In this document: positions 1-60,053 of the stretch, piece after piece | Position numbering within the stretch: the stretch's first letter is position 1 | Layout of the letters: the number at the start of each line of letters is the position of its first letter | Source of the DNA: a phage | DNA: 60,053 bases | Strand: one strand, 5' to 3' | Assembly (NCBI GenBank): GCA_012409925.1 | Contig: GCA_012409925.1_4804.1 | The notes under the pieces: model-generated | The model's input: the letters and a program-made list of their open reading frames with translations, nothing else | Told to the model about the DNA's origin: nothing | Database searches by the model: none | Translations under genes and position numbers: made by a program

Positions 1-508
1 ACGAAGACACCGCGCCTTGAGTATTGTCGGTCACATATGCGTAGCGTGACGAAGAGTAATCCCAAGCCTCTCCACGGTTGAAAATCCACTTAAGCATGCG
101 GTTGATACTTTCGATGCGGCCATCACTTGTGAGCGTCAGATAACGAAGCTTAAGAAGTATGCGCGCTTCTTCGATATTCTTTACAACCTTCCCGCCAGCA
201 CCAAAGAAGTTGCCGCCGATGTTGTCAGCACCTTCAAAGTTGTCGCGCGTCGGGCCGAACGCCCAGTTGTGCTCATAATTGCTTAAGTCCACAAAGTCTC
301 TTGGTATGCAAAGAATGTCGCACCAAATATAAATGCCCATTGCATCACAAGTATCAATGTTGAAAATGTTGTTGTACCAGTCAGTCCAAAACTGATCTTG
401 GTATCTTTCATACCAGTCACTTTTCTTTTGCACCAAAGACGTGATGTTTGGCGCATTGTTCTGCATCCACTTAAGGTTTTGCAACAGGTTTGTGTCAAAC
501 TTTTGCAT
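1..508 (-). CDS. virion (tail/baseplate-region) protein, partial; 3' end beyond window start
   Basis: Minus-strand frame opening at ATG 506-508 with GAGGAA RBS just upstream, running off the window edge (N-term MQKFDTNLLQNLKWMQNNAPN...); absent from ORF track only because truncated; lies at distal end of baseplate gene run. Confidence 0.4.
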   Translation of the reverse strand, partial: MQKFDTNLLQNLKWMQNNAPNITSLVQKKSDWYERYQDQFWTDWYNNIFNIDTCDAMGIYIWCDILCIPRDFVDLSNYEHNWAFGPTRDNFEGADNIGGNFFGAGGKVVKNIEEARILLKLRYLTLTSDGRIESINRMLKWIFNRGEAWDYSSSRYAYVTDNTQGAVSS

Positions 509-514
509 AGTTCC

Positions 515-1786
515 TCACACAAATTTAACGTTGATGAAGCCGCGCATAGTATTCGCCTTATCCCAAGGATTGGCAATCCACTCGCTGCCGTAATCGGATG
601 GATAATTTGGCGCTGCCTGTCCGCTTTTCACTGCTGCAATTTTGCAATCTTTAATATACAAGCCTGGATACTCGCAAGACACTGCTGAAGCAATTTCAAA
701 AGAAGATTGAGATTGGCCCACTGCATATCCTTGCTCGCCGTTAAAATTGCCATTGCCGTAATTCAACACAGCGGCAATAATAGATTCCGCATCGGCGGTT
801 GCGGTGCCTCTTGAAACAGTAATATCGACATACAAGTCATATATTACTGCAGTGTTGAACTTCACGAAATAAGACAGTTGCGATTCTTCGTCGACAACTT
901 CTATTCCATCAGGAGAGTTGACTGGATTGCCCTGGTTGGCAGCACCAAAGTCCCACGGCTGGCCGCCCATTTTCGCTTTGAAAATAGTCTCAGCAAAAAC
1001 TTGCTTATCGAAAGTTCCGCTTGCGCACACCCAAACACCGTTAGGCGTTGAAAAGGTGATGCCGCGTACCGTTCCAGGCAATCCCGTGTCGTTCTCCACG
1101 ACCATCACAGATTCCACGCCGTCGACCGACATGGCGCGAGCGCGAATGGCACCAAGCGATGCAATGCCCTGCTGGTAAAGACGCTTAACGCGAGCGGCCT
1201 TTAATGCTCCGTCGCTCATGTATTGCGTTCCTGGCACAGTCGTCGTTGCTGATGTTGAATACGTTCTTGACCATCCGATGACGTCATAACCTTGCACCAC
1301 TGTAAACTCTTCATCAGGGGCAACAGTGAATGAGCCATACTCTTTTGATGCAAGAGTCATATTGCTTGTCTTGCCAGTCGAAGTGATTTGAACGTCTTCC
1401 AAAACATACCAGTATGTGCCGTTTGAATCCGTCAGCAAACTTCCAGCAGGAATTTCCAACAGCGGCGTTCCTTCTGCGGTAATTCCTTTCAACATCGTGC
1501 TGATGTTTTTCGTTCGCTCAATACCAAGCAATGCCGCGATGGCATCAAGGTATACGCCATATGAATAATTAGGGTTGATGAGACTTCCCAGCTCGGCGTT
1601 GTTCTTCATGACTGAAGTTCTTGCCAAAGTCTCTGTCGCGATTAGGGTGCCTTGCGGTGTCGAGGCATCAACGTCAAGCCCGACCCCTAATGACTCAATC
1701 CATTCGCTTTGAACGTCAGCCAGCAAATCGGCTGTGTCGATGGTTATTACACCAGTGCTTACTATGTAAGAATATTGTGCACTCAT
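515..1786 (-). CDS. baseplate/tail structural protein, 423 aa (wedge/J-like candidate)
   Basis: ORF track; start overlaps stop of upstream spike-like gene; Ser/Thr/Gly-rich composition typical of baseplate proteins; assignment by position only. Confidence 0.35.
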   Translation of the reverse strand: MSAQYSYIVSTGVITIDTADLLADVQSEWIESLGVGLDVDASTPQGTLIATETLARTSVMKNNAELGSLINPNYSYGVYLDAIAALLGIERTKNISTMLKGITAEGTPLLEIPAGSLLTDSNGTYWYVLEDVQITSTGKTSNMTLASKEYGSFTVAPDEEFTVVQGYDVIGWSRTYSTSATTTVPGTQYMSDGALKAARVKRLYQQGIASLGAIRARAMSVDGVESVMVVENDTGLPGTVRGITFSTPNGVWVCASGTFDKQVFAETIFKAKMGGQPWDFGAANQGNPVNSPDGIEVVDEESQLSYFVKFNTAVIYDLYVDITVSRGTATADAESIIAAVLNYGNGNFNGEQGYAVGQSQSSFEIASAVSCEYPGLYIKDCKIAAVKSGQAAPNYPSDYGSEWIANPWDKANTMRGFINVKFV

Positions 1787-2511
1787 TCTATCATATCCCC
1801 AGTTCTGTTTCCAGGTCCGTTACCTATGTGCCCGTGAGTGGATACATTTGTGCCGCCGATTGTGGTGCCAGTCGGAAGCGTTGCCGTCGTTCCTTCTTTC
1901 CCTTCTATACCACCATTGAATGTTGCCTTTCCATTCACTATCAGTTGTTGGTCGATAGTGGTGATTGGTGTTTTCACGTTTACCCCAGCTGATGCGGTTA
2001 TGTTTATCGAGTCATCACTTAATGCAATTCGTACAGCGCCGCTGAGTGACTGAATTACCATTGAGCCTGCATCCTCTCCGCTTATGGTGTATTTTCGGAA
2101 TATATCCGGTATGAACAGTCCATCAGCGAAAGTTTTAACGCGACCATTGGTAGGCGCGGTCGGCTTCAATTCTTCAAGGAATGTCGACAACTCGCGGTCG
2201 CCAGCGAATATCCAGCCCAAATCACCTTCTTTCAAAGGAAAGTTGATTACAAAGCCGCCGCCGCCGATTGCCAATACAGGAATTGACACCAGAGGTTGAC
2301 GCTCCACTGGTTTATCATCAAGACTTACGAAATGAATAACAGGCTTTATGACTGCTAAATTCTGTTTGCGGTCATAAGATATTACTTGTGCAGGAATCAT
2401 GCCGTCAGTGGTATACTTGCCACGGTCCAGCATTCCCTGCAGCGCGGCAAACATACTTGATTTGTCAGTTTGGTTGGGGCTTGTAAGTTGAGTTAACTTC
2501 TCTGCCATCAT
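1783..2511 (-). CDS. baseplate central spike/hub-like protein
   Basis: ORF track frame; start moved to ATG at 2511 (AAGGAG RBS 3 nt upstream; track used TTG at 2535); Gly-rich central part and C-terminal beta-rich tail ending in a THGH His motif reminiscent of spike-tip domains. Confidence 0.4.
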   Translation of the reverse strand: MMAEKLTQLTSPNQTDKSSMFAALQGMLDRGKYTTDGMIPAQVISYDRKQNLAVIKPVIHFVSLDDKPVERQPLVSIPVLAIGGGGFVINFPLKEGDLGWIFAGDRELSTFLEELKPTAPTNGRVKTFADGLFIPDIFRKYTISGEDAGSMVIQSLSGAVRIALSDDSINITASAGVNVKTPITTIDQQLIVNGKATFNGGIEGKEGTTATLPTGTTIGGTNVSTHGHIGNGPGNRTGDMIE

Positions 2512-2568
2512 AGACTCCTTATATCTGATCAACAAATTATAATCTATAAGGAGTCTATAAGCAATATT

Positions 2569-3090
2569 TTAGCGATTTGACTTTGATTCTTTAATGGCAG
2601 CTTCGTTTGAGTAGGCTTCATTAAGTGATTTTGCTATTAGTCCATCAAACATAGCGAATGCATCACGCAATGAATAATATTCTTCCAATTCTTTTAACGA
2701 AGCAAGACCATTGTTTATTAGGCTTGCAACCATCGGCTCAAGATAATTAGGCTCTACGGTCGGGACGTCAGCCAAGAATCTATTTGGAATCTTAGTGCCT
2801 TTCCAATCACTGAGGAATCCAAAATTGTGCTTCTTTACCGCTTCCATTAGAACTTTCAATACAAGGTTGGGCGGCAAGTGATTTGGCACACTTTTCACTT
2901 CTTCACTGATGGCCTTCTCAGAGTTTAATCTGACTTTAGTTCCGTCATATTTAATAACATGACATTCACTTAATAATTCAAGTGGAGTTAATATGCTTAT
3001 CGCATCAACCATTTCAAACGCGTCTATTGCGCTGAATTGATGTATTTCATAAGTAACTCCAAACAGCTCAATTACTTTATTCTTTCTCAT
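2569..3090 (-). CDS. hypothetical tail/baseplate protein, 173 aa
   Basis: ORF track; tightly packed between tail genes. Confidence 0.45.
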   Translation of the reverse strand: MRKNKVIELFGVTYEIHQFSAIDAFEMVDAISILTPLELLSECHVIKYDGTKVRLNSEKAISEEVKSVPNHLPPNLVLKVLMEAVKKHNFGFLSDWKGTKIPNRFLADVPTVEPNYLEPMVASLINNGLASLKELEEYYSLRDAFAMFDGLIAKSLNEAYSNEAAIKESKSNR

Positions 3091-3092
3091 AT

Positions 3093-3965
3093 TTAGGCCG
3101 ATGGTGCAACGCCGCCCGTCACCGTAAATATATCATCACGACTTGCTAAATCATATTCAAGTTGCATGATGACAAATGTGGTGTCGTTCAAGCTTGGGTT
3201 TAAGACTGATTTGAATTTCACACCTTGGGCAAGCTTCAAATCCGCGTTATACATGCAAGTGAAGTCAGCACCCCACTCGTTCCACATCGGTATTCCGACA
3301 AATTCCTCAATCACCGTTATCTGTTCTGGATTCAGAATTTTGTCTTTATCCTTGACGATGAGCGTATCATCATCGATATATGCCGCAATAGAGTTCCTTT
3401 GATAGTTCTGAATCTCAAGCAACAAGGCGGCTGCAACATATGTTGTGCGGCCTGGGTTAACAAGGCGCTGATTGTTAATCGAAGTATCGCATATAACAGT
3501 ATCAATATCCATTTGCTTTGCCGACCACTCCACAAACTCTTTGAATGTTGGGTTTGACGGTGCAGCTTGAGTGATAAACTTAGTCCTGTTTATCTGGTTG
3601 GTGTAGCAAGTGATGCGTATGACGATGTTCGGCGGCGGCGCTGTTATCTCGACCGTTGTGACTTGCCCCTTGTAGACTAAGTTGCTACTAACAACGTTGC
3701 CTTCTCTATATCCAGCTTCAATTGTTACGTTGACATAATTCGCCGCCAATTGGCCTTGATCACGCAGACGTTTGTTGAATGCGGTGAAGTTGGAAAGCAG
3801 GTACTCTCTTAAGTACCCTGTCAATCCTGCGACTTCGATTGTGGCCTTATTTTGCACGGAAAGTGCTGCCTTTTTAATTCGGCATCTAAGCATCAATCCT
3901 TCATCAAGCACTTGGCTTGTGCCATCCGGCATAGATAAGGTGACTTTAAGGATTCTCTTTTTCAA
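3093..3965 (-). CDS. hypothetical tail protein, 290 aa (distal-tail/hub candidate)
   Basis: ORF track; immediately downstream of tape-measure gene, the usual place of distal tail/hub proteins. Confidence 0.4.
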   Translation of the reverse strand: MKKRILKVTLSMPDGTSQVLDEGLMLRCRIKKAALSVQNKATIEVAGLTGYLREYLLSNFTAFNKRLRDQGQLAANYVNVTIEAGYREGNVVSSNLVYKGQVTTVEITAPPPNIVIRITCYTNQINRTKFITQAAPSNPTFKEFVEWSAKQMDIDTVICDTSINNQRLVNPGRTTYVAAALLLEIQNYQRNSIAAYIDDDTLIVKDKDKILNPEQITVIEEFVGIPMWNEWGADFTCMYNADLKLAQGVKFKSVLNPSLNDTTFVIMQLEYDLASRDDIFTVTGGVAPSA

Positions 3966-3969
3966 ATTA

Positions 3970-6150
3970 TCACCACTTCAAAGGTGTAGCAGTAAGGTTG
4001 TTTATGTCGTTGATATCATCTTGTTCAAGCACTCGTTTCGTTTCGAATGCCGTGCTGCGTGGGTCTTGAGCGCCGTTGATGTTGATGACAACGTTTTTCT
4101 GACCCATAGTAATATCACGCCCACCAGGTCGACTATTCGCGGAAAGGTCGCCGCCGTATTTCTGGAATGCTTCAAGTTGGAATGCAGCAAGACGAGCGTT
4201 TTTCATAGCTTCGGCTTGAATGTTCGGTCTTACACCTGGAGTTGAAGCCAGTTGCATATTTTTAATATAATCCCTTTGCGTTCCAAGCTTAAGGTAAGTT
4301 TGAGCAAAGTCAATATCACCTTTGTTTACTTGTCCCTGCATCAACTGCTCAACTGGTACGTTCAGGTATCCTGCAATGGCTTCTTGCAATTGCCTGTATT
4401 GCACCGTTTGGCGCGATTGGCCTTGCACTGGTGCATAGCTGCCCTTTGGTGCTTCCGCTCCGCTACCGCTAAGTACTGGAGTGACTGGTGCACCTTGCGG
4501 CGCTGCCGTGGCATACTCACCATTGGATTGTCGGTCGAGAGCGGCCATGACCTTTCCAGGATAAGCGCGTGTATTCTTGCCCCAGCCGCTGCGGTCGTAG
4601 CCGCCGTGATACATCGTCAGCGCAAGATTCCAATCGCCGTTGGCAGCGTTTAAATACTCTTTCAACAGTTGAGCGCCGCCCATAATGTTTTGTCTAGGGT
4701 CGTTGCCGTCTGTGATGCCAAGACCCTTGAAGTTAGAAGGCATGATTTGCATCAAACCAGTCGCGCCTGCTCCGCTCACAGCATTTGGATTGAATCCAGA
4801 TTCGACTTCAGTTACAGCCTTCATCATTGCTACAGGTATGCCATAGCGTTTTGAAGCTTCCTCATATATTGAGTCATATGCTGTCGGATTCCCTGACCCA
4901 AGATTATTCCCTACGGTCGCGCCAGTATTCAATGCTGGTGTTCCAGGCATCGCGGATTGCCCTGCGCTGCGCCCGATTTCACCTGCCCATGCCGCCCAAG
5001 CTTGACGCTCATCAATCACGCCAGCAAAGGTTGACACAGCACTTGAAAAAAGATTTATATCACGAGTAAAAAGAGCCTGTGCAGAACGTTGTTCAGCGGC
5101 GTTCTGTTCTTGATTCCTTTGGCGTTTAACATCGCCATCAGCCATTTGGGTGATCCATCGGTCAACCGCTCTTTCGTGACGTTCGTTGACAGCGGCCTGC
5201 TTGTCGAACGGATGTTTCAAGTCAGCGATGAAGTTGTCGACAAATTCGCTCCATCCGTCAGACATTCTCTGAAACATCATCTGGAATCCTTCGACTGTAT
5301 CAGCAGTTTTGCTGACAAGAGTCGAGAATGCAGGCATGACATTTTCACCAATTACCAACTCAATACGCCGCCAATCTTCTTGAATTTGCCCCATACTATT
5401 TCGTATAGTCTCAAGAGCAGCTTGCTGTCTTTGCAGCTTCGCGGTTTCTTCGTCGCTTATGCGCGTGCTTTCTTTCACAGACTGGTTGCGCTCACGAAGG
5501 GCGCGGACTTCATCGGCGGTAAAACCTGCCAGAGCACCAATAGCACGAGCGGTTTGCTCATTCACACTTCTCAGCTTTGTTCCAATTTCATCAAGCAGCT
5601 GATTCGTGTCTTTGATGCCGCCGTTACTGTTGAAAGGACTTGTCCCCATCTTGTTCAACAACAAGTTGTCCTTGTTCATCACATCGGGGTTGGTGTATGC
5701 ATTGAATGCCAGATTAGAAGCTTTGCTGATTAAGTCTCGCGACCCCTGTGCGCCAAGGATGCCACCTGAACTTTCATTCAACTGTCGTTGTAGTTGTTCG
5801 ACACCCATTGGAGAGAGTCCGGCTTCAAAACCAAGCTTTCTTTGCGCTTCGTATTCTTTTCGAACATCAACGATGGATTTGACGACGACAGCCAATCCTG
5901 CGACAACAGGGACGAGCGCGGCAAAACGATATGTCAGCCGCGCAAGTATTCCGTCAATTGACCCTAGCTCACCAGTAAGCGGCTTTAGCTCGCCAAAAAC
6001 ATCTTTGAATGCTCCAGAGAAATCTTTGCCAGCGGATTTTGCCTTTTTGCTTGTCTGATCAACCTTATCTTGCAATTGCTCAAGACGATTGATGGACTCT
6101 TTCAAGTCCACCGTATATTGAAGCACAAATTTTTCTAATGAGTCAGACAC
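3970..6150 (-). CDS. tail tape-measure protein with internal lytic transglycosylase (SLT) domain
   Basis: 726 aa, coiled-coil-like N-terminal two thirds with a hydrophobic segment (LVPVVAGLAVVVKSIV); SLT signature ...AVTEVESGFNPNAVSGAGATGLMQIMP...TMYHGGY... at approx 4530-4875. Confidence 0.8.
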   Translation of the reverse strand: MSDSLEKFVLQYTVDLKESINRLEQLQDKVDQTSKKAKSAGKDFSGAFKDVFGELKPLTGELGSIDGILARLTYRFAALVPVVAGLAVVVKSIVDVRKEYEAQRKLGFEAGLSPMGVEQLQRQLNESSGGILGAQGSRDLISKASNLAFNAYTNPDVMNKDNLLLNKMGTSPFNSNGGIKDTNQLLDEIGTKLRSVNEQTARAIGALAGFTADEVRALRERNQSVKESTRISDEETAKLQRQQAALETIRNSMGQIQEDWRRIELVIGENVMPAFSTLVSKTADTVEGFQMMFQRMSDGWSEFVDNFIADLKHPFDKQAAVNERHERAVDRWITQMADGDVKRQRNQEQNAAEQRSAQALFTRDINLFSSAVSTFAGVIDERQAWAAWAGEIGRSAGQSAMPGTPALNTGATVGNNLGSGNPTAYDSIYEEASKRYGIPVAMMKAVTEVESGFNPNAVSGAGATGLMQIMPSNFKGLGITDGNDPRQNIMGGAQLLKEYLNAANGDWNLALTMYHGGYDRSGWGKNTRAYPGKVMAALDRQSNGEYATAAPQGAPVTPVLSGSGAEAPKGSYAPVQGQSRQTVQYRQLQEAIAGYLNVPVEQLMQGQVNKGDIDFAQTYLKLGTQRDYIKNMQLASTPGVRPNIQAEAMKNARLAAFQLEAFQKYGGDLSANSRPGGRDITMGQKNVVININGAQDPRSTAFETKRVLEQDDINDINNLTATPLKW

Positions 6151-6153
6151 AGT

Positions 6154-6570
6154 TTACCCCTTGTTTGGAGTCTTGCCGCTGAGGAATGGCGCGATTAATC
6201 GCATCGATTCGCCGATGAATGCTGCAGCCATTTCGCCGCCAGCTTGTTCCCAGTAGCCTTCACGCTCGGCGTGGGTATCTGGGTTTATACCGTTCTCCAT
6301 GAGGACTGCTTCGAAGACTTCTTTAAGGTTTTCCCAGTCACCAAGATGGTTGTCAATTAGTGCACCAGTACTTAATGGGATTTCTTGGCCCACATCAAGC
6401 TCGACTTTTGCGAAGCTCAACACTTCCATCGTATACTCTGAACGAAAAGCAGGGTCTTTCGACATTGCAAATTCGACAAAGCGACGCTGAATATTCCAGC
6501 CTTCCATCGCAGTCATTTTGCTGATTTTAATTTCTACTGTACGACCAGTTTGTTTGTTGGTGATCTTCAT
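6154..6570 (-). CDS. tail assembly chaperone candidate, 138 aa
   Basis: ORF track; directly upstream of tape-measure gene; acidic. Confidence 0.35.
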   Translation of the reverse strand: MKITNKQTGRTVEIKISKMTAMEGWNIQRRFVEFAMSKDPAFRSEYTMEVLSFAKVELDVGQEIPLSTGALIDNHLGDWENLKEVFEAVLMENGINPDTHAEREGYWEQAGGEMAAAFIGESMRLIAPFLSGKTPNKG

Positions 6571-6571
6571 T

Positions 6572-7132
6572 TTATATTCCTACTGTTGATTTTATTTTAT
6601 TATATAACGAACTCACAGTTGTAGTCAAACTGACTGGTTCTTTAATAGCAACACCATTTGATGATTCGTCTGCAGATTGTTTAGGGTCGAAGCTTCCTTG
6701 AATGCTAAATGACGTTTGCTCGAAAGTTATTACTATTGAGACTCCATTCAAGTTTTCTTCTGACTGGGTTATTTCAACGTCGGACATCGACATTTTACTG
6801 GCAATGATGCTTCGAGAAGTTATTGAAAATGTGACTTCGTCATCATCAAATGAATTTATGATATTTTCAATTGTAGACTGGTCATTGCAAATTACGTTTA
6901 ACGCCATATGGGCTGGCATTACAACCTTTGCCGCCTGTAAATTGCTTACTGATGACGTGCTTGATACTTCGACAACCTGCATGGCTGTACCAGCAAGAGG
7001 GAATTGAGTTGTTTCTGCTGGGGATGTTATTTCTGCAGAAACAGGTGAAAGCCTTGTCCAGACAGGAAGACCTGTTGACTCATTCGTTATGGTCAAAGAT
7101 TGACCAGAAAGCAGAATCGAAACGAAGTCCAT
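6572..7132 (-). CDS. hypothetical tail-module protein, 186 aa
   Basis: ORF track; 1-nt spacing to neighbours. Confidence 0.4.
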   Translation of the reverse strand: MDFVSILLSGQSLTITNESTGLPVWTRLSPVSAEITSPAETTQFPLAGTAMQVVEVSSTSSVSNLQAAKVVMPAHMALNVICNDQSTIENIINSFDDDEVTFSITSRSIIASKMSMSDVEITQSEENLNGVSIVITFEQTSFSIQGSFDPKQSADESSNGVAIKEPVSLTTTVSSLYNKIKSTVGI

Positions 7133-7665
7133 CAGAACATCCCCTTGATACCATTCATCACCTTTGTAGCGACGCCAGTGACGCTGGCAGAAGTTTCTTT
7201 TATGTATGCAATGCCGCGCTCTATTACTGTTGAGTCGCCTGACTGCGCTGTTTGAATAGACACATCCTGCTGTGTTAATATCTCATGGAAGACCAATTGT
7301 ATGGGCTGAGACGTTATATTGTCAGCGTCCTGGCTGAAGTTGTTATTTTGCAGCACCATACGTTCGAATATTAGACCACGGGAATTAATTGTGTATATAG
7401 TCGACCTGTTTTGCAACATCTTAGCTATTGCATCTGATGCGCTTTTCGTCTGAGCTATCACGGTGACAGTGAGTATTCGCGGCATCTTTACTCTGCCATC
7501 GACAATATAGCTGCCGTCTTCCCTTTGGTTTTTGAATATCTTCGCTTGGAGTCTTATTTTGACGTTGACTATGGCCCATCCAAGCGTGGATACTTCTCCA
7601 AGGTTGAAGCTCTTTATCGTGAAGCTTCTGTTTGATAGACTATATGACAGTAAATCGATAGCCAT
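7132..7665 (-). CDS. hypothetical tail-module protein, 177 aa
   Basis: ORF track; start/stop overlap with neighbours. Confidence 0.4.
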   Translation of the reverse strand: MAIDLLSYSLSNRSFTIKSFNLGEVSTLGWAIVNVKIRLQAKIFKNQREDGSYIVDGRVKMPRILTVTVIAQTKSASDAIAKMLQNRSTIYTINSRGLIFERMVLQNNNFSQDADNITSQPIQLVFHEILTQQDVSIQTAQSGDSTVIERGIAYIKETSASVTGVATKVMNGIKGMF

Positions 7666-8162
7666 TAAATGGACCCCAATATGCTCTGCACCACGCCCTT
7701 GGCAATTTGAGACGTGCTCTGTGCGCCACCGTAGCTGGCAAACACAAATGTGTATCGGTTTGTCTTGCGACGGCCTGATTGCTCTATGGAGTCACCAAGC
7801 GGACCGCTGATTATCGTTCCGTTAGAGAATGCCACCCTTCCACCGTCAGGATATGTAATGAGCATCGATGTCACATCCTGAATTGGCAACCACTTGAATC
7901 CACCTTTACGGGCAGATAATAAAAGCTTAAGATTTATGTCGTCTTCAGTGTTTGGAATGACCGCAATGGATACGCGAACGACGGCGGCTTTGTCGTATAT
8001 GCAAATGCCGCCGTCGTAAGTAAGTTGATAACCTACTGATTCAACTTCCTCAATAATTAGCGAATCCTGGTCATCAGACAAAGAACTGATATTCAGCCCA
8101 ACAGGAAAAGATTGAAGAGCGACAATTCTAATGCTTGTGCCAAATCCACTAATATTGACCAT
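7665..8162 (-). CDS. tail tube-like protein, paralogue of 9113..9580
   Basis: N-terminus MVNISGFGTSIRIVALQSFPVG... aligns with MINVSGFGASIRLVASNTFPNG... of 9113..9580; similar length (165 vs 155 aa). Confidence 0.4.
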   Translation of the reverse strand: MVNISGFGTSIRIVALQSFPVGLNISSLSDDQDSLIIEEVESVGYQLTYDGGICIYDKAAVVRVSIAVIPNTEDDINLKLLLSARKGGFKWLPIQDVTSMLITYPDGGRVAFSNGTIISGPLGDSIEQSGRRKTNRYTFVFASYGGAQSTSQIAKGVVQSILGSI

Positions 8163-8164
8163 GT

Positions 8165-8431
8165 TTACTCCGCAGATGCAGATTTAACTGCAGCAAGAAT
8201 TTCATCCTTATAAGAAAGACCCTTGATGTCAATGCCATTTTCTTTAGCATAAGACTTCAATTCTGAAACGCTCATGGAATCAAAATCTAGTTTTTGTTCA
8301 ACGGATTTTTCTTCGACCTGCTCTTTGATTTCTGCAACAGGCTCAACCTTCTTATTAAACAGCTCTGATGCGTCTTCAAATTTTTCGCCAAATTTCATGA
8401 CGCCATTTGCAAAATGAATTACTTGTGCCAT
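8165..8431 (-). CDS. hypothetical protein, 88 aa
   Basis: ORF track; acidic, Lys/Glu-rich. Confidence 0.45.
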   Translation of the reverse strand: MAQVIHFANGVMKFGEKFEDASELFNKKVEPVAEIKEQVEEKSVEQKLDFDSMSVSELKSYAKENGIDIKGLSYKDEILAAVKSASAE

Positions 8432-8787
8432 TATTGATTACTCACCTTTATACGTTCGCCATAAATAGTCACCACTTCTGCAGTGAATCCAAGGATACCG
8501 TTTTGGATGGTGACAGTCAATGAGTCGATTCCGGCAACGTCTGCTTTCTTCAGAATAGCATCTGCAATCGACTTTCGCGCACCGTCTTCGTCAACGGGCG
8601 ACTTGAAAACGGTCCCCAAATAATCGACACCGTTTTCTATATCGTACAAGTCTTCACCAAGTCGCATCTGGTGCGCGGCCTTGATTACTTGCACCATCGC
8701 TTTTTCTCCTGAAAGAATATTTAAGTTTCTTCCATCAGGCAGAAAAAGGTCATTATTTTCGTTAACTTCAATTGTTAGAGTTGTCAA
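8431..8787 (-). CDS. hypothetical protein, 118 aa
   Basis: ORF track; overlapping start/stop with neighbours. Confidence 0.45.
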   Translation of the reverse strand: MTTLTIEVNENNDLFLPDGRNLNILSGEKAMVQVIKAAHQMRLGEDLYDIENGVDYLGTVFKSPVDEDGARKSIADAILKKADVAGIDSLTVTIQNGILGFTAEVVTIYGERIKVSNQ

Positions 8788-9113
8788 ATTGCAAACTCCG
8801 CTTCAGCAGTTGCCTGGAATTCAGCCAACTCAGATTCTGACATGTAATATAGATTACAGCCGCCAGAGTTAAAACTTTCATAATCAGGTACGCTGTCGAA
8901 AATGAAATTACCGTACCCAATCATGAGATACTTATAAGGCACCATTGGGATACCACCAAAACAGCGCACCCCTTGAATCAAAAGTTCACCGTTGCGGTAT
9001 ACGTCGGCGCACATGTGCTCGATAGCGGCAAAAATGTGCAACTGCCAATATGCACCGTCAACGTTAAAGCTGATATTCTGGTTAGGTACGCTGTCAAGTG
9101 GTATTTGATACAT
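8784..9113 (-). CDS. hypothetical protein, 109 aa
   Basis: ORF track; ATGA-type overlap with upstream gene. Confidence 0.45.
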   Translation of the reverse strand: MYQIPLDSVPNQNISFNVDGAYWQLHIFAAIEHMCADVYRNGELLIQGVRCFGGIPMVPYKYLMIGYGNFIFDSVPDYESFNSGGCNLYYMSESELAEFQATAEAEFAI

Positions 9114-9580
9114 TATAAAATCTCTTGGTTGCTCACGCCAGTTTTGACTACGTTCTCAAACTTGAAGCGATATTGACGTGTTTTCACACGACCTTGAGAC
9201 TGGATGCCAGGAATTACTGAACCAGTTGTCAAGGTGCCTTTGTTTAGCGTGATAACCATTCCAGAAGGATAAGTCAGCACAAGTGTGATCACGTCTTTTG
9301 CAGAGTTCTTACGCTTGCCTACGCGGTTTGCAGCTGCAAGAACGTCCAAGTTGACATCACTTTCAGAAGTAGGGATGATGTTCACACCTACTTCAAGCGG
9401 GTTTGCACGGTTCCATACTACTAAGTCACCGTTAAGGCCCATTGCGGCCTCAGAGATTTGCAGGTCCGGCGCGTCAATCGGATCAGCATCATCTGCAAAA
9501 TCAGAAAGAGTCACACCATTCGGAAAAGTGTTTGATGCTACCAAACGAATCGAAGCGCCAAAACCGGAAACGTTAATCAT
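9113..9580 (-). CDS. tail tube-like protein, 155 aa
   Basis: Immediately downstream of the 512-aa sheath-like gene; paralogue of 7665..8162; size typical of tube proteins. Confidence 0.4.
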   Translation of the reverse strand: MINVSGFGASIRLVASNTFPNGVTLSDFADDADPIDAPDLQISEAAMGLNGDLVVWNRANPLEVGVNIIPTSESDVNLDVLAAANRVGKRKNSAKDVITLVLTYPSGMVITLNKGTLTTGSVIPGIQSQGRVKTRQYRFKFENVVKTGVSNQEIL

Positions 9581-9627
9581 TACAGATTCCTCTCAGAGAG
9601 ATGGCCGCCAATTACGGCGGCAATTAT

Positions 9628-11166
9628 TTAGATAAGAACGTCACGACCTTCAACGCGACGCACAGCATCATCTTTAGAGTAGATTAGCGTGTATGTTGCA
9701 TAGTATTCGGTGCGCCCATCGGAAGTGGTTTCAGTATCAAAATCTACAGTCAGCCAGTAACCGATAGTTTCAACCTGCCGCCAAGCAGTGTTGTCACCGG
9801 AAGTTTGCGTGATGTATTGTTTCTGAATCTCAGTCAGCGCCTTGCCAACAGAGATGGTGCCGTTCACTTTTGCGTTATCCACAGCAACCTGAATCATGGC
9901 TTGCACAGTCGCTTTCCCTTCTTCGTTAGCAGGGACGCGACCCAGATTCAAGAACATGCTGAACAGCTGAGAAGTGATAGCAGATTTAAGCCACATCTCG
10001 TTGGCATAAGTGTTCATGTCAACTGCTGCGGTAGACCCGCCCATCAGAACACCACGCTGGAAGAACGCGAGAGTTTGACCAGCTTGCTGAGTCGCACCGA
10101 TATAGTTTGCACGGTTTTGATCAGCAGTATCTGCGCGTGAATCAGTCGATACGGTTACATTTCGCGTTTCAAACTGATAATACATGTAGTTTTGAGTTGC
10201 ATTTACAGTGTTATAGTTTGTCGCCGCAAGAATTTCAGCAGGTGCCTGGTCGATGTAATCATTAGCGAGGTTAGTTGCACGGATCATCATACCAACGCCT
10301 GAGTAACCTTTCAACGCGGTATAGTATGAGCCGATGTTGGCGAATGCAGTCGAGAACAGATACATGTACATGTTGTTCTGCGAGTGAGTCCAAGCTGCAA
10401 CGGCTGTGATTTCTTCCAGCGTTCGGTCTGCTCCAGCGAAAAGGAATGAGCCAAAGTTGTTGGAAATCTCCACAGATGCCGCGATGGCTTCTACCGGACT
10501 TGCTACACCCTGGCCAGCAACCGTAACGGTGCCAGTAGTCGTCCAACCAAGCGCCTGAGATGGGTCTGTCGGTTGACCTGTGACGTTAATCGAAAGGTTT
10601 CCAGCACCAGCGGTCGACGTAGCGGCTTCCAAAGTGAACTGCTGGGTGTTGGCATTCCAATACACTTCTGCATCAGCAAGTGCAGGCACCGACGTGCCAC
10701 CTTCTGCTGCAAACTTGGTGTTGATTGCCGTTTCCAAAAGTTCCGCTACGTTGGCAAGGCTTGTTGCCGCTGAAAGGTTGATGGCGTCAGTCAGGTAGTC
10801 TGTGCCGTCATAAGTGATGCTTAAGATAGCGCCAGTGAATGCCTGGAAAGTAGCAAGCGTTTTAGGCTCAGTGTCGCCGATAACCATTGCAGGAATCGCC
10901 GTGGATACAACGCGAGAAAAGCTGATTGAATCAGGCGAGTTGATTTGCTTGCTGATGAATCCGAAATACAGTGCTGCACGCTTGTATTCTTCGGAAGAAA
11001 AACCGAAATATGATCCAACGGCATCAGCAGTTGAAAATTCTGCTACAATGCCTGGCGGCAGGACTGTATTGGAAGTCATGATGCGAAGCGACAGTTTGCG
11101 AACTGCAACAGCCGCGCCTGCTCCGACCCCTGATACAATTTTAATATAACGAGATTGACTGATCAC
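9628..11166 (-). CDS. large tail structural protein, 512 aa (sheath-like candidate)
   Basis: ORF track; size and position (between head-tail joining genes and tube-like gene) fit a contractile-tail sheath; no sequence signature confirmed by eye. Confidence 0.35.
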   Translation of the reverse strand: MISQSRYIKIVSGVGAGAAVAVRKLSLRIMTSNTVLPPGIVAEFSTADAVGSYFGFSSEEYKRAALYFGFISKQINSPDSISFSRVVSTAIPAMVIGDTEPKTLATFQAFTGAILSITYDGTDYLTDAINLSAATSLANVAELLETAINTKFAAEGGTSVPALADAEVYWNANTQQFTLEAATSTAGAGNLSINVTGQPTDPSQALGWTTTGTVTVAGQGVASPVEAIAASVEISNNFGSFLFAGADRTLEEITAVAAWTHSQNNMYMYLFSTAFANIGSYYTALKGYSGVGMMIRATNLANDYIDQAPAEILAATNYNTVNATQNYMYYQFETRNVTVSTDSRADTADQNRANYIGATQQAGQTLAFFQRGVLMGGSTAAVDMNTYANEMWLKSAITSQLFSMFLNLGRVPANEEGKATVQAMIQVAVDNAKVNGTISVGKALTEIQKQYITQTSGDNTAWRQVETIGYWLTVDFDTETTSDGRTEYYATYTLIYSKDDAVRRVEGRDVLI

Positions 11167-11178
11167 GTCGGTGTCCTC

Positions 11179-11664
11179 TTATTTAATGACTTGGCTGCTG
11201 ACAGATTGCCACATGAGGCTAGTGTGAATCAAAGGCTTGTCGAATCCCTTCACACGTACAGTATATCTGGCATTTGGTTGCCACGGTCCGTTTTTAATTG
11301 ATTCGACAATCTTTGCTTCCATCGCAAGCCCAATTTGACCCAATGCCTGTCTAGCGTCTATTTTACCGGAAAAAATCTTTTTAGCAATTTTATTCTCTAT
11401 TTCACTGCGCTCACTAACGAATAATTCATAGGCATATCTCATGAATGGTCTGGGTGGCACTTCTACCCTGACTGGGCCTTGTCCAAAGTTCAAAACGGCT
11501 ATGTGACCAAACTCGTTAAGCCGCGCGACTTCTGACACCAGTATTCCTTCTCCACCAGTTTCTGAAGGGTATCTGGTAGAATCAAACCATCCTGCCTCAA
11601 CAGTAAGACCCTTCATAGACTGAAGCGCCTTAATCTGTTTTTCTATCATTTTTGATTTTGTCAT
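11179..11664 (-). CDS. hypothetical head-tail joining/virion protein
   Basis: ORF track frame; start moved to internal ATG (MTKSKMIEKQ...) abutting the stop of the upstream gene. Confidence 0.4.
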   Translation of the reverse strand: MTKSKMIEKQIKALQSMKGLTVEAGWFDSTRYPSETGGEGILVSEVARLNEFGHIAVLNFGQGPVRVEVPPRPFMRYAYELFVSERSEIENKIAKKIFSGKIDARQALGQIGLAMEAKIVESIKNGPWQPNARYTVRVKGFDKPLIHTSLMWQSVSSQVIK

Positions 11665-11665
11665 A

Positions 11666-12247
11666 TTACACCGGAATATCACCCAAATCATTATTAACAG
11701 CTCTTGCAACAGCAGGAGTATCAATTGAAATTGCGTTTCTGTGAAGTATTACCAAATCAAAAGAAGGGAATGATTCAAATTGCGACATGTCATCATAAAA
11801 CTTTTCATTATTATTCATGTCGATTCGATATACTGATGCCTGATGCTTGTTGAACCAATCCCTCAAATTCGCTTTATGAGTTATGAATCTTGCCAAATAA
11901 GTCAATACGTCATTAGCAGTAGGCTTTTCTGGATTGCCAGGAACTTCTGGAAATAAGCCGCTGATTTGAAAACGTGTAGCGTATATTTGATCTTCAATAT
12001 CTTTGAATTTTCCGTTTACAAATTGAGACTCATCATTGACAAATTCACTTTTCCTCATGGACCATCCAAACGGAACTGAGAATAAAAGGTTAAACCAAAT
12101 TTGGTCACCAGTCGGAATACCCTGTTGAGTCGGTTGATACTTTTTCTGGACCGGAACAGCAGAAAGGTCTGCACGACTATACGCCGCCAGACCTTCTTCA
12201 ATTCGCGTTGCCAGCATGTCAATCAGGTCGACATCTGTCATATACAC
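11666..12247 (-). CDS. hypothetical head-tail joining/virion protein, 193 aa
   Basis: ORF track; packed between capsid and tail modules. Confidence 0.45.
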   Translation of the reverse strand: MYMTDVDLIDMLATRIEEGLAAYSRADLSAVPVQKKYQPTQQGIPTGDQIWFNLLFSVPFGWSMRKSEFVNDESQFVNGKFKDIEDQIYATRFQISGLFPEVPGNPEKPTANDVLTYLARFITHKANLRDWFNKHQASVYRIDMNNNEKFYDDMSQFESFPSFDLVILHRNAISIDTPAVARAVNNDLGDIPV

Positions 12248-12248
12248 C

Positions 12249-12635
12249 TCAAGTAGACACTGGAAAGCTTTGTTTTACTTCCACGGCAAGGCAAGACGTC
12301 CAACCATCTTGGTCAAACCATGTCGTTTCATCTTCCATCTTGTACGTTTTGCCACCAAACACAAAATAGTCGCCGGAAGCGTCGCGGTCAAGGTCAACAA
12401 TGTCTTTGTCCACCCAGATTTTGACATAGTTCTTTTGAAGCTCTAAACCAAGCTCAACGTATTGGTTTCGAAGTACAGCCTGCACCGAAGCAAGTAAAGT
12501 GATTGGTTCTTCATATGTAGTGACATAGTTGCGCATCTTATCAAGGGTGCGCCCCTTGTACATGTAATATTGAATCGGTTGGCGACCGATAACCTTTGTC
12601 GCAACTCGATATAAGTTTACGCCAGGAATCCTCAC
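12249..12635 (-). CDS. hypothetical head-tail joining/virion protein, 128 aa
   Basis: ORF track. Confidence 0.45.
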   Translation of the reverse strand: MRIPGVNLYRVATKVIGRQPIQYYMYKGRTLDKMRNYVTTYEEPITLLASVQAVLRNQYVELGLELQKNYVKIWVDKDIVDLDRDASGDYFVFGGKTYKMEDETTWFDQDGWTSCLAVEVKQSFPVST

Positions 12636-13096
12636 CAGAATACCCCACCAATTTTACGGAATCCTTCACGCTCTGGAAGACCGCCGAATGACAAGCCGCC
12701 AACGGCCAGTGCTTGAAGAAGCGCCCACAGCGCCATGCCATATGGAGTGCTTGATAGCCAGTATTCCCAGCCATCACTCGCAGGCGGCGCGACTTTGTTC
12801 ACTGTGATGTCACCAATTGTTGCGCCAGTCACGAAGCCGCCTTGTTCAACTCCGTCACCAGAAGACACAGACACTTGTTGGTCTGCGGCTATGCATAAAA
12901 GATGAGCCGTCATATATTCCAATGCCAGCTCCAATTTACTGCCATTTAAAACACGACAAGGACTGTCTTGTGATTCAATAAATTCACATGCCATGTCATA
13001 GAATACTTGAAGTGTTGTGTCAGGGAATTTAACCTGATCAGCAAACTGTGGAAATTTAATTCTGAACTTTTCGTAATCTAATGACATGGCATTCAC
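12632..13096 (-). CDS. hypothetical head-tail joining/virion protein, 154 aa
   Basis: ORF track; ATGA-type overlap with downstream gene. Confidence 0.45.
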   Translation of the reverse strand: MNAMSLDYEKFRIKFPQFADQVKFPDTTLQVFYDMACEFIESQDSPCRVLNGSKLELALEYMTAHLLCIAADQQVSVSSGDGVEQGGFVTGATIGDITVNKVAPPASDGWEYWLSSTPYGMALWALLQALAVGGLSFGGLPEREGFRKIGGVFW

Positions 13097-13101
13097 CTTA
13101 T

Positions 13102-13566
13102 TTAAACGCGGAACAAATCATCTTCTTGGTCGCCGCTCAATTTTACCTTGATGCGCTTGTCAGCAGTTTCGCGCGTCATAGGCGCAAACGGGTCGTCTGA
13201 CATGCTGCGAACTTCTTTAGCGACGGCTTTGTGGTTGCCAACAATGTCGTGATTTACGACTTTCACCAAACCTTTTTCAAGATGCTGCTTAAACACGTGA
13301 TGATCTTTCAGATGCTCAAAATCTGCATCGCTTACAACGGTGACGATTCCTTCAGGAGTCCACAAAGGTGCACCGTCAGCGCCTTTTGCCATTTCACCAA
13401 AGCCGGAAGTTGCTGAAGTAAGACCAGCGCCGCCCTTGATTAGAATCTGTTTGCGAATATTTGGAAGAGCGCCTGAACCAGCTTTTGCATTCGGGTTTTC
13501 TTTCACTTCCGTATAGAAAGTGTAGTTAACTGACATAGACATAGTTGAAACGATGTATTTTGACAT
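13102..13566 (-). CDS. hypothetical virion protein, 154 aa
   Basis: ORF track; first gene downstream of capsid gene. Confidence 0.45.
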   Translation of the reverse strand: MSKYIVSTMSMSVNYTFYTEVKENPNAKAGSGALPNIRKQILIKGGAGLTSATSGFGEMAKGADGAPLWTPEGIVTVVSDADFEHLKDHHVFKQHLEKGLVKVVNHDIVGNHKAVAKEVRSMSDDPFAPMTRETADKRIKVKLSGDQEDDLFRV

Positions 13567-13681
13567 TTTGTAGTCCTATTTATATAAGCCTCAGATAAGC
13601 CCCTACAGCCCTTGAGGTCTATTGATATGGGGCGAAGCCTTTCGACCACGCCCCATGTGTTTTACTGTGTAATCACAGCAA

Positions 13682-14821
13682 TTAAATACCAGTCATACGG
13701 ACGACTGCGAACGGACGCTTGAGCAGAACGCCTGCTGTTGCGTTTGCGTAGTCTTCAACGTAGCTCTTAGCACGCTTTTCAACGCCCAGAGTCATGAACT
13801 TGGTTTGAACCAGCTGACTGAATACGGAACCATCATCGCTTGAACCATCGATTGAGGAATCGATGTGATCAGCGTACAGGTATGCCACGTTCAAGAAAGT
13901 CGGGTCACTGCCAAGTGCGCCGTTGAGTTCCGGTGCAGATTTGATCTTCATCTTCGGATAAGTCTGGGTGATCCAGTCACGTACAGAAATACCGAAGTCA
14001 GTGGTGTTGGACAGCCAATCGATAGAGTTAGTCGGCAGCGCCAGAGTCATGTCAACTTTCTCTGGATCAATCTGGTCCTGAGAGTTCACACGAATTTGAC
14101 GAACCATCAAACGGATGTCTGCAGTTACCTGTTGGAAAGTCGCAGTAGCCCAGCCGGAAGTGGTGTTGGAAGTCATCGCTGCTGGCAGGTTTGGATCATT
14201 CAGGAAGCCGAATGTGCGGTTGTTCCCGTTGTACCAACCATAGAAGCCGATTGCGTTACGCATGATTTCCAGAGATACAGCAGCCTGCTGGCGCTTGGTT
14301 TCTGCGGAGTTCAGACGCATAGCGGATGCGCGGCCTTCTTCCAGCATACCAACTGCCATGCCCATTTCGCCACGAACGATAGAACGACGTTCAAAGTTTA
14401 CGTTCCAGCTTGCCAGAGGAATAGATGTGAAATCACCATATTCAACTGCGGTGCCAGCTGGTTCAACAATGCCCTGAACGATTTCTGCATCTTCCCACTG
14501 ACCAACGGTATCAATACCAACCAGCTCGTCGATTTTACGAGCAGCGGTCATGATTTTGACGAAGCCAGGCAGCCACTGCTGCAGGAATTGCAACGGGGTC
14601 GGGATTGACGGAGTAGTCTGCGGCGCAGTAAACGCGGCGTCACCTACGCGGAAAGCGCCTGCACGGTTTAAGTGCTCAATCTGATCACGCACAATCGCGG
14701 AATCAAACACAATACCGATACGAGCAAGCTGGGAAACAGCCGCGTCAGTAACGGATTGCATATCAAAAGGGCGCACCTTGCTCGCTGGGAGGCGAGAGTG
14801 TGTTTGGCTAATGCGAGTCAT
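13682..14821 (-). CDS. major capsid protein candidate, 379 aa
   Basis: Third gene of a protease/scaffold - small protein - ~380-aa protein triad as seen in many phage head modules; size fits HK97-fold capsid proteins; by position. Confidence 0.5.
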
Positions 14822-14835
14822 TATTCACCTGCCTA

Positions 14836-15453
14836 TTAACGAGTCAATTGTACAATGGTATAAGTGGAAGACTGGACGCTTGGGCCGGAAAGGGCAATAG
14901 CAGTCGGGTCAATCACGATACCGCCTGGAATGGCAACCATGCCAGTTGGCAGTGAGCCAGTATAGGCGATAATTGCACCGATAGGCAAGTTGTTCGGGTT
15001 GTTACCGCTGGAAATGCCTTTAGGTACATAAGCGAGCAGGTCGCCGTAGTTCAGCGTCTGCGGACTGGTGCTTGGGTTGAATACTTCAACTACGAGGCCC
15101 GTGCACATATCATAGAACTCGCCTTCGCTATATTGAGGCAGAACCATGCTGGCACCCAAAGGACCAGTAGAGTTGCCATACAGAGCGTAACGCTTGCTGT
15201 TGCCAAGGATGCCATAGTAATTGGTGCCGCCCAGTTCAACTTCAAAGTCCTGCGCGCCCAAGGTTTTGGTTTGGCCAGTACCCATTAATGACACGTCAGC
15301 CTTAAAACCAAACACACGGCTGATGGCGTTTACGTTTGCACCGTCGTTGGCGCTAACGATTCGGCCTGGCTTCCCACGCTGTGGGCCGTCGCGAACGATG
15401 TCGCCAGGAAAGCCAGTTGTATATTGACGGCCTACACTAGTTTGGAAAGTCAT
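14836..15453 (-). CDS. head-module protein, 205 aa (decoration/structural candidate)
   Basis: ORF track frame; start moved to internal ATG (MTFQTSVGRQY...) so it no longer overlaps the scaffold gene. Confidence 0.4.
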   Translation of the reverse strand: MTFQTSVGRQYTTGFPGDIVRDGPQRGKPGRIVSANDGANVNAISRVFGFKADVSLMGTGQTKTLGAQDFEVELGGTNYYGILGNSKRYALYGNSTGPLGASMVLPQYSEGEFYDMCTGLVVEVFNPSTSPQTLNYGDLLAYVPKGISSGNNPNNLPIGAIIAYTGSLPTGMVAIPGGIVIDPTAIALSGPSVQSSTYTIVQLTR

Positions 15454-15455
15454 GT

Positions 15456-16874
15456 TTATTCCCCTTTCAACCAAGCTTCAAATGCTTCGTCAGTTGCTGC
15501 AGAATCCGCAGCGGCCTTTTGTTTTGCGACTACACGCTGTTTTTGACCGTGCTCAACGCCGCGCAGATAATTATCCACCACGTCAAACTCAGCACCATCA
15601 ACGCACTTCAAGCCTAACTTTTTAGCGCCATATTTCGCTACGGACTTGGAGTCCATAGTTGCATGATCAAAGGCACCAACAACTTTAGACAGGCGCTGGT
15701 AGAGGCTATTCTTACGAGCAGAATCAGCGTAGAAAGCAGCAACTGCTGAATCAGATGCCATTGAGTGTTCCCCTTTTGCTGGACCTGGCGACGCTTTCGC
15801 CGCTTTTGTCGGTTTGTCATCTTTTTCGACCGAAGCCCCCTTTACGTTGCTGTTTTGCAGGCCGCTAACCACATCTTCAGCTTTGTCGCAAGGTGATACA
15901 TCTTCAGCCTTGACTTCAACTTCTTCGTCTTTGACTTCGGCTTCAACTTCTTCTTCATCACCTACCGCGCCACCTTTCAGTTTTGCAATAAGTGCTTCGA
16001 TTTGGCTGATCAGTTGCGGAAGCTCGCCGCCAGCGTGAGATTCAGTTTCAACTTCAAACTTCTCTTCACCTTCTGGAGTCTCTTCAGCTTCTGCTTTAAC
16101 TTCTGGATCAACCATCACTTCTTCACGTTCTTCGGTTGAATCCTTCTCTTCTGCTTTCACTTCAACTTCGTCCTGATGAGCCGCTTCGGTGCTCTCTTCA
16201 TTCAGAAATTGTTCGAGCGCAGGGATCAGTGATTTCAGCTGTTCAACAGCATTATCACGCGCTTTACCTTTTAACGGTTTTGGCATGTCTAAATCCTCGT
16301 TGGATGGTGTTACAGTCGTCAAACAAAGATGGTCAAAGCAACGACCATCCAGCACCCGTGCACCTGGTACTCGACCAACGTCCACGAGAGCAATGTGGTT
16401 GCCGCGAAGAGTTGTCTGTACCACTTCATACGGCTGCCCGTCAAACTCTCCAGACTGTATGATGAATTCACAGTCATAGCCCAAAGACAAGTCAACCTTT
16501 CCAGAATCGATGGCCTTCTTCAGACGACGGCTAAAAACTTTAAGGTCGCCGCGCATCCATGGCTTGTCATAATAAACATTGCCAGTTAGAACGCCATCAA
16601 CGCCATACTCTTCGGGTGCTGTGTTATCCTCATCACCTTCGAATCCAGAAAGCATTTCGTGATTGTCGATGAAAGGGATATTTTTGAATGAATCTATCGC
16701 TTCGGGGTCTTTCACCGCTGACTCTGGGCGATAAACTTTTACGATGCGATTCGGATCACCATCAAGTCCAACCTGACCTGCAGAATAATCAAAAATGCCA
16801 AATGACGAAATGGGACAACCCACAATCGTCAAGAATCCATTTTTGTCAATTTCGCGTGCCGTTTGCATTCGCAT
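15456..16874 (-). CDS. prohead protease/scaffold-like protein, 472 aa
   Basis: Globular N-terminal ~170 aa followed by a highly acidic low-complexity region (DEEEVEAEVKDEEVEVKAED...) typical of scaffolding proteins. Confidence 0.45.
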   Translation of the reverse strand: MRMQTAREIDKNGFLTIVGCPISSFGIFDYSAGQVGLDGDPNRIVKVYRPESAVKDPEAIDSFKNIPFIDNHEMLSGFEGDEDNTAPEEYGVDGVLTGNVYYDKPWMRGDLKVFSRRLKKAIDSGKVDLSLGYDCEFIIQSGEFDGQPYEVVQTTLRGNHIALVDVGRVPGARVLDGRCFDHLCLTTVTPSNEDLDMPKPLKGKARDNAVEQLKSLIPALEQFLNEESTEAAHQDEVEVKAEEKDSTEEREEVMVDPEVKAEAEETPEGEEKFEVETESHAGGELPQLISQIEALIAKLKGGAVGDEEEVEAEVKDEEVEVKAEDVSPCDKAEDVVSGLQNSNVKGASVEKDDKPTKAAKASPGPAKGEHSMASDSAVAAFYADSARKNSLYQRLSKVVGAFDHATMDSKSVAKYGAKKLGLKCVDGAEFDVVDNYLRGVEHGQKQRVVAKQKAAADSAATDEAFEAWLKGE

Positions 16875-16984
16875 CCACCCTCAAATAAGTATTGTGTATT
16901 ATATCTAATGAAAAAAACTTAGGCAAACAATAATTATGGTTTGAATATGTATAACAACCGATATAGCCGCGCCTTAATTAGTGT

Positions 16985-17260
16985 GATACGGATGATACGG
17001 ATAAAATGAGGCGTATTTTTATCCGTATCGGTGTATAAGCCGCGCTATCACTGGTGTGCTACGGATGATACGGATGATACGGATACTTTTCATATATAAG
17101 AGTTTATAAAAAAATAAAATTAAATTAGATATATAATTTTAAATTAATTTATTTGAATTCCTATATAGTACGGCGGCAACGCGTATCATCCGTATCATCC
17201 GTAAGATTCTTTTGAAAACAACAACTTACTTGATACGGATGATACGTCATTATACGTATA
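16985..17260. repeat. iteron cluster A: about 10 copies of GATACGGAT/ATCCGTATC in both orientations flanking a ~70-bp AT-rich block
   Basis: Direct reading: tandem copies at 16985-17002 and 17061-17086; inverse copies at 17021-17029 and 17182-17205; further copies 17232-17250; AT-rich block 17091-17170. Confidence 0.8.
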
Positions 17261-17437
17261 AAACTCGCGGCAATCCTTTGCCGATGAATTCAGTGAATAT
17301 TAAATAGCACTCCTGCCACTAAAACGCCAATCAACATCGAGTCATAAACAGCCCATTTCCAAGAAAGCAAAGAGTTGCAATTAATATTTCGCACTTTAAC
17401 ATAACGTGACTGAATAATCTTTTGCATAACTTCCTCT

Positions 17438-18358
17438 TTAGTTCAGCTTAATTGCGGTGATCTGTCCGTAAACGGTAGATGTCAACGCGTCGGTGCATTG
17501 ATAGTTTAAATACACATTACCAGGCGCGGCAAGAGTAATTACTTTTGTTGGGATGTTGCCGCCGAAGCGACCTGCAGTCCGAATGCCAGCTGACATGGCA
17601 AATGCATCATCCGTAATATCTGAATTGCTTGTTGACAATTTGACTGTAATTCCGGTATTCGCTTGAACGCCTGCTGTCGCGACAGTCAACTGACTTGCTG
17701 TTACAAGCCATTTCCCTGCAGGAAGGTTTAAGGTTGCCAGATTGACCAAAGTTGTTGGAGGATTGCTGACGCTATTAGTGGCATTCTGGACGGTACTTGC
17801 TGCTGCATTAAGCACACCAGACCCATCAATTGATAGAGTTGTACCGACCTTTACGCCGCCTAAAGTAGATGCTGAGGCAATCGGCAATGAGTATTGGGTG
17901 ACGCTGATTGTACCATCACCTGCTACGCTTATTCCGGTGCCTATTTTGACGCCACCAAGAACGGAAGCTGTTGCCGCTGGTAACGTGTATTGGTTGCCGC
18001 TGGTTTTCACAACTTTGACTGCGACAGCGTTTTTCGACCCTCCAGACTCCATACCTATGATCACTGCTTCACCAAAAGCAATGGTGATTGTTGATGCAGT
18101 CAAGCCAGTTTGAACGTCTGTGATGTTCATCTTAGGCACAGACAATGTCAGGTTAGGCTTGCTGGTCGAATCGCCATCATTGCCAATCATAAAGAATTGA
18201 CCTACTGAGTTATACCCTGATGCAAGCGGCGGGCTCAGTGGAACCATCAAGTTTTTATCAGAAGTGAATTCTGAGACAATTGCCAAGCCATTAGCATACA
18301 CCGCAGGCAAGACTGGAGTTTGTCCAGATAGAGGGAATGTGTTGATTGGTATCGTCAT
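17438..18358 (-). CDS. virion protein with two internal ~33-aa tandem repeats
   Basis: ORF track frame; start moved to ATG at 18358 (GAGG RBS); repeats YTLPAATASVLGGVKIGTGISVAGDGTISV / YSLPIASASTLGGVKVGTTLSIDGSGVLNA. Confidence 0.45.
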   Translation of the reverse strand: MTIPINTFPLSGQTPVLPAVYANGLAIVSEFTSDKNLMVPLSPPLASGYNSVGQFFMIGNDGDSTSKPNLTLSVPKMNITDVQTGLTASTITIAFGEAVIIGMESGGSKNAVAVKVVKTSGNQYTLPAATASVLGGVKIGTGISVAGDGTISVTQYSLPIASASTLGGVKVGTTLSIDGSGVLNAAASTVQNATNSVSNPPTTLVNLATLNLPAGKWLVTASQLTVATAGVQANTGITVKLSTSNSDITDDAFAMSAGIRTAGRFGGNIPTKVITLAAPGNVYLNYQCTDALTSTVYGQITAIKLN

Positions 18359-18365
18359 AATGACC

Positions 18366-19217
18366 TCAGATAATTGGTATTTTTCTGCACTTGCAGTGTA
18401 TTGCCCATCCAGGAGGACCGATGTCACCCTTTTTGAACTTAAGTTCTCCACCTACTTCCCATAAGCGTTTGTCATCAAGCTTGAATCTCATGCCGTCGAC
18501 GTGCTCATGTGATATTCGCGGCTCTTTGCCTGCTCCTGAATGCGCCCACTCAAATTCCTCAACGCCATTCTGTCGCATCCTTTCATCACTTAATACGCAA
18601 TAAAGTTTGCTCGTTTGGTCTTTGGCGATAAGGTCTACGCGTTTTGCAGAGAATTGTTTTACATTCCTTAGTGCCGCCTGAATGCCGGATGTGCCTTGCT
18701 GCGCTGGGTCTGGCGAAGTCAGCGAAAGCATCACCGCTTCGTACACCCTGTTGTGAATATCCTCGCCAACCTTAGTCACTAGAGTCGTGTTGAACGTCTC
18801 GCTTGTTTTAAGAGTGTTCTCAACGAATTTATTATATGTGGCTTTTGGCGCTTCTATTCCTGCAGATTTAAGACTTGCGAATGTAGCAGAAGTCGCACCC
18901 TTTTCAACTGACTTGATGAAATCTGCGGCAATCTTTGACCCAACACGGGCGAATGCTTTTGCCCATTTCAGTTGAAGGCGCTTCATCAAGGTCTGAAAAG
19001 TTGAATCAGCAGAGTCTTGCGCAAAGAACCTTTTCACCTGCTTCTTTTCAAGCCACTCAGCAATGCCTGCCTGATAGTCATCAATCATCGCATAGCAAAG
19101 ACCTTTCATCTCACGACGATAGGCCATCGCAATAGCGTTGGATGGGATTATCGGACTGCCGCGCCCGATTCTATCGGGTGAGCGGCGTTCGCGTTTTTTC
19201 GAAGCTTTAAAAGCCAT
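18366..19217 (-). CDS. head morphogenesis protein, MuF-like
   Basis: Directly downstream of portal; C-terminal ...GWAIHCKCRKIP... Cys/His motif typical of Mu F-like proteins; start at ATG 19217 abutting portal stop. Confidence 0.55.
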   Translation of the reverse strand: MAFKASKKRERRSPDRIGRGSPIIPSNAIAMAYRREMKGLCYAMIDDYQAGIAEWLEKKQVKRFFAQDSADSTFQTLMKRLQLKWAKAFARVGSKIAADFIKSVEKGATSATFASLKSAGIEAPKATYNKFVENTLKTSETFNTTLVTKVGEDIHNRVYEAVMLSLTSPDPAQQGTSGIQAALRNVKQFSAKRVDLIAKDQTSKLYCVLSDERMRQNGVEEFEWAHSGAGKEPRISHEHVDGMRFKLDDKRLWEVGGELKFKKGDIGPPGWAIHCKCRKIPII

Positions 19218-19218
19218 A

Positions 19219-21594
19219 TCAACCTTGCTTCGGTGAATTAGTAGGATTATTGAGTGCTCCATATGCTTGAGAGCAATCACTCTTCAACCACTCCTTGAAT
19301 GAGTTTACATCCAATTCGTGGATTGAGTCAAATCCATTCCAACCGTTACCAAATGATGCTTGATAAGCTTCTTTCGCTTCTTCTGCTGAATCGAATCCAA
19401 GCATACACTTGTGTTCATCAAATTCGCCAGAATAATTATCATTTTGGTTAATGATGAATACTTTAGGCGACTTCATATTTGGTCCAACAAAGCAGTCGAC
19501 TTCATCACCATCAGCACCCTTGGTGCCTTTGATAAATCCGTAATGGTGCGGCATCTTAACTGCCCATTCACCATCAAGGCTGTTACCCCTGCGAATGCTG
19601 TTTCGAGGATTCTCGATGCCAAGAATCATCCCGTGCAACTTCATCTTAGGCAGCGACGCAGCATCCATCTTCCCTACGTTGTGGCGCAAGTTGACTACAT
19701 TGCCTTTTACGCTTGGAAGGGTAGACGGCTGCACAGACCTTGCGTCTTTTTGAGGGTCAAAATCCACATCCTGACCTTCTTTAAGGTAATAGTCAGAAAT
19801 ACCCTCCAGACCTTCTTTCAGTTGCGTTAGGACATCAACCTGATGGCTTGATTCGTCATCGGTATCATCCATGTTGATCTCAACTGGTGCCCTGTCAGGG
19901 TTTTCTGCCAACTCACCGCGCGCGGCACCTTCCGGCATGATACCAGTCTCACTATAGAACTGGCCGCCCATTTTGACGACATCAGCTTTGGCCTGTTCAA
20001 TATCGGCTTTACCTTGCAGAACTTCACCAGCAGACTTGCCAAGCAATGCCATATTCTCTGGAGACATCCCTGGGGTTTCTTCTGCTGTATCTTCTGGCAA
20101 ACGGTTGTAGCCGCTGTTTTTGTCGTCCTTGATGCGGTCGCGCTCTTCATCAGGGGAGATGACGCCAGCATCAATGAGAGTCTTACCAGTATTCGCTCGT
20201 TTGTCGTTAATCTCTGCAAGCTGAGTAGCAGTAAGTGAACCAACTGGCTCCCATGCCACTTTAACGTCGACTTCAACACCTTCAGATTTCAAAAGGATTT
20301 TATAGTGACGGTCAAGAATCTTCGTCAAATCGTGCTGCTGACAAGTCTCCAATTCTTCGTGATAGCTGACCATTTCGAACTCACCAGTGGCATTAAAGCC
20401 TTTAGGTGACGTCCCTAACAGTTTTGTCGACGGAACTTTTGCGATTGCGGCCACCAGCTGGTACTGGTTCATGATGATGCTGTCGAAGTCTGACAAGTTG
20501 ATGTCAAACTGGTCCATCTCTTCTTTCTGACCAAGCACTTTAACCGCATAGTTGTCGCGGTACTTAATCCACATCATCAGACGTTCGGCAAACGACCGCT
20601 CATTGGCAATCGCCTTGTCAACGTCGGTCCGCAGAGTGGTTGTACGCTTAGACATCGCCAGCAATGGCGCTTCGTTAGCGGTACGTTCAGCGGCATAGAT
20701 ACGTTCATAAATCTGTTGAGTCAGAGGAATGCCGCCGTAGATATAAGTCGGCTTGAGAATATCAGCTGGCTCATCATTGCGCAAGATGATTAGGTGGCTG
20801 CGATGATAACGCTGTCCGCTGATCACCCAGTATTCTGGATCATAGAAGTGCTGTGATGCAGGGTCTGCAGTGTTTTCAGACGTCAAGAATGGCATCATCC
20901 AATAAGGGTCAACTTGAATGATTCCCTTATAAGACCCTTTTGTCACACCATCGATGTTAAAAGGTTTGCTATAATATTCTGGGTCATCACTGCGCACATC
21001 AAATATGATGACGCGGATACCAAAAATATTCTTGAATCGTTCGGCTTCAACTAAGTGCTCTTTGATATTAAATTCTTTATCAATTTGCTTTAGGCGTTCG
21101 CTGGCCTGTACTGACAATTCCGACTCAGAACTGGATTTGACTTCCCAGCCTTTACGGACCGCATCGCGGCCTACCATGGAACAAGCCTTGTTCACCAGCC
21201 AGTGCTGCGCGATGATGGCGCAAGCTTGATATCCGATAAATGATTGCGATAAGTACCAGTTTTGCAACTGAATAGGTACTGTGTATGGATTAACCTGCCC
21301 TTCTGAACTGATGTTCTTCAAAGCATTGTCCATAACTTTTTTGGATACGGTTGCTGAATCTACTGAGCGACCTTTGATGATTGCAACACCGTCCCCGTTG
21401 ATATCAGGCTCATATAAAGGAAAGTCATCAACGGTTTTAAAGGTCGGGCGGTTGCTTTCTGTCTTATCCCAGCGTTGACCGCTGCCGCGCCTTTCCAGGC
21501 GTTCAAACGGTGCCAATGGGTCGCCTGGCGGCATCTCCGCTTGTTCGGCTTCTGGTTGCGTCTTCTCCCAGAGTTTTATGCCAAGAATTTTCAT
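19219..21594 (-). CDS. portal protein with C-terminal inorganic-pyrophosphatase-like extension
   Basis: ~790 aa between large terminase and MuF-like gene; start at ATG 21594 with GGTGG RBS (track used GTG 21606); C-terminal ~130 aa carry ...HYGFIKGTKGADGDEVDCFVGP... resembling the DGDPxDVLV core of family-I pyrophosphatases. Confidence 0.55.
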   Translation of the reverse strand: MKILGIKLWEKTQPEAEQAEMPPGDPLAPFERLERRGSGQRWDKTESNRPTFKTVDDFPLYEPDINGDGVAIIKGRSVDSATVSKKVMDNALKNISSEGQVNPYTVPIQLQNWYLSQSFIGYQACAIIAQHWLVNKACSMVGRDAVRKGWEVKSSSESELSVQASERLKQIDKEFNIKEHLVEAERFKNIFGIRVIIFDVRSDDPEYYSKPFNIDGVTKGSYKGIIQVDPYWMMPFLTSENTADPASQHFYDPEYWVISGQRYHRSHLIILRNDEPADILKPTYIYGGIPLTQQIYERIYAAERTANEAPLLAMSKRTTTLRTDVDKAIANERSFAERLMMWIKYRDNYAVKVLGQKEEMDQFDINLSDFDSIIMNQYQLVAAIAKVPSTKLLGTSPKGFNATGEFEMVSYHEELETCQQHDLTKILDRHYKILLKSEGVEVDVKVAWEPVGSLTATQLAEINDKRANTGKTLIDAGVISPDEERDRIKDDKNSGYNRLPEDTAEETPGMSPENMALLGKSAGEVLQGKADIEQAKADVVKMGGQFYSETGIMPEGAARGELAENPDRAPVEINMDDTDDESSHQVDVLTQLKEGLEGISDYYLKEGQDVDFDPQKDARSVQPSTLPSVKGNVVNLRHNVGKMDAASLPKMKLHGMILGIENPRNSIRRGNSLDGEWAVKMPHHYGFIKGTKGADGDEVDCFVGPNMKSPKVFIINQNDNYSGEFDEHKCMLGFDSAEEAKEAYQASFGNGWNGFDSIHELDVNSFKEWLKSDCSQAYGALNNPTNSPKQG

Positions 21595-21701
21595 TGTTAA
21601 CGCCACCTGACAGTGAAAGGGGAATCAATCTATATTATAAATATTCATGTGTTTGTAAGCAAATGATATGTATAGTAATCATAAATAGTTCATAAAATAT
21701 T

Positions 21702-21729
21702 TTGCTTTTGTATCATTTTGAGTTATATT
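21702..21729 (+). promoter_or_regulatory. candidate sigma70-type promoter for plus-strand cassette
   Basis: TTGCTT (21702-21707), 16-nt spacer, TATATT (21724-21729) in the AT-rich divergent region upstream of AAGGAG RBS and ATG 21758. Confidence 0.3.
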
Positions 21730-21757
21730 TTAGTTAACCAAACGAAAGGAGATTGAA

Positions 21758-22174
21758 ATGAGCACAACAATTGTATTTGTCGTCCTTCATCAAGGCGAAG
21801 TAGTAAACGTATGCGAATATGAAGAGCTGGCAAAAGCCACTGCTGCACGATATGAAGGTGCCACAGTTGACCCTTGGATTTTGGATGCGCGAAACGTGTT
21901 GCAGGCGACAATGGATGAGTGGCTTTTAGGTCGCAAGGTGTATCCGGTTGAAAACATCGAATCCATTCAAGGTGAAACAGTATACTTTGAAGATGAATGC
22001 GTTCGCGGCATTGGTAAATTTATGGGATTGTGCCCATCTTCATCCAAAAATAAATTTTATCGTATTCAAGTTGAAGAAAACGATATGTTCGACAAAGTAA
22101 CGCGCTCTATTGTTCCTGGCGGCGGCACTCCAATCTTTATGGCAGAATCAGACATCAAGGGGATCATCAAATGA
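21758..22174 (+). CDS. hypothetical protein, 138 aa (moron cassette gene 1)
   Basis: ORF track; strong AAGGAG RBS; opposite strand to flanking packaging genes; acidic. Confidence 0.55.
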   Translation: MSTTIVFVVLHQGEVVNVCEYEELAKATAARYEGATVDPWILDARNVLQATMDEWLLGRKVYPVENIESIQGETVYFEDECVRGIGKFMGLCPSSSKNKFYRIQVEENDMFDKVTRSIVPGGGTPIFMAESDIKGIIK

Positions 22175-22410
22175 GAACGTTAACCGAACTCGATGTTTTG
22201 AAAGACGTTGCAGCCGCGCTGGGCGTAGAATTATCCGAAAAGGCGACACTAGGTGCTTTGCGTCGGGATTTACTCGAAGCCGTTGACCGCAACGATTTTG
22301 ACCGTAAGTGTATGCAAAAGAAGATTCGGCAGGCGGTGAGAGCGGGTAAGCGATTCCGTGCCAGGTCGTTTGCCGCAAGAAAGCTTGACCTTCAGCACGG
22401 AATGCTTTGA
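22171..22410 (+). CDS. hypothetical small basic protein, 79 aa (moron cassette gene 2)
   Basis: ORF track; ATGA overlap with gene 1; Arg/Lys-rich C-terminus (RQAVRAGKRFRARSFAARKL); stop 3 nt from convergent terminase stop. Confidence 0.5.
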   Translation: MRTLTELDVLKDVAAALGVELSEKATLGALRRDLLEAVDRNDFDRKCMQKKIRQAVRAGKRFRARSFAARKLDLQHGML

Positions 22411-22413
22411 TTG

Positions 22414-23874
22414 TTAAAGGTTAGAGAAGAAGCCGGATGCTGCAACGATTGGTTTCATCAATGCCATGATTGCTGCGTCCGCTTTGTTAGGTGATTTGAC
22501 TCCACGCTTTGCCATATCCTTTTTGGATTCAACTTTGAACTTGCCAAGAACAGACGTATCTTTGCGCGGCGCTGACATCTCAAAAAGAAACGTCTCAATC
22601 TCTTCAGTAGTCCAAGCTGGAATCCCAAGTTCCGGTATGCCATCGGTGTCGATTGAAATCAATTCATCAGTCGGATATACGGCTTGCCCAGTCGCATACT
22701 CGTATGTCTTTCTGAATCGTTCCGCAATCTCAGTCCACTTTTGCGCTTTTATGTTTGCAAAATGGTCTTTATTGAGTATTTCAACGTGTGGTAGTTCAAG
22801 AAAAACGTCATCAGGATCATCAACAGACCCTTGCGCATTGAACGCATTAAATTCGATTCTTGGAAATGATGGATTTTCATGTATTGCATACTCGTTCAGT
22901 TCATCAAATTTTGAACCAGCAAAAGCGCCGACACCGATGGCATCATAAGTTATAGAAGCGCCAAATGTAAGCGCATCTTTCCAAACTCCGCTTGCCGATT
23001 TCAACAATTCATCTTCCAGACCTTCCCACGTCTTGATGCCACGTAATACGTTTCCTGTAACGAATGCAGTGGCATTAAGGTCGTCGCCATCGTCCGCTAC
23101 GTCAAAGCCTATACGGTTAGACCCTGACAAACTCCAGCCCAGCGTAGGGTGTTTGTGGAGATTAAGAGCGGCCTTAACGAATGCACGGTTGATTACAGAT
23201 TTATCGCCGCCAGTCTTCGGCACGCCGCCATAAACGTGCTCTGCCTTTTTCGGGTCGCGCTCGTACATGCCTGCAATAACGTCCAGCATCGTTTGCGACA
23301 AGAATGGGTTGTCTTGCCAGTTTATCTTTTTAACTATGGCATTCTTCGGCGGTCGCATAACAAAGTTTTGGTAGACGAAATCGGCCTCTTCATCAGGGTT
23401 AAAGATGATCCATATTTCTGACCCTTCTTTACGGATTGTCGGCTCAATAATGTCCCACTGTTCTTCAGTAAGTGCGTGCGCTTCTTCCAGCCAAAGAACA
23501 TCAACACCTTCCGTTGATTTAATTTCATCAACGTTACGTGCGATACCGTAAAATAGAAATTCAGATTTAGTTCTTTTATGCTCGATAGAGTTCTTTAATA
23601 AATTGAACTCATCTTTAAAATCAGAAATCTCTATTTTATCTTTTAATAGAGTATATACAGATTCAGAAATCTTGTTCTGGAATTGTCGAACGCAAAGGAA
23701 TTTTAATTTGAAGTTTGCCGCCAAATAAATAGCAAAACCAGCGGCATCGTGCGATTTGGAAGATGCACGACCGCCGTATATTACTTTGTATCGCGCTTTT
23801 GTCTTCCAGACTTCTTTTAAAGCAGGATTCAACTGGTACATGACTTTCCAATTACGTGTTAATATTTTATTCAT
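22414..23874 (-). CDS. terminase large subunit
   Basis: 486 aa; N-terminal P-loop ...KVIYGGRASSKS...; acidic nuclease-like C-terminal half; alternative start at 23841 (Met12) has a better RBS. Confidence 0.8.
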   Translation of the reverse strand: MNKILTRNWKVMYQLNPALKEVWKTKARYKVIYGGRASSKSHDAAGFAIYLAANFKLKFLCVRQFQNKISESVYTLLKDKIEISDFKDEFNLLKNSIEHKRTKSEFLFYGIARNVDEIKSTEGVDVLWLEEAHALTEEQWDIIEPTIRKEGSEIWIIFNPDEEADFVYQNFVMRPPKNAIVKKINWQDNPFLSQTMLDVIAGMYERDPKKAEHVYGGVPKTGGDKSVINRAFVKAALNLHKHPTLGWSLSGSNRIGFDVADDGDDLNATAFVTGNVLRGIKTWEGLEDELLKSASGVWKDALTFGASITYDAIGVGAFAGSKFDELNEYAIHENPSFPRIEFNAFNAQGSVDDPDDVFLELPHVEILNKDHFANIKAQKWTEIAERFRKTYEYATGQAVYPTDELISIDTDGIPELGIPAWTTEEIETFLFEMSAPRKDTSVLGKFKVESKKDMAKRGVKSPNKADAAIMALMKPIVAASGFFSNL

Positions 23875-23950
23875 ATTATAGTTTGCTTGTACAAGCTATA
23901 TCAAGTAAAATTATGATTCCAGCTTAGTAGTGGATAAAGGGTGATCTTTC

Positions 23951-23978
23951 GGCCAGATTCTTTCTGGCCATTTTTTTA
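23951..23978 (+). terminator. rho-independent terminator-like hairpin (plus strand)
   Basis: GGCCAG-attcttt-CTGGCC followed by ATTTTTTTAT; orientation-specific (no T-run on minus strand). Confidence 0.45.
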
Positions 23979-23991
23979 TCAGGAGTAAACC

Positions 23992-24222
23992 ATGGCCCTA
24001 GTCAACATTCAACTCACTCCCTCTTATACTTCCGTTATTTCCGTTGCCGAAAACGTATCCGGCGCACTCATTCAAGTTCGCGGCGGCACTGCTGAGATTT
24101 GTTTTGAGGAAAAGGCCGATGACAAGTTGATCGGCATTGCTGTTAACGGCACAATCGAAATCCCGCCAGGCGTTGAGATTTTCGCAAAGGGAAGTGGCAC
24201 ATTAATTGTGTCTTCACACTGA
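23992..24222 (+). CDS. hypothetical protein, 76 aa
   Basis: ORF track; AGGAG RBS. Confidence 0.5.
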   Translation: MALVNIQLTPSYTSVISVAENVSGALIQVRGGTAEICFEEKADDKLIGIAVNGTIEIPPGVEIFAKGSGTLIVSSH

Positions 24223-24310
24223 TACGATGCCATGGACGGCATAATTCACAAAAAGTTTGCCTTTCTGAAAGTCTGCGTTATAATCATATTAACTCAAAAC
24301 CGGAGGTAAT

Positions 24311-24526
24311 ATGAAACTCATCGACCGTGCCATCAAAGCCATAGACAACCATTCCACAGCTATTGCGTTTGTAATGGGATTCTGTTTTACTGCTGTGTTT
24401 GGCGACGTTCACACATTCAAGTCTGTCATCTTGTGCTGGTCTATCTGGTCCCTCATTTCTCTGGTTTTGATTCTTCCGATGACTTGGCTTGTCCTTACTT
24501 GTCTGGAATCTCAAGGTGAAGACTGA
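24311..24526 (+). CDS. small membrane protein, 2 predicted TM helices (holin-like candidate)
   Basis: 71 aa with hydrophobic stretches AIAFVMGFCFTAVFG and VILCWSIWSLISLVLILPMTWLVL and charged C-terminus; GGAGG RBS. Confidence 0.4.
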   Translation: MKLIDRAIKAIDNHSTAIAFVMGFCFTAVFGDVHTFKSVILCWSIWSLISLVLILPMTWLVLTCLESQGED

Positions 24527-24747
24527 TGAGACTATCAATCAAAGAGCGGGCAAAACGGCCCAAAAGGAGTGAGCCAAAAGCGAAATATACATGCGTAGGC
24601 GGTCCATTCGACGGGCAACCTATATGGCTTTCAAAATCTAATCCATCGACGGTTGAGTTTAGCCTTCATGGAATGCGCGGCAGATACCTGCTAAACAGAG
24701 AAACAATCGGCAGCACATTTGTGGAGTGGAAAGAAAATGGTAAGTGA
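24526..24747 (+). CDS. hypothetical protein, 73 aa
   Basis: ORF track; ATGA overlap with upstream gene. Confidence 0.45.
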   Translation: MRLSIKERAKRPKRSEPKAKYTCVGGPFDGQPIWLSKSNPSTVEFSLHGMRGRYLLNRETIGSTFVEWKENGK

Positions 24748-24970
24748 ATTAACTTTAAAAGTACCAAAAGAAGTGCTAGATAAGGCATATGCGGATTCTG
24801 TAAAAGAATTGGCTGGGGTGCTTGGAATCGAAAATGAATTTAACGTTCAATTGCAATTCCTTAAGGATGCTCTTCAAATCAAAGAGAATAGAGAGGCTGG
24901 TGGTGGTGCACCTTTGGCTTTGGCAATCCTCTATGCGGGACTTGTTCTGCAATCTGGAGATGAACTGTGA
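24737..24970 (+). CDS. hypothetical protein with C-terminal hydrophobic segment
   Basis: ORF track frame from ATG 24737 (track used TTG 24719); C-terminal APLALAILYAGLVL. Confidence 0.4.
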   Translation: MVSELTLKVPKEVLDKAYADSVKELAGVLGIENEFNVQLQFLKDALQIKENREAGGGAPLALAILYAGLVLQSGDEL

Positions 24971-25166
24971 ATCGTTGGTGCAGTTGGAAGCTGAAACGAC
25001 TCGCCTGGGCCAATGCCGCCAATTCTGCTGGCCCAATCACCGCTGGCGTTGGGTCGGTATGGGATGGCGAAGGCCGTTGGGACTCGCTGTGTGGCACGCG
25101 CCTATTCTTTCGCGTAAAATAATTATCGCCCTTCCCGAAATGGGAAGGGCATTTAAAGAGGTTATC

Positions 25167-25508
25167 ATGAACAATACTTTATCACAACTGTTAATCTGGA
25201 CTATCGCCGCTATCATCGGCACCGTTATTATGATGTCAAGTGCAAAGGCTGAAACGGATATTTGCGGCAGGCTGATTTCTGAAAACGGCGAAATTTATTA
25301 TGGCAACTCAAAAGGTGATTATATATCGCCTGAAGTTTGCGCTCAGAAGAAAGCAGAAATGCAAAAGCAGTATCATGAAGATCAATCTATATCTCAAGCC
25401 GCGCTGATTGAATTAAGTATATCAGCCATCATCTTTCTAATCGTTTTTATGCTCATTATTAAACCAAATAATGACAACAACCGTCATATTCCTCTCAAAA
25501 GAAATTAA
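25167..25508 (+). CDS. small exported/membrane protein (signal peptide plus C-terminal TM)
   Basis: ATG 25167 with AAGAGG RBS inside track ORF 24822..25508; N-terminal hydrophobic stretch ending AKA, C-terminal LIELSISAIIFLIVFMLII. Confidence 0.45.
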   Translation: MNNTLSQLLIWTIAAIIGTVIMMSSAKAETDICGRLISENGEIYYGNSKGDYISPEVCAQKKAEMQKQYHEDQSISQAALIELSISAIIFLIVFMLIIKPNNDNNRHIPLKRN

Positions 25509-25546
25509 GGTTATAATACGGTTGTCGACAAAACGAGGACCGTAAA

Positions 25547-27883
25547 ATGCCAAGGCTAATATTCAAAAACAACTTTGAGGTCGCGCTTGCTCAGCCAACG
25601 ACGACTTCAGACACCACAATTACAATCCGCTCAGGGTCGGGCTTTCCGACCTTGGCCGCAAACGAGCGTGTAGTGGCGACAATCGTCGACGCTGCAACAG
25701 GCCTCCAATTCGAAATCATCACAGTAACAGCCGTCGTTGGTGATGTCCTGACCGTTCAGCGTGCACAGGAAGGGACTGCAGCGCGTGCATGGGCTGCTGG
25801 TGACATGCTTTCCATTCGAACAACTGCCGCGACTTTGACGGGTACTGTCCGAAACTTTGGCGTAATTCCTAATGGAGTAAACCTTAACGCGCTGAACGGA
25901 AGCTGGTTCGGGCAGTATTACCAACTGGCTGATTCTGGGGCATCAATATCACTCAACTATCCTGTCGCACAAGCGGGAATACTTGAAGTTTTACAAACGG
26001 GAGTTTCAACGAACGGATGTGTTCAGCGATACACACCTTACAACACTAACACTGTATACCAGAGGCTGTATAATGCCATCACATCAACTTGGCTTGATTG
26101 GGTTCAAGTTTATAATACGCAAAGCGTTATACCAGTCGCAAATGGCGGTACAGGACAAACGACCATCCAAGGGATGAAGTCTGCTTTTGGATTCGGAACG
26201 GTCGCTGATCAAAACATTGTTCCCACTTCAATGGGCGGTACGGGATCAGCAGACAATGCGCAAGCATGGTTGAATATTCGTCCACAAGGTTCAACGCCGC
26301 TCGCTGGTGATCCAGTTAACGATTATGATGCCACGACAAAGCGTTGGGTGGAAAACTTAGTTAACACAGGCACCGTTGGCCCAAGTATGAACGGCGTTAT
26401 GAACTATGGCGTTGGTGATTTCCATCTGCGTGACAGCCGTGCTTATATTCAACCATACGAAGTTGTTGCCGATGGGCAATTGTTAAACCGCGCTGACTGG
26501 CCTGAGCTTTGGGCGTATGCGCAAATGTTGACACCTATTGCCGATGCCGACTGGCTTGCGGACCCGCAAAAGCGCGGCAAGTATTCACTTGGTAACGGCA
26601 CAACAACATTCCGCGTACCGGACCGTAATGGCGTCCAGACAGGTTCTATATATGGTCTTTTCGGTCGAGGCGACGGCGGCACAAGTTCGAACGATGGGTT
26701 GGTATACCCTTCTGGCGCGCCAAATATCACAGGTACACCAGAAGTGACCATGATGTCGGGTTGGGGAACTGGGGGTGCTGTTCGAGGCAGGGGTGCTTTC
26801 ACACCGCAGACCACAACATCGACGCCTATTGGCGGTTCTATCACTGGATCTTATGTAAACATCGATTTTGACGCGTCAAAGTCAAACCCGATATATGGAA
26901 GAACAAGCACAGAGTTACGACCGAATAATTTCATCGGAGTTTGGGTGATTCGTGCATCGGGTGGATTTGTTGCTGCGAATACGACTTGGAGCGTTATTAA
27001 TGGTGACGCAGCAAAACCTGCAACCGGAACGCTTGTCAGAGGCGGTAGTGTAAAATCTGAATATAAGATTGGCACGAACATCGCGTATCAAGCATTCTTG
27101 CAGGCATACGGCAAGATTGATGGATCAACATCAGAATGTGGAGCAATAGTTTCAAATGGTGTACAAGAATGGAAGTTTGCGCAAGACGGTACATTTTATT
27201 TCCCTAACTCCATAAATCAAATTGGCACGGAAAGGTCAGACGGGGCGCTGAATGTTAATGCATATCTCAGACCAAAAGACCTTGTTGCGCAACCGTTGAA
27301 CTCAGTAGGCGTTTCAGCGTATGAAAGCAACGGCATGAGGATGATAAACTTCAACCAGTCAACACCTGGGTATGTATCATATTTTTCAGGGGATTGGTAT
27401 GCTGGCAGTTATACATTCGGAGGCGTTCGAGGCACCGGAACTGATTTGATGCACGCGCAAATATCCATAAACAATGGGCAAGGCGCTGCAGCAGACTTCA
27501 AATTTCTACCTGATGGTACTGCTACTGCAGGGAACTGGGTAAGCACGTCTGATGAAAGGGTAAAAACAAATATTCAAAGGATTTCCGACCCGTTAGGAAA
27601 GATGAGGTTGATCAAGGGTGTGACTTGGGAGCGCCTTGATAAGTCAGAGAAACCGAATGGCATCGGCTTTATAGCTCAAGATGTAGAAGGTGTATTCCCT
27701 GACGCAGTAAGAACTTTGAAATATTCAAACACGGAACTTAAGGATGGCACGGTTGTAGAGAATATCAAGTCAGTCGACACTTACGGAGTGGCAGCGGCAC
27801 TGCACCACGAGGCTATTCTCGCATTGATGGATCAAATAGATGAACTCAAGGCAGAGATAGCCGCGCTGAAAGCAGCGAAATAA
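25547..27883 (+). CDS. tail fibre protein with C-terminal intramolecular chaperone (S74-like) domain
   Basis: 778 aa, Gly/Thr/Asn-rich; C-terminus ...SDERVKTNIQRISDPLGKMRLIKGVTWERLDKSEKPNGIGFIAQDVEGVFPDAV...ALMDQIDELKAEIAALKAAK matches the autoproteolytic chaperone module of tail fibres and endosialidases. Confidence 0.8.
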   Translation: MPRLIFKNNFEVALAQPTTTSDTTITIRSGSGFPTLAANERVVATIVDAATGLQFEIITVTAVVGDVLTVQRAQEGTAARAWAAGDMLSIRTTAATLTGTVRNFGVIPNGVNLNALNGSWFGQYYQLADSGASISLNYPVAQAGILEVLQTGVSTNGCVQRYTPYNTNTVYQRLYNAITSTWLDWVQVYNTQSVIPVANGGTGQTTIQGMKSAFGFGTVADQNIVPTSMGGTGSADNAQAWLNIRPQGSTPLAGDPVNDYDATTKRWVENLVNTGTVGPSMNGVMNYGVGDFHLRDSRAYIQPYEVVADGQLLNRADWPELWAYAQMLTPIADADWLADPQKRGKYSLGNGTTTFRVPDRNGVQTGSIYGLFGRGDGGTSSNDGLVYPSGAPNITGTPEVTMMSGWGTGGAVRGRGAFTPQTTTSTPIGGSITGSYVNIDFDASKSNPIYGRTSTELRPNNFIGVWVIRASGGFVAANTTWSVINGDAAKPATGTLVRGGSVKSEYKIGTNIAYQAFLQAYGKIDGSTSECGAIVSNGVQEWKFAQDGTFYFPNSINQIGTERSDGALNVNAYLRPKDLVAQPLNSVGVSAYESNGMRMINFNQSTPGYVSYFSGDWYAGSYTFGGVRGTGTDLMHAQISINNGQGAAADFKFLPDGTATAGNWVSTSDERVKTNIQRISDPLGKMRLIKGVTWERLDKSEKPNGIGFIAQDVEGVFPDAVRTLKYSNTELKDGTVVENIKSVDTYGVAAALHHEAILALMDQIDELKAEIAALKAAK

Positions 27884-27892
27884 TTCACTCAA

Positions 27893-27918
27893 GGCGCTGA
27901 AAAGCGCCTTTACTTTAT
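27893..27918 (+). terminator. rho-independent terminator after tail fibre gene
   Basis: GGCGC-tgaaaa-GCGCC hairpin followed by TTTACTTTAT. Confidence 0.55.
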
Positions 27919-27936
27919 GAGCGATTAAGTTATACT
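27909..27936 (+). promoter_or_regulatory. candidate sigma70-type promoter
   Basis: TTTACT (27909-27914), 16-nt spacer, TATACT (27931-27936); overlaps terminator T-run; precedes GAGGTG RBS and ATG 27964. Confidence 0.35.
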
Positions 27937-27963
27937 CATTATACGTTAACAAGTGAGGTGTTT

Positions 27964-28170
27964 ATGGAAATTAAAGTGTTGTCCGATTTTGTAAAAAGTA
28001 TCGAAGCCAAAGGCATGACCATCAAGGCCAAAGGCAGTCTCGTTTGCATCGATAAACAGCAAAGCGATCAAAGCATATCACTTGATGATATCAAAACGAT
28101 GCAAAAGCTCAATAAGAAAGGTGCGTTGCACGAGTTCTTAACGGATATTGGAGCAGTGGACAATGGATAA
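27964..28170 (+). CDS. hypothetical protein, 68 aa
   Basis: ATG 27964 with GAGGTG RBS within track ORF 27958..28170. Confidence 0.45.
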   Translation: MEIKVLSDFVKSIEAKGMTIKAKGSLVCIDKQQSDQSISLDDIKTMQKLNKKGALHEFLTDIGAVDNG

Positions 28171-28264
28171 AGAGGCACGGCGCTTTGCATTTTGGGCAAC
28201 CGTTTGCATTTGCTCTATTCTTGGAATCGTTTATTCAATCATTCATGCCGCAACTGTATCATGA
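28163..28264 (+). CDS. small hydrophobic peptide, 33 aa (below ORF-track cutoff)
   Basis: ATG 28163 overlapping upstream stop; MDKEARRFAFWATVCICSILGIVYSIIHAATVS; its stop overlaps the next ATG (ATGA), suggesting translational coupling. Confidence 0.3.
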   Translation: MDKEARRFAFWATVCICSILGIVYSIIHAATVS

Positions 28265-28638
28265 TTATTGACATCGAAAAAGCGCTCAAGCGCGAACTGA
28301 CGCCAGGTGCAACTCCTGGCGAAGAAGCCTATTACCGACCCAAGTCGCAGCGCACCAATGATATTCCGGTCAAAAGGCGCGGTCCAAGGAATTTCAAAAC
28401 ATCAAATATCAAAAAGGAACGCCTTTCTTTACATAAAAGACTTTTGAATAGGCTTGATATCATGGGTTGCCAAGCTTATGTCGACCAAGCTGGCCAAGTT
28501 TGGGTAAAAATTGGCAATAGTACACGCCTACAGAAAGGATTACCCTGTGGAGAGTGCAGACCTATGGAAAAGACAGACCGATTGGCTACTGGCCGCGAGA
28601 TTGCGGAAAGCTGGCTTAAATTTTTCTTGGACCTTTGA
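28261..28638 (+). CDS. hypothetical basic protein, 125 aa
   Basis: In-frame ATG 28261 of track ORF 28192..28638 (track start is TTG); Arg/Lys-rich. Confidence 0.4.
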   Translation: MIIDIEKALKRELTPGATPGEEAYYRPKSQRTNDIPVKRRGPRNFKTSNIKKERLSLHKRLLNRLDIMGCQAYVDQAGQVWVKIGNSTRLQKGLPCGECRPMEKTDRLATGREIAESWLKFFLDL

Positions 28639-28645
28639 GGTTAAC

Positions 28646-28894
28646 ATGAATCAAAATGAATCAGTAGCATTCTTACAATGGCTGGAAGGTGTGGTGGAGT
28701 ATAACGCGGCAAGCGACCGTTTCACCTTTCAAGGTAAAAGCTACAAGCGCAAAGGTCAAGCCCAGAAAGCAGCGCGCAAGTACTGGAAAGAAGTTTATTC
28801 AGAATTTTTCTCTCAAATGGGAATCATCGGCTCAACGGTATCCGGCGACCCTGCGCAATTGGTATCGATTGATGAATCCAATCGTCACAATTAA
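28646..28894 (+). CDS. hypothetical protein, 82 aa
   Basis: ATG 28646 with GAGG RBS in track ORF 28511..28894. Confidence 0.45.
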   Translation: MNQNESVAFLQWLEGVVEYNAASDRFTFQGKSYKRKGQAQKAARKYWKEVYSEFFSQMGIIGSTVSGDPAQLVSIDESNRHN

Positions 28895-28969
28895 TAAATC
28901 GATTTGAATGGCGCGCTATGCGGCTTTATTATAGTTATTGTTAATCACCCAAATATTAAAGGTAATGAT

Positions 28970-29383
28970 ATGTCAAATAAAAATGATTCTATGAGCCATA
29001 CTTACACTAAAGGCAGCGGCACTGCTTTTGGTTCCAGCATCAAACTTGACGCTCCTGGTTTGCACATCCACAACGTTAATGAAAAATCTGATGTAAGCAG
29101 TCGTGATTTGTCTTTGGTTCTTAAAAATCAACTCGCCTTGGAATCACGGTTGGATAATATTGAGAAGTCGCTGGAAAGTTTGCGCGACCAGCTTTATGGG
29201 CCTTGTCCTGTTGCGGATGATTCAAAGACAGTTAATGTAAATTACGGATTGATCGATAATATGCTTGGAGTCACGTCGCGCTCTGCTGTTAAGGCATATA
29301 ATATTGAAAATCTGATTGGGCAGATTGCTGATGGCTTCGGCACATCTTGCCTTACAGGTATTGAAAGCGATTTCAGTGAATAG
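28970..29383 (+). CDS. hypothetical protein, 137 aa
   Basis: ATG 28970 with AAAGG RBS in track ORF 28904..29383; followed by terminator. Confidence 0.45.
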   Translation: MSNKNDSMSHTYTKGSGTAFGSSIKLDAPGLHIHNVNEKSDVSSRDLSLVLKNQLALESRLDNIEKSLESLRDQLYGPCPVADDSKTVNVNYGLIDNMLGVTSRSAVKAYNIENLIGQIADGFGTSCLTGIESDFSE

Positions 29384-29403
29384 TTGGTAGTGTTGATTTA
29401 ACC

Positions 29404-29445
29404 GTGAATCGTGGGTCGTGGGTCGTGGGTCGTGGGTCGTGGGTC
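29404..29445. repeat. perfect heptamer tandem repeat (GTGGGTC)x5 preceded by one degenerate unit GTGAATC
   Basis: Direct reading: units at 29411, 29418, 29425, 29432, 29439. Confidence 0.95.
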
Positions 29446-29467
29446 GCTTAGTGCGGCCCTTTATTTT
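29441..29467 (+). terminator. rho-independent terminator overlapping last repeat unit
   Basis: GGGTCGC-ttagt-GCGGCCC (one mismatch) followed by TTTATTTT. Confidence 0.45.
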
Positions 29468-30062
29468 GCCTGCCGCGCAGGAGTGTACTGCAAATTTCCT
29501 GTGGGTACAAAATAGTACGGTACTGTCTAGGACTTTTTCTTTGAAAGTTAGTGGACCAAATGTGTCGTATTTTGATTAGTGTACCGCAAATTCCATCAAG
29601 TACCAAAACGCACCAAAAGACCCATGCCATAAAAACCACACGAACGCAATAATCAATCGCCGTTACAGTTTCCAGCGTTACAATTCGAAAGCGAATGATT
29701 CGACGCATAATAATATGAAGCATAATGATTCGAAAGCGAACGATTGCGTGTAGGATAATATCGGTGGGGATTATTCTAGATGCATGTAATTTCGCATGCG
29801 TACTATTTTCGGACGAAGGGTCGGCATATTCCTCGTTTTAGTTCGGAACGAAGGGAAAGTTTTGCGCCTTTATAAAACAACGACTTACGCGACCCGCCCT
29901 AACGGTCCGATATAGGTGTCTATATAAAACAAGGACTTACACGATGTTCTCCATTTAACGTAATACCTGTTATGCGAACTAAGGCGCATCTCGACGAAGA
30001 TTATGCGACGACGAAGGGAAGGATAAAGGAGTTTTCGCGGAGAAGCGCATCGAGATAGGGAC

Positions 30063-30088
30063 GAAGAAAAGCCGCGACTAAGCGCGGC
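30063..30088 (-). terminator. rho-independent terminator ending the minus-strand island operon
   Basis: On minus strand GCCGCG-cttagt-CGCGGC followed by TTTTCTTC. Confidence 0.5.
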
Positions 30089-30114
30089 CTATTAGTAACG
30101 GTGGGTAATTATAA

Positions 30115-30324
30115 TTAAAGGAATAATCCGGCGCGTTTAATTTGTCCCAGGACGTTATCGCGCTTACGACGCATAACCGCGTATTTAACCTCTTCTTCGT
30201 ATCCCCAGCCGCCGATGGATAACATCGCGTTCATATTATCGCATAATTCCTTAAGTTCGCGGAACATATCGATGACGGCGGTACGATGGGCGCGCGCATT
30301 AAGAGAGTTATTCATATTATTCAT
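30115..30324 (-). CDS. small protein, 69 aa
   Basis: ORF track; GGAG RBS overlapping stop of upstream gene; TAA stop. Confidence 0.5.
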   Translation of the reverse strand: MNNMNNSLNARAHRTAVIDMFRELKELCDNMNAMLSIGGWGYEEEVKYAVMRRKRDNVLGQIKRAGLFL

Positions 30325-30335
30325 TTTTCTTCTCC

Positions 30336-30626
30336 TTAAAGGCTTACGATTTTAAAGAAAGTTACTTCGCCGCCGAGTTGCGGGACAGCGATATATTCGC
30401 CGCCGATTTCGGTAATCGTATAGACGAAGCCGTTGATGGTTACGCGGTAGGATACTACGTCCTCGTCGCGATACTTGTAAAGGTCGAGGAGGTTGATCGG
30501 CTCATAAATAGACTCGATAGTCGCGTCTACGTTAGAGAGATAAACGCTCTCTAAGGTTTCGCCAAATACGTTAGAGTTTTCGGAAGTCTCGACGCGAGCG
30601 GAACGGATAGCGGCTAAAGTAATCAT
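30336..30626 (-). CDS. small acidic protein, 96 aa, paralogue of 31262..31546
   Basis: ORF track; AGGAG RBS; net charge about -10; no His/Cys/Trp; shares VY..NVD.TIE and VN.NG(Y/F)...EIG segments with the divergently transcribed paralogue. Confidence 0.6.
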   Translation of the reverse strand: MITLAAIRSARVETSENSNVFGETLESVYLSNVDATIESIYEPINLLDLYKYRDEDVVSYRVTINGFVYTITEIGGEYIAVPQLGGEVTFFKIVSL

Positions 30627-30693
30627 AATAATCTCCTAGCTGGGAGGGCGGGTAGCGACCTATTCGCTACCTCATCCCCTCTCGATATAAAAC

Positions 30694-30722
30694 ATTATAG
30701 TCTTAGTGTACGAAGAAGTAAA
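30694..30722 (-). promoter_or_regulatory. near-consensus sigma70-type promoter (island copy 1)
   Basis: Minus strand reads GTGCTTTACT-17 nt-TATAAT; -35 at 30717-30722, -10 at 30694-30699. Confidence 0.55.
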
Positions 30723-30733
30723 GCACTTTTTCG

Positions 30734-31036
30734 TTATTCTGCGATAAAATATTTATAAGCCTTATCGCCTTCTACGTCGATATACTCGACGATAATTAAC
30801 GCTTCGCCGCGCGGCGTAACCGTCTCGATAAGGGTAACGGCTTCGTCGTCGGTCTTCGCGAATCGGATTGCGCTACGTTCGGCGTATTTAATTTCGTCGA
30901 AGGAGAGGCCGACGAAAGCGACGGCGCGGACCTTAATGGCGCTAGATTCTAGTTCCGCGTTAACGGCGGCGATAAGAGAGCGAACGGTTAAGCGGTCTTC
31001 GTCGTAAGTAAGGATAGAAGAGATTAAAGTGGTCAT
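30734..31036 (-). CDS. small acidic protein, 100 aa
   Basis: ORF track frame; start at ATG 31036 (GGGAG RBS); no His/Cys/Trp/Gln; TAA stop. Confidence 0.55.
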   Translation of the reverse strand: MTTLISSILTYDEDRLTVRSLIAAVNAELESSAIKVRAVAFVGLSFDEIKYAERSAIRFAKTDDEAVTLIETVTPRGEALIIVEYIDVEGDKAYKYFIAE

Positions 31037-31093
31037 AATAAAACTCCCGATGCTATTAGAAGGAAGGGCCATCGCCCGTCTCGATATAAACAA

Positions 31094-31121
31094 GTATACG
31101 CGAGTGTACGAAGAAGTAAAG
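31094..31121 (-). promoter_or_regulatory. near-consensus sigma70-type promoter (island copy 2)
   Basis: Minus strand reads CTTTACT-16 nt-TATACT with the same TTCTTCGTACAC spacer core as copy 1. Confidence 0.5.
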
Positions 31122-31165
31122 AAAAAAAGATAAAATAATTTATCGCATTTTTATCGAAAAAGTGC

Positions 31166-31193
31166 TTTACTTTTTTCTACACTATATTATAAT
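31166..31193 (+). promoter_or_regulatory. near-consensus sigma70-type promoter (island copy 3)
   Basis: AGTGCTTTACT-16 nt-TATAAT; -35 at 31166-31171, -10 at 31188-31193; shares GTGCTTTACT and TACACT with copies 1 and 2. Confidence 0.55.
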
Positions 31194-31261
31194 GTACTCA
31201 TATCGGGACGGGATGAGTTAACGAATAGGTCGTTAACGCCTCTCCCAACTAGGAGTTTAAA

Positions 31262-31546
31262 ATGGCTATTCTTAACGTTTCTTCTATCCGTAACGCTATC
31301 GTCGAGAACTACGGCGTAAAACAAATTTTATCCGAAGTCTACGCCGCGAACGTAGACCAAACTATCGAGGCGGGTGGGGTAACGGTCGCCGAGGCTTTTA
31401 AACTTTACGCGGCGTTACCGGAATCGGACCGCGAAGCCTTCGAAGTAAACGTTAACGGATATTTCTTCGAAGCGGTCGAAATCGGTAATATCTTACTCGT
31501 TATGGGCGAAGAAGAATTTGAGACCTTCTCCCTCGTCGAAGCGTAA
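31262..31546 (+). CDS. small acidic protein, 94 aa, paralogue of 30336..30626
   Basis: ORF track; AGGAG RBS; net charge about -15; no His/Cys/Trp. Confidence 0.6.
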   Translation: MAILNVSSIRNAIVENYGVKQILSEVYAANVDQTIEAGGVTVAEAFKLYAALPESDREAFEVNVNGYFFEAVEIGNILLVMGEEEFETFSLVEA

Positions 31547-31626
31547 GAGAGGATTTTTAGAGCGTCGTGCGCGGCGCTTTAATAAAATTCTTTCGCGCCT
31601 AGCGCCCTAACAAATAGGAGTTTATT

Positions 31627-32253
31627 ATGGTTAGCTTAAATCGTTTCTCGACTAGCGGCGACGTTATCGCAACTAAGACCGCCGACCTCGTTGCATTTTA
31701 TAATGCAAATTCCGGTTCGAAGCCGATTAAGAAATTTGCGGACCGCCGGACCGCCGAGACTCGCGTAATCGCGTTAATCGAGTCCTTAAACGCGCTCGAT
31801 GAGCCATCCAATGAATCGCCCATTCCCGACGCGAAGCCGCGCGAGGAAGTGTCCAGCGATGTAAAAACGCATAAGGCGCGTGCGGTCGTTAAAAAGGCTG
31901 AGCCGACCCAGGAAGAACTCGACGCGATGAGCGATGAAGAATATGAAGCCTTCGTTAAGAGCGGCTTAAACGATAGTGCAAATTGCGTAGTACAAAATGG
32001 AACTCCTTCCCATCGCCGTTCGAATAGCGAAGGTATTGCAAAAAGTTGGGATAATAAGGAAGTGGCGCAAAAGCGTCTTACCCGTAACGGCGTTATGGTC
32101 GAGGGTGTAGGCGAGTTCAAATCGGTCCGCGCAGCATTCGCCGCGCTGGGCTTACCGGACAGCAAGCATATTCGCTTCCGCATGAAGCTTAAAGAAGCTG
32201 GACGCTTGAACTTCGAGTTCGGCAACAAGTCCTTCACCTTCCAGATTATCTAA
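31627..32253 (+). CDS. hypothetical protein, 208 aa
   Basis: ORF track; AGGAG RBS; composition switches mid-gene from the island dialect to ordinary coding. Confidence 0.5.
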   Translation: MVSLNRFSTSGDVIATKTADLVAFYNANSGSKPIKKFADRRTAETRVIALIESLNALDEPSNESPIPDAKPREEVSSDVKTHKARAVVKKAEPTQEELDAMSDEEYEAFVKSGLNDSANCVVQNGTPSHRRSNSEGIAKSWDNKEVAQKRLTRNGVMVEGVGEFKSVRAAFAALGLPDSKHIRFRMKLKEAGRLNFEFGNKSFTFQII

Positions 32254-32260
32254 TCAAATG

Positions 32261-32285
32261 GCGGCCCTTCGAGGTCGCTTTTCAT
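32261..32285 (+). terminator. terminator-like hairpin
   Basis: GCGGCC-cttcga-GGTCGC (one G-U pair) followed by TTTTCAT. Confidence 0.35.
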
Positions 32286-32303
32286 AGTGCAAATTGGTGG
32301 CTT

Positions 32304-32567
32304 ATGAACACGCTTATTCTCATCGCTACGTTGTCCATCGGAAGTGGTCGCACCTTATCGCTGTACGACCATAGTGCAAATTGCGCTTACCCTACGCGCG
32401 TTGCGGCAATAGTTAATAGTGCAAATCGAATGCTATTCGAGACTTGTTGGCGGGTCGATAACGAGAAAGGGCGCATCATCTTAGGTTATAGTGCGAATCT
32501 GCTGGTGGAGTCGTTCGATTGGACGGTTGAAGGTCGTAAATTGTTACGTAAGGTGACTAAAAGATGA
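32304..32567 (+). CDS. hypothetical protein, 87 aa (carries three in-frame motif copies)
   Basis: ORF track; GGTGG RBS; ATAGTGCAAAT-type motif occurs three times in frame as Ser-Ala-Asn, so coding status is uncertain. Confidence 0.35.
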   Translation: MNTLILIATLSIGSGRTLSLYDHSANCAYPTRVAAIVNSANRMLFETCWRVDNEKGRIILGYSANLLVESFDWTVEGRKLLRKVTKR

Positions 32568-32681
32568 CTTATAATAATACACTTTCTAACGCGTTTATGG
32601 TTGTAACCTTCCCCGTCGTATTACCGATGGCCCTAGAAGTGGAGAAAATGTGTTCTAGGGCCGTTTTATAGTGCAAATTGG

Positions 32682-33155
32682 CTAGTGGCGGGAGAATTGC
32701 TCGCCTTCTTTGGCCGCCTCTCCGAAATCCTTGTAGAAATCGTCCATGGAACGGCCCATTTTACTATTGCCGTTTTCATCAATCATCGTGATGCCGTAGA
32801 TGATGTTCAGTTCACGAATAGCATTAAGCTTGGCTGACGCCGCGACTTCTGGATCACGCACAAGCTTGACCAAATTGTGAATTGCACCTTTTACGCTCCA
32901 CAAATCCTTGAGTGGCATCTCTTCCATACGCTTTTTGAAGCGCATCTTGTAGTATGGATTGCGTTGCGTGCAAAGGATTCGCTGGCCAGTGTAGTTATCC
33001 GTTGCAACTTCCATTCCAAATACTAGTGCAAAAGCTGCGCGCATGTCATGGCCCTGAATAACAAGGTCAATGAACTCATCGAATAAAGCCTGATTGTGCT
33101 CTGCAAATCGCGGGTCTTCAAAGTCTTCAGGCATCGCTACATAATCTTGACTCAT
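32682..33155 (-). CDS. hypothetical protein, 157 aa (small-terminase candidate, speculative)
   Basis: ORF track frame from ATG 33155 (MSQDYVAMPEDFEDPRF...); ordinary codon usage; start codon abuts three tandem motif copies. Confidence 0.4.
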   Translation of the reverse strand: MSQDYVAMPEDFEDPRFAEHNQALFDEFIDLVIQGHDMRAAFALVFGMEVATDNYTGQRILCTQRNPYYKMRFKKRMEEMPLKDLWSVKGAIHNLVKLVRDPEVAASAKLNAIRELNIIYGITMIDENGNSKMGRSMDDFYKDFGEAAKEGEQFSRH

Positions 33156-33280
33156 AGTGCAAAATCCCATAGTGCAAATTAATAGTGTGAATTATACAAT
33201 GGATGGACATTATATTCAAGTGCAGATTGATGTTCATTATGGCTATAAACATACACAAATCATAGTGCTGAATGAATAGC

Positions 33281-33874
33281 GGACCGTGGTGCGTGGTGTA
33301 CTGTTTGATACGTATAAAATAAATCCATCCCTTTTGCCGCTTGTTATGCAAATCAATGACTTAGCCGCTGCTGGCTGGTTGAAGCGTATCATGACGTATC
33401 ATCCGTATTGCCGCAAGTCTTTGTTTTTACTTATATCTTACGGATAATACGTATAAATATAAGTTTAGTATAAGTATGAGGATGTAGAAAAAAAATTAAT
33501 TTAAATGTTTTTAAAATGGAGTTAATTAATTTTTAGAATTATTCTGGTTACAATAAGAAAAAATGGCGTATCATCCGTATCATCCGTATGAGTGTACCAG
33601 TAGAATCCAGGCGCGGCGCACCTTACAGCCATGATACGTCTCAATACGGCCAAAAACCTATCCGTAAGAGTGTACGCATCAACCAAAGAATCCAGGCGCG
33701 GCGCACTCTTCCACACCACACACCACGGTTCAATCTCCAAAATCCACACACTAAAAGTCACAATCACCGTATCATTCTCCAAAAATAAATCCAAATTTCC
33801 ATTTTATTTATTATTTTCATCCACAATATCCTAAATTCCATCCGTATCAACCAAGCCTCAACCCACCACGGTCC
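33281..33874. repeat. iteron cluster B: ATCCGTATC-type repeats, 19-bp direct repeat and AT-rich block, bracketed by 11-bp inverted repeat
   Basis: GCGTATCATCCGTATCATCCGTA at 33567-33589 identical to 17181-17203; further copies at 33385-33410, 33437-33457, 33631-33649, 33659-33668, 33766-33777 and 33841-33851; GAATCCAGGCGCGGCGCAC at 33603 and 33688; GGACCGTGGTG (33281) / CACCACGGTCC (33864). Confidence 0.8.
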
Positions 33875-33982
33875 ACGCCACTCACTTCAAAATTTCCATC
33901 AAAAACGACAAAAGGCCGCATAAAGCGACCAATTGTACACGTCCCATTATTCAAAACACGTAAAACAGTGTCCGTTTATTTG

Positions 33983-34519
33983 CTACAATTTAGGCATTAA
34001 TCCTTTGTCAATCCGTCTTTTTATCTCTTCCTCTATCATTTTATTGGTGACTTTATAACCAATCCTTTCTAATTCCAGCAATACTTCCTTTTGGTGTTTC
34101 TTTATTTTTACAATGTCAACCGTATCCCTCCAATAAGATAATACCTTCTTAATGATTTCCTTTTCCATTTTATATCTGGCAGTTGTCATGTATTTCATTT
34201 TAAATATAGAGTTGATTGCGTCAGTCTTCAACCACTCGCCTCTCAACTCAGGGTGATCATCCCAAAGAGCTATGGCAAACTCTTGCGGGCTTTTACATCT
34301 TTTTCTAAGCTCAATTATATAGTCGACCGTTTTCGTTTTCTTATCCAACCTTGCGCGGCAAACTTTGCACTCTTCCTTGAGTAACCATTCAGCCTTATTA
34401 CTTTGCGACGCTGATTCATTATCCCTTCTGTAGCTGCCGCATATACTTATTCCTTCATTATCCAAGAAGTAATGCAAGTCTTTAGAGTATTTAGCTTTAC
34501 GCCAAAAGCCGCCCATCAC
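33983..34519 (-). CDS. hypothetical Lys-rich protein, 178 aa
   Basis: ORF track; AT-rich codon usage differing from neighbours. Confidence 0.45.
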   Translation of the reverse strand: MMGGFWRKAKYSKDLHYFLDNEGISICGSYRRDNESASQSNKAEWLLKEECKVCRARLDKKTKTVDYIIELRKRCKSPQEFAIALWDDHPELRGEWLKTDAINSIFKMKYMTTARYKMEKEIIKKVLSYWRDTVDIVKIKKHQKEVLLELERIGYKVTNKMIEEEIKRRIDKGLMPKL

Positions 34520-34941
34520 GCCTCCTTAACGACCCGATAAGCAACAATCTTTGCACCAGTCGGGCTTGTGACTTTATCCCATGTCAAACTATCCGAAGGA
34601 ACAGCACATTTTGATTTATAACCGTTGAGTAATTCAAACTCAACCATCTTCCCAGGCACCGGATTCGCGCCACCAAACCACACAGTCCACGCTTCCTCCT
34701 TCGGCGCATCATCATCCACGCCTATAGTAGCAACAACGTCGTGCAACTGCTTAACAAGCACCGATGCATCACGGACCTGTGAGCGTAATGCAACCAACTC
34801 GCGTTGCGCTTCACTATATTTCGCTTCCAGCGCGGCATAGTCCTCATATGCAACAAAACGTCCTTCGTGACTTTCTGGAACAGGAGTGATGTCGAAATCT
34901 TCTGTCGCCACATCGTATGTCAGATCATAACGTTGTACCAT
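34516..34941 (-). CDS. hypothetical early protein sharing C-terminal module with 36076..36585
   Basis: ORF track; C-terminus ...NPVPGKMVEFELLNGYKSKCAVPSDSLTWDKV...IVAYRVV. Confidence 0.5.
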   Translation of the reverse strand: MVQRYDLTYDVATEDFDITPVPESHEGRFVAYEDYAALEAKYSEAQRELVALRSQVRDASVLVKQLHDVVATIGVDDDAPKEEAWTVWFGGANPVPGKMVEFELLNGYKSKCAVPSDSLTWDKVTSPTGAKIVAYRVVKEA

Positions 34942-34944
34942 GAT

Positions 34945-35337
34945 TTAATCCTGTTTGGATTGAATAGTTAATTTTACGTAAGCCTTTCCGATTACTTTTG
35001 CGCGTTTAAATTCTATTGCGCGAAGGAGTTCGAAACGCATCCAAGTGGTGCGACAAGGTTGGCCGTCGACAATCTCATAGATGATGCCGTCGCTATCATC
35101 ACTTGTCGGGAATGCATAAACGCTTCCAGAAGAATTGACCATTTTGACAACAGTATATTCTTCGCCGGATGTTTTCATAAGGTCAATTTGCAAGTCACGA
35201 TAGGCCAGTTCAGCGGCGATGTCCGACTTGCTGTAAAGTCCTTCTTGAGTCATGGCATAGATGTGGCGCGTATAATAGCCGCCCTCGTCGAGTTGCTCAA
35301 TGTCACGTTGCCCGACTGCGTAGTATTTGTTGGTCAT
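34945..35337 (-). CDS. hypothetical protein, 130 aa
   Basis: ORF track. Confidence 0.45.
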   Translation of the reverse strand: MTNKYYAVGQRDIEQLDEGGYYTRHIYAMTQEGLYSKSDIAAELAYRDLQIDLMKTSGEEYTVVKMVNSSGSVYAFPTSDDSDGIIYEIVDGQPCRTTWMRFELLRAIEFKRAKVIGKAYVKLTIQSKQD

Positions 35338-35738
35338 GGTGTCACCTTTTCATAGACAGTTGCAACTGCGCCTTCGCCTTTGTTGGCGTGCAGCTTAATG
35401 ATTATGTGCATCGCGGCGCGCAACGGGTTGTCGTGATTGCCGCTGCATTTAAATGATGCAATGTCCATGCCGTCCAACGCGACGTAAGCCGAGTAGTCAC
35501 AGTTCGGTTCTTTGTTGCCGCAGTTGCGCACGACGCTTACATCATTGGCAAGCATCACGGGCCACGCAGCGGTGATGTCGTTGCAATAATCGCGCGGATA
35601 AGGGAAACGGCCTTGTGGGTCGACCAGCCCATGCACGTACTCGTTGATGATTGCATCACTAAGATTGAACAGCGAGTCGGTGCCGCCGTAAAGCTCACCT
35701 TGCACCAGTTCTTCTAAACGTTCTTTATGTTGATTCAT
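35334..35738 (-). CDS. hypothetical protein, 134 aa
   Basis: ORF track; ATGA overlap. Confidence 0.45.
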   Translation of the reverse strand: MNQHKERLEELVQGELYGGTDSLFNLSDAIINEYVHGLVDPQGRFPYPRDYCNDITAAWPVMLANDVSVVRNCGNKEPNCDYSAYVALDGMDIASFKCSGNHDNPLRAAMHIIIKLHANKGEGAVATVYEKVTP

Positions 35739-36076
35739 TTAACCTTCTCCAATTGGAATCTTGTTTCTGGAAAGCCTGCGACAAACATGTCACGACCCTC
35801 GACATCACGCTTCACGAACCAACGCATCCCGTTGACGACCGTGAAGACAATTTGCCTTCCATCAATAATAAGTCCTTTTGCCTCATAAAGCAAATAAGTC
35901 TGACCGACTTTGAAGCTTAACATATCCTTGCTTGTGCTGATGCACTTGAGCCGCCACTGGGTGAGATTGGATTCGTTCGCCTCGATGTCAACAACCTTAC
36001 CGCGCAGCGGCGATGTGCGCTGAAGCTCTTGCATCTGCTCGTCGAAAGTTAGCTCACGTCCTTCTTGCTCTTCCAT
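35735..36076 (-). CDS. hypothetical protein, 113 aa
   Basis: ORF track. Confidence 0.45.
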   Translation of the reverse strand: MEEQEGRELTFDEQMQELQRTSPLRGKVVDIEANESNLTQWRLKCISTSKDMLSFKVGQTYLLYEAKGLIIDGRQIVFTVVNGMRWFVKRDVEGRDMFVAGFPETRFQLEKVK

Positions 36077-36585
36077 TATTCCTCCACGACGCGATAAGCA
36101 ATGATGTCGTCGCCAAAAGGTCTACCGACAATTTCCCATGTCATACTATCCGAAAGTACAGGCCTTCTTGATTCATAACCGTCTCGAAGCTTATACATAA
36201 CTTTCTTACCTGGTACTGGATTCGAGTCGCTGCCGTCCCAATCAATCCAGCCGTCAGCAGTCTTTTGCTTATCCTTCAAATGCTCATGCTTCTCACCGAT
36301 GTGGGCAATTGGCTGGCTGCTTTTGTAAAAGAATCCAAGCGCAACATCGTAGCACGGGTGGCTATGGGAAAGGCAGATGTCATCGCACCAAAGCTCCATG
36401 GTGCGCGACTTAAGCGTCATCATATTAGTATACCACTCGATGGTGTAGTGGTCGTTAAGGTTGCCGACGATATAGAAGTTGCGACAAAAATGCGCGCCAT
36501 CATCCGACTTCTCACGACGCCAGCTTTTGATTGCTCCTGCTTTAACAGCCATTTCCAATACTGCTTCGAGTTGTTCGATTTTCAT
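36076..36585 (-). CDS. hypothetical early protein sharing C-terminal module with 34516..34941
   Basis: ORF track; C-terminus ...NPVPGKKVMYKLRDGYESRRPVLSDSMTWEIV...IIAYRVV. Confidence 0.5.
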   Translation of the reverse strand: MKIEQLEAVLEMAVKAGAIKSWRREKSDDGAHFCRNFYIVGNLNDHYTIEWYTNMMTLKSRTMELWCDDICLSHSHPCYDVALGFFYKSSQPIAHIGEKHEHLKDKQKTADGWIDWDGSDSNPVPGKKVMYKLRDGYESRRPVLSDSMTWEIVGRPFGDDIIAYRVVEE

Positions 36586-36818
36586 TTCTTTACTCCTAGT
36601 TCAATTTGATAGCCGATTGACAATTCATTTTCGCCGATGTTGAATGCATCAACGGGCTGCGACATCACCGCCTTTAAATATACCTTCTTGCGTCGCTTCG
36701 CCTTGTACAAACAACGGTCGCCGCTGCGGTTGTAGATGTTAAGCCAGGTGCGCTTGCTAATCTTATACGGCACATGCGGCTTGATGAATAATAAGCGTGC
36801 TTTAAGGTTGGATGTCAT
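36582..36818 (-). CDS. hypothetical basic protein
   Basis: ORF track frame; start at internal ATG 36818 forming ATGA overlap with upstream stop. Confidence 0.4.
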   Translation of the reverse strand: MTSNLKARLLFIKPHVPYKISKRTWLNIYNRSGDRCLYKAKRRKKVYLKAVMSQPVDAFNIGENELSIGYQIELGVKK

Positions 36819-37000
36819 TGTTGTCGTCTCCAAACTGCTTGTAATGTTTTCTGATCAAACTTAGACAGCGTTTCACGCTCCGAAGCCTTAAGGAATCGTG
36901 TTCCAAAGAACAGCATGCCTTGCGGCGTTTTAACGAGAGACACGCCTTTGTTACGGTAAAAGCTGACCAAGGCTGATGCGTTGTGGACTTCGGTACTCAT
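36815..37000 (-). CDS. hypothetical protein, 61 aa
   Basis: ORF track frame; start at ATG 37000 forming ATGA overlap. Confidence 0.35.
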   Translation of the reverse strand: MSTEVHNASALVSFYRNKGVSLVKTPQGMLFFGTRFLKASERETLSKFDQKTLQAVWRRQQ

Positions 37001-37302
37001 AAATTCCCTCCAAACGTTGCGACACGGATTCCGCAACGTTCAAATGTCAACATAGGGTTAAGGCCGTCGGCACAAGTGATGAATAAATCATCAACAACAA
37101 GCTCATACCCTCCGACGTAAAGTATAAACTTATCATCGGTGTTATTTAATAAAAGGTTTGCGGCGATGCCGCCTTGATTATTACTAAATCCTATTGCATT
37201 TTCTCCGCTGACTTGCGCCTCATTAAACTCTTTAATGGCACCACAGTCCACGGCTTCTTGCAAAGCGTTCAAAATCTTTTTCTTCATTGCTTCGGTACTC
37301 AT
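36997..37302 (-). CDS. hypothetical protein, 101 aa
   Basis: ORF track. Confidence 0.45.
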   Translation of the reverse strand: MSTEAMKKKILNALQEAVDCGAIKEFNEAQVSGENAIGFSNNQGGIAANLLLNNTDDKFILYVGGYELVVDDLFITCADGLNPMLTFERCGIRVATFGGNL

Positions 37303-37601
37303 AGCTCACCCTCTTTAAAAACAAATCCGCTGATAACAGATTGATAGTAGTTCACGCCGCGCACCTCTACAACCTTGCACCGATGAGCCTGACCCTTGTA
37401 TTCTATCCACCAGACTTCCATATCAGGCAAGCTGTTGCGACGCGTCAACCAGCCGTGAAACAGCTTGTATGTTTCGCCGACCTTAAAAGGTTTCAGCGTA
37501 CCGTAAGAATCAACGTTGAATACGCAGACAACATCTTGGCTGTCCTTACATACAGCATCGTGAAATAATCCACTTCTGCCAAACCTTTCGTCGTAACTCA
37601 T
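37299..37601 (-). CDS. hypothetical protein, 100 aa
   Basis: ORF track frame; start at ATG 37601 with GGAG RBS. Confidence 0.45.
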   Translation of the reverse strand: MSYDERFGRSGLFHDAVCKDSQDVVCVFNVDSYGTLKPFKVGETYKLFHGWLTRRNSLPDMEVWWIEYKGQAHRCKVVEVRGVNYYQSVISGFVFKEGEL

Positions 37602-37679
37602 AATCAAATCTCCTTTGCTTGATGAACTAAGTATAATACAGGCAAACAAAAAGGCAAGCATTTAGCTCACCTTTTTGAA

Positions 37680-37940
37680 TTAAATATTCTTCGCCTCTTC
37701 GTGGAGGCCGACTGACCTTAGTTTGCGTCGCAAGTAAGCTTTCTTTTCACTCTCCCGCCCTTTCGGAGTAACGCGCCAGCGTAATGTGTTCTCCAGATTC
37801 TTGCGTCGGTTGTGCTCGTCAAGTAGCTCTACCAGTGCCTTTGCGTCGTCGAGTGTTAACGCCACAGGCCGCGACCCATTAACGGCTTGTCGAAGCTTCC
37901 GCGCGACAACGGCTAACTTAGTCATCGGACCCTTGTTCAC
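37680..37940 (-). CDS. hypothetical basic protein, 86 aa (regulator candidate)
   Basis: ORF track; Arg/Lys-rich. Confidence 0.4.
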   Translation of the reverse strand: MNKGPMTKLAVVARKLRQAVNGSRPVALTLDDAKALVELLDEHNRRKNLENTLRWRVTPKGRESEKKAYLRRKLRSVGLHEEAKNI

Positions 37941-38320
37941 GGCAACTCCTTATTCATAGGCGTGATAGACAACACCTTCACTTCAGTGATGTCACGGTTG
38001 TATTCGCGCTTCATTTGTAGAATCTGAGATTGGATGCGCGCGATAAAGTGCGGCGTGATTCCTTCCTTAACGTTAATCCAGGCCGCAAGCTGAATTGAGT
38101 CGATGTCGCTTCTCAATGTCGTTGGACAGTAAATCGTACTTGGTGCGCCGTAAGCCCGTTGCACTTCATAAGCAGAAGCTTTGAATGACACAAGAAACAT
38201 TCTTTCTTCAAGTTGGCTTTCGCTATTAGGATTCTTATCACAGTTAGTCATGTGCTGCACAAACTCTTCGTGTGGAAGGTGCATTACATCGTGGCAGTAA
38301 GGGCAACGCTTCATTCTCAT
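37937..38320 (-). CDS. Cys/His zinc-finger-like protein
   Basis: ORF track frame; start at ATG 38320 with GGAG RBS; MRMKRCPYCHDVMHLPHEEFVQHMTNCD. Confidence 0.45.
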   Translation of the reverse strand: MRMKRCPYCHDVMHLPHEEFVQHMTNCDKNPNSESQLEERMFLVSFKASAYEVQRAYGAPSTIYCPTTLRSDIDSIQLAAWINVKEGITPHFIARIQSQILQMKREYNRDITEVKVLSITPMNKELP

Positions 38321-38535
38321 TTTGCATACTCCATAGCATATTGCTGCAACTTGAATGCAGCTTTGTTTAGTTGTTTGTGTCTTGCGTACAAGCACTCACG
38401 TTCTTCTTCAGGACAATCGGCACGAAGAATTGTCATTGCAATGCTTGACATGGCATTAAGGGTGCGCTGAAAAGCCGACACCATACGCAACTCATTGCGC
38501 TTATTAAAAGACAACTTACCCAGCGCGGCATTCAT
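38317..38535 (-). CDS. hypothetical protein, 72 aa
   Basis: ORF track frame; ATGA overlaps at both ends. Confidence 0.4.
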   Translation of the reverse strand: MNAALGKLSFNKRNELRMVSAFQRTLNAMSSIAMTILRADCPEEERECLYARHKQLNKAAFKLQQYAMEYAK

Positions 38536-38849
38536 AATCGCACCTCGACACACGATTCACTAGCCTCGAAGCTCCAGCCTTCCAGCCCGACTTCGCCGCA
38601 ACAGCGCACCTTTGCCCAACCAGTCATGAGCCATTGGTGATACTTTTCGAAGTAGGTCGGCTTTTCTGAATAACAATGTACGAGGCCGTCATTGTCAATG
38701 GCCACGTAACGCGTCCAAGGCGCGACGGGTACAACTACGTCGCCGTGGTCCTCTGGCCAAGGCTTGATGTGTACAGCTGTGTTCAAGTCTACGTTTAACA
38801 CGCTTCCTAACCGCTCGTCTTGTTCCTTGTCGATGCCTAAGTAAATCAT
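38532..38849 (-). CDS. hypothetical protein, 105 aa
   Basis: ORF track. Confidence 0.45.
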   Translation of the reverse strand: MIYLGIDKEQDERLGSVLNVDLNTAVHIKPWPEDHGDVVVPVAPWTRYVAIDNDGLVHCYSEKPTYFEKYHQWLMTGWAKVRCCGEVGLEGWSFEASESCVEVRL

Positions 38850-38934
38850 AATTCACCTCACTTGTTCGTCTTGATGAAAAGAGTATAAGCATTGATAAAA
38901 GAAAAGGCAAGCATTTAGCTCACCTTTTTGATAT

Positions 38935-39267
38935 TCATTTTACATAGTGGAGTAGGTCAATTTCTATCTGATCACGCGTCCTTGTTATCTTTGTGTCGCC
39001 CGTTCGGCAGGAGAATCGATAGATGGTTAGCTCACCGTCACTCCCTCTATCAAACTTCATGCTGGCTAGTCGACAAGCGCATATTGCATTAAGCTTTTCG
39101 CCATAAGACAGAAGATTAAAGGTCAACACGGTGTTGCCCATTCTTGCATTTTCTTTTATGCACTTCTTTAAGAAGTAATAAGAATCAGCAAAGGCATTCG
39201 CCTTCTTCCACACTTCCTTTATCAGTCCACGCTCATGCGCGGCGAGTATCTGATCACGTGTCATCAC
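38935..39267 (-). CDS. hypothetical protein, 110 aa
   Basis: ORF track. Confidence 0.45.
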   Translation of the reverse strand: MMTRDQILAAHERGLIKEVWKKANAFADSYYFLKKCIKENARMGNTVLTFNLLSYGEKLNAICACRLASMKFDRGSDGELTIYRFSCRTGDTKITRTRDQIEIDLLHYVK

Positions 39268-39500
39268 TGCACCTCTGTTATTCCGGTGATGCGCACGATG
39301 ACCGTGTCATCAAGATTGAACTGTTGCCGCGCGACGCGCTTGATGTCATCCTTAAGGTCCGCGATTAGTTCGCGCGTTAACACCGTGCGCTCTGAGACAT
39401 CGTATTGAACGTCAAAGGTATATTCCCCATAAAACACGGCACCGTCGGGAAGTTGAACGACATAAAATGCCATGTACATCGCGTTGATATAGTCTTCCAT
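39264..39500 (-). CDS. hypothetical protein, 78 aa
   Basis: ORF track; ATGA overlap. Confidence 0.45.
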   Translation of the reverse strand: MEDYINAMYMAFYVVQLPDGAVFYGEYTFDVQYDVSERTVLTRELIADLKDDIKRVARQQFNLDDTVIVRITGITEVQ

Positions 39501-39847
39501 TAAGTATTCTCCACTGGTCGACGGATGAGTTTACGCAATCCTTCAGGCCATACCTTCTTGATGACGGCCTTTGCAGGGCTGGATGAAAGCTTCTTAAGCT
39601 TCAATACAACACATTCCTGTTCTTCGTCGCGCTGCGCATGGATAACGACGCGCGCTTGTCGGTCGATGACCATGACATCGCCAATGCGAATGTCTTTTAC
39701 CAACACGCCCATCTCCTTCGTGCCGGATACGCCATTGATGTGATCAAAACCTTTTCGCAGCGGCTTCATTATTTCTTCTCCTGCCATTTCTCTGACACGT
39801 TTCTTAATCTCTGCGCCAAACAACACTTCGTCTTTAACATGAGCCAT
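39500..39847 (-). CDS. hypothetical protein, 115 aa
   Basis: ORF track frame; start moved to internal ATG 39847 to limit overlap with upstream gene. Confidence 0.4.
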   Translation of the reverse strand: MAHVKDEVLFGAEIKKRVREMAGEEIMKPLRKGFDHINGVSGTKEMGVLVKDIRIGDVMVIDRQARVVIHAQRDEEQECVVLKLKKLSSSPAKAVIKKVWPEGLRKLIRRPVENT

Positions 39848-40325
39848 GGTCGAGTACCTTATAGAATTTAGTGGTGAATCGCTCGTCGCCATAGTAGCGA
39901 TATTTGCCGCCGCCAGTGTTATCAAACCTTACCCATTGAATTAAAGTCTGATCAGCGTCGTGCGACACGTGAATCACTCGGCCATTGACAGGAATTGCAC
40001 CCTCTTCCGCGTCCTTGCTTATGATTGAGTCGCCGTTCTTTATGTCAAATATGTCAATTGGCTTAAGGCGCGGCTTTTTATCAACATAAGTTTTAATAGG
40101 AACTCTTACGCAACGTGATTGATGGCAAATGGGTCTTGTTGCACCGTTGACGTTGCGCTTCAGCAATTCATCAATGGCATAGTCAACATCATCACTTTCG
40201 AACTGCTTCATAATGAAGTCTCTTACCTTTACGCGAAGGTTAACATCTGCTTCTGCACGTCTCAATGCGTGTAAAATTTCTTTAGCTTCTTCTTTGTTTA
40301 ACATTAAAGGGCGATTGATGATCAT
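39834..40325 (-). CDS. hypothetical protein, 163 aa
   Basis: ORF track. Confidence 0.45.
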   Translation of the reverse strand: MIINRPLMLNKEEAKEILHALRRAEADVNLRVKVRDFIMKQFESDDVDYAIDELLKRNVNGATRPICHQSRCVRVPIKTYVDKKPRLKPIDIFDIKNGDSIISKDAEEGAIPVNGRVIHVSHDADQTLIQWVRFDNTGGGKYRYYGDERFTTKFYKVLDHGSC

Positions 40326-40327
40326 AA

Positions 40328-40483
40328 TTAGCCTCTGATTTGTGACACAAAACGTTTATAATGTTCTTTTGCCAGGACGCGTGCGCGCTCTTTCGTATGG
40401 CCGCTGGCTTCAAGTACGCGGCGAAGCTGCTTGATTGCGTCTGCCTTACTGATTTTATTATCGTTAAATTGATATTTATTCAT
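40328..40483 (-). CDS. small protein, 51 aa (below ORF-track cutoff)
   Basis: ATG 40483 in ATGA overlap with upstream stop; MNKYQFNDNKISKADAIKQLRRVLEASGHTKERARVLAKEHYKRFVSQIRG; stop 3 nt before next start. Confidence 0.35.
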   Translation of the reverse strand: MNKYQFNDNKISKADAIKQLRRVLEASGHTKERARVLAKEHYKRFVSQIRG

Positions 40484-40701
40484 GCTTCACAAGCCGCCTT
40501 TATTTGACGTGGAGTTACAATGACGACTTCACCAACCAGTGACTTGTCATCTTCTTTTACTGTATCGATTCTTACACGATAGTGATTGCGACCGCGCGAA
40601 TCAGTAAGGTGTTGATCCAGCTCAAGGATGGTGCCTGCGCGCATATTCTGTCCTGACATCCAACGGATGCGGTCCCCAGCCTTAAGAGTTTTCTTTCTCA
40701 T
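40480..40701 (-). CDS. hypothetical protein, 73 aa
   Basis: ORF track frame; start at internal ATG 40701 (MRKKTLKAGDRIRW...); the Arg/Cys-rich N-terminal extension of the track ORF is unlikely to be coding. Confidence 0.4.
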   Translation of the reverse strand: MRKKTLKAGDRIRWMSGQNMRAGTILELDQHLTDSRGRNHYRVRIDTVKEDDKSLVGEVVIVTPRQIKAACEA

Positions 40702-40708
40702 CTTCAAC

Positions 40709-40987
40709 TCACTTATAGTATTTAAACATTGCCGCGCAAAAGTCTTGCATGGCATTCTTGATTTGCTTCTTGAACAACGGGTCATGCATCGTCTCAACAT
40801 TCGTCTTAATCCGAACGTGACCGATAACATCAAACGCAGTCGCTGGCATCGGCTCATAGATTTCATGATCATTCAAGATTATATCTAGCCTTGACTCAGA
40901 AATCACGGGATAATTCTTGCCAGCAGTAAATTGGTCATCAATAGATGATGTGCATTTGACAAAGAATACTTTGTATGTAGTAATCAT
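40709..40987 (-). CDS. hypothetical protein, 92 aa
   Basis: ORF track; AAGGA RBS. Confidence 0.45.
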   Translation of the reverse strand: MITTYKVFFVKCTSSIDDQFTAGKNYPVISESRLDIILNDHEIYEPMPATAFDVIGHVRIKTNVETMHDPLFKKQIKNAMQDFCAAMFKYYK

Positions 40988-41158
40988 AGAGAATCCTTCG
41001 GGCCGCAGTAGCGCCCGTCCAGGTAGCGGTCATATTGGATTAAAGCGAATGTTTTCAACGAAAGGTTACGGCGCTTAAACAGGTGACCCGTTGATGGATT
41101 CTGCTCGTGCGCCGTTGGATAAAGGCGTGTCAGGTAGTGGATGAGGACTTGTAAAGCT

Positions 41159-41383
41159 CTACGTTGCTTTGTTATTCTCCCCTGTGTATTCATGGCTGAA
41201 TCTACCCTCTGTCAATATCCGGTCATGGATGACTATACCAGTGCAGCGCAGGCGGTTGGCATTGCTTCGCGCCTTTGCTGCTTGATGAGGATTGAACAAG
41301 CCAAACAAACTAGCCTTAAAAGCAAACTGGTAATATTTGATTAAGGTACTAAGTGCTAACTCAATCCTGTCTAAATTAATCAT
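41159..41383 (-). CDS. hypothetical protein, 74 aa
   Basis: ORF track; GAGGTG RBS. Confidence 0.45.
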   Translation of the reverse strand: MINLDRIELALSTLIKYYQFAFKASLFGLFNPHQAAKARSNANRLRCTGIVIHDRILTEGRFSHEYTGENNKAT

Positions 41384-41422
41384 AATATCACCTCGTCAGA
41401 AAAGCAAATATTTTGATGATAA

Positions 41423-42070
41423 TTATCCTGTGGCCTGCATATTGCGTACATACTTCTGCTCTAATGAATAGATGAAGTCGGCGACCGTCAATCCTTTGGT
41501 GTGCCATTCATACATGGTGAAGCCTGTATTCAGGAAATAGCCGCGCACCTTGTCCATCGCTTCAGCTTCCTCCATTGAAGCCATCAGCGCGGCGACGTTG
41601 TCATAAGAAGGCACAAATCCCTTCTTGCGTAGCGCATTGCGCAAATCTTTAGTTCTGAAGCCAATCTTGCAAGGGTCATCGCGACCCGTGGATGATGCAA
41701 CCTTCGGTAGCGCAAGGAACTCTTTAAGGAACATGGCAATGTTCAAGTCGCCTGCATCATCAAGCTTTTGGATTCGGTTGCGACCGCGACCCTTGAATTC
41801 ACTCGCACGAGGGTGAGCGCCAAAACAGTGCGCCCCTTCCAGCTTAGGGTCAATGATCATCACATCTTTCCCGATGCGCAGCTCTACGTAGTAAAGATAA
41901 GACTCATCGACAAGCTTTGTACGCTTGCAAGTGATTGAGTCCTTATCATAACCAAAGCCACGCAACACGGTTGAGATCATTCGGTTCATTTCTTCGCCGT
42001 GAACGTCACTTTCTTTGTTCAGTTCACCAAGATGTTGAAAGAATTTAGCGATGTTGATTGCTTTATTCAT
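41423..42070 (-). CDS. hypothetical protein, 215 aa
   Basis: ORF track; immediately downstream of helicase gene. Confidence 0.45.
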   Translation of the reverse strand: MNKAINIAKFFQHLGELNKESDVHGEEMNRMISTVLRGFGYDKDSITCKRTKLVDESYLYYVELRIGKDVMIIDPKLEGAHCFGAHPRASEFKGRGRNRIQKLDDAGDLNIAMFLKEFLALPKVASSTGRDDPCKIGFRTKDLRNALRKKGFVPSYDNVAALMASMEEAEAMDKVRGYFLNTGFTMYEWHTKGLTVADFIYSLEQKYVRNMQATG

Positions 42071-43740
42071 CAGAATTCATCCTTATCTCTTCCCAAAGAA
42101 CGTTTACGCTCAATAACCTTCTTCAAGAATTCAATATCTTCAGGGTCAGACTCATCGCGGATAAGATACGCTAAGATGGTCATCAAATCAGAAATGTATT
42201 CTCCTGCTTCATTCTTAATCAGCGGCGTAAAGTACCCGCGCTGGTTGCGATAGGTTGCAGGCTCAAAACCAAGCTTCGACATGTGCGGCGCAAGGGTACG
42301 AGAGAAAGGCGACTTGCCACACTTCGCTCTGAATCCCATAGCAATAGCACCACTGGTGATGTGCCAGCGTCCGCTGTGATGTCGGTCATAAGGCGCGGTG
42401 ATGACGACTTCAACAAGGTCGTTGTCCACCATCTCATCACGGATAACGCCGCGCGCACGTTCCATTTCGTTTTTACTGAACTCAGTAAGCATTCGAGATG
42501 TTTCACCAACAAACGCGTTATAGCCTGCTTCGCCGTTCTTCTCCATCCACGCAGCGCACTCAGCCATAAGCTGCCAAACGTCTTCTTTCAAAGTGGAAAG
42601 GTCGGCTTGGAAGTCCTTAGACCAGTTCGGTTGCCCGTCCTTGTCAGCGAGTTGGCCAACAAAGATAGGGTACACACGACGGTTGCCCGTGTCGTCACGC
42701 TGCATGCCTGCGTATTCGTTGCCGTCCATGATCGCAATCCACTGGCGTGGTTTAACCTGCGTATCTTCAAATTTGAAGTCCAGGTCATCTTCCGTCTTAG
42801 TCAGGAATGCTTTCATGTTTTCGATGTCGGCCTTTTTAAAGCCTGTCATCTCGCCGACGTTCGCGATAATTGAGCGACCCGTAATAGCTCGCAAGAACGG
42901 GTTGAAGTTTTGCGCGGCTAAGTTCAACGGAATCGGTGTTGCGTGGCGGTCGTTCATAATAGCTTCGCAAAGCAGCTTGCTAAAATAACTCTTCCCTGCG
43001 TTCTGGCCGCCGATGAGCGCGATGGAGATTGGCGCTTGACAGCCAGGGTTGGTCAGGCGGTTGTAGAGCGATAGCCAAAAATACACACCGATTTGTCGGT
43101 TTAACTCTGTATCGAACGGTCGGAATAGCTCGATAAGGTATTTCTCGATGCGCGCAGTACCGTCCCATTCAGGCAGCTTCTTGTAGAAGAAGTCCATCAG
43201 GTCGTCGCGCTGATAACGCATGGCCCATTCCTTATAGGATTGAGCGACCTGACGTGAGTTTGGGTTGGACAACCCTGCTGCGTCGACAGCAGCGACTATC
43301 TCTGTGACTTCCAAGGTACGGTCAGTGAATGTTTCGCCGCGATGGTCGACTAAGCGCCCACGAAAAGTATCTTTGTGAGGGAATGGAACAATGCCACTTC
43401 CCTTATCAAACAACGCGTCGAAAACCGCATAACGGTTCATGTCACTCGTCCGGTCTGCCTGTAGAACGAAGTCATCTTTGGTAGGCTTGTAGTGAGGGAA
43501 CTTGATTACCTGAAGTGAGGCGAGCAAGCGTGCTCTTTCAACCAAGTCTTCTTCACCGTAGCATTCCATGCGCTCTGAATCTTTTTCAACAGCTTTGTGT
43601 TGAAGGCTGATTTTAGCTCTGGTGCCTTGCTGCTCTGCTGCCTGCATTTCTTCCGAAACACCTGCATCTTGAATTTCGTCAAAGATTGCACCAAATTCAT
43701 CACCTGTATCCTCTGGAAGATTGTCATTATTAATTGACAT
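42070..43740 (-). CDS. VirE/D5-like replicative NTPase (helicase-primase-associated)
   Basis: 556 aa; P-loop ...IALIGGQNAGKSYF...; conserved LPEWDGTARIEKYL segment; AGGAGG RBS. Confidence 0.6.
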   Translation of the reverse strand: MSINNDNLPEDTGDEFGAIFDEIQDAGVSEEMQAAEQQGTRAKISLQHKAVEKDSERMECYGEEDLVERARLLASLQVIKFPHYKPTKDDFVLQADRTSDMNRYAVFDALFDKGSGIVPFPHKDTFRGRLVDHRGETFTDRTLEVTEIVAAVDAAGLSNPNSRQVAQSYKEWAMRYQRDDLMDFFYKKLPEWDGTARIEKYLIELFRPFDTELNRQIGVYFWLSLYNRLTNPGCQAPISIALIGGQNAGKSYFSKLLCEAIMNDRHATPIPLNLAAQNFNPFLRAITGRSIIANVGEMTGFKKADIENMKAFLTKTEDDLDFKFEDTQVKPRQWIAIMDGNEYAGMQRDDTGNRRVYPIFVGQLADKDGQPNWSKDFQADLSTLKEDVWQLMAECAAWMEKNGEAGYNAFVGETSRMLTEFSKNEMERARGVIRDEMVDNDLVEVVITAPYDRHHSGRWHITSGAIAMGFRAKCGKSPFSRTLAPHMSKLGFEPATYRNQRGYFTPLIKNEAGEYISDLMTILAYLIRDESDPEDIEFLKKVIERKRSLGRDKDEF

Positions 43741-43800
43741 TTAATCCTCCTGATACGGCTTTGTTATATTGTTGCATGGATATATCCTTTCAGGGTGCGG

Positions 43801-43824
43801 TAAATAAACGCCAGAAATCTGGCG
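43801..43824 (-). terminator. terminator-like hairpin
   Basis: On minus strand CGCCAG-loop-CTGGCG followed by TTTATTTA. Confidence 0.4.
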
Positions 43825-43876
43825 TTGTATATTAATATAGTAAAACTCAATTTAAAGCAATATAACTGGTGAACTA

Positions 43877-44167
43877 TCAGCAAGGAAATTGGTTGGCGTA
43901 TGCCTTTCTCAATTTGTTTACTGATTGAACAGCATGAAGGTATTGGCAATCGGTGAAGATGCGGCGCAAATGATCCATAGAAGACAGGTCATCGTTAGTA
44001 ACCACCAGAATCTCTTCCGAAGGGCAACCAGCTTCTTTGACAATCTCATTGAGATTTGCGCCACTAATTTCTTCAACACGTTTCACCTCATCGATACCGT
44101 AAACATCAACGGCAACTTCGATGTCGTCATCGCTGATATTTTCACCATAAAGAATCACAATATTCAT
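43877..44167 (-). CDS. hypothetical acidic protein, 96 aa
   Basis: ORF track. Confidence 0.45.
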   Translation of the reverse strand: MNIVILYGENISDDDIEVAVDVYGIDEVKRVEEISGANLNEIVKEAGCPSEEILVVTNDDLSSMDHLRRIFTDCQYLHAVQSVNKLRKAYANQFPC

Positions 44168-44286
44168 TTACTCACCCCTGCCAAATAATATGCCATATCC
44201 AATACATATAATAGCCCCAGGATGATAACAAGGGAAATGATTAATGTGTATTTCTTTACGGCTTTCATAAGTATCTATACCTAAAT

Positions 44287-44550
44287 TTACTGTTGAGGAT
44301 CACCAATGGAGTCTGTCGCATCCCATTCAACGCGTGCTGTGCGCTCTGCTGGTGGGCAACCTTCGCCAGCGTAAAGCTCAACAACGCCTTCATGAGAGCA
44401 GCACTGGCACTCTACAAGGTCGCCATCTTCCCAGGCACCTTCCTCCGCGTTGCGATGCTGCCGCACCTTGATAACATCGCTTGCACAGTTAGGACAAGTC
44501 GAGAGATTGCGGGTGACGTTCCAGATGAACTCGTTACGGAAAGCGCCCAT
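44287..44550 (-). CDS. zinc-ribbon protein, 87 aa
   Basis: ORF track frame; start at ATG 44550 with GAGGTG RBS; CPNC...CQCC motif. Confidence 0.45.
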   Translation of the reverse strand: MGAFRNEFIWNVTRNLSTCPNCASDVIKVRQHRNAEEGAWEDGDLVECQCCSHEGVVELYAGEGCPPAERTARVEWDATDSIGDPQQ

Positions 44551-44551
44551 G

Positions 44552-44842
44552 CTACACCTCTTGATCTCTTTGCTGTTGAATCGCGGCTGAAGCTTCGTCA
44601 AAATTGACTGGCTCAACAGTGAACGTTGCGCTGACGGTAAGGTCTTTAATAGTCAGAAGTGTGTTGAATCGCTCGGCCTGAAGATTCATAGCGACATGCG
44701 TTGATACGTTAAGGATTGCACCAACAACTTCCTCCACTGCGTAGCCTGCAAACAAGGGGAGAATCTGGTTGACAAGCTTAAGCTCGTTTTCAACACGAAG
44801 CTTTTGCGCTTCTTCAACGGTCATCATTTTTGGTTCGTTCAT
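44552..44842 (-). CDS. hypothetical protein, 96 aa
   Basis: ORF track. Confidence 0.45.
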   Translation of the reverse strand: MNEPKMMTVEEAQKLRVENELKLVNQILPLFAGYAVEEVVGAILNVSTHVAMNLQAERFNTLLTIKDLTVSATFTVEPVNFDEASAAIQQQRDQEV

Positions 44843-44844
44843 TT

Positions 44845-44991
44845 TTATTCCTTAACAAATTCAGAGTAGTGTTTGGCCGCAGCCGCTTGATGTTGAGCCA
44901 TGACTCCTTGAAGGGTCGGAAGCTCTGCTGGTTTAGGTTCTAACGACTTTAACAGACATTCAACCTCGATGTTCAATTCTTCGCTTTGCAT
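44845..44991 (-). CDS. small protein, 48 aa (below ORF-track cutoff)
   Basis: ATG 44991 with GAGGTG RBS; MQSEELNIEVECLLKSLEPKPAELPTLQGVMAQHQAAAAKHYSEFVKE. Confidence 0.35.
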   Translation of the reverse strand: MQSEELNIEVECLLKSLEPKPAELPTLQGVMAQHQAAAAKHYSEFVKE

Positions 44992-45049
44992 GAATCACCT
45001 CTGCTTCAGTTCATAAAATGATTATAGTTGCTATGAAAATAAAAGCAAA

Positions 45050-46132
45050 CTATTTTATGCCACCTGCACGACGATTTATCATGTCAAGTTGATTCTCAAT
45101 ATAAGGCATGACGATTGCTTCAACAAAAGCAGTCCAACCTTTCTTGCCTTCCCCTTTCCGGTGGCAGTCGTGGGCGCAACCGAACACAAATTCATGTTCT
45201 GCACCAGGGATAGGGCCGCGAAAGTACGCGCCATACGGGTCGCCGTTGGTGTGCTCTTCACCCCAAGGGCAGATTATGCGGCACTTGCCTGACATATTCT
45301 CGATGACGTCGCCATCAGACCCTTCACCCATCTTGTTGCGCGCTAGAATCTGCTGGGCTATTTTATACCAAACAGCATCGTACTTGTATTCATCTACGTC
45401 AATTTGAATCTCACGCTTTTGCGGCATAACGACGTGAAAGCCGAATGCCTGACAGATGTCTTCGATGGTGTAGCGCAAGGAGTAGTCTGCATGGACAAGT
45501 CGGCAGCGGAACGGGTCGCCGTTCTCATCGACATATTTATAGGGGCCGTCGTGAGTCACACGCTTGTTGTTGATGCACCCAGGAACACGGCCCACGCGCG
45601 TTACGTCTTTAATCGTGTTGTCGCCGCCCTTCTTGAGTACCATGTTAACGAAAGACCCAAGGAACGCTTTGAACTGAATAAGATGGTCAATCGGTTCTTT
45701 AAAGAAGTACCAAAGCTGGTGGTTGTTCGGTGAAGTCTCGACGATGACAGTCGGCTTCAGTCGCTCGAAAAAGAATTCCAAATCTAAATCGCCTTTGGAC
45801 CCTTTACCGTGACCGATGTCGTCGACCATCATCGCCATACCGTGACCAAAGGCCGACTCTGTACGCCAGTATCGCATCTCACCCGTCTTTGGGTTGGGAG
45901 ACTTACGCATTGAACTGATGCACGCATAGCCGTTTTGGTGCTGCATGAGCGGCTTGCCCAACTTCCAAGGCTTAGGCCAGAAGCTGCTGTTAATCTTCTT
46001 GCCGCGCTCGTCAGTCTGCACCGTTGCTTCAGGAGCAAACACCGTCATGACGCGCTCATCTTCTGGGATGCCTCTTTGGAGTTCTGTTAAAAACTCTTCA
46101 ATTATTTTTGCTTCTTCTCTTAAACTAGCCAT
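45050..46132 (-). CDS. DNA primase-polymerase (PrimPol-like) with C-terminal zinc-binding primase domain
   Basis: 360 aa; ...MAMMVDDIGHG... and ...ETSPNNHQLWYFF... motifs; C-terminal CPWGEEH...CAHDCH Cys/His cluster. Confidence 0.55.
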   Translation of the reverse strand: MASLREEAKIIEEFLTELQRGIPEDERVMTVFAPEATVQTDERGKKINSSFWPKPWKLGKPLMQHQNGYACISSMRKSPNPKTGEMRYWRTESAFGHGMAMMVDDIGHGKGSKGDLDLEFFFERLKPTVIVETSPNNHQLWYFFKEPIDHLIQFKAFLGSFVNMVLKKGGDNTIKDVTRVGRVPGCINNKRVTHDGPYKYVDENGDPFRCRLVHADYSLRYTIEDICQAFGFHVVMPQKREIQIDVDEYKYDAVWYKIAQQILARNKMGEGSDGDVIENMSGKCRIICPWGEEHTNGDPYGAYFRGPIPGAEHEFVFGCAHDCHRKGEGKKGWTAFVEAIVMPYIENQLDMINRRAGGIK

Positions 46133-46292
46133 CTTTCTTTCCTTCGGTGATCAATACCTGCAGTATAATATTGAGTGATACAAAGTCAACAATATTTACC
46201 ATTTAGTTCACAATTTCGATTTACTTTGCTTTATACTATATCTGCAATTATACTATCAAAAAATATTTCCGCACTAACAAAGGTCGCCTGAA

Positions 46293-46619
46293 ATGAACGA
46301 AAAAGAGACGAAGCAACGCGAGCGTGCAACACACGTCGGAATCGTTGAGTCCTTCCTTAATACAAGATTGAATTCAAGCCTAACAATCATGCGATTCCTG
46401 GGTCAACCAGACAGAATCAAATTTATTTTTGCCGCAAATCCGGTATCGCTGTACATCCCTGTTGAATCCATGGCATACTTGGTGCGCGACGAGAAAGGAT
46501 GGAAGATACCAAACACAACTGTTTTCTTCAGCCATGTTGATGGTGAGATGTTTGAACGAAAAGAAGATTGCCATTTTATTCCAGTATATCTGGACCTTGA
46601 CAGCGTAGTGGAGTTATAA
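46293..46619 (+). CDS. hypothetical protein, 108 aa
   Basis: ORF track; first gene of plus-strand replication block after divergent AT-rich region. Confidence 0.45.
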   Translation: MNEKETKQRERATHVGIVESFLNTRLNSSLTIMRFLGQPDRIKFIFAANPVSLYIPVESMAYLVRDEKGWKIPNTTVFFSHVDGEMFERKEDCHFIPVYLDLDSVVEL

Positions 46620-47803
46620 TGAATATTCCAGAATTTAATGATGAGCCAGTTATTCAGTTTAACGCGCAACAAATCGATGCCATCGAGAAGGCCGTTGCAT
46701 GGTACAAGCGATTGCAGGACGGTAAAACGACGAAGCGTGTGTTTTTCATTGCTGGCTATGCAGGGACTGGTAAAACCTCTATTGCTCGTGAGATTGTGCG
46801 CCGCTGTGTCGGTGAGTACGGCGCTATCTATATTGCGCCGACCGGAAAGGCTGCAAGCCGATTAAAGCAAAAAGGCTGTCGTGGCGCTAAGACCCTTCAC
46901 CAGTTCATCTATAACGTGCGCGGCGTAAATGACGACAATGAGCCAATCTTTTCGAGAAAGTCAAAGCTGGATGAAAGGCCGCACCTTGTTGTACTCGATG
47001 AAGCGTCGATGGTTGGCGAGTGGGACACAGAGCGCCTTCTTGATCACCGCATCCCTGTCCTGGCATTAGGCGACATTGGACAAGTCCCTCCGGTAAAAGC
47101 CGCCGCCTACTTTACTGAAGATGCCGTTGACGTACTGTTAACCGAAATCATGCGGCAAGGGAAAGAGTCCAACATAATCCGCGCCTCCTTCTTCGTGCGC
47201 CAAGGCAACCGCCTTCCTCCGCGTGAATACGATGACGTCAAAGTATTGGCAGAATCGCCGCGCGTTACTGCATTGAAGAAATTCATGGGCGAGGATGATC
47301 AAATTATTTGCTCCTATAATAGCACCAAAGATAAATGGAATTCATTATTACGGCAAGTGAGCGGACGTATAACGCCAATGCCAGGAATCGGCGAGAAGGT
47401 TATTTGCACCTTCAACCAGCACGGGCCAGGATTCTGTAATGGTGAGCAGGGGATTGTTATTAGCTATGAGCCAGTGCCGGACTTTGAAAGGGATGAAGAT
47501 GAGTCGAATGAAATAATGTATGTCAACTTGCGTTCATTGACTGATGGTAAAGATATAAAGGTAAAGATTAATCCTCTTTCCTTCTCTACTGATCAGGAAG
47601 TGCGCAAAGAAGCGCAACGCGCTGTTGGCGGGATGGACTATGGCTATGTCATCACGGTGCACAAATCGCAAGGCAGCGAGTGGGACAATGTGTGCGTGCT
47701 GGAAGAAATCTTGCGCGGCGTTCCGTACTCCAAGATGATGTACACCGCTATCACCCGTGCTAAGAAGAATCTGACCGTGTACCGTGATTTGAAAGCGCGT
47801 TAA
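46619..47803 (+). CDS. Dda/RecD-like SF1 DNA helicase
   Basis: Walker A GYAGTGKTS, Walker B VVLDEASMV, C-terminal ...YGYVITVHKSQGSEWDNVCVL... motif. Confidence 0.8.
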   Translation: MNIPEFNDEPVIQFNAQQIDAIEKAVAWYKRLQDGKTTKRVFFIAGYAGTGKTSIAREIVRRCVGEYGAIYIAPTGKAASRLKQKGCRGAKTLHQFIYNVRGVNDDNEPIFSRKSKLDERPHLVVLDEASMVGEWDTERLLDHRIPVLALGDIGQVPPVKAAAYFTEDAVDVLLTEIMRQGKESNIIRASFFVRQGNRLPPREYDDVKVLAESPRVTALKKFMGEDDQIICSYNSTKDKWNSLLRQVSGRITPMPGIGEKVICTFNQHGPGFCNGEQGIVISYEPVPDFERDEDESNEIMYVNLRSLTDGKDIKVKINPLSFSTDQEVRKEAQRAVGGMDYGYVITVHKSQGSEWDNVCVLEEILRGVPYSKMMYTAITRAKKNLTVYRDLKAR

Positions 47804-47961
47804 TGTTGACGTAAATTTACGAAAAATAAAACTGAAAATCAGTTTAATTAAAGTGGCATTGCCGCCATAGTTTTTAGTTGCTACTGGCGGCGACTGAAGG
47901 CATAATTAAGTTATCCCAAACGGGGAATATAAATAAACTAATTTATTTAAGGACTGTGAAT

Positions 47962-48801
47962 ATGGCCGAAGCAATCAAAGTATTATCTAAAGAAGAAAAA
48001 CAAGCAGCTGCAGCAGAACGTCGTCGCGTGGCTGAAGAAAAACGTCTGGCTAAAAAGAAAGAAGCCGAAGAGAAGCGCCAGAAGCGCGAGCAGGAAAAAC
48101 AAGCCAAGCGTGAAGAAGCTGCGCTGAAGCGCAAACAGGCTGCTGATGAGAAGGCTCAGAAGCGTGCTGAAGAAGCAGCGAAGAAAGCCAAAGAGCGTGC
48201 TGAAAAGGCTGCTGCTAAGAAGGCAGAGCGTGAAGCCGCTAAAGCAGCGAAAGAAATTGAAAAGGCTAAAGCTAAAGAAGAAGCCAAGCGTCTGAAAGCA
48301 GAGCAGGCTGCTGCCAAGAAAGCAGAGCGTGATCAAGCCCGTGCTGCAGCGAAGGCCGAAAAAGAGAAGGCCAAAGAAGAAGCTAAAGCGAAACGCAAAG
48401 CAGAGCGTGAAGCTGCTAAGATTGCGGCGAAAGAAGCTGCGGAAAAGCAGAAAGAACAGCGTAAGAAAGAAGCTGAAGAACGTCGCAAAGCCATCGCAGA
48501 GCGCAAGGCTGCTAAAAAGGCAAACGGTCAGCGTCGTGCAAAAGCCACTCACTTCATCTACACTGGCAATGGCCTGAGCCAGCCGCAAGAGCATTCCACC
48601 CGTGGACGCGTTCTGGCGGCGATCAAAGAAGGCGAAGTTGGCGTGGCGCAGTCTATCGATGAGCTGGGAGAGAAAGTTAAAGATCAACTGTTTGGCGCTT
48701 CCGTTCGCTCCTACCTGAGCAAGCTGGAAGAGATGGGCCACATCGAGTTTGTCGATGTTGAATCCAACGACGATGCCGAAGACGGTGATCAAGCGGAATA
48801 A
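47962..48801 (+). CDS. K/A/E/R-rich low-complexity protein with globular C-terminal ~90 aa
   Basis: ATG 47962 (AAGGA RBS) in track ORF 47878..48801; ~200 aa of EEKRLAKKKEAEEKRQKRE-type repeats; acidic C-terminal tail. Confidence 0.55.
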   Translation: MAEAIKVLSKEEKQAAAAERRRVAEEKRLAKKKEAEEKRQKREQEKQAKREEAALKRKQAADEKAQKRAEEAAKKAKERAEKAAAKKAEREAAKAAKEIEKAKAKEEAKRLKAEQAAAKKAERDQARAAAKAEKEKAKEEAKAKRKAEREAAKIAAKEAAEKQKEQRKKEAEERRKAIAERKAAKKANGQRRAKATHFIYTGNGLSQPQEHSTRGRVLAAIKEGEVGVAQSIDELGEKVKDQLFGASVRSYLSKLEEMGHIEFVDVESNDDAEDGDQAE

Positions 48802-48829
48802 CCTGTAGGACGGTTATATAGCGGTAATT

Positions 48830-48858
48830 GACCCACACTTGTTGTGGGTCTTTTTTCG
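48830..48858 (+). terminator. rho-independent terminator
   Basis: GACCCACA-cttgt-TGTGGGTC followed by TTTTTTCG. Confidence 0.65.
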
Positions 48859-48882
48859 TCTGTACTAAATAGAAATGACTTG

Positions 48883-48911
48883 TTGCTGTAAAATAATTTA
48901 GCTATTATACT
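48883..48911 (+). promoter_or_regulatory. candidate sigma70-type promoter
   Basis: TTGCTG, 17-nt spacer, TATACT; precedes AAGGA RBS and ATG 48936. Confidence 0.35.
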
Positions 48912-48935
48912 TCTCATATCACCCACAAAGGACAA

Positions 48936-49931
48936 ATGAACATGAAACAACCTGTAATGATTATCGGCGGCGGTTTGGCAGGACTTATCACGGCTTGTCA
49001 CTTTCCGAACTCTATTGTGTACGAAGCAGGCGAACGCGTCGCGCAGCACAAGGCGCTGCTACGATTTCGCGGCGAAGAAGTAAGCCGTATTACCGGAATC
49101 CCCTTTAAGGCCGTGACAGTCGATAAGGCTGTGTATTTTCGTGGCAACTACTATCACGACCACTGCCCGATTAACCTTGCCAACATGTACTCTATGAAAG
49201 TCACCAACCAGTTTGGCAGCCGCTCAATCATGAAGCTTCAAACTGCTACGCGCTACATAGCGCCGGATGACTTTTATGATCAACTTGTCGATAAACTGGG
49301 TGACCGTATATTCTTTAATACTCCGGTCGACACGCTTTGCGGCTATAGCGAGACGCCAATCATCAACACATCGCCGCTGCCAGTCATGATGAAGCTTGCT
49401 GGTATTGATCAAAAGCTCGACTTCTCGTTTGATAAGGCAAATATTCGCGTTTATCGTTTTAAGATTAAGCGCAAGTGTGAACTTTATCAAACAATTTACT
49501 TCCCTGACTATTCTGTAAGGACTTACCGCGCATCAATCACTGGTGACACGCTGATCATTGAAACAATTCCATTGGTAAGCGTCAGCGCGGCAGCAGTTGA
49601 AGCCGCTGGCGGCATTACCCGTTATCGCGACATGAAGCTGCGTGCAGAAGTGGATGAAGTTCTTACCGCTTTTGGTCTTTCATGGAATGACATCTCTTTG
49701 GAAGAAGTTGAAAAGGTTGACCAGAAGTATGGCAAAATTGTCGACATTCCGAAAGACTTGCGCCACGCCTTACTGCTCCAGTTGACTATGGATTTGAACG
49801 TATTTAGTGTCGGTCGATTCGCTACTTGGCGAAACATTTTGCTTGATGACGTCGCTCATGACCTTGCTGAAGTTGAAAAACTCATCAAAGCAAATAACTA
49901 TCAAAAATTTGCTTATATTGCTAATAAATAA
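48936..49931 (+). CDS. FAD/NAD(P)-binding Rossmann-fold oxidoreductase, 331 aa
   Basis: N-terminal dinucleotide-binding fingerprint MKQPVMIIGGGLAGL; family not resolved. Confidence 0.5.
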   Translation: MNMKQPVMIIGGGLAGLITACHFPNSIVYEAGERVAQHKALLRFRGEEVSRITGIPFKAVTVDKAVYFRGNYYHDHCPINLANMYSMKVTNQFGSRSIMKLQTATRYIAPDDFYDQLVDKLGDRIFFNTPVDTLCGYSETPIINTSPLPVMMKLAGIDQKLDFSFDKANIRVYRFKIKRKCELYQTIYFPDYSVRTYRASITGDTLIIETIPLVSVSAAAVEAAGGITRYRDMKLRAEVDEVLTAFGLSWNDISLEEVEKVDQKYGKIVDIPKDLRHALLLQLTMDLNVFSVGRFATWRNILLDDVAHDLAEVEKLIKANNYQKFAYIANK

Positions 49932-49996
49932 TTTGCTTTCTGCTTCAATGGGCGTATACTTTAATCATTGAAGCAGAACTCATAGAGGAAACGAAA

Positions 49997-50443
49997 ATGA
50001 AACGCATCACTGGAATCGCGCTTGCCGCGACTGCTATTCTCGGAACCATGTATATGGAAGCGACTGAAGCCGCTGTCCGTACTTCCGATTCAATCGCTGT
50101 TTACGATTGCGAAGCGATGGACGGCAAGACCGCAGCGACGACTGGCGCAACAATTACCACTTACATCGGTGTGAACGAGCAAGAAGGTCTGAATATTCAG
50201 ATTCAGGGATTCACCGGAAAAGGTGCCAACCGGACTCCGTGGATGCAGCGTTTCACTTTCGTTCAGCCTCGTTCAACTGGCGGCTTTATTAACCTGATTG
50301 GGGAAAACCGTTCTGGTGCAGAAATCTTTACATCAATGAGTTCTAATAATGAACCAAAGAAAAGTTTTCAGTTGCTTTATAACGCACAATTCGTTTATCA
50401 TTGCACCTTCTCTGGTGATCAGCAACTAGTGAATTACCGTTAA
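49997..50443 (+). CDS. secreted/periplasmic protein, 148 aa
   Basis: N-terminal signal-peptide-like MKRITGIALAATAILGTMYMEA; two Cys in mature part. Confidence 0.45.
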   Translation: MKRITGIALAATAILGTMYMEATEAAVRTSDSIAVYDCEAMDGKTAATTGATITTYIGVNEQEGLNIQIQGFTGKGANRTPWMQRFTFVQPRSTGGFINLIGENRSGAEIFTSMSSNNEPKKSFQLLYNAQFVYHCTFSGDQQLVNYR

Positions 50444-50456
50444 TAGGATAATTAAA

Positions 50457-51260
50457 ATGAAAGTTGAATTAATTCGATACACCCAAGATGCACTTGACCT
50501 TTTGCTGGAAACAAAGAACACGCGCATGATTGGTAAGCCAGTCTCTGAGATGACAGAATCAGAGAAGCAAGAGCACTGGCGCTACATGCTTGATACAATC
50601 AAGTCGCCTTTTGACTTTGTGGACTATATCTTTGACATCACTGATGTATCAAAGAATATGACTCATCAGATGGTGCGCACACGCACAGGTGCATATCAAG
50701 AACGCACAAGCCGCGCTCAGGAGTCGTCAGCATTTGATGCGATTCGTCCTGCCAAATTTACTTACCCAGAGGATGATCCAAAGGGATGGACTCGTCATGA
50801 CGAGAAGGCTGCTGAACTGGCAGAGAAATGGGATGATGCAATGGCAACCATTGACGCCCTATACCAAGAACTTCGCGCGGCTGGCGCAGAGATTCAAGAT
50901 GCACGTGCCGTGTTGCCTTCTAATATGCAAACGCATATCATGGCAAAGTTCAACTTGCGCACGCTGCAGCAGATGGCGTCAAACCGCTTGTGCACGCGCA
51001 CCCAAGGCGAGTATCAAGAAGTATTCCGCGCAATGGTTGCGGAAGTCCTCAAGGTGCACCCGTGGGCAAATCCACTATTACAGCCGCAATGCATCGGTAT
51101 GGGTAAATGCGCGTTTCCTCGTCATGGCAAAGCCCATTGCCCTTGGTATCGTGATTGGATGGATACCACGGCACAGCAAGAAGAGTTGCGCATCCAGTTT
51201 TGGAGTGCAATGCCAATCACCAACAATCCAGTTGCTAAAGATGGAGTATCAAAAGGATGA
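50457..51260 (+). CDS. thyX: divergent flavin-dependent thymidylate synthase (ThyX)-like protein
   Basis: ...MTHQMVRTRTGAYQERTSRAQES... and ...ARAVLPSNMQTHIMAKFNLRTLQQMASNRLCTRTQGEYQEV... align with ThyX signature blocks, but RHR is RTR and a Cys-rich C-terminal tail is appended. Confidence 0.55.
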   Translation: MKVELIRYTQDALDLLLETKNTRMIGKPVSEMTESEKQEHWRYMLDTIKSPFDFVDYIFDITDVSKNMTHQMVRTRTGAYQERTSRAQESSAFDAIRPAKFTYPEDDPKGWTRHDEKAAELAEKWDDAMATIDALYQELRAAGAEIQDARAVLPSNMQTHIMAKFNLRTLQQMASNRLCTRTQGEYQEVFRAMVAEVLKVHPWANPLLQPQCIGMGKCAFPRHGKAHCPWYRDWMDTTAQQEELRIQFWSAMPITNNPVAKDGVSKG

Positions 51261-52132
51261 GCATTAAAAACAGCGAAATCTTAAACGTATTCGACCTTGA
51301 CGGAACGCTGTTTGATGACCGTTGGCGCTTAGACCGCATCAAGGTGGCAGGTCCGTTGTCAGACTATGATGACTATCACAGCGGTATTGGTTATGATCAG
51401 TTCTATCCTCACATTGCATCAGCAGTAGAGTCGGCATCTCTTCGCGGTGAGGCGGTTGAATATTGGACTGCAAGGCCAGAAAAATACAGACAAGTGACTT
51501 TTGAACGTCTAGACAATGTTTTCCCTTTTGATGAATTTACAATCAAGATGAGAGACTATGGCGACAAACGTCCATCAACTATTATGAAATCTGCATGGCT
51601 ATCGCACGCTTTGCGGCACGGCGATTATCGAATCATCAATGTATTCGACGACCGACAAGACGTACTCGCGCGGATGCAAGAAGAAGCTTTGCACTATAAT
51701 TCCATGGCGCAAAATAAAATCGCCTTTACATTTAATCTTTGCAAGGCAGGTGAAGTGGTGCAACAATTAGCAGTTGATCCAAGTGCAACAGGGAAAGAAG
51801 AGACTAAACTTGTTGAAGTTGAACAACAAGCCCCAGCAACCGCTGCTGATATTCTTGATGCGATGGCCGCGACCTTCCGTGAGCGCAATGCCGTTTATGG
51901 CGATAACGCTGTGATGGTAGGTCAGGTTATGCAGGTGTTGTTCCCTAATGGCGTAACTTTGAAGACACCGGAAGACTACCACATGTGGCATCTGTTCGAG
52001 CTTAAGATTGTCAAGCTTACACGCTTCGCAATCAGCGGCCTGAAGCACGAAGACTCAATACACGACGATGGTGTTTATAGCGCCATGTGTGAACGTCTTG
52101 TTAACACCCATAATATTAATTTCAATAAATAG
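51257..52132 (+). CDS. HAD-superfamily phosphatase-like protein
   Basis: N-terminal motif I ...VFDLDGTLFD...; ATGA overlap with ThyX-like gene. Confidence 0.55.
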   Translation: MSIKNSEILNVFDLDGTLFDDRWRLDRIKVAGPLSDYDDYHSGIGYDQFYPHIASAVESASLRGEAVEYWTARPEKYRQVTFERLDNVFPFDEFTIKMRDYGDKRPSTIMKSAWLSHALRHGDYRIINVFDDRQDVLARMQEEALHYNSMAQNKIAFTFNLCKAGEVVQQLAVDPSATGKEETKLVEVEQQAPATAADILDAMAATFRERNAVYGDNAVMVGQVMQVLFPNGVTLKTPEDYHMWHLFELKIVKLTRFAISGLKHEDSIHDDGVYSAMCERLVNTHNINFNK

Positions 52133-52161
52133 TTTACTTGTGCGTTTCGATGAGTTATATT
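52133..52161 (+). promoter_or_regulatory. candidate sigma70-type promoter with conserved hairpin/leader (copy A)
   Basis: TTTACT, 17-nt spacer, TATATT; spacer and leader GATGAGTTATATTTACCTCATCGAAACGAA nearly identical to element at 58976-59006. Confidence 0.45.
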
Positions 52162-52197
52162 TACCTCATCGAAACGAAGTCCAAAAAGGATAAATAA

Positions 52198-52881
52198 ATG
52201 AAAAAAGTAATTGTTGTAACAGGTTCCAATTCCGGTCTTGGTAAATCTATTTTTGACACCCTTGGCGCTTACGGTCATAACGTGCTTGGCATCGATTCAG
52301 CATACGGACATGACGTCCGCGATGCTAAACAGATGAAAGAAATTTTAAGCCCATATGATGTTGAAGGCTTGATCAACTGTGCTGGTGTCAACTCTAACAA
52401 TTGGTTTGAAGATGTAAACTATGAAGAGTTTAACCGCGTTATGCACACCAACGCATTCTCTTTCGTTAACACGACTCAGGCTGCGCTGAAAAGTCTTATC
52501 GACAACAAAGGCTTTGTGATCAACATCGTTTCCAACGCTGCGCATATTCCTATGACGTCCAGCTTGTGTTATAATGCATCCAAGGCCGCTGCGCTTATGA
52601 TCAGCAAGCAGATGGCTCACGAACTTACGCCTAAGTACGGCATCACGGTATTCTCTATTAGTCCTAACAAGTTACGCGGCACTGGCATGTCTAAACAGAT
52701 TGAAGATGCCGTTTGTGCGACTCGCGGCTGGACTCCTGAATACGCTGCTGAATACCAGAAAAAGGCATTGATGAACGGATTGGAGACTGAGCCGCAAGTA
52801 ATTGCTGACTTCATTCGCCATATCTTAATTACGGGCGCATGGCGCTTTATGTCTGGTACTGATATTCCATTTGGTAAATAA
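52198..52881 (+). CDS. short-chain dehydrogenase/reductase (SDR)
   Basis: Cofactor motif VVTGSNSGLGKS and catalytic Y-x3-K (YNASKAA); 227 aa. Confidence 0.65.
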   Translation: MKKVIVVTGSNSGLGKSIFDTLGAYGHNVLGIDSAYGHDVRDAKQMKEILSPYDVEGLINCAGVNSNNWFEDVNYEEFNRVMHTNAFSFVNTTQAALKSLIDNKGFVINIVSNAAHIPMTSSLCYNASKAAALMISKQMAHELTPKYGITVFSISPNKLRGTGMSKQIEDAVCATRGWTPEYAAEYQKKALMNGLETEPQVIADFIRHILITGAWRFMSGTDIPFGK

Positions 52882-52971
52882 ATCAAGAACATTTGAAGTT
52901 GTCGCTGCTCCTGAAAAACAGGACGAAGACAACACAGTAATTAATCAATAATATTTAATTAAGGAAACAAA

Positions 52972-53523
52972 ATGCCACATTTTAAAATTGAACAAATCGC
53001 CCTGTCAATTCCAGGTGCTCAGCGCGCACAGAATTTCCTGGCTAAAATCGGCCTGACAGAATGGTTCCATGATCACGTTGTTGCTACTGGTCGCGTATTT
53101 GAAGCTGATGTCTTTAAGGGTCAGCGCGGCGATTGCACCAACGAAGCTGACTTGCGCTTCAACTATCAGGCTGGCAACGGCACCGATGGCGGCGCTGGTA
53201 AGCCTCTTGAGCTTGAAATTCTTGACTATACAAAAGGTTGCAACTGGATTCACGAAAACATCGAATACATCGATGCGCACGACAATCAGGTTAGCCATCT
53301 TGGTATGCACGTGACTGCCGCTGAACTTGCTGAATGGCGCAAGTTCTTTAAAGAAGAAGGCATTCAGGTTGCGCAGGAAGTTGTGACCGACTCTCACACC
53401 AACCCAAACATTGCTGGTCAGCGTCGTTACAACTATGTGATCTTTGATACGCGTGAAATCATTGGTGTCGACCTTAAGTTCATCGTGCGGTTGAATCAAG
53501 ACGGTACTCCGTACACTGTATAA
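52972..53523 (+). CDS. hypothetical protein, 183 aa (VOC/glyoxalase-like candidate)
   Basis: ORF track; weak resemblance to vicinal-oxygen-chelate fold (HxGxxV, conserved Glu); low confidence. Confidence 0.3.
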   Translation: MPHFKIEQIALSIPGAQRAQNFLAKIGLTEWFHDHVVATGRVFEADVFKGQRGDCTNEADLRFNYQAGNGTDGGAGKPLELEILDYTKGCNWIHENIEYIDAHDNQVSHLGMHVTAAELAEWRKFFKEEGIQVAQEVVTDSHTNPNIAGQRRYNYVIFDTREIIGVDLKFIVRLNQDGTPYTV

Positions 53524-53539
53524 CGAATCGTGAATCTGT

Positions 53540-53565
53540 GGCCGTCCTAATGGGCGGCCTTTTTG
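53540..53565 (+). terminator. rho-independent terminator
   Basis: GGCCGTCC-taat-GGGCGGCC followed by TTTTTG. Confidence 0.55.
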
Positions 53566-53577
53566 TAGGAGGCTAAT

Positions 53578-54120
53578 GTGTTATTTCTCCCTTATGACTT
53601 CGAAACAACCGGATTGACCGTGCACCCGAAAGCGCCGCTTGGGATGCAGCCGCGCCCTATTGAATTTGCAGGCCTGTTGACAGACGGCAAAGAGATTATT
53701 GAAACGTTTGAATTCATAATTAATCCTGAAATCGTGATTGAAGAAATTATCACAAAGATTACCGGATTAACAAATGAAGACCTTGAGTGCAATCCACCGT
53801 TCATCAATTTCGTCCCGCAGCTAAAAGAAATCTTCAAGAAGACTGATGCAACTATCGCGCACAACCATGCGTTCGATAAAAACATTCTTGATTATGCACT
53901 ACAGCGCGAAGGACTTACGCTTGATGATGTTAATTTTCCAGAAATAAACATATGTACAGTTGAGCAAACCTTGCCTATTTTTGGCCGAAGAGTTAAGCTT
54001 CAAGAGCTGTATGAATTATATTTCGGAAAATATGAACAGAAACACCGTGCATTAGACGACGTAATATTACTGCACAAAGTCTGCCAACAAATTGGCGTAT
54101 ATGACATCTGGAGTAAATAA
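53578..54120 (+). CDS. DnaQ-like 3'-5' exonuclease (DEDDh)
   Basis: GTG start with GGAGG RBS; Exo I YDFETTG, Exo II AHNHAFD, Exo III HRALDD. Confidence 0.75.
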   Translation: MLFLPYDFETTGLTVHPKAPLGMQPRPIEFAGLLTDGKEIIETFEFIINPEIVIEEIITKITGLTNEDLECNPPFINFVPQLKEIFKKTDATIAHNHAFDKNILDYALQREGLTLDDVNFPEINICTVEQTLPIFGRRVKLQELYELYFGKYEQKHRALDDVILLHKVCQQIGVYDIWSK

Positions 54121-57017
54121 TGTTTCCACAATTGAGAGTTCGCAGCGGTTACACGTTCAAAGAAGTTTATGGACGGCATCCTGAAATTATAGCACGGCTC
54201 AAAGAGTTGGGCTGCGAAGTCGCGGCATTAGTTGATAACAACACATGGGGTCACGTTCGCTGGGAAAAGGAATGCCAGAAAAATGATATTAAGCCTATGT
54301 TTGGGATGGAGATTCCAATCATCGACCCTGATGCGGACCCTAAAAAGGGATTCAAACCGAAGGCTTGGATATTGGCCCTTGACTTAAAATCTTTTTACAA
54401 TGCTACAACACTTTCAACGCAGCGCGGTGGGCTTACCCGTGCAGAGTTCGGTGCGCTCGATGGCGTCGTTAAATTCTGTGGCGGTGCCGTGGAGTTGCTG
54501 CGGCCAGAGGACTACGACTATATAGACGTCAACCCATCATCGTTCCTTTTGGCAAAGCGCCAGGCATTGGCTCATCGTAGCAGTGGAAGGCCGCTGGTTT
54601 TAACCGGATACAATCACATGCCTTCTCCTGAGCACGTTGACTTCGCTTATGCTTGGGAAGTGCGCGACACGGTCAAGCCGCACTGCATCGTTGACGCGGA
54701 AGACTTGCGCAAACAGCTTAAAGGCATCTTGACTGAAGATGAGCTCAATCAGGCAACGGCCAATGCTGTTGACATAGCAAACGGCATAGTCGGACTTGAC
54801 CTGAAATTGCGTAAGGCACCGATTATTCACCTTGCTGGTGACATGGTAAAGCTTGCGCGTGAGGGGATGGAGTACCGTCTAAAAGCAGGTCACATCAAAG
54901 AATGGACTCAGGAATATGAGGACCGCTTCAACGAAGAAATTCACCAGATTCAGCTGAAAGATTTCGACTCATACTTTCTGGTAGTAGCAGACCTTGTACG
55001 ATTCGCAAAAACAAAAATGCTCGTCGGTCCTGCTCGCGGCTCATCGGCTGGTTCACTTGTTTGCTATTGCCTCGGCATCACGGAAGTGGACCCAATCCCG
55101 TATAAGCTGCTGTTTGCCCGATTCATCGACGTAAGTCGCGCCGACCTTCCTGACATCGACATCGACTTTGAAGATACCAAACGCTATATGGTGTTTGATT
55201 ATCTTAAAGAGAAATACGGCGAAATGAACGTTGCAAAGCTTGGCAACATCAACACGCTTAAGGCCAACTCAGTAATGGCTCAAGTTGGTAAGAAGTTCAA
55301 CATTGGATACCACGAAACAGCCAACATTAAAAACGCACTGCTTGAATACTCATCCGGTGACGCCCGTTATGGTCACGGCCTGGAGGATACCTTTGCAACA
55401 ACGACCACGGGTCAAGAGTTCGTGGCTAAATATCCTGATGCCGCGCGTTGCATGGGTGACCTTGAGATTCACCCGTCCCACACAGGTGTTCACGCAGCGG
55501 GAATCATTGTGTGTAATGACCCAATCTCTGATTACTGTACTGTAACTGCAGAAGGGATTGCGCAAATCGATAAGCCTGACAGCGAATACCTAAACCTTTT
55601 GAAGCTTGATGCGCTGGGCCTTCGTACTCTCGGCATTATTTCTGATACAGGCGTTATTGATGCTGAAACGCTCTACGGAATCAAGCTTGATGATCAAAGC
55701 GTCCTTGACATTCTTAACGAAAACAAGATGTCAGGCATCTTCCAGTTTGAAGGTGATGCTGTACGCTCAGTAACAAACTTTGTTCACGTCGATAACTTTA
55801 ACAAAATCGACAACCTGACAGCTTTGGGTCGACCTGGCCCGTTGTCATCCGGTATGGCCCAGAAATACATTGAACGCGCGGCAGGGCGTGCGCCGATTGA
55901 ATACGACGTGCCGCAGCTTGAGCCGTACTTAAAAGAGACTTACGGCGTGTTTCTTTACCAAGAGCAAATCATGGCCGTGGTTAAAGAGATTGGTTCATTT
56001 GACTGGGCGAAAACGTCCGCTGTACGTAAGGCGATGTCAGGCCGTAAGGGTGAAGAATACTTTAACAAGCTTGGCGAAGACTTCGTTGCAGGAGCAATAA
56101 ATAACGGTGTACCGGAAGCGGATGCAAGAAAGCTTTGGCAAGCGATGGCCACGTTCGGGTCATGGGGCTTTAACAAGTCACACTCCGTGTCATACGCGGT
56201 CGTGACCTACTGGACATTGTGGCTTAAGCGACACTACCCGTTGGAATTTGCCGCAGCCTGCTTACGCGCTGCTAAGGACGAAGACCAGACGATTGCGATA
56301 TTACGTGAACTTGCGAAGGAAGGCGTGGATTACGTTCCAATCGACCCTGATCACTCTTCGATGAACTGGACCATCGCGAACGGAAAGCTAATCGGCGGCA
56401 TCATGAACGCGAAAGGGTACGGAATGGTGAAGGCGATGAAGTATATCGAAGCACGTGAAGCCGGAACCTTAACGCAAAAGCAAAAGGATGCATTGGCCAA
56501 TGCTGAAGTTAAATACGGCGACCTTACAGAGATGCACACCAAGTTCGGCTGGGCATATAATGACCCCTATCTGATTGGCGTTACTTCCGGTGCTTCAATA
56601 CGCCAGATGAAGGAAGTCGGCGATGACGAGCGCGCAATAGTAATCGGCAAGTTGACCAAGAAAGTGCTGGCAGACGAGAACGAAGCAACACGCATCCGTA
56701 AACGTCTTGAGCGCGGCATTTATACAAAGCACGGCAAACTTAAAAAGGGTCTTCAAGCTGATGGCCGCTACGCAGAGTTTGACCAGTATGGAAACAAGCT
56801 TGAGACTCAGTTCATCGACCTTATGTGCAAAGACGACTCGACCGACTCGCCAATGCGCTTCAGGATTCGTCCAGAGAAGTTCCAGAAGTACGGGAAGTAC
56901 ATCGCTGAAAACGTCGGGAACGGCGCATTCTTCCTGATGAAAGGTCGTAAGCTTGAAGGCATTGACATGTTCATCGTTGACGTGATCAAACAGGTGTATC
57001 CAGATGGCAACAAATAA
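54120..57017 (+). CDS. dnaE: DnaE-type (family C) DNA polymerase catalytic subunit
   Basis: 965 aa; palm motifs ...GPARGSSAGSLVCYCLGITEVDP... and ...FARFIDVSRADLPDIDIDFE...; N-terminal PHP-like LRVRSGYTF lacks canonical His residues. Confidence 0.8.
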   Translation: MFPQLRVRSGYTFKEVYGRHPEIIARLKELGCEVAALVDNNTWGHVRWEKECQKNDIKPMFGMEIPIIDPDADPKKGFKPKAWILALDLKSFYNATTLSTQRGGLTRAEFGALDGVVKFCGGAVELLRPEDYDYIDVNPSSFLLAKRQALAHRSSGRPLVLTGYNHMPSPEHVDFAYAWEVRDTVKPHCIVDAEDLRKQLKGILTEDELNQATANAVDIANGIVGLDLKLRKAPIIHLAGDMVKLAREGMEYRLKAGHIKEWTQEYEDRFNEEIHQIQLKDFDSYFLVVADLVRFAKTKMLVGPARGSSAGSLVCYCLGITEVDPIPYKLLFARFIDVSRADLPDIDIDFEDTKRYMVFDYLKEKYGEMNVAKLGNINTLKANSVMAQVGKKFNIGYHETANIKNALLEYSSGDARYGHGLEDTFATTTTGQEFVAKYPDAARCMGDLEIHPSHTGVHAAGIIVCNDPISDYCTVTAEGIAQIDKPDSEYLNLLKLDALGLRTLGIISDTGVIDAETLYGIKLDDQSVLDILNENKMSGIFQFEGDAVRSVTNFVHVDNFNKIDNLTALGRPGPLSSGMAQKYIERAAGRAPIEYDVPQLEPYLKETYGVFLYQEQIMAVVKEIGSFDWAKTSAVRKAMSGRKGEEYFNKLGEDFVAGAINNGVPEADARKLWQAMATFGSWGFNKSHSVSYAVVTYWTLWLKRHYPLEFAAACLRAAKDEDQTIAILRELAKEGVDYVPIDPDHSSMNWTIANGKLIGGIMNAKGYGMVKAMKYIEAREAGTLTQKQKDALANAEVKYGDLTEMHTKFGWAYNDPYLIGVTSGASIRQMKEVGDDERAIVIGKLTKKVLADENEATRIRKRLERGIYTKHGKLKKGLQADGRYAEFDQYGNKLETQFIDLMCKDDSTDSPMRFRIRPEKFQKYGKYIAENVGNGAFFLMKGRKLEGIDMFIVDVIKQVYPDGNK

Positions 57018-57426
57018 CCGTGAGCAGAAATACATATTCGTGCCTTTGAAGAAGCATTCAGAATCGGTATTGAAGCTTCAACGAATCGAGTCGATGACTG
57101 GTGATGGCGTGCCGGACGTAATCGGCACCAACCGGAAAGGGCGCGGCTTTTGGCTTGAAATGAAGTTCTTTGAATCGTGGCCTGCAAGGGCCACCACTGC
57201 ACCTTTCAGAAATGCATTTGAGAAAGGCCAGTGCAGCTTTCTTTCTTCGTGGAATGATTGGAAATACCCATCATTTGTTTTGCTTAAAGTCGATTCTGAG
57301 AAGATGTTTTATTTAGTCCACCCTTCTATTGAATTAAAGCGTTATAATACTGCAGACGTTCAACGTGAGATAATCGTGAAGGGAACTATTCATCACATCA
57401 TCAAGTATTTAGAGGAATTGTCATGA
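57004..57426 (+). CDS. VRR-NUC domain nuclease
   Basis: PD-(D/E)xK-type motifs ...GDGVPDVIG... and ...GFWLEMKF...; overlaps DnaE stop. Confidence 0.6.
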   Translation: MATNNREQKYIFVPLKKHSESVLKLQRIESMTGDGVPDVIGTNRKGRGFWLEMKFFESWPARATTAPFRNAFEKGQCSFLSSWNDWKYPSFVLLKVDSEKMFYLVHPSIELKRYNTADVQREIIVKGTIHHIIKYLEELS

Positions 57427-58946
57427 AAACACAAGGAATGCGCCACCAATTATTGGCGCTTGATAAAGCAGGCCGCAGAAAATACTTTGCTTATTTTATG
57501 GAACAGGGTCTTGGTAAAACCTGGACTGCTTTGGCAGAGTTTGAAAAACACTTCGCCGCTGGCGCATTTGATGCCATGGTTGTCATCGCTCCTAACGGTG
57601 TCCACTCGAACTGGATTCGTCGTGAAGCACCAGAACACCTTTCCATTAAATGGATTGGTCATTACTGGCGCGGAAATGACAAGATGAAAACTAAAAAGGG
57701 TAAAGCCATTTGGGAGAAGATGTTTGCTGATCACTATCCTGAAGGTGAAGTGCCTGCGCGCATCTTCTCATTCAACATCGATACTGTCAACACACCAGTC
57801 GGTTATCAACACATCGAGTCGGTCTTGAAGAAATACCGCTGTTTGATGATCATTGATGAATCGACGCGTATCAAAAATAACACAGCCAAACGCTCCATCA
57901 AGGTTGTAGAATTGGGGCGGCTGGCAAAGGCCCGTCGCATACTTTCCGGCACGCCGCTGCCGCGCTCGCCTGCTGATATTTACATGCAGTATCACTTCCT
58001 TGAAGCTGGCTTGCTTGGCACCAAATCGTTCCGTGCATTTAACTCTGAATTCACAGTACTGCTTGAAGCGCACGACCCAGAGATGCAGGCCATTCTCAAG
58101 AAAATCGGCGGCAGTGGCTATGGGATTCCGCAAGTGCCGCGCAAAGACCAGTTTGGCCGACCGATGTACAAGAACCTTGACAAGCTTATCCGGCTGATGG
58201 AACCGCACTATTTCCGCGCGACAAAAGCGGAATACCTGCCGGACCTTCCAGAGAAGGTGTACAAGTTTATCGACTTCGAGTTGTCGCCTAAGCAGCGCGA
58301 TGTCTATGATGAACTCAAGAATGAGTACAACTATCTTATGGAATACAAAGGCGAAGAAGAAAACGTTAAGTTTGAGATGATCGCGTCTCGCACTAAGATG
58401 AAGCAGGTGACATCAGGCTTTGTTAAGGTGTATGATGAGATGGTCTACATGGAAGACAACCCACGATTCACGGCCTTTAAGGACTATGTGGAAGGGGTGC
58501 TGGAAGACGACCCAGAGCGCAAATTCATCGTGTGGGCCATCTTTAAGGAAGAGATGAACCAGATTAAGGATTGGCTTGAGTCTGAAGGAGTGGTCACTGG
58601 TGTGTATAACGGTGAGACGTCAAAAGAGCAGCGTGAGTTCTTGATTGATGACTTCCAGAAAAACACAGTCGAGAACGGTGGAACACAAGTCTTGGTTTGC
58701 CACGCTGCAGCGGCAGGCATCGGAATCACGCTTACCGCCGCCGACTTGGCAATCTATTATTCTTGCAACTATGACAACGAGCTGCGCAAGCAATCCGAAG
58801 ACCGAAATCACCGCATCGGCACCAAATCAAGCGTGTTGTATGTTGATTTTATTGGGGTTGATACCATCGACGAAGAAATTCAGCGTTCACTGAGTATGAA
58901 GTCCATGCTTGCTGATCACATCCTCGACGGCAAAAAGATGAATTAA
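57423..58946 (+). CDS. SNF2-family helicase/ATPase
   Basis: Motif I EQGLGKTW, motif II MIIDESTRIKN (DExx); 507 aa; adjacent to VRR-NUC gene. Confidence 0.75.
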   Translation: MKTQGMRHQLLALDKAGRRKYFAYFMEQGLGKTWTALAEFEKHFAAGAFDAMVVIAPNGVHSNWIRREAPEHLSIKWIGHYWRGNDKMKTKKGKAIWEKMFADHYPEGEVPARIFSFNIDTVNTPVGYQHIESVLKKYRCLMIIDESTRIKNNTAKRSIKVVELGRLAKARRILSGTPLPRSPADIYMQYHFLEAGLLGTKSFRAFNSEFTVLLEAHDPEMQAILKKIGGSGYGIPQVPRKDQFGRPMYKNLDKLIRLMEPHYFRATKAEYLPDLPEKVYKFIDFELSPKQRDVYDELKNEYNYLMEYKGEEENVKFEMIASRTKMKQVTSGFVKVYDEMVYMEDNPRFTAFKDYVEGVLEDDPERKFIVWAIFKEEMNQIKDWLESEGVVTGVYNGETSKEQREFLIDDFQKNTVENGGTQVLVCHAAAAGIGITLTAADLAIYYSCNYDNELRKQSEDRNHRIGTKSSVLYVDFIGVDTIDEEIQRSLSMKSMLADHILDGKKMN

Positions 58947-58959
58947 TATCAAAAATAAT

Positions 58960-58988
58960 TTGACTTGTCATGGAAGATGAGTCATAAT
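58960..58988 (+). promoter_or_regulatory. candidate sigma70-type promoter with conserved hairpin/leader (copy B)
   Basis: TTGACT, 17-nt spacer, CATAAT; spacer and leader GATGAGTCATAATTACTTCATCGAAACGAA nearly identical to element at 52149-52179. Confidence 0.45.
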
Positions 58989-59020
58989 TACTTCATCGAA
59001 ACGAAACAGAGGAATACAAA

Positions 59021-59284
59021 ATGGTACGCATCCTTGAACGTTACAAAAATGAAGCTACTGGCGCAATCGCTTTCAAACGTCTTTTGGTCAAAGAAATTGA
59101 CGGGATGTTCCGCGTTGTTAAAGAGTTTGATTATGGCAACGGTGCTGGGGTGAATACCGTTATTATGCCTGGCATCAAGGCATATAAAACCTTAAAAGGC
59201 GCTGAGAAGGCTTTGGCGGCTTGGAAACCTGAACGTTATCAAATGACCCGTGTTGAAGGGCTAATGCAAGAAGGTAAAATATGA
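59021..59284 (+). CDS. hypothetical protein, 87 aa
   Basis: ORF track. Confidence 0.45.
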   Translation: MVRILERYKNEATGAIAFKRLLVKEIDGMFRVVKEFDYGNGAGVNTVIMPGIKAYKTLKGAEKALAAWKPERYQMTRVEGLMQEGKI

Positions 59285-59838
59285 GCAATATTAATTGGGA
59301 AGATGATTTGCCGCAGGTTGCTCCTGAGAGCATTCAAGAGCGCCTTGCGCGCTTAGTGTCTGAACTGGCAGAACGCCAAGAAGCTTTGACAGAGCTTGAA
59401 GATGAAGCTGATATGCAAAAGCAGCGCATCAGCGAAATCAAAACTGTTCTGCTTCCTGGCGTTATGGATGAGCTTGGCGTGTCCGAAATCAAGCTTGAGG
59501 ACAAGACCAAAATCAAGGTCGAGTCCAAGGTGAATGCTTCGATCAAGAAAGAAAACGAATTAAAAGTTTTCGATTGGCTTGTCAACAACGGTTACGGCGG
59601 CCTGATCAAGTCCAGCGTCACGGCTGAGTTCGGTCGCGAAGAAATCGAACAGGCGCAAGAGATTGTTGCCGCGCTGCGTGAAGATGGTGTTGAAGCCACA
59701 CTGAAACAAGGCGTTCATTCTGCTACACTGAAGTCCTTTGTAAAAGAACAGCTGGAAGCAGGCAATCCAGTTAGTGAAGATATTAGCGTTTTTGAATACA
59801 AAGAAGCTAAAATAACCTTGCCTAAAAGCAAAAAGTAA
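59281..59838 (+). CDS. hypothetical acidic coiled-coil protein, 185 aa
   Basis: ORF track; ATGA overlap with upstream gene. Confidence 0.45.
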   Translation: MSNINWEDDLPQVAPESIQERLARLVSELAERQEALTELEDEADMQKQRISEIKTVLLPGVMDELGVSEIKLEDKTKIKVESKVNASIKKENELKVFDWLVNNGYGGLIKSSVTAEFGREEIEQAQEIVAALREDGVEATLKQGVHSATLKSFVKEQLEAGNPVSEDISVFEYKEAKITLPKSKK

Positions 59839-59897
59839 TTTAACCTTTATCTTGAAATCAGGTTGCCACGAAACTTGATACTATAGGAAAATATCAA

Positions 59898-60053
59898 ATG
59901 TCTAAGAAAGAAACTACCGAAGTTGCAGCGAAAAACACCCAGATGTCCGCTATGGCTGATTTTGTCGACATGACCGATTTTGGCGCTGGCTTTGAAGGTG
60001 CCGATGCCGATGCATATGCCATTCCTTTTATCGTCGTACTGCAGAAGATGTCT
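59898..60053 (+). CDS. hypothetical protein, partial (3' end beyond window)
   Basis: ATG 59898 with AGGA RBS; open to window end (MSKKETTEVAAKNTQMSAMADFVDMTDFGAGFEGADADAYAIPFIVVLQKMS...). Confidence 0.4.
   Translation, partial: MSKKETTEVAAKNTQMSAMADFVDMTDFGAGFEGADADAYAIPFIVVLQKMS

What the first reader, a model, noticed from the sequence alone, without database searches (positions are those of the whole stretch)
29404..29467. Perfect heptamer tandem repeat (GTGGGTC)x5 fused to a terminator stem
Five perfect 7-bp units (29411-29445) preceded by a degenerate sixth (GTGAATC); the last unit forms the 5' arm of a terminator-like hairpin (GGGTCGC/GCGGCCC + T-run). Perfect short tandem repeats are slippage-prone, so copy number could vary between isolates and modulate terminator strength or a protein-binding site at the island boundary.
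Basis: seen in the sequence. Interest (0 to 1): 0.4.

Follow-up and report, generated by a model that had tools for sequence, protein, structure and literature searches.

The report
Variable heptamer repeat beside phage terminator
A short 7-base DNA stutter (GTGGGTC x5) sits just ahead of a transcription stop signal in a lytic E. coli phage; its copy number differs between related phages (1 to 6), it looks like an ordinary replication-slippage expansion, and the stop signal stays intact.

Summary
GTGAATC followed by five perfect GTGGGTC units lies at 29404-29445. The last unit supplies the 5' arm of a hairpin (29441-29459) followed by TTTATTTT. The window is a Wifcevirus-type lytic E. coli myophage, not an island. 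The array lies 27 nt after the stop codon of a small late gene and 90-170 bp outside the inner edge of the ~3.7 kb direct terminal repeat.

Among 29 related genomes and contigs:
- 23 carry the two-unit ground state, GTGAATC-GTGGGTC.
- Four carry one extra unit, from three different events.
- Phage Mansfield has six GTGGGTC units and this window has five. The two lie in different flank clades and have different hairpin loops, so the expansions are probably independent.

The hairpin stem and T-run are kept in all 29, while the loop varies. Folding with 1-8 units keeps the terminator hairpin dominant (probability 0.78 or higher).

Best reading: a slippage-prone microsatellite grown from a two-unit proto-repeat next to a conserved intrinsic terminator, probably near-neutral. 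At five or more units it also forms the only canonical G-quadruplex motif in the window, an untested minority possibility. Interest is low.

The parts
28970..29383 (+). Small late gene of 137 aa with unknown function. It is the last gene of the + strand cluster downstream of the tail-fibre gene (25547-27883), and its transcript runs into the array and terminator.
   Evidence: ORF list. It gives a weak match to PHROG 6238, function unknown. Homologous CDSs are annotated in relatives. It is divergent from most relatives, at 49-69% identity over 29000-29400.
29404..29410 (+). Degenerate leading unit GTGAATC. Together with one GTGGGTC it forms the two-unit proto-repeat found in nearly all relatives.
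   Evidence: GTGAATC-GTGGGTC is the state in 23 of 29 sequences. The unit reads GTGAATA in Mansfield and ATGAATC in Bas101.
29411..29445 (+). Five perfect tandem GTGGGTC units. This is the lineage-specific expansion, and it is also the only canonical G3N4 G-quadruplex motif in the window.
   Evidence: Sequence read and TRF. Copy-number table. G-quadruplex motif scan and G4Hunter score of 1.29.
29441..29459 (+). Intrinsic-terminator hairpin GGGTCGC-TTAGT-GCGGCCC. Its 5' arm is the last five bases of the final repeat unit plus GC.
   Evidence: Terminator scan and folds. Annotated as a terminator in WFC and WFH. The stem is invariant and the loop variable in 29 sequences.
29460..29467 (+). T-run TTTATTTT of the terminator.
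   Evidence: It is kept as TTTATTTT, TTTCTTTT or TTTGTTTT in relatives.
29468..29615 (.). Context: a near-invariant non-coding block that runs from the terminator to the inner edge of the direct terminal repeat. The WFC-type edge maps to 29535|29536 and the Mansfield/Ro157lw-type edge to about 29615|29616.
   Evidence: Alignment of 29 sequences, showing only scattered substitutions and 1-, 2- and 5-bp indels. Repeat edges come from the Mansfield annotation and from comparing the ends of the WFC and Ro157lw records.

Best explanation
The array is a microsatellite-type, copy-number-variable expansion in a lytic Wifcevirus phage. The ancestral state is an imperfect two-unit direct repeat, GTGAATC-GTGGGTC. 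It lies directly in front of, and overlaps, the 5' arm of the intrinsic terminator that ends the small late-gene cluster downstream of the tail-fibre gene. That terminator sits 90-170 bp before the inner edge of the direct terminal repeat.

Strand slippage during phage DNA replication, or unequal recombination in concatemers, occasionally adds units. Once several perfect units exist the array grows easily, giving 5 units here and 6 in phage Mansfield. Only the last unit is followed by GC, and the 3' arm plus U-run are unchanged, so the terminator hairpin still forms. The extra units are most likely neutral or nearly neutral passengers.

Shown here: the array, the terminator anatomy, the polymorphism, the conserved stem, and the retained hairpin in silico. 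Inferred: slippage as the mechanism, the independence of the two large expansions, and the lack of phenotypic effect.
For: - The array and hairpin are present as described.
- The window is a Wifcevirus, 92-97% identical to the 29 Wifcevirus records over 25 kb (six more distant Serratia/Pantoea phage records match only in patches at ~72%).
- Copy-number table over 29 homologous loci: 23 have the two-unit state. F13/SP13 duplicated GTGAATC. Bas99 has GTGGGTT-GTGGGTC. Metagenome contig OFPW01000008 has an extra GTGTGGT. Mansfield has 6 units and the window 5.
- The window and Mansfield fall in different clades of a tree built on the 560-bp downstream flank. Their nearest neighbours have one unit each. 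They also differ in hairpin loop (TTAGT versus TGCT) and in the leading unit (GTGAATC versus GTGAATA). Bas99 differs from WFC by one unit at 0.7% flank divergence.
- A second small slippage site lies about 25 bp downstream, with +2 bp and +5 bp variants. This shows the region tolerates and generates such changes.
- The stem and T-run are invariant while the loop varies.
- The hairpin remains dominant for 1-8 units.
- No conserved ORF covers the array, because frame-breaking indels occur in the overlapping 53-aa ORF region.
- The heptamer is not a dispersed motif. The other hits lie inside genes without any hairpin context.
- No Rfam family matches.
- SSR unit gain and loss between closely related phages is documented for T7M, T3, phiYeO3-12 and phiSG-JL2 (PMC4956903).
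Against: - Neutrality is inferred, not measured.
- Two lineages reached 5 and 6 units and no 3- or 4-unit allele was seen. Five is exactly the number at which four free G-tracts plus the terminator arm coexist. This could hint at selection, but with only two expanded genomes it carries no statistical weight.
- The array lies next to an unusually conserved block that leads to the terminal-repeat edge, so an effect on packaging or replication cannot be excluded.
- No near-identical sibling genome with a different count was available, so the mutation rate is unknown.
Confidence: 0.75

Rival explanations
1. Copy number tunes terminator strength, so isolates with different counts let different amounts of late transcription read through towards the terminal repeat.
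For: The last unit is part of the stem. Copy number does vary. Without a G-quadruplex term, the predicted stem probability drops slightly, from 1.00 with 1 unit to 0.80-0.85 with 5-8 units.
Against: The predicted effect is small. The hairpin is the minimum-free-energy and centroid structure for every count. The 3' arm and U-run are unchanged, so alternative pairings with earlier units still place a hairpin against the U-run. Of 29 relatives, 27 have one or two GTGGGTC units, so tuning is not a family property.
Confidence: 0.1
2. The expanded array works as a G-quadruplex element. In the RNA or on the non-template DNA strand, four G3 tracts fold into a quadruplex directly upstream of the terminator hairpin. 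This could pause RNA polymerase, stabilise the transcript's 3' end, or impede replication or packaging enzymes near the terminal-repeat edge.
For: GGGTCGT x4 or more is a canonical G3N4 motif. It is the only such motif on either strand of the 60-kb window, with a G4Hunter score of 1.29. With ViennaRNA's quadruplex term, arrays of 5 or more units fold as quadruplex plus terminator hairpin, and the MFE falls from -32.8 to -38.2 kcal/mol at 5 units. The G-rich strand is the non-template strand of the upstream genes. The two expanded genomes have 5 and 6 units, both at or above that threshold.
Against: The motif is absent from 27 of 29 relatives, so it is not a conserved function. The G4Hunter score is only borderline. 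Four-nucleotide loops give modest stability. Two genomes cannot show selection. There is no experimental evidence.
Confidence: 0.07
3. The units are iterons for a DNA-binding protein, for example the small terminase subunit or a packaging-end recognition factor, acting at the nearby terminal-repeat boundary. This would be analogous to the arrays of short repeats that flank the T7 terminal repetition (recalled from memory, Dunn and Studier 1983; not checked here).
For: The array lies 90-170 bp outside the inner edge of the terminal repeat. It sits next to a near-invariant non-coding block. A second copy of the 14-mer GTGAATAGTGGGTG lies 31 bp upstream in most relatives.
Against: The multi-unit array is not conserved, since 23 of 29 sequences have the two-unit state. 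The upstream 14-mer copy is degenerate in the window and absent in ECO71P1. The motif is not found at the other repeat edge near 33517. Other occurrences lie inside genes.
Confidence: 0.04
4. The count of five is an assembly artefact, meaning a collapsed or expanded short-read assembly of a repeat.
For: k=31 Logan contigs of SRR6052022, which have flanks identical to the window, end inside the array on both sides. This shows the array confuses short-k assemblers.
Against: Those contig ends each carry four full units, so an array longer than 31 bp exists in the reads. The whole array is 42 bp and is easily spanned by single Illumina reads. An independently sequenced phage, Mansfield, has six units.
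Confidence: 0.04

Closest known systems
Simple-sequence-repeat (microsatellite/VNTR) polymorphism between closely related phages, as catalogued for T7M, T3, phiYeO3-12 and phiSG-JL2 (PMC4956903)
   Same: Both involve gain and loss of whole repeat units at orthologous positions with conserved flanks. Both are inferred to arise by slippage, occur in intergenic DNA, and have no demonstrated phenotype.
   Different: The unit here is a heptamer and reaches 5-6 perfect copies. The T7-group catalogue covers mono- to hexanucleotide repeats, mostly 1-2 unit changes. Here the array is physically fused to a terminator arm.
Intrinsic (Rho-independent) terminators of E. coli and its phages
   Same: It has a G+C-rich 7-bp stem, a 4-5 nt loop and a U-run. 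It lies 58 nt after a co-oriented stop codon. The stem is conserved and the loop is free to vary.
   Different: The 5' arm is the last copy of a tandem repeat, so up to five alternative 5' arms exist in the transcript. Termination was not measured.
Phase-variable contingency loci (SSR-controlled genes of Haemophilus, Neisseria, Campylobacter)
   Same: Both have a perfect short tandem repeat with variable unit number and a unit length that is not a multiple of three.
   Different: The array here lies after the stop codon, not in an ORF or between promoter hexamers. No gene is switched on or off by a unit change.
Canonical G-quadruplex motifs (G3+N1-7)x4
   Same: The sequence fits the motif, and the G-rich strand is the non-template strand.
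   Different: The motif exists only in the two expanded genomes. The G4Hunter score is borderline at 1.29. Formation is untested.
Short repeat arrays flanking the T7 terminal repetition
   Same: Both are short repeated heptamer-scale motifs located just inside the unique region next to a direct terminal repeat.
   Different: As I recall them, the T7 arrays are interspersed, imperfect and conserved within the phage group. This array is head-to-tail, perfect, and absent from most relatives.

Membership tests
Intrinsic (Rho-independent) terminator | G+C-rich stem-loop immediately followed by a U/T-run on the transcribed strand | tested here: met
   The stem has 7 pairs (6 G-C, 1 G-U), the loop is 5 nt and the tail is TTTATTTT. 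It is the minimum-free-energy and centroid hairpin.
Intrinsic (Rho-independent) terminator | Located downstream of a co-oriented gene end | tested here: met
   The stop codon ends at 29383 and the hairpin starts at 29441 on the same strand. The homologous position is annotated as a terminator in WFC and WFH.
Intrinsic (Rho-independent) terminator | Structure conserved in relatives (stem kept, loop free) | tested here: met
   The stem GGGTCGC/GCGGCCC is identical in 29 of 29 sequences. The loop occurs as TTAGT, TTAGG, TTGGT, TGTG, TGCT or TGTTG. No compensatory changes are available because the stem never varies.
Intrinsic (Rho-independent) terminator | Measured transcript termination | not testable with these tools
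   This needs RNA 3'-end mapping or a reporter assay.
Slippage-driven simple sequence repeat (VNTR) | Perfect head-to-tail units | tested here: met
   TRF reports period 7, 5.4 copies and 100% matches.
Slippage-driven simple sequence repeat (VNTR) | Unit-number polymorphism at the orthologous site with conserved flanks | tested here: met
   Counts of 1, 2, 5 and 6 GTGGGTC units, plus a GTGAATC duplication, occur among 29 loci. Downstream flanks are 95% identical or more.
Slippage-driven simple sequence repeat (VNTR) | Recurrent, independent length changes | tested here: inconclusive
   The flank tree and loop haplotypes place the window and Mansfield apart. However, phage mosaicism could move a short segment between lineages.
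Slippage-driven simple sequence repeat (VNTR) | Length heterogeneity within a population or on passage | not testable with these tools
   No reads are available. Logan contigs only show that the array exceeds k=31.
Phase-variable contingency locus | Repeat lies inside an ORF or between promoter elements, so that unit changes switch a gene | tested here: not met
   The array lies after the stop codon. The overlapping 53-aa ORF is not conserved, as 1-, 2- and 5-bp indels occur in relatives. No promoter-like site spans the array.
G-quadruplex-forming sequence | Four or more G3 tracts with loops of 1-7 nt | tested here: met
   Two overlapping matches lie at 29413 and 29420. They are the only ones in the window.
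G-quadruplex-forming sequence | Conserved in relatives or demonstrated folding | tested here: not met
   The motif is present in only 2 of 29 sequences. Folding is predicted only by ViennaRNA's quadruplex term.
Terminase/packaging recognition iterons next to a terminal repeat | Repeat array conserved among phages sharing the packaging system | tested here: not met
   Of 29 sequences, 23 have only the two-unit state. The adjacent 29468-29615 block is the conserved part, not the array.

The most novel reading that the evidence does not exclude
Expansion to five or more units is not neutral. It creates a G-quadruplex directly upstream of an intact terminator hairpin, using four free G-tracts plus one in the stem, on the non-template strand and about 100 bp from the terminal-repeat edge. 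On this reading, two Wifcevirus lineages independently selected the structure. Its role could be to strengthen pausing and termination, to protect the late transcript's 3' end, or to block enzymes approaching the packaging end.
Probability: 0.06. Interest if true: 0.5.

Novelty: new member of a known kind. Interest (0 to 1): 0.2.

Why it matters
The value is mostly practical. The array is a natural length marker that distinguishes Wifcevirus isolates, some of which are being studied for biocontrol of O157 and ESBL E. coli. It also breaks short-k assemblies close to the terminal-repeat edge, where genome ends are already hard to resolve. It shows a microsatellite growing from a two-unit proto-repeat without disturbing the adjacent terminator. 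If the minority G-quadruplex reading were true, it would be a rare case of a recently evolved, copy-number-gated nucleic-acid structure in a lytic phage. Nothing here requires that reading.

Tried and rejected
- **Dispersed regulatory motif.** GTGGGTC and GTGAATMGTGGGT were searched across the window. Hits outside the array lie inside genes with no hairpin context, so this was rejected.
- **Coding or phase-variable ORF.** The 53-aa ORF that starts in the array (29418-29579) and the 91-aa antisense ORF are not conserved. Relatives carry 1-, 2- and 5-bp indels there, so this was rejected.
- **Known RNA family.** An Rfam scan of 29200-30200 gave only a chance-level mir-361 hit at E = 0.59.
- **Bidirectional terminator.** On the minus strand no T-run follows the hairpin (read), so this was rejected.
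- **Chi-like site.** The array does not contain GCTGGTGG. True Chi sites lie elsewhere.
- **More relatives.** Scans of IMG/VR, metagenome contigs and GTDB genomes using conserved flank words added only 6 new sequences, plus a 339-bp contaminant-like contig in a Xanthomonas assembly too short to include the array.
- **Near-identical sibling genomes.** Exact-protein look-ups returned only the same sample, SRR6052022, whose contigs break in the array. Short-term mutability therefore could not be assessed.
- **Literature on T7 end-flanking repeats.** The search mostly matched 'PacBio'. That comparison rests on memory only.

Full report
**What is in the sequence.** The window reads ...TTTAACC GTGAATC (GTGGGTC)x5 GC TTAGT GCGGCCC TTTATTTT GCC....
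- The degenerate unit is at 29404-29410.
- The five perfect units are at 29411-29445.
- The hairpin is at 29441-29459 (5' arm GGGTCGC, loop TTAGT, 3' arm GCGGCCC).
- The T-run is at 29460-29467.

Tandem Repeats Finder gives period 7, 5.4 copies, 100% matches and score 76, the highest in the window. The terminator scan lists the stem-loop with 7 pairs, 6 of them G-C. RNA and DNA folds return it as the MFE and centroid hairpin. A perfect 35-bp heptamer array is expected about 1e-12 times by chance in 60 kb (my arithmetic: 60,053/4^28).

**What the window is.** Megablast places the window in the genus Wifcevirus. These are lytic E. coli and Shigella myophages of about 68 kb. The window is 92-97% identical to the 29 Wifcevirus records over 25 kb and is not identical to any of them. 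They have direct terminal repeats of about 3.7 kb (PMC6563267; Mansfield annotation).

I located the repeat edges in window coordinates by comparing record ends.
- WFC carries a 3,784-bp repeat whose inner edge maps to 29535|29536.
- The Ro157lw (3,533 bp) and Mansfield (3,673 bp) edges map to about 29615|29616.
- The physical genome end maps to 33517.

The array therefore lies 90-170 bp outside the inner edge of the terminal repeat. It is not at an island boundary.

Upstream on the + strand are the tail-fibre gene (25547-27883) and four small genes, the last at 28970-29383. A convergent minus-strand terminator at 30090-30069 closes the other side of the roughly 600-bp non-coding region that holds the repeat edge.

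**Comparison with relatives.** I collected the homologous site from 22 GenBank phages, one IMG/VR genome and five metagenome contigs, making 29 sequences with the window.
- 23 sequences carry GTGAATC-GTGGGTC, one unit of each.
- F13 and SP13 carry GTGAATC-GTGAATC-GTGGGTC.
- Bas99 carries GTGAATC-GTGGGTT-GTGGGTC.
- Contig OFPW01000008 carries GTGAATC-GTGTGGT-GTGGGTC.
- Mansfield carries GTGAATA followed by six GTGGGTC units.
- The window carries five GTGGGTC units.

In a neighbour-joining tree of the 560-bp downstream flank, the window groups with Bas101, TH32 and Eco4M-7. Mansfield groups with ECO71P1 and CWP003. All of those neighbours have one unit. The two expanded genomes also differ in hairpin loop (TTAGT versus TGCT) and in the leading unit.

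Bas99 and WFC differ by one unit at only 0.7% flank divergence. This points to about five separate length changes among 29 sequences, including two large expansions that are probably independent. Phage mosaicism prevents certainty on independence.

A second small slippage site, CCGCG(CG)CAGG, lies about 25 bp downstream with +2 and +5 bp variants.

**The terminator.** The stem and T-run are the same in all 29 sequences, while the loop takes six forms of 4-5 nt. WFC and WFH annotate the site as a terminator. The stem never varies, so there is no covariation evidence. The pattern of a conserved stem with a free loop fits a functional hairpin.

**Does copy number change the terminator?** I folded the transcript from 29340 to the T-run with 1-8 units. 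The terminator stem had a base-pair probability of 1.00, 0.99, 0.98, 0.96, 0.85, 0.84, 0.80 and 0.83 for 1 to 8 units. It was part of the MFE structure in every case.

Only the last unit is followed by GC, which gives the full 7-bp stem. Earlier units would pair with a terminal G-U and a larger loop. Because the 3' arm is fixed against the U-run, even those alternatives leave a hairpin in terminator position. Thermodynamics therefore predicts little modulation. Kinetics and real efficiency remain untested.

**The G-quadruplex motif.** (GGGTCGT)n with n of 4 or more is a canonical G3N4 motif. It is the only one on either strand of the window, with a G4Hunter score of 1.29. With ViennaRNA's quadruplex term switched on, arrays of 5 or more units fold as a quadruplex from four upstream G-tracts plus the intact terminator hairpin. 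The MFE falls from -32.8 to -38.2 kcal/mol at 5 units.

Five is the smallest count at which both structures can coexist, and the two expanded genomes have 5 and 6 units. This is the most novel reading the data allow. Against it, the motif is missing from 27 of 29 relatives, the score is borderline, and two genomes cannot show selection.

**Other readings rejected.**
- The heptamer is not a dispersed site. Other matches lie inside genes.
- The 53-aa ORF starting in the array is not conserved. Relatives have 1-, 2- and 5-bp indels in it.
- No Rfam family matches.
- No promoter-like site spans the array.
- A packaging-iteron role is unlikely because the array is not conserved. The conserved element is the adjacent 29468-29615 block.

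**Junction character.** The upstream gene is only 49-69% identical to most relatives over 29000-29400, and 70-87% to ECO71P1. From about 29450 onward identity is 95-100%. The array and terminator thus mark the step from a variable late-gene cassette to the conserved flank of the terminal repeat.

**Assembly note.** Exact-protein look-ups found the same phage in Logan assemblies of SRR6052022, with identical flanks that include a unique 1-nt deletion in TTTGAAAGTT. Both contigs end inside the array. The array therefore exceeds k=31 in the reads and breaks short-k assemblies. The exact count of five rests on the window's own assembly. The whole array is 42 bp and easily spanned by single reads.

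**Verdict.** The functional ideas, tuning of termination and a protein-binding site, are not supported.

The best explanation, at about 0.75 confidence, is a slippage-generated, probably near-neutral microsatellite grown from a two-unit proto-repeat that abuts a conserved intrinsic terminator. SSR unit changes between closely related phages are documented (PMC4956903). This is a new example of a known kind and of low interest, apart from its use as a strain marker, its nuisance value for assembly, and the small chance that the quadruplex matters.

Noticed in passing
window 29468-29615: A non-coding block of about 150 bp between the terminator and the terminal-repeat edge is almost invariant in 29 Wifcevirus sequences. 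It nevertheless carries 1-, 2- and 5-bp indels, so it is constrained but not coding. It contains the direct repeat GTGTACYGCAAATT (29483 and 29579) and many GTAC tetramers. It is a candidate terminase or end-of-packaging recognition region.
   Followed up: partly
window 31700-33179: The motif ATAGTGCAAAT occurs 9 times, all on the + strand, clustered inside the direct terminal repeat. The whole window has 11 hits with one mismatch allowed, against 1.7 expected. It looks like an iteron or phage promoter array.
   Followed up: partly
window 16984-17256 and 33391-33589: Small perfect arrays of the 9-mer CGTATCATC (TACGGATGA on the other strand) occur at two distant places. One of them lies at the physical genome end, near 33517.
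   Followed up: no
window 32501-32508 and four other sites: The Chi sequence GCTGGTGG occurs 5 times against 1.2 expected. One copy lies about 1 kb inside the physical genome end, oriented so that RecBCD entering from that end would recognise it. The orientation statement comes from my own knowledge of Chi polarity.
   Followed up: no
window 29471-29481: A second slippage hot spot, CCGCG(CG)CAGG, sits within a small hairpin, CCTGC-CGC-GCAGG. F13, SP13 and Bas100 carry +2 bp and metagenome contig ERZ1026892 carries +5 bp.
   Followed up: partly
window 29674-29761 and 29868-29944: Two pairs of tandem imperfect repeats lie just inside the terminal repeat: a 43-nt unit AGCGTTACAATTCGAAAGCGAATGATTCGACGCATAATAATAT and a 25-nt unit CTTTATAAAACAACGACTTACGCGA. 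The first pair overlaps sigma-70-like promoter matches at 29685-29714 and 29730-29759.
   Followed up: no
L036 and L037 (Logan SRR6052022 contigs _105 and _196): Both k=31 contigs of the same phage end inside the heptamer array. The 67-kb contig stops 55 bp after the upstream gene.
   Followed up: yes
window 29000-29450: There is a sharp step in similarity to relatives at the array. The upstream gene is 49-69% identical to most relatives, while everything downstream is 95-100% identical. This is a mosaic junction at the terminator.
   Followed up: partly
L032 (Xanthomonas pisi DSM 18956 contig NZ_JPLE01000322.1, 339 bp): A 339-bp contig in a Xanthomonas draft genome carries the conserved Wifcevirus flank word CAAAATAGTACGGTACTGTC. 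This is probably phage contamination of that assembly.
   Followed up: no

What the first reader, a model, noticed from the sequence alone, without database searches (positions are those of the whole stretch)
29446..30062. 0.6 kb ORF-free segment with a GTAC cluster and degenerate ACGAAGGG-type repeats
No ORF of 60 aa or more on either strand, unusual in this dense genome. It contains six GTAC tetramers within 29485-29603, a duplicated ATTCGAAAGCGAA(T/C)GATT (29681-29740), duplicated TATAAAACAA(C/G)GACTTAC (29871-29940) and four (G)GACGAAGGG-like units (29811-30070). It lies between the heptamer-repeat/terminator and the terminator closing the island operon. It could encode a structured non-coding RNA, or mark the packaging/genome-end region, which would make the island the first DNA to enter the cell.
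Basis: partly seen in the sequence, partly recalled or inferred. Interest (0 to 1): 0.6.

Follow-up and report, generated by a model that had tools for sequence, protein, structure and literature searches.

The report
Phage terminal-repeat boundary with end box
This gene-free stretch is where the long repeat at the ends of an E. coli phage chromosome stops, so it holds the spot where the packaged DNA's right end is cut; sister phages already have this boundary mapped, but the conserved DNA signal beside the cut appears undescribed in the papers I could search.

Summary
The window is a Wifcevirus, an E. coli myovirus of about 68 kb with a ~3.7-3.9 kb direct terminal repeat (DTR). The sequence features are real: six GTAC in 120 nt (P≈0.001) and the duplicated motifs. 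"No ORF ≥60 aa" is wrong, because a 91-aa ORF exists, but it is broken in all 17 relatives.

The inner DTR boundary, which is the physical right genome end, lies inside the finding at 29615|29616. It was mapped in four relatives, twice by PhageTerm read starts. The left end lies at 33517|33518.

The GTAC cluster is two copies of a ~27-nt box (AGTGTACYGCAAATT…GTAC). The proximal copy sits 12 nt outside the cut. A 72-nt block across the cut (29573-29644) is conserved in Kylevirus phages. In Kyle the mapped DTR end lies at the same offset. Neighbouring proteins there are only ~41-48% identical.

There is no Rfam hit, no excess RNA folding stability and no covariation.

Verdict:
- The segment is a cis-acting DNA end module.
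- The genome-end reading is supported.
- The non-coding RNA reading is not supported.
- The boundary itself was already annotated in relatives; the conserved end box is the new detail.

The parts
29409..29446 (+). Heptamer tandem array (TCGTGGG, 5.4 copies). It is context only. Copy number varies: 6-7 copies in this window and Mansfield, 1-2 in the other 16 relatives.
29441..29468 (+). Terminator-like hairpin plus T-tract closing the plus-strand tail-fibre operon. It forms the outer limit of the conserved untranslated module.
29482..29508 (.). End box B, the distal copy: AGTGTACTGCAAATTTCCTGTGGGTAC. It is followed by the palindrome AGTACGGTACT (29514-29524).
29535..29536 (.). Alternative repeat boundary reported only in phage WFC (DTR 3784 bp), 80 nt further out than in the other four phages and next to box B.
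29578..29603 (.). End box A, the proximal copy: AGTGTACCGCAAATTCCATCAAGTAC. It ends 12 nt outside the cut. The same box sits at the same offset from the mapped DTR end of Pantoea phage Kyle.
29573..29644 (.). Terminus-spanning block conserved across genera. It is 77% identical to Pantoea phage PA1: alignment score 51 against a shuffle maximum of 31.
29615..29616 (.). Inferred right physical genome end, which is the inner boundary of the direct terminal repeat: ...CAAAACGCACCA|AAAGACCCATGCC.
29616..33517 (.). Inferred direct terminal repeat (3902 bp), in reverse orientation relative to the GenBank records of relatives.
29683..29745 (.). Two 45-nt-spaced units, each carrying the palindrome ATTCG-AAAG-CGAA(T/C). 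One unit is precisely deleted in phage Bas100. The unit is conserved in Kyle with a symmetric change (ATTAG-N4-CTAAT).
29787..29808 (.). Patch AAATAGTACGCATGCGAAATTA (physical orientation) conserved with PA1. It overlaps a weak hairpin at 29780-29801.
29871..29940 (.). Two copies of TATAAAACAA(C/G)GACTTAC, 52 nt apart and nearly invariant within the genus. No function is assigned.
30060..30090 (-). Terminator closing the minus-strand early-type operon of the repeat.
32682..33170 (-). Small terminase subunit gene, inside the repeat and about 350 nt from the left genome end.
33517..33518 (.). Inferred left physical genome end: ...TTTTTAAAAT|GGAGTTAATT. The junction is conserved in all relatives and recognisably in Kyle and PA1.

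Best explanation
The segment is the untranslated 'end module' of a Wifcevirus chromosome and it acts as DNA, not as RNA or protein. It straddles the inner boundary of a ~3.9-kb direct terminal repeat (window 29616-33517).

Virion DNA runs from 33517 downward, once round the genome, and ends at 29616. So the last ~450 bp of the packaged DNA is the repeat-rich part (29616-30062). The GTAC cluster (29482-29615) lies just beyond the cut and is present once per chromosome, next to the left repeat copy.

The GTAC cluster is two tandem copies of a ~27-nt box. The proximal copy, together with ~30 nt inside the repeat, forms a 72-nt block that has been held constant across genera. I infer that this block is the signal at which the phage terminase (large subunit plus the small subunit encoded at 32682-33170) makes the sequence-specific right-end cut or nick that defines the repeat.

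The palindromic units just inside the cut are likely accessory protein-binding sites for the same end-forming process.

Shown:
- The position of the boundary, by homology to mapped termini.
- Conservation of the block.
- Absence of coding or RNA signals.

Inferred:
- That terminase recognises the box.
- Whether this end is the initiation or the termination cut.
- How the repeat is duplicated.
For: The window belongs to Wifcevirus at 94-98% identity.

Boundary position:
- Three records carry both repeat copies with 0 mismatches: WFH 3701 bp, SP13 3899 bp, Ro157lw 3533 bp. Together with the PhageTerm-annotated Mansfield record (1..3673), all end at the same sequence, which equals window 29615|29616.
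- The Ro157lw and Mansfield termini came from read-start analysis in separate laboratories.
- The left-end junction is present at 33517|33518, with a small-terminase homologue 350 nt inside (PDB 7UXE, E=6e-34).

Conservation within the genus:
- 29447-30113 is 91-98% identical per 100-nt tile (97-98% in five of six) and present in all 17 relatives.
- The DNA on both sides is mosaic or absent in many relatives.

Conservation across genera:
- Pantoea phage Kyle has a small terminase only 43% identical and a 3603-bp repeat.
- It carries GTAC 12 nt outside its cut, followed by AATTTCACAGTACACTAATCA. This is the same box at the same offset.
- Local alignment scores are 36 (Kyle) and 51 (PA1), against shuffle maxima of 28 and 31, with 0 of 300 shuffles reaching them.
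- The box is 77% identical, against 61-67% for the adjacent genes.
- The inner palindromic unit is also conserved (score 32, 0 of 200 shuffles) with a symmetry-preserving change.

Other support:
- The box occurs nowhere else in the window.
- PB1 has a homologous small terminase, but its genus (Pbunavirus) is reported as headful-packaging, and PB1 lacks the box.
Against: - No sequencing reads or virion DNA of this particular phage were available, so its own termini are inferred by homology.
- Phage WFC reports a boundary 80 nt further out (29535|29536). The cut may therefore be heterogeneous, or one record may be imprecise.
- Seven of 17 relatives have lost the GTAC nearest the cut (GTAG). One of them, SP13, still reports the canonical boundary, so that tetramer is not essential.
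- The left and right junctions share no convincing common motif, so a single recognition sequence for both cuts is not evident.
- No protein-DNA binding data exist.
- Cross-genus support rests on two Kylevirus genomes only. In one of them (PA1) the termini are predicted, not mapped.
Confidence: 0.75

Rival explanations
1. T5-like DNA-entry control region. The conserved untranslated repeats at the inner edge of the terminal repeat pause or regulate DNA injection, so that repeat-encoded early genes are expressed before the rest of the genome enters. This is compatible with the boundary also being here.
For: - The architecture parallels T5 Repeat Region 3, a 1.2-kb untranslated, repeat-rich region. 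It lies mostly inside the terminal repeat, overruns 270 bp into unique DNA, is more conserved than the repeat's ORFs, and holds the injection stop signal.
- Here a 0.67-kb untranslated module lies ~500 bp inside and ~170 bp outside the repeat and is more uniformly conserved than its neighbours.
- The repeat genes have sigma-70-type promoters, consistent with early expression.
Against: - There are no DnaA boxes in or near the segment; the window has three in all, none nearby.
- No repeat-encoded protein matched a family of known entry function.
- No two-step transfer has been reported for this genus in the papers read.
- The most conserved sub-element sits exactly on the cut, which points to end formation.
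Confidence: 0.12
2. The segment encodes a structured non-coding RNA, for example an early sRNA transcribed from the weak plus-strand promoter-like sites at 29685-29759.
For: - The segment is conserved and untranslated.
- Three weak plus-strand promoter-like sites (9/12 matches) are followed by a weak hairpin plus T-run at 29780-29801.
Against: - There is no Rfam match.
- Folding energy is no better than shuffles on either strand: z +1.08 and +0.88.
- The covariation term is about 0.
- The number of promoter-like sites is within the shuffle expectation: 4 found against 2.3±1.5.
- The strongest cross-genus conservation lies on the DNA cut site, not in a foldable domain.
Confidence: 0.05
3. One or more very small proteins (31-39 aa; ORFs 29725-29841, 29780-29875, 29796-29915, 29885-29989) are encoded here, as annotated in some relatives (Mansfield, kaset, SP13).
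For: These short ORFs are intact in most of the 17 relatives. A few GenBank records annotate them.
Against: - Intactness is expected at 95-98% nucleotide identity.
- The ORFs overlap one another in different frames.
- By eye, none has a convincing Shine-Dalgarno sequence.
- Start codons are lost in some relatives (ATA in Ro157lw, FEC19, WFH and Bas98).
- Most curated records annotate nothing here.
- The only long ORF (91 aa) is broken in all relatives.
Confidence: 0.04
4. Replication origin or other iteron-type element, with the direct repeats (45- and 52-nt spacing) binding an initiator.
For: Several direct repeats and palindromes cluster in a gene-free region.
Against: - There are no DnaA boxes.
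- The segment is not notably AT-rich: the 29-30 kb window has GC 0.436 against about 0.46 overall.
- There are only two copies of each repeat, and one 45-nt unit is dispensable in Bas100.
- There is no cumulative GC-skew extremum at this position.
Confidence: 0.04

Closest known systems
Annotated direct terminal repeats of Wifcevirus phages (Mansfield MK903282 repeat_region 1..3673; WFC/WFH 'terminal repeat of about 3.7 kb'; Ro157lw 3533 bp)
   Same: The genus and both junction sequences are the same. The window's 29615|29616 and 33517|33518 are the homologous positions.
   Different: Those reports give only the length and position of the repeat. None of the papers I could read describes the untranslated module, the duplicated box or its conservation outside the genus. 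This window is a distinct isolate, with a best match of ~98%.
Phage T5 Repeat Region 3 / injection stop signal (Davison, bioRxiv 10.1101/866236)
   Same: Both are large, untranslated, repeat- and palindrome-rich regions at the inner end of a long terminal repeat. Both overrun into unique DNA and are better conserved than the repeat's own ORFs.
   Different: There is no sequence similarity, and the DnaA boxes that mark the T5 region are absent here. The module is half the size, and two-step injection is not known for Wifcevirus. T5 is a siphovirus unrelated to this lineage.
Phage T7/T3 concatemer junction (terminal repeat flanked by short-repeat arrays, with pac signals). From my own knowledge of Dunn & Studier 1983 and Chung & Hinkle 1990; not re-read here.
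   Same: Both have exact, sequence-specific ends with a direct terminal repeat. Both have short repeated sequences immediately flanking the repeat. Both need the repeat to be duplicated during processing of concatemers.
   Different: The T7 repeat is 160 bp and non-coding, whereas this one is 3.9 kb and carries about seven genes, including the small terminase gene. There is no sequence similarity. The heptamer array here is variable in copy number and apparently dispensable.
Pbunavirus (PB1/E217) packaging system; E217 small terminase structure PDB 7UXE
   Same: The small terminase is homologous (41% identity; E=6e-34 to 7UXE). It is preceded by a long gene-free region.
   Different: Pbunaviruses are reported to package by headful with permuted ends, although earlier reports conflict. 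PB1 has no multi-gene island after the small terminase gene and no detectable end box.
Lambda cos (cosQ-cosN-cosB). From my own knowledge.
   Same: It is a composite cis site in which the cut position is flanked by separate recognition elements for terminase.
   Different: Lambda makes one staggered cut that yields cohesive ends. Here two different sites 3.9 kb apart define a terminal repeat.

Membership tests
Inner boundary of a long direct terminal repeat (physical genome end), Wifcevirus type | The junction sequence matches termini mapped in related phages | tested here: met
   WFH, SP13, Ro157lw and Mansfield all end at the sequence found at window 29615|29616. The flanks are invariant in 17 relatives.
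Inner boundary of a long direct terminal repeat (physical genome end), Wifcevirus type | The second (left) boundary is present at the expected distance, with the small terminase gene just inside | tested here: met
   AAAAT|GGAGTTAA lies at 33517|33518, which gives a 3902-bp repeat. The small terminase gene is at 32682-33170.
Inner boundary of a long direct terminal repeat (physical genome end), Wifcevirus type | Doubled read coverage and read-start peaks in this phage's own sequencing data | not testable with these tools
   No reads are available. Relatives were analysed with PhageTerm by their authors.
Terminase recognition/cleavage site (pac/cos-type cis element) | Sits at the mapped cut and is unique in the genome | tested here: met
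   Box A ends 12 nt from the cut. The full box occurs only at 29483 and 29579 in the window.
Terminase recognition/cleavage site (pac/cos-type cis element) | Conserved beyond the neighbouring sequence in distant relatives that use the same end type | tested here: met
   In Kyle the box is at the same offset from the mapped end. Alignment scores are 36 and 51 against shuffle maxima of 28 and 31. Identity is 77% against 61-67% for adjacent genes.
Terminase recognition/cleavage site (pac/cos-type cis element) | Absent from relatives that package by another strategy | tested here: met
   PB1 gives only chance-level scores of about 22. Pbunavirus is reported as headful. Caveats: one genome was tested, and its composition is divergent.
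Terminase recognition/cleavage site (pac/cos-type cis element) | Bound and/or cut by the terminase subunits; mutation shifts or abolishes the end | not testable with these tools
   This needs EMSA, footprinting, in vitro cleavage and phage mutagenesis.
Structured non-coding RNA | Match to a curated RNA family | tested here: not met
   No match at gathering threshold in the whole window. Inside 29446-30062 there is nothing at E≤1.
Structured non-coding RNA | Folding more stable than shuffled sequence | tested here: not met
   z = +1.08 on the plus strand and +0.88 on the minus strand.
Structured non-coding RNA | Compensatory base changes supporting helices | tested here: inconclusive
   The covariation term is at most about 1 kcal/mol in magnitude in all blocks and on both strands, but the sequences are 95-98% identical, so power is low.
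T5-type injection-stop untranslated repeat region | Large untranslated repeat-rich region at the inner end of the terminal repeat, overrunning into unique DNA and more conserved than the repeat's ORFs | tested here: met
   The module 29447-30113 lies ~500 bp inside and ~170 bp outside the repeat. Tile identity is 91-98% and it is present in 17 of 17 relatives, against mosaic flanks.
T5-type injection-stop untranslated repeat region | Paired DnaA boxes | tested here: not met
   TTWTNCACA has three matches in the window, none between 29 and 34 kb.
T5-type injection-stop untranslated repeat region | Two-step DNA transfer dependent on repeat-encoded proteins | not testable with these tools
   The repeat-encoded proteins have no informative family matches, and no entry experiments are available.
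Protein-coding gene | Reading frame preserved in relatives, and a family match | tested here: not met
   The 91-aa ORF is broken in 17 of 17 relatives and the 53-aa ORF likewise. There is no PHROG or Pfam hit.

The most novel reading that the evidence does not exclude
A bipartite 'end box' (GTAC-N7/8-AATTY-N3/4-GTACACT) lies 12 nt outside the cut, with palindromic units just inside. It is the dedicated signal that programs the right-end cut of long-terminal-repeat myoviruses of the Wifcevirus/Kylevirus lineage. Its gain or loss would be what separates these exact-end phages from their headful-packaging Pbunavirus relatives, which use a homologous small terminase. The duplicated distal box would act as a back-up cut site, which would explain the WFC boundary. 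If so, this gives a genetically tractable E. coli system for asking how kilobase-long terminal repeats are generated. The Ro157lw paper (citing Casjens & Gilcrease 2009) still describes that mechanism as unknown.
Probability: 0.4. Interest if true: 0.6.

Novelty: new member of a known kind. Interest (0 to 1): 0.4.

Why it matters
For annotation, the result fixes the true chromosome ends of this phage. The assembly is circularly permuted with the repeat collapsed. The result also shows that seven or so genes, including the small terminase gene, are present twice per virion and sit at whichever end enters the cell first.

For mechanism, how long terminal repeats are cut and duplicated is unresolved. 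A 72-nt block conserved across genera exactly at a mapped end, with a tandem spare copy and a natural variant (WFC) that appears to use a different position, is a concrete candidate recognition site. It can be mutated in a fast-growing E. coli phage.

For practice, the box gives a testable prediction of termini in unmapped relatives. For example, in Pantoea phage PA1 the repeat should run from about PP537389 position 42732 to about 46745. The box also marks a region that phage engineers should not disrupt.

Tried and rejected
- **Non-coding RNA.** Rfam at gathering and permissive thresholds, RNA folding z-scores on both strands and an RNAalifold covariation term were all negative.
- **Coding.** I checked ORF integrity in 17 relatives and ran PHROG and Pfam scans. 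The 91-aa ORF is a private artefact.
- **DnaA boxes as in the T5 stop signal.** None were found.
- **A motif shared by the outer flanks of both ends.**
  - AGTGTAC occurs just outside both ends in this window, but it is not kept in the other left-flank types of relatives.
  - GTATCATCCGTA clusters near the left end, but also at 17.0-17.25 kb, so it is not specific to the ends.
- **A 'cut 12 nt after GTAC' rule to explain WFC.** It fits numerically for the third GTAC but not for the position equivalent to box A. SP13 has lost the proximal GTAC yet keeps the canonical end, so I left this as unexplained heterogeneity.
- **TATAAAACAA as a phage promoter motif.** It is not recurrent upstream of genes.
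- **ACGAAGGG units.** They are not above chance.
- **More lineages carrying the box in IMG/VR.**
  - The 14-mer scan gave mostly chance hits.
  - The gapped pattern gave 11 loci.
  - Only the Wifcevirus and Kyle contigs have matching flanks or related proteins.
- **The box in PB1.** It is absent.
- **Identifying the source record.** No phage record is identical to the window.

Full report
**Identity of the window**

A megablast of 29300-30200 hits 29 phage records, all Wifcevirus (E. coli/Shigella myoviruses of 67-72 kb), at 94-98% identity. No record is identical to the window, so it is a distinct isolate. The genus was defined by Korf et al. 2019, who reported a terminal repeat of about 3.7 kb for WFC and WFH. 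It is a distant relative of Pbunavirus.

**The observation**

Confirmed features:
- GTAC occurs at 29485, 29505, 29515, 29520, 29581 and 29600.
- GTAC is under-represented in the window (134 observed, 231 expected), and six in 120 nt occurs only here.
- With 134 sites placed at random, such a cluster arises in about 0.09% of trials.
- The duplicated 18-mers are real and rare: 29683-29700/29728-29745 and 29871-29888/29923-29940.
- Convergent terminator-like hairpins bracket the segment at 29441-29459 (+) and 30090-30069 (-).
- A heptamer array lies at 29409-29446.

Weaker or wrong points:
- The ACGAAGGG-type units are not above chance, and the last one is the tail of the minus-strand terminator.
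- The statement that no ORF of 60 aa exists is wrong mechanically: a 91-aa ORF lies at 29448-29723 on the minus strand.
- In an 18-sequence alignment the window carries a private 1-nt deletion near 29543.
- That ORF is interrupted in all 17 relatives and has no PHROG or Pfam match.
- Most GenBank records annotate no gene here.

**What the segment is**

Several relatives were deposited with both copies of the direct terminal repeat. Comparing the record ends gives exact repeats with no mismatches: 3701 bp (WFH), 3784 bp (WFC), 3899 bp (SP13) and 3533 bp (Ro157lw). Mansfield carries an annotated repeat at 1..3673 predicted by PhageTerm.

| Phage | Right-end junction (GenBank orientation) | Window equivalent |
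|---|---|---|
| WFH, Ro157lw, Mansfield | ...GGCATGGGTCTTT\|TGGTGCGTTTTGGTAC... | 29615\|29616 |
| SP13 | same, within one base of a T-run | 29615\|29616 |
| WFC | 80 nt further out | 29535\|29536 |

- The Ro157lw and Mansfield termini came from read-start statistics in two unrelated laboratories.
- The left end is ...TTAACTCC|ATTTT... in all records, which is window 33517|33518.
- By homology the window therefore holds a collapsed 3902-bp terminal repeat at 29616-33517, in reverse orientation to the GenBank records.
- The finding straddles the inner boundary of that repeat.
- The repeat contains about seven small genes. One is a small terminase homologue 350 nt from the left end (PDB 7UXE, E=6e-34).
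- The repeat also contains sigma-70-type promoters.

**Conservation within the genus**

- The stretch from the plus-strand terminator to 30113 is present in all 17 relatives, at 91-98% identity per 100-nt tile (97-98% in five of the six tiles).
- The last tail-fibre-module gene upstream (29001-29400) is absent or different in most relatives.
- The first gene downstream (30115-30324) is present in only 6 of 17.
- The heptamer array is expanded only here and in Mansfield.
- Bas100 lacks exactly one 45-nt unit (29684-29728).
- Two of the six GTACs (29505 and 29600) are lost in many relatives. The motif AGTGTACYGCAAATT (two copies, 96 nt apart) is invariant apart from the Y position and one substitution.
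- The 'GTAC cluster' is therefore better described as two tandem copies of a ~27-nt box, at 29482-29508 and 29578-29603, plus a palindrome AGTACGGTACT.

**Conservation across genera**

The small terminase protein finds homologues at about 41-43% identity in Pbunavirus and in Pantoea phage Kyle.

Kyle:
- It was deposited with both repeat copies (3603 bp, 0 mismatches) and has its small terminase gene 357 nt from the left end.
- Its right junction is ...GTGTGCCCTT|GACCGCGATTTAGTACCTGGTCCAATTTCACAGTACACTAATCAG...
- Wifcevirus has ...GGGTCTTT|TGGTGCGTTTTGGTACTTGATGRAATTTGCRGTACACTAATCAAA...
- This is the same box, in the same orientation, with the GTAC 12 nt beyond the cut in both.

PA1 (a second Kylevirus, repeat collapsed):
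- The best local alignment of the whole untranslated module is window 29573-29644 against PA1 locus 5218-5290. It scores 51 against a shuffle maximum of 31, with 0 of 300 shuffles reaching it. It spans the cut and includes about 30 nt inside the repeat.
- The Kyle alignment scores 36 against a shuffle maximum of 28.
- PA1 also has a second, distal box, like Wifcevirus.

Strength of the signal:
- The block is 77% identical, whereas the adjacent genes are 61-67% identical at the nucleotide level and 27-48% at the protein level.
- Inside the repeat, the palindromic 45-nt unit (window 29703-29744) and the patch 29787-29808 also align significantly with Kyle and PA1 (score 32, 0 of 200 shuffles).
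- The palindrome ATTCG-N4-CGAAT in Wifcevirus appears as ATTAG-N4-CTAAT in Kyle, a change that preserves symmetry.
- The left-end junctions of Kyle and PA1 also resemble the Wifcevirus one.

Limits of the lineage:
- PB1 shows no box.
- Pbunaviruses are reported, with some conflict, to package by headful.
- An IMG/VR scan with a gapped box pattern returned only Wifcevirus and Kyle contigs plus unrelated chance hits.

**Alternatives tested**

- RNA: there is no Rfam family, the folding energies are slightly worse than shuffles on both strands, and the covariation term is negligible.
- Promoters: only weak 9/12 sites are present, at a number within shuffle expectation.
- T5-like stop signal:
  - The architecture fits remarkably well. 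T5 has an untranslated, repeat-rich region, mostly inside the repeat, that overruns into unique DNA and is more conserved than the repeat's ORFs.
  - The DnaA boxes that characterise the T5 region are absent, and nothing is known about entry kinetics.
  - It remains a compatible secondary function.
- Origin of replication: there are no DnaA boxes, no marked AT-richness and no skew extremum.

**Mechanism proposed**

Shown:
- The position of the repeat boundary.
- The unique box next to it.
- Cross-genus conservation of that box at a fixed offset from a mapped end.
- The absence of coding or RNA signals.

Inferred:
- During processing of replicated concatemers, terminase recognises the block 29573-29644, possibly helped by the palindromic units inside the repeat.
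- It then makes the sequence-specific cut or nick that creates the right end.
- The different, also conserved, left-end junction next to the small terminase gene serves the other cut.

Each virion needs two repeat copies, while a simple head-to-tail concatemer would hold only one per genome unit. So the repeat must either be duplicated by strand-displacement synthesis from nicks at the two boundaries (the T7-type model, from general knowledge) or alternate units must be sacrificed. The data here cannot distinguish these, nor say which end initiates packaging or enters the cell first. The WFC boundary next to the distal box suggests that the spare copy can be used, but this rests on one record.

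**Novelty and score**

The existence and approximate length of the repeat in this genus are published, and one relative has the boundary annotated. The main reading is therefore a new member of a known kind. The conserved, duplicated end box at a fixed distance from the cut, shared with Kylevirus, was not described in any paper I could find or read. It gives a concrete handle on an open mechanistic question. Interest is moderate (0.4).

Noticed in passing
window 16987-17245 and 33396-33588: The 12-mer GTATCATCCGTA has nine exact copies in the window, in both orientations and often as overlapping tandems. All lie in two gene-free regions upstream of minus-strand genes: 16875-17437, and the region around the left genome end. 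With up to 2 mismatches there are 14 matches against 3.2 expected. The 17-kb region also resembles the left-end outer flank of WFH-type relatives (…GCGGCGACGCGTATCATCCGTATCATCCGTAAGAT…). This looks like a binding site for a phage regulator or a phage-specific promoter element.
   Followed up: partly
window 30706-30723 (-), 31104-31121 (-), 31165-31182 (+): Two identical 18-mers, CTTTACTTCTTCGTACAC, form the -35/spacer part of strong sigma-70-type promoters: TTTACT-N17-TATAAT and TTTACT-N16-TATACT. They lie upstream of the minus-strand genes of the terminal repeat. A third, diverged copy faces the plus-strand genes. These are likely early promoters.
   Followed up: partly
window 33518-33930: The gene-free DNA just outside the left genome end is hypervariable. 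At least four unrelated versions exist among relatives, and none of the 17 aligned relatives matches this window's version. Short motifs are nevertheless kept: ATCCGTATCATCCGTA, GTGTAC and AATCCAGGCGCGGCGCA. This contrasts with the highly conserved module at the other boundary.
   Followed up: partly
window 29535|29536 versus 29615|29616: Phage WFC reports a terminal repeat that ends 80 nt further out than in WFH (same laboratory), Ro157lw, Mansfield and SP13. This is either real heterogeneity or alternative use of the distal box, or it is an imprecise record.
   Followed up: partly
window 29409-29446: The heptamer array (GTGGGTC)n behaves like a microsatellite, with 6-7 copies in this window and Mansfield and 1-2 in the other relatives. 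It directly abuts the terminator stem.
   Followed up: yes
window 29684-29728 (relative Bas100): Phage HansTraber_Bas100 has a clean 45-nt deletion that removes exactly one of the two palindromic units, so one unit is dispensable. In the second unit this window has C at 29741, where all 17 relatives have T, which weakens the palindrome.
   Followed up: yes
window 29441-29465 and 30064-30090: The two convergent terminators that bracket the module are inverted copies of one another, with related stems and the loop CTTAGT (21-nt arms, 71% complementary).
   Followed up: no
whole window: The palindromic tetramer GTAC is depleted genome-wide (134 observed against 231 expected from base composition), which makes the local cluster stand out more. 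The cause was not examined; restriction avoidance is one possibility.
   Followed up: no
window 30115-30324 (-): The 69-aa gene next to the module matches phrog_10377 ('transcriptional regulator'). It is present in only 6 of 17 relatives, so the gene content of the terminal repeat is mosaic.
   Followed up: partly
L145 (PB1 NC_011810) locus 790-1711: PB1 has a ~920-nt gene-free region upstream of its small terminase homologue. It contains an AT-rich AAATTAAT-type element and a GGTACACTA motif about 470-510 nt upstream of the gene. This is loosely reminiscent of the Wifcevirus left-end region and could bear on the conflicting reports about Pbunavirus genome ends.
   Followed up: no

What the first reader, a model, noticed from the sequence alone, without database searches (positions are those of the whole stretch)
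30063..32050. Recoded island: CA/TG-depleted, CpG-rich block of small acidic-protein genes
Seen in sequence: across genes 30734..31036, 30336..30626 and 31262..31546 (about 880 nt) I count by eye roughly 20 CA+TG dinucleotides where about 110 would occur at equal dinucleotide frequencies, while CG is about twice over-represented (about 40 CG in the 285-nt gene 31262..31546). All island genes stop with TAA, Leu is CTT/CTC/TTA rather than CTG, and the three proteins contain no His, Cys or Trp and almost no Gln or internal Met (every codon for these residues contains CA or TG). Flanking genes (28970..29383, 32682..33155, the 34-46 kb block) use ordinary coding. The depletion is strand-symmetric, so it acts on duplex DNA rather than on mRNA. 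Inference: either recent acquisition from a donor with this bias, or selection to keep first-expressed genes free of a CA/TG-containing target (host nuclease, modification-dependent system, or the phage's own DNA chemistry).
Basis: partly seen in the sequence, partly recalled or inferred. Interest (0 to 1): 0.9.

Follow-up and report, generated by a model that had tools for sequence, protein, structure and literature searches.

The report
CA/TG-free early-gene island in phage terminal repeat
A 2-kb stretch in the terminal repeat of this E. coli phage, holding its likely first-expressed genes, has been almost completely cleared of the DNA steps CA and TG by natural selection, a local "dialect" shared by related phages of four host genera whose cause is unknown but which fits the DNA that must survive alone in the cell before the phage's defences are up.

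Summary
Across window ~29.8-31.8 kb (fading to ~32.3 kb), CA and TG fall to about a quarter of the genome level. CG and TA nearly double. The other 12 dinucleotides are unchanged (z = -14.6).

The window is a Wifcevirus (E. coli myophage). The island lies in the inner half of its ~4-kb direct terminal repeat, ~250 bp from one physical genome end.

The depletion affects all codon positions, codon junctions and intergenic DNA, on both strands. Polymorphism data show it is still under purifying selection.

The same island, in the same place, occurs in Serratia, Erwinia and Pantoea phages whose proteins are only 40-50% identical. It is absent from PB1-like relatives, T7, SPO1 and LLS.

The island coincides with a promoter class found almost nowhere else in these genomes (CTTTACT-N16-17-TATAAT). 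These promoters drive small acidic proteins of unknown function.

Published restriction phenotypes fit a T5-like "first-entering DNA" model. The repeat has no sites, or one uncleavable site, for every system the phage resists. It has seven for EcoP1I, the only system that restricts it.

The island is flanked by a strand-specific CA-run and, in relatives, by an oriented Chi array.

Foreign acquisition is rejected. Selection on duplex DNA is supported. The factor that reads CA/TG remains unidentified.

The parts
29535..33517 (.). Direct terminal repeat (DTR), present once in this circularly permuted assembly. 29535 is the inner boundary, which is also the 'right' physical terminus. 33517 is the 'left' physical terminus.
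   Evidence: WFC carries two identical 3,784-bp copies, and both boundaries map to these window positions by BLAST. PhageTerm DTR annotation in Mansfield. ~3.7 kb repeat reported for WFC/WFH.
29560..29700 (+). Strand-specific CA-run between the terminus and the island. The + strand is C/A-rich, so the complementary 3'-ending strand is GT-rich.
   Evidence: CA 9+9 against TG 7+3 in the first 200 bp here. The bias is much stronger in relatives (MyoSmar CA 14/TG 1, C 44/G 6 per 100 bp; Kyle CA 14/TG 0).
29800..31800 (.). Core CA/TG exclusion zone (the island).
   Evidence: CA x0.26, TG x0.24, CG x1.94, TA x1.88, z = -14.6. Conserved in 11 aligned Wifcevirus genomes.
31801..32300 (.). Fade zone with intermediate depletion, inside the 208-aa gene.
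   Evidence: CA+TG per 100 bp rises from ~3 to ~11. The same fade is seen in all relatives.
30069..30090 (-). Terminator-like hairpin ending the leftward operon.
   Evidence: annotated at the equivalent place in Mansfield and WFC.
30115..30324 (-). 69-aa basic protein (pI 9.4), PHROG 10377 'transcriptional regulator'. Present in some Wifceviruses only; less depleted than its neighbours.
   Evidence: presence/absence among relatives.
30336..30626 (-). 96-aa acidic protein (pI 4.2), paralog of 31262..31546.
   Evidence: 9 CA+TG in 291 nt. 31% identical to its paralog. No Pfam, PHROG, PADLOC or PDB match.
30694..30722 (-). Early-type sigma-70 promoter, CTTTACT-N17-TATAAT.
30734..31036 (-). 100-aa acidic protein (pI 4.6), found in all Wifceviruses.
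   Evidence: 5 CA+TG in 303 nt, 44 CG. Found in 29 of 29 records and only in Wifcevirus.
31093..31120 (-). Early-type promoter, CTTTACT-N16-TATACT.
31166..31193 (+). Early-type promoter, CTTTACT-N16-TATAAT, reading inward from the nearer genome end.
31262..31546 (+). 94-aa acidic protein (pI 4.05). A variable cassette: present in 12 of 29 records and replaced by a different acidic gene in WFC-type phages, which is equally CA/TG-poor.
31627..32253 (+). 208-aa two-domain protein of a widespread phage family (PHROG 4730). The N-terminal third is strongly depleted and the rest moderately.
32304..32567 (+). 87-aa ORF of normal composition. It contains the DTR's single Chi site (32501-32508, + strand), oriented for RecBCD entering at 33517.
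32682..33155 (-). Small terminase subunit, of normal composition, in the outer part of the DTR.
   Evidence: Annotated in Mansfield by HHpred. PHROG 4783. Composition.

Best explanation
The island is an immediate-early ('pre-early') gene cassette in the direct terminal repeat. It is functionally analogous to the first-step-transfer region of phage T5, and its duplex DNA is kept free of the CA:TG base-pair step by strong purifying selection. CG and TA rise only because they are the remaining pyrimidine-purine steps. Proposed mechanism: because the repeat is at both ends, this cassette is among the first DNA to enter the cell. Host RNA polymerase transcribes it from three very strong promoters of a type found only here. 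Its small acidic proteins and the 208-aa protein then establish protection for the rest of the genome, or permit it to enter. Until then the cassette is naked. Selection has therefore removed from it the sequence element read by a DNA-directed activity present at that moment, either a host nuclease or restriction-like system or a DNase the phage itself unleashes on host DNA. Shown: the composition, its position, its conservation, ongoing selection, the promoter class, and the match between restriction phenotypes and the site map. Inferred: entry order, timing of expression, the protective role of the proteins, and the existence and identity of the CA/TG reader.
For: (1) Duplex-level constraint. 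Depletion is equal for CA and TG in genes of either orientation and in a unidirectional operon, at codon positions 1-2, 2-3 and 3-1, and in intergenic DNA. Synonymous codons containing CA/TG are used 5/157 times against 1298/4139 in the genome. CpG occupies 28% of codon junctions against 9%. (2) The bias follows position, not gene family. Two paralogs in MyoSmar carry 15 CA+TG in 504 nt (inside the island) and 86 in 636 nt (outside). In MTx the family member lies outside the island and is normal. Alternative cassettes in the same slot are equally depleted. (3) Ongoing selection. Transitions creating CA/TG occur at 5.1% of eligible sites against 8.6% for other transitions in the island; in adjacent DTR zones the figures are 14-16% against 6-8%. 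Ts/Tv is 1.4 in the island against 2.3-4.5 outside. (4) Same island, same place (starting ~200-265 bp from the DTR boundary) in Wifcevirus, Myosmarvirus (Serratia, Erwinia) and Kylevirus (Pantoea), with minimum CA/TG odds of 0.16-0.36. (5) The promoter CTTTACT-N16-17-TATAAT occurs 3, 1, 1, 4 and 1 times in the islands. It does not occur in the other 50 kb of MTx or Kyle. (6) Restriction map against published phenotype. Wifceviruses resist EcoKI, EcoCFT_I, EcoRI, EcoRV and EcoCFT_II but are 'very sensitive' to EcoP1I, which the authors could not explain. The DTR has 0 CACAG (EcoCFT_II, motif inferred; ~5 expected), 0 EcoRI, 0 EcoRV, 0 EcoAI-type and 1 EcoKI site. It has 7 AGACC sites in both orientations. 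The genome outside the DTR has ordinary numbers of these sites. (7) T5's first-step-transfer repeat also has its own dinucleotide signature (CG x1.73, AG/CT x0.7), and its restriction resistance is attributed to functions in the early-injected region.
Against: No experiment shows which end enters first, whether transfer is two-step, or when these genes are expressed. No island protein has a recognisable function; AlphaFold models are unusable (pLDDT ~52). No known nuclease or defence system reads a bare CA/TG step. The purge raises the density of palindromes (18 per kb against 11.5 per kb), so it is not a general anti-type-II adaptation. Forbidding CA/TG removes only about half of possible 5-6-bp targets, which seems too small a gain for a tenfold purge that also distorts protein composition. 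The parts of the DTR flanking the island are rich in CA/TG, so a CA/TG-dependent nuclease would cut them. The restriction correlation rests mainly on one contrast (EcoCFT_II against EcoP1I). T7, which enters slowly from one end, shows no such island.
Confidence: 0.45

Rival explanations
1. DNA-end processing. The terminal repeat is built around host RecBCD/Chi recombination, and the island is the segment between a GT-rich run at one terminus and an oriented Chi array near the other. After RecBCD processes both ends, this segment would be the single-stranded overlap used for strand invasion or annealing that circularises or concatenates the genome. CA/TG would be excluded on both strands because each strand is used as ssDNA, for example to avoid Chi-like (GT-rich) signals or primase start sites (E. 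coli DnaG uses CTG; this is from my own knowledge).
For: The three-zone architecture (CA-run, then CA/TG-free island, then GT-rich zone with perfect Chi sites all in one orientation) is conserved. Kyle has 9 of its 14 Chi sites in the first 2 kb, MTx 4 of 5 in 1.3 kb, MyoSmar 4 and TropicalSun 5. Permuted octamers reach at most 1-2. The sites are oriented for RecBCD entering the left end. The strand bias in that zone holds for genes on either strand. CAG/CTG is among the most depleted trinucleotides (x0.12). Terminal Chi arrays driving recombination-dependent growth are documented for P1 and LLS.
Against: LLS has a terminal Chi cluster but no CA/TG-free zone. The Wifcevirus in this window has only one Chi in the DTR. 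All eight flanking contexts of CA/TG are depleted, not only CTG or Chi-like ones. No known property of RecBCD, RecA or annealing proteins penalises single CA/TG steps. It does not explain why the island coincides with the unique early promoters.
Confidence: 0.2
2. Packaging signal contrast. The terminase, slowing as the head fills, scans for the strand-specific CA-run that marks the terminal cut. The 2 kb packaged just before it is kept free of CA/TG so that the signal is unique and premature cuts are avoided.
For: The island always ends 200-265 bp before the DTR boundary, directly abutting the CA-run. In Wifcevirus and Kyle the depletion strengthens gradually toward that end.
Against: The cut sites inferred from WFC's repeat boundaries (CTCC|ATTT and GAAA|AAGT) contain no CA/TG. 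A cluster signal would not require removal of every single CA/TG, nor distortion of protein composition. Packaging direction is unknown. In MTx and MyoSmar both island edges are sharp.
Confidence: 0.1
3. RNA-level selection. Early mRNAs avoid CA and UG to escape an endoribonuclease or to tune translation.
For: The island coincides roughly with transcription units (MyoSmar promoter at 254, terminator at 1680-1701, island ~200-1900).
Against: It needs two unrelated RNA motifs that happen to be reverse complements. Depletion is equal for CA and TG on the sense strand of a unidirectional operon. Depletion continues in promoter and intergenic DNA and beyond terminators. UA, the classic RNase-sensitive step, is enriched.
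Confidence: 0.08
4. The phage's own DNA chemistry. Virion DNA is modified at CA/TG-containing sites, which would explain the restriction resistance, and the early cassette avoids the motif so that host RNA polymerase can read it on the incoming, modified genome.
For: [quoted passage not shown] A thymidylate-synthase homolog, a kinase/phosphatase and a reductase are clustered in the genome.
Against: No known modification genes. The genome can be rebooted from PCR fragments. EcoRI (GAATTC) and EcoRV (GATATC) contain no CA/TG yet are resisted. EcoP1I and EcoCFT_II have similar site numbers but opposite outcomes, which position explains and chemistry does not.
Confidence: 0.08
5. A local mutational process, for example error-prone or deaminase-linked synthesis during repeat duplication, converts CA/TG to CG or TA.
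For: All four conversions are transitions. Only the YR steps are affected.
Against: GC content is unchanged. Functional CA/TG (ATG starts, promoter GTGC/ACAC) are retained. The residual CA/TG sites do not mutate faster (7/70 against 48/558). The process would have to spare the outer 1.2-1.5 kb and the last 250 bp of the same repeat. The 208-aa protein is 97-100% conserved across hundreds of variants.
Confidence: 0.07
6. Recent horizontal acquisition from a donor with this bias.
For: Sharp compositional boundary; genes without homologs elsewhere.
Against: Present in every Wifcevirus and in other genera at 40-50% protein identity. GC content is normal. There is no sign of amelioration; selection opposes it. 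No genome I know of has CG 2.1 together with CA/TG 0.3 (own knowledge).
Confidence: 0.02

Closest known systems
First-step-transfer (pre-early) region in the long terminal repeat of phage T5
   Same: It lies in a long direct terminal repeat and carries strong host-polymerase promoters and small early genes. The phage resists restriction although the rest of its genome has sites. The repeat has a dinucleotide signature of its own (T5: CG x1.73, GC x1.38, AG/CT x0.7).
   Different: There is no homology to A1, A2 or dmp. The island covers only ~2 kb of a ~4-kb repeat. The signature is a near-total purge of one base-pair step (CA:TG), which T5 does not show. Two-step transfer has not been demonstrated here.
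Leading region of T7 with Ocr (gene 0.3), and acidic DNA-mimic anti-restriction proteins (Ocr, ArdA)
   Same: Small, very acidic proteins (pI 4.0-4.6) are encoded next to a genome end behind strong sigma-70 promoters. The phage resists type I systems.
   Different: No sequence similarity, and structure could not be predicted. Resistance here extends to type II and one type III system. T7 has no compositional island.
Terminally clustered, oriented Chi arrays (P1 terminal redundancy; lambdoid phage LLS)
   Same: Perfect GCTGGTGG sites, all in the orientation active for RecBCD entering the nearby end, are concentrated in or near the terminal repeat (Kyle 9, TropicalSun 5, MTx 4, MyoSmar 4).
   Different: In this window there is only one such Chi. 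The Chi zone abuts a CA/TG-free zone that LLS lacks.
Restriction-site and short-motif avoidance in phage genomes (e.g. GATC, CTAG, palindromes)
   Same: Selection on DNA words independent of coding. This genome also avoids GATC (93 against 231 expected) and CTAG (31 against 231).
   Different: Those biases are genome-wide and involve 4-6-bp words. Here a 2-bp step is excluded locally, palindrome density goes up, and CTAG is relatively enriched (6 of 31 in the island).
Dinucleotide avoidance in vertebrate viruses (CpG/UpA suppression; own knowledge)
   Same: A dinucleotide-level constraint that overrides codon choice.
   Different: That bias is genome-wide, acts at the RNA level and has the opposite sign. 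Here CpG and TpA are enriched and the constraint is strand-symmetric and local.

Membership tests
T5-type first-step-transfer / pre-early region | Located within a long direct terminal repeat | tested here: met
   DTR of 3,784 bp in WFC maps to window 29535-33517, and the island lies inside it.
T5-type first-step-transfer / pre-early region | Enters the cell first, with a pause before the rest of the genome | not testable with these tools
   Needs interrupted-infection or time-resolved DNA-entry experiments.
T5-type first-step-transfer / pre-early region | Strong host-RNA-polymerase promoters driving small early genes | tested here: met
   Three near-identical CTTTACT-N16-17-TATAAT promoters, a class confined to the island across genera. 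Expression timing was not tested.
T5-type first-step-transfer / pre-early region | The region lacks sites for restriction systems the phage resists, while the rest of the genome has them | tested here: met
   0 CACAG, 0 EcoRI, 0 EcoRV, 0 EcoAI-type and 1 EcoKI site in the DTR, against 92, 38, 8, 3 and 5 in the genome. 7 EcoP1I sites, and the phage is sensitive to EcoP1I.
T5-type first-step-transfer / pre-early region | Homologs of the T5 pre-early proteins (A1, A2, dmp) | tested here: not met
   No Pfam or PHROG relation. This is an analogy only, not membership.
Horizontally acquired compositional island | Atypical G+C, patchy distribution among relatives, decay toward host composition | tested here: not met
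   GC 0.466 against 0.459. Present in all relatives and in other genera. CA/TG-creating changes are under-represented.
General restriction-site (palindrome) avoidance | 4-6-bp palindromes rarer than composition predicts, and more so than elsewhere | tested here: not met
   Observed/expected is 0.66 in the islands against 0.70 in the background. Absolute density is higher in the island.
Terminal oriented Chi array (P1/LLS type) | Several perfect Chi sites in one orientation, clustered at a terminus | tested here: inconclusive
   Met in Kyle, MTx, MyoSmar and TropicalSun. In this window there is a single, correctly oriented Chi at 32501.
Acidic DNA-mimic anti-restriction proteins (Ocr/ArdA) | Highly acidic small protein | tested here: met
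   pI 4.05, 4.23 and 4.57, with D+E of 14-18 per ~100 aa.
Acidic DNA-mimic anti-restriction proteins (Ocr/ArdA) | Sequence or structural similarity to known mimics; charge pattern imitating B-DNA | tested here: inconclusive
   No sequence match in PDB, Pfam or PADLOC. AlphaFold pLDDT of 51-53 is too low for a fold search.

The most novel reading that the evidence does not exclude
The island reports the existence of an undescribed DNA-directed activity with essentially dinucleotide (CA:TG-step) specificity, acting in the first minutes of infection of enterobacteria. It could be a widespread host defence or a phage-triggered DNase that destroys host DNA. The phage's pre-early cassette would be written in a restricted 'alphabet' so that it alone survives. 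A related possibility is that local dinucleotide 'dialects' are a general, unnoticed property of first-entering terminal-repeat DNA; T5's repeat shows a different one.
Probability: 0.25. Interest if true: 0.9.

Novelty: new variant of a known kind. Interest (0 to 1): 0.8.

Why it matters
If the favoured reading is right, this is the clearest sequence footprint yet of the vulnerable period when only the leading piece of a phage genome is in the cell. That idea dates from T5 but its molecular basis is still called "elusive". It gives a concrete, testable explanation for a published puzzle: why Wifceviruses resist EcoCFT_II but not EcoP1I despite similar site numbers. It also points to a set of small acidic proteins as candidates for a broad anti-restriction or host-takeover function. 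The strength of the purge is about tenfold, it has been maintained across genera, and it costs the island proteins five amino acids. This implies that each CA/TG is individually harmful in that DNA, which no known nuclease, defence system or packaging enzyme explains. Practically, synthetic-phage design and recoding for these phages (vB_Eco4M-7 is already rebooted from PCR fragments) should respect this constraint. Local dinucleotide scans could also become a way to find first-entering regions in uncharacterised phages.

Tried and rejected
- A higher-order motif behind the bias: 3-, 4-, 6- and 8-mer analysis found none. All 16 NCAN contexts are depleted (x0.02 to x0.75), least where ATG or promoter bases are needed.
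- Generic restriction avoidance: rejected by palindrome counts.
- Function of the island proteins: Pfam, PHROGs, PADLOC, and PDB sequence and profile searches gave nothing significant. The word-based homolog search for the 94-aa protein found only near-identical copies. Two AlphaFold runs gave pLDDT 51-53, so no fold search was run.
- The small terminase as an anchor in viral contigs returned only Wifceviruses. The 208-aa family alignment worked instead.
- Controls without an island: T7, SPO1, LLS, PB1-like and GC-rich environmental relatives.
- T5 shows a different dialect, not this one.
- DNA intercalators as the selective agent (prompted): set aside because the CpG enrichment would, to my knowledge, favour anthracycline binding.
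- An anticodon- or tRNA-level explanation for the missing amino acids: rejected because codon junctions and intergenic DNA are equally depleted.
- Literature searches on Wifcevirus, Myosmarvirus, vB_Eco4M-7, and dinucleotide bias with terminal repeats found no prior description of the island. One search failed on a term that was too short.


Full report
**1.

CG is 35, 44 and 36.

A 1-kb sliding window over all 60 kb shows one outlier only, at ~29.5-32 kb. There the CA and TG odds ratios fall to 0.21-0.35, CG rises to 2.0-2.2 and TA to 1.1-1.4.

With 100-bp resolution the core is ~29,800-31,800, with a gradual return to normal by ~32,300.

Only the four pyrimidine-purine steps differ from the rest of the window: CA x0.26, TG x0.24, CG x1.94, TA x1.88. 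The other twelve dinucleotides lie between x0.91 and x1.14, and G+C is unchanged. Against 212 other 2-kb windows, z is -14.6 for CA/TG. The total frequency of pyrimidine-purine steps is conserved, so the simplest description is exclusion of the CA:TG step, with CG and TA as the only substitutes.

**2. It is a DNA-level constraint**

- Depletion is similar at codon positions 1-2, 2-3 and across codon junctions. It is also present, about threefold, in intergenic DNA.
- Synonymous codons containing CA or TG are used 5 times in 157 opportunities, against 1298 in 4139 in the genome's long genes.
- CpG occupies 28% of codon junctions against 9%.
- The proteins have adapted: no His, Cys or Trp, Gln x0.22 and Met x0.11.
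- No longer motif explains the bias. All 16 NCAN contexts are depleted, from x0.02 (TCAG/CTGA) to x0.75 (ACAC/GTGT). The least depleted are those containing ATG or lying in the conserved promoters.

**3. Where it is**

The window is a Wifcevirus, an E. coli/Shigella myophage of the WFC, ECML-117, Mansfield and Bas98-101 group, at 94-96% identity.

These phages have a direct terminal repeat of ~3.7 kb. WFC's two copies are identical over 3,784 bp, and their boundaries map to window 29,535 and 33,517. The window is therefore a permuted assembly with one repeat copy.

The island occupies the inner half of the repeat. The small-terminase gene lies in the outer, compositionally normal part.

Because the repeat is direct, the island's sharp edge is ~250 bp from one physical genome end and 1.7-3.5 kb from the other.

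**4. It is conserved and under selection**

All relatives examined show the same profile, including those that carry a different gene in the 31262 slot or lack the 30115 gene.

In an alignment of 11 genomes, transitions that would create a CA/TG occur at 5.1% of eligible sites in the island, against 8.6% for other transitions. In the adjacent parts of the repeat the same comparison gives 14-16% against 6-8%. Ts/Tv is 1.4 in the island against 2.3-4.5 elsewhere.

Using the 208-aa protein family as an anchor, I found the same island in Serratia phages MTx and MyoSmar, Erwinia phage TropicalSun and Pantoea phage Kyle. Minimum CA/TG odds there are 0.16-0.36 with CG 1.9-2.25. In each case the island lies in the PhageTerm-annotated or self-evident repeat and starts 200-265 bp from its boundary. 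GC-rich environmental relatives and PB1-like phages lack it.

The bias follows position, not gene. In MTx the family member lies outside the island and is normal. MyoSmar has one paralog inside (15 CA+TG in 504 nt) and one outside (86 in 636 nt). In MyoSmar's unidirectional operon the sense strand has CA 23 and TG 30 in 1.7 kb, which shows strand symmetry.

These facts exclude recent foreign origin and make an RNA-level cause unlikely.

**5. What the island contains**

Three near-identical sigma-70-type promoters (CTTTACT-N16-17-TATAAT/TATACT, with an A/T-rich upstream region) drive divergent operons. The extended motif occurs only at these three places in the window.

The same promoter type marks the islands of MTx, MyoSmar, TropicalSun and Kyle. 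It is absent from the other 50 kb of MTx and Kyle.

The genes encode acidic proteins of 94-100 aa (pI 4.05-4.6). Two are paralogs, and they have recognisable relatives in the other genera. There is also a 69-aa basic protein (PHROG 'transcriptional regulator') and a 208-aa two-domain protein of a large phage family. None has an assignable function, and AlphaFold models were too poor to use.

**6. Link to published phenotypes**

[quoted passage not shown] I reproduced that paper's site counts on Bas99. I then identified EcoCFT_II's 5-nt site as CACAG, the only 5-mer that gives 92 in Bas99 and 51 in Bas01.

| System | Sites in the repeat | Published phenotype |
|---|---|---|
| EcoCFT_II (CACAG) | 0 (~5 expected) | resistant |
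| EcoRI | 0 | resistant |
| EcoRV | 0 | resistant |
| EcoAI-type (EcoCFT_I) | 0 | resistant |
| EcoKI | 1 | resistant |
| EcoP1I (AGACC) | 7, in both orientations | very sensitive |

This is the pattern known from T5. There, resistance is attributed to functions in the early-injected repeat, and, from my own knowledge of Davison and Brunel's ris mutants, a site created in the first-step-transfer DNA sensitises the phage.

T5's repeat also has a dinucleotide signature of its own, though a different one (CG x1.73, AG/CT x0.7).

**7. The flanks**

Between the terminus and the island lies a strand-specific CA-run. On the other side, in the relatives, lies a GT-rich zone with 4-9 perfect Chi sites, all oriented for RecBCD entering the far end. 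There is one such Chi in this window, at 32,501.

Terminal Chi arrays are known in P1 and LLS, but LLS has no CA/TG-free zone. This architecture motivates the main rival, that the island is shaped by end processing and recombination rather than by evasion.

**8. Verdict**

The best-supported reading (0.45) is a pre-early cassette in the terminal repeat whose duplex DNA is kept free of the CA:TG step, so that it is invisible to a DNA-directed activity present before the cassette's products act.

The weak points are that entry order is unproven, that no known enzyme reads a bare CA/TG step, and that the purge does not lower palindrome load.

Rivals are end processing/RecBCD (0.2), a packaging-signal contrast (0.1), RNA-level selection (0.08), self-modification (0.08; disfavoured), local mutation bias (0.07) and foreign origin (0.02).

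I found no prior description of the island in the searchable literature.

Noticed in passing
L097 1-2000 (Kyle), L095 1-1300 (MTx), L096 2100-2450 (MyoSmar), L106 6790-7300 (TropicalSun); window 32501-32508: Arrays of perfect Chi sites (GCTGGTGG) lie in the outer part of the terminal repeat, all in the orientation active for RecBCD entering the nearby physical end. There are 9, 4, 4 and 5 sites respectively, where about 0.02 is expected. Only one such site occurs in this window. The kind is known from P1 and LLS but apparently has not been noted for these genera.
   Followed up: yes
window 29560-29700; L096 1-200; L097 3400-3603 (reverse); L095 3370-3566 (reverse): A strand-specific CA-rich, G-poor run (CCAC, CACA, ACCA) sits directly at the repeat boundary next to the island. 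The strand ending 3' at that terminus is therefore GT-rich with Chi-like TGGTGG. Its function is unknown; possibilities are a terminase signal, an end-protection element or a Rho site.
   Followed up: partly
window 16965-17246 (+) and 33391-33589 (inverted): Iteron-like 9-bp repeats (GATACGGAT, often doubled as TGATACGGATGATACGGAT) occur in an intergenic, TA-rich spot at ~17 kb. They occur again, inverted, on both sides of the left physical terminus. They are possible binding sites for a terminase, replication or regulatory protein.
   Followed up: partly
window 29403-29451: A tandem heptamer (CGTGGGT) is repeated about five times, running into a terminator-like hairpin (29441-29459), ~90 bp outside the repeat boundary.
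   Followed up: no
window 29674-29761: Two copies of a ~43-nt direct repeat (AGCGTTACAATTCGAAAGCGAATGATTCG...ATAATAT) lie between the CA-run and the island. Each ends in a -10-like ATAAT.
   Followed up: no
L098 1-10219 vs L098/L100 10220-64000 (phage T5): T5's first-step-transfer terminal repeat has its own dinucleotide signature relative to the rest of T5: CG x1.73 (odds 1.31 against 0.76; the maximum of any other 2-kb window is 0.95), GC x1.38, AG/CT x0.7, GA/TC x0.8. CA/TG is almost unchanged.
   Followed up: partly
whole window: Genome-wide word biases: GATC 93 against 231 expected, CTAG 31 against 231, CCGG 66 against 166, and no BamHI or KpnI sites. AAGCTT (53 against 17), CAGCAG (62 against 23.5), GTCGAC (29 against 12) and GCGC/CGCG are in excess.
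   Followed up: no
L009+L010 (Bas99) and L105 (Bas01): The recognition sequence of the EcoCFT_II type III system used in the BASEL studies can be inferred as CACAG from the published site counts (92 and 51). It is not given in the text available to me.
   Followed up: yes
window 31262-31546 and 30115-30324; L002 4601-4915: The island is modular. The 94-aa gene is present in 12 of 29 records and is replaced in WFC-type phages by a different 104-aa acidic gene. The 69-aa gene is present in only some. All variants obey the CA/TG rule.
   Followed up: partly
window 31627-32253: The 208-aa protein belongs to a large, unannotated phage family (839 representative clusters at 50% identity). It has a conserved N-terminal motif (LVAFYN...KPVKKFADR.TAEKRV) and a C-terminal motif (SW...RLTR.GV.V...FKSVRAAF..L.LPDSKHIRFR.KLK). 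Some phages carry two copies.
   Followed up: partly
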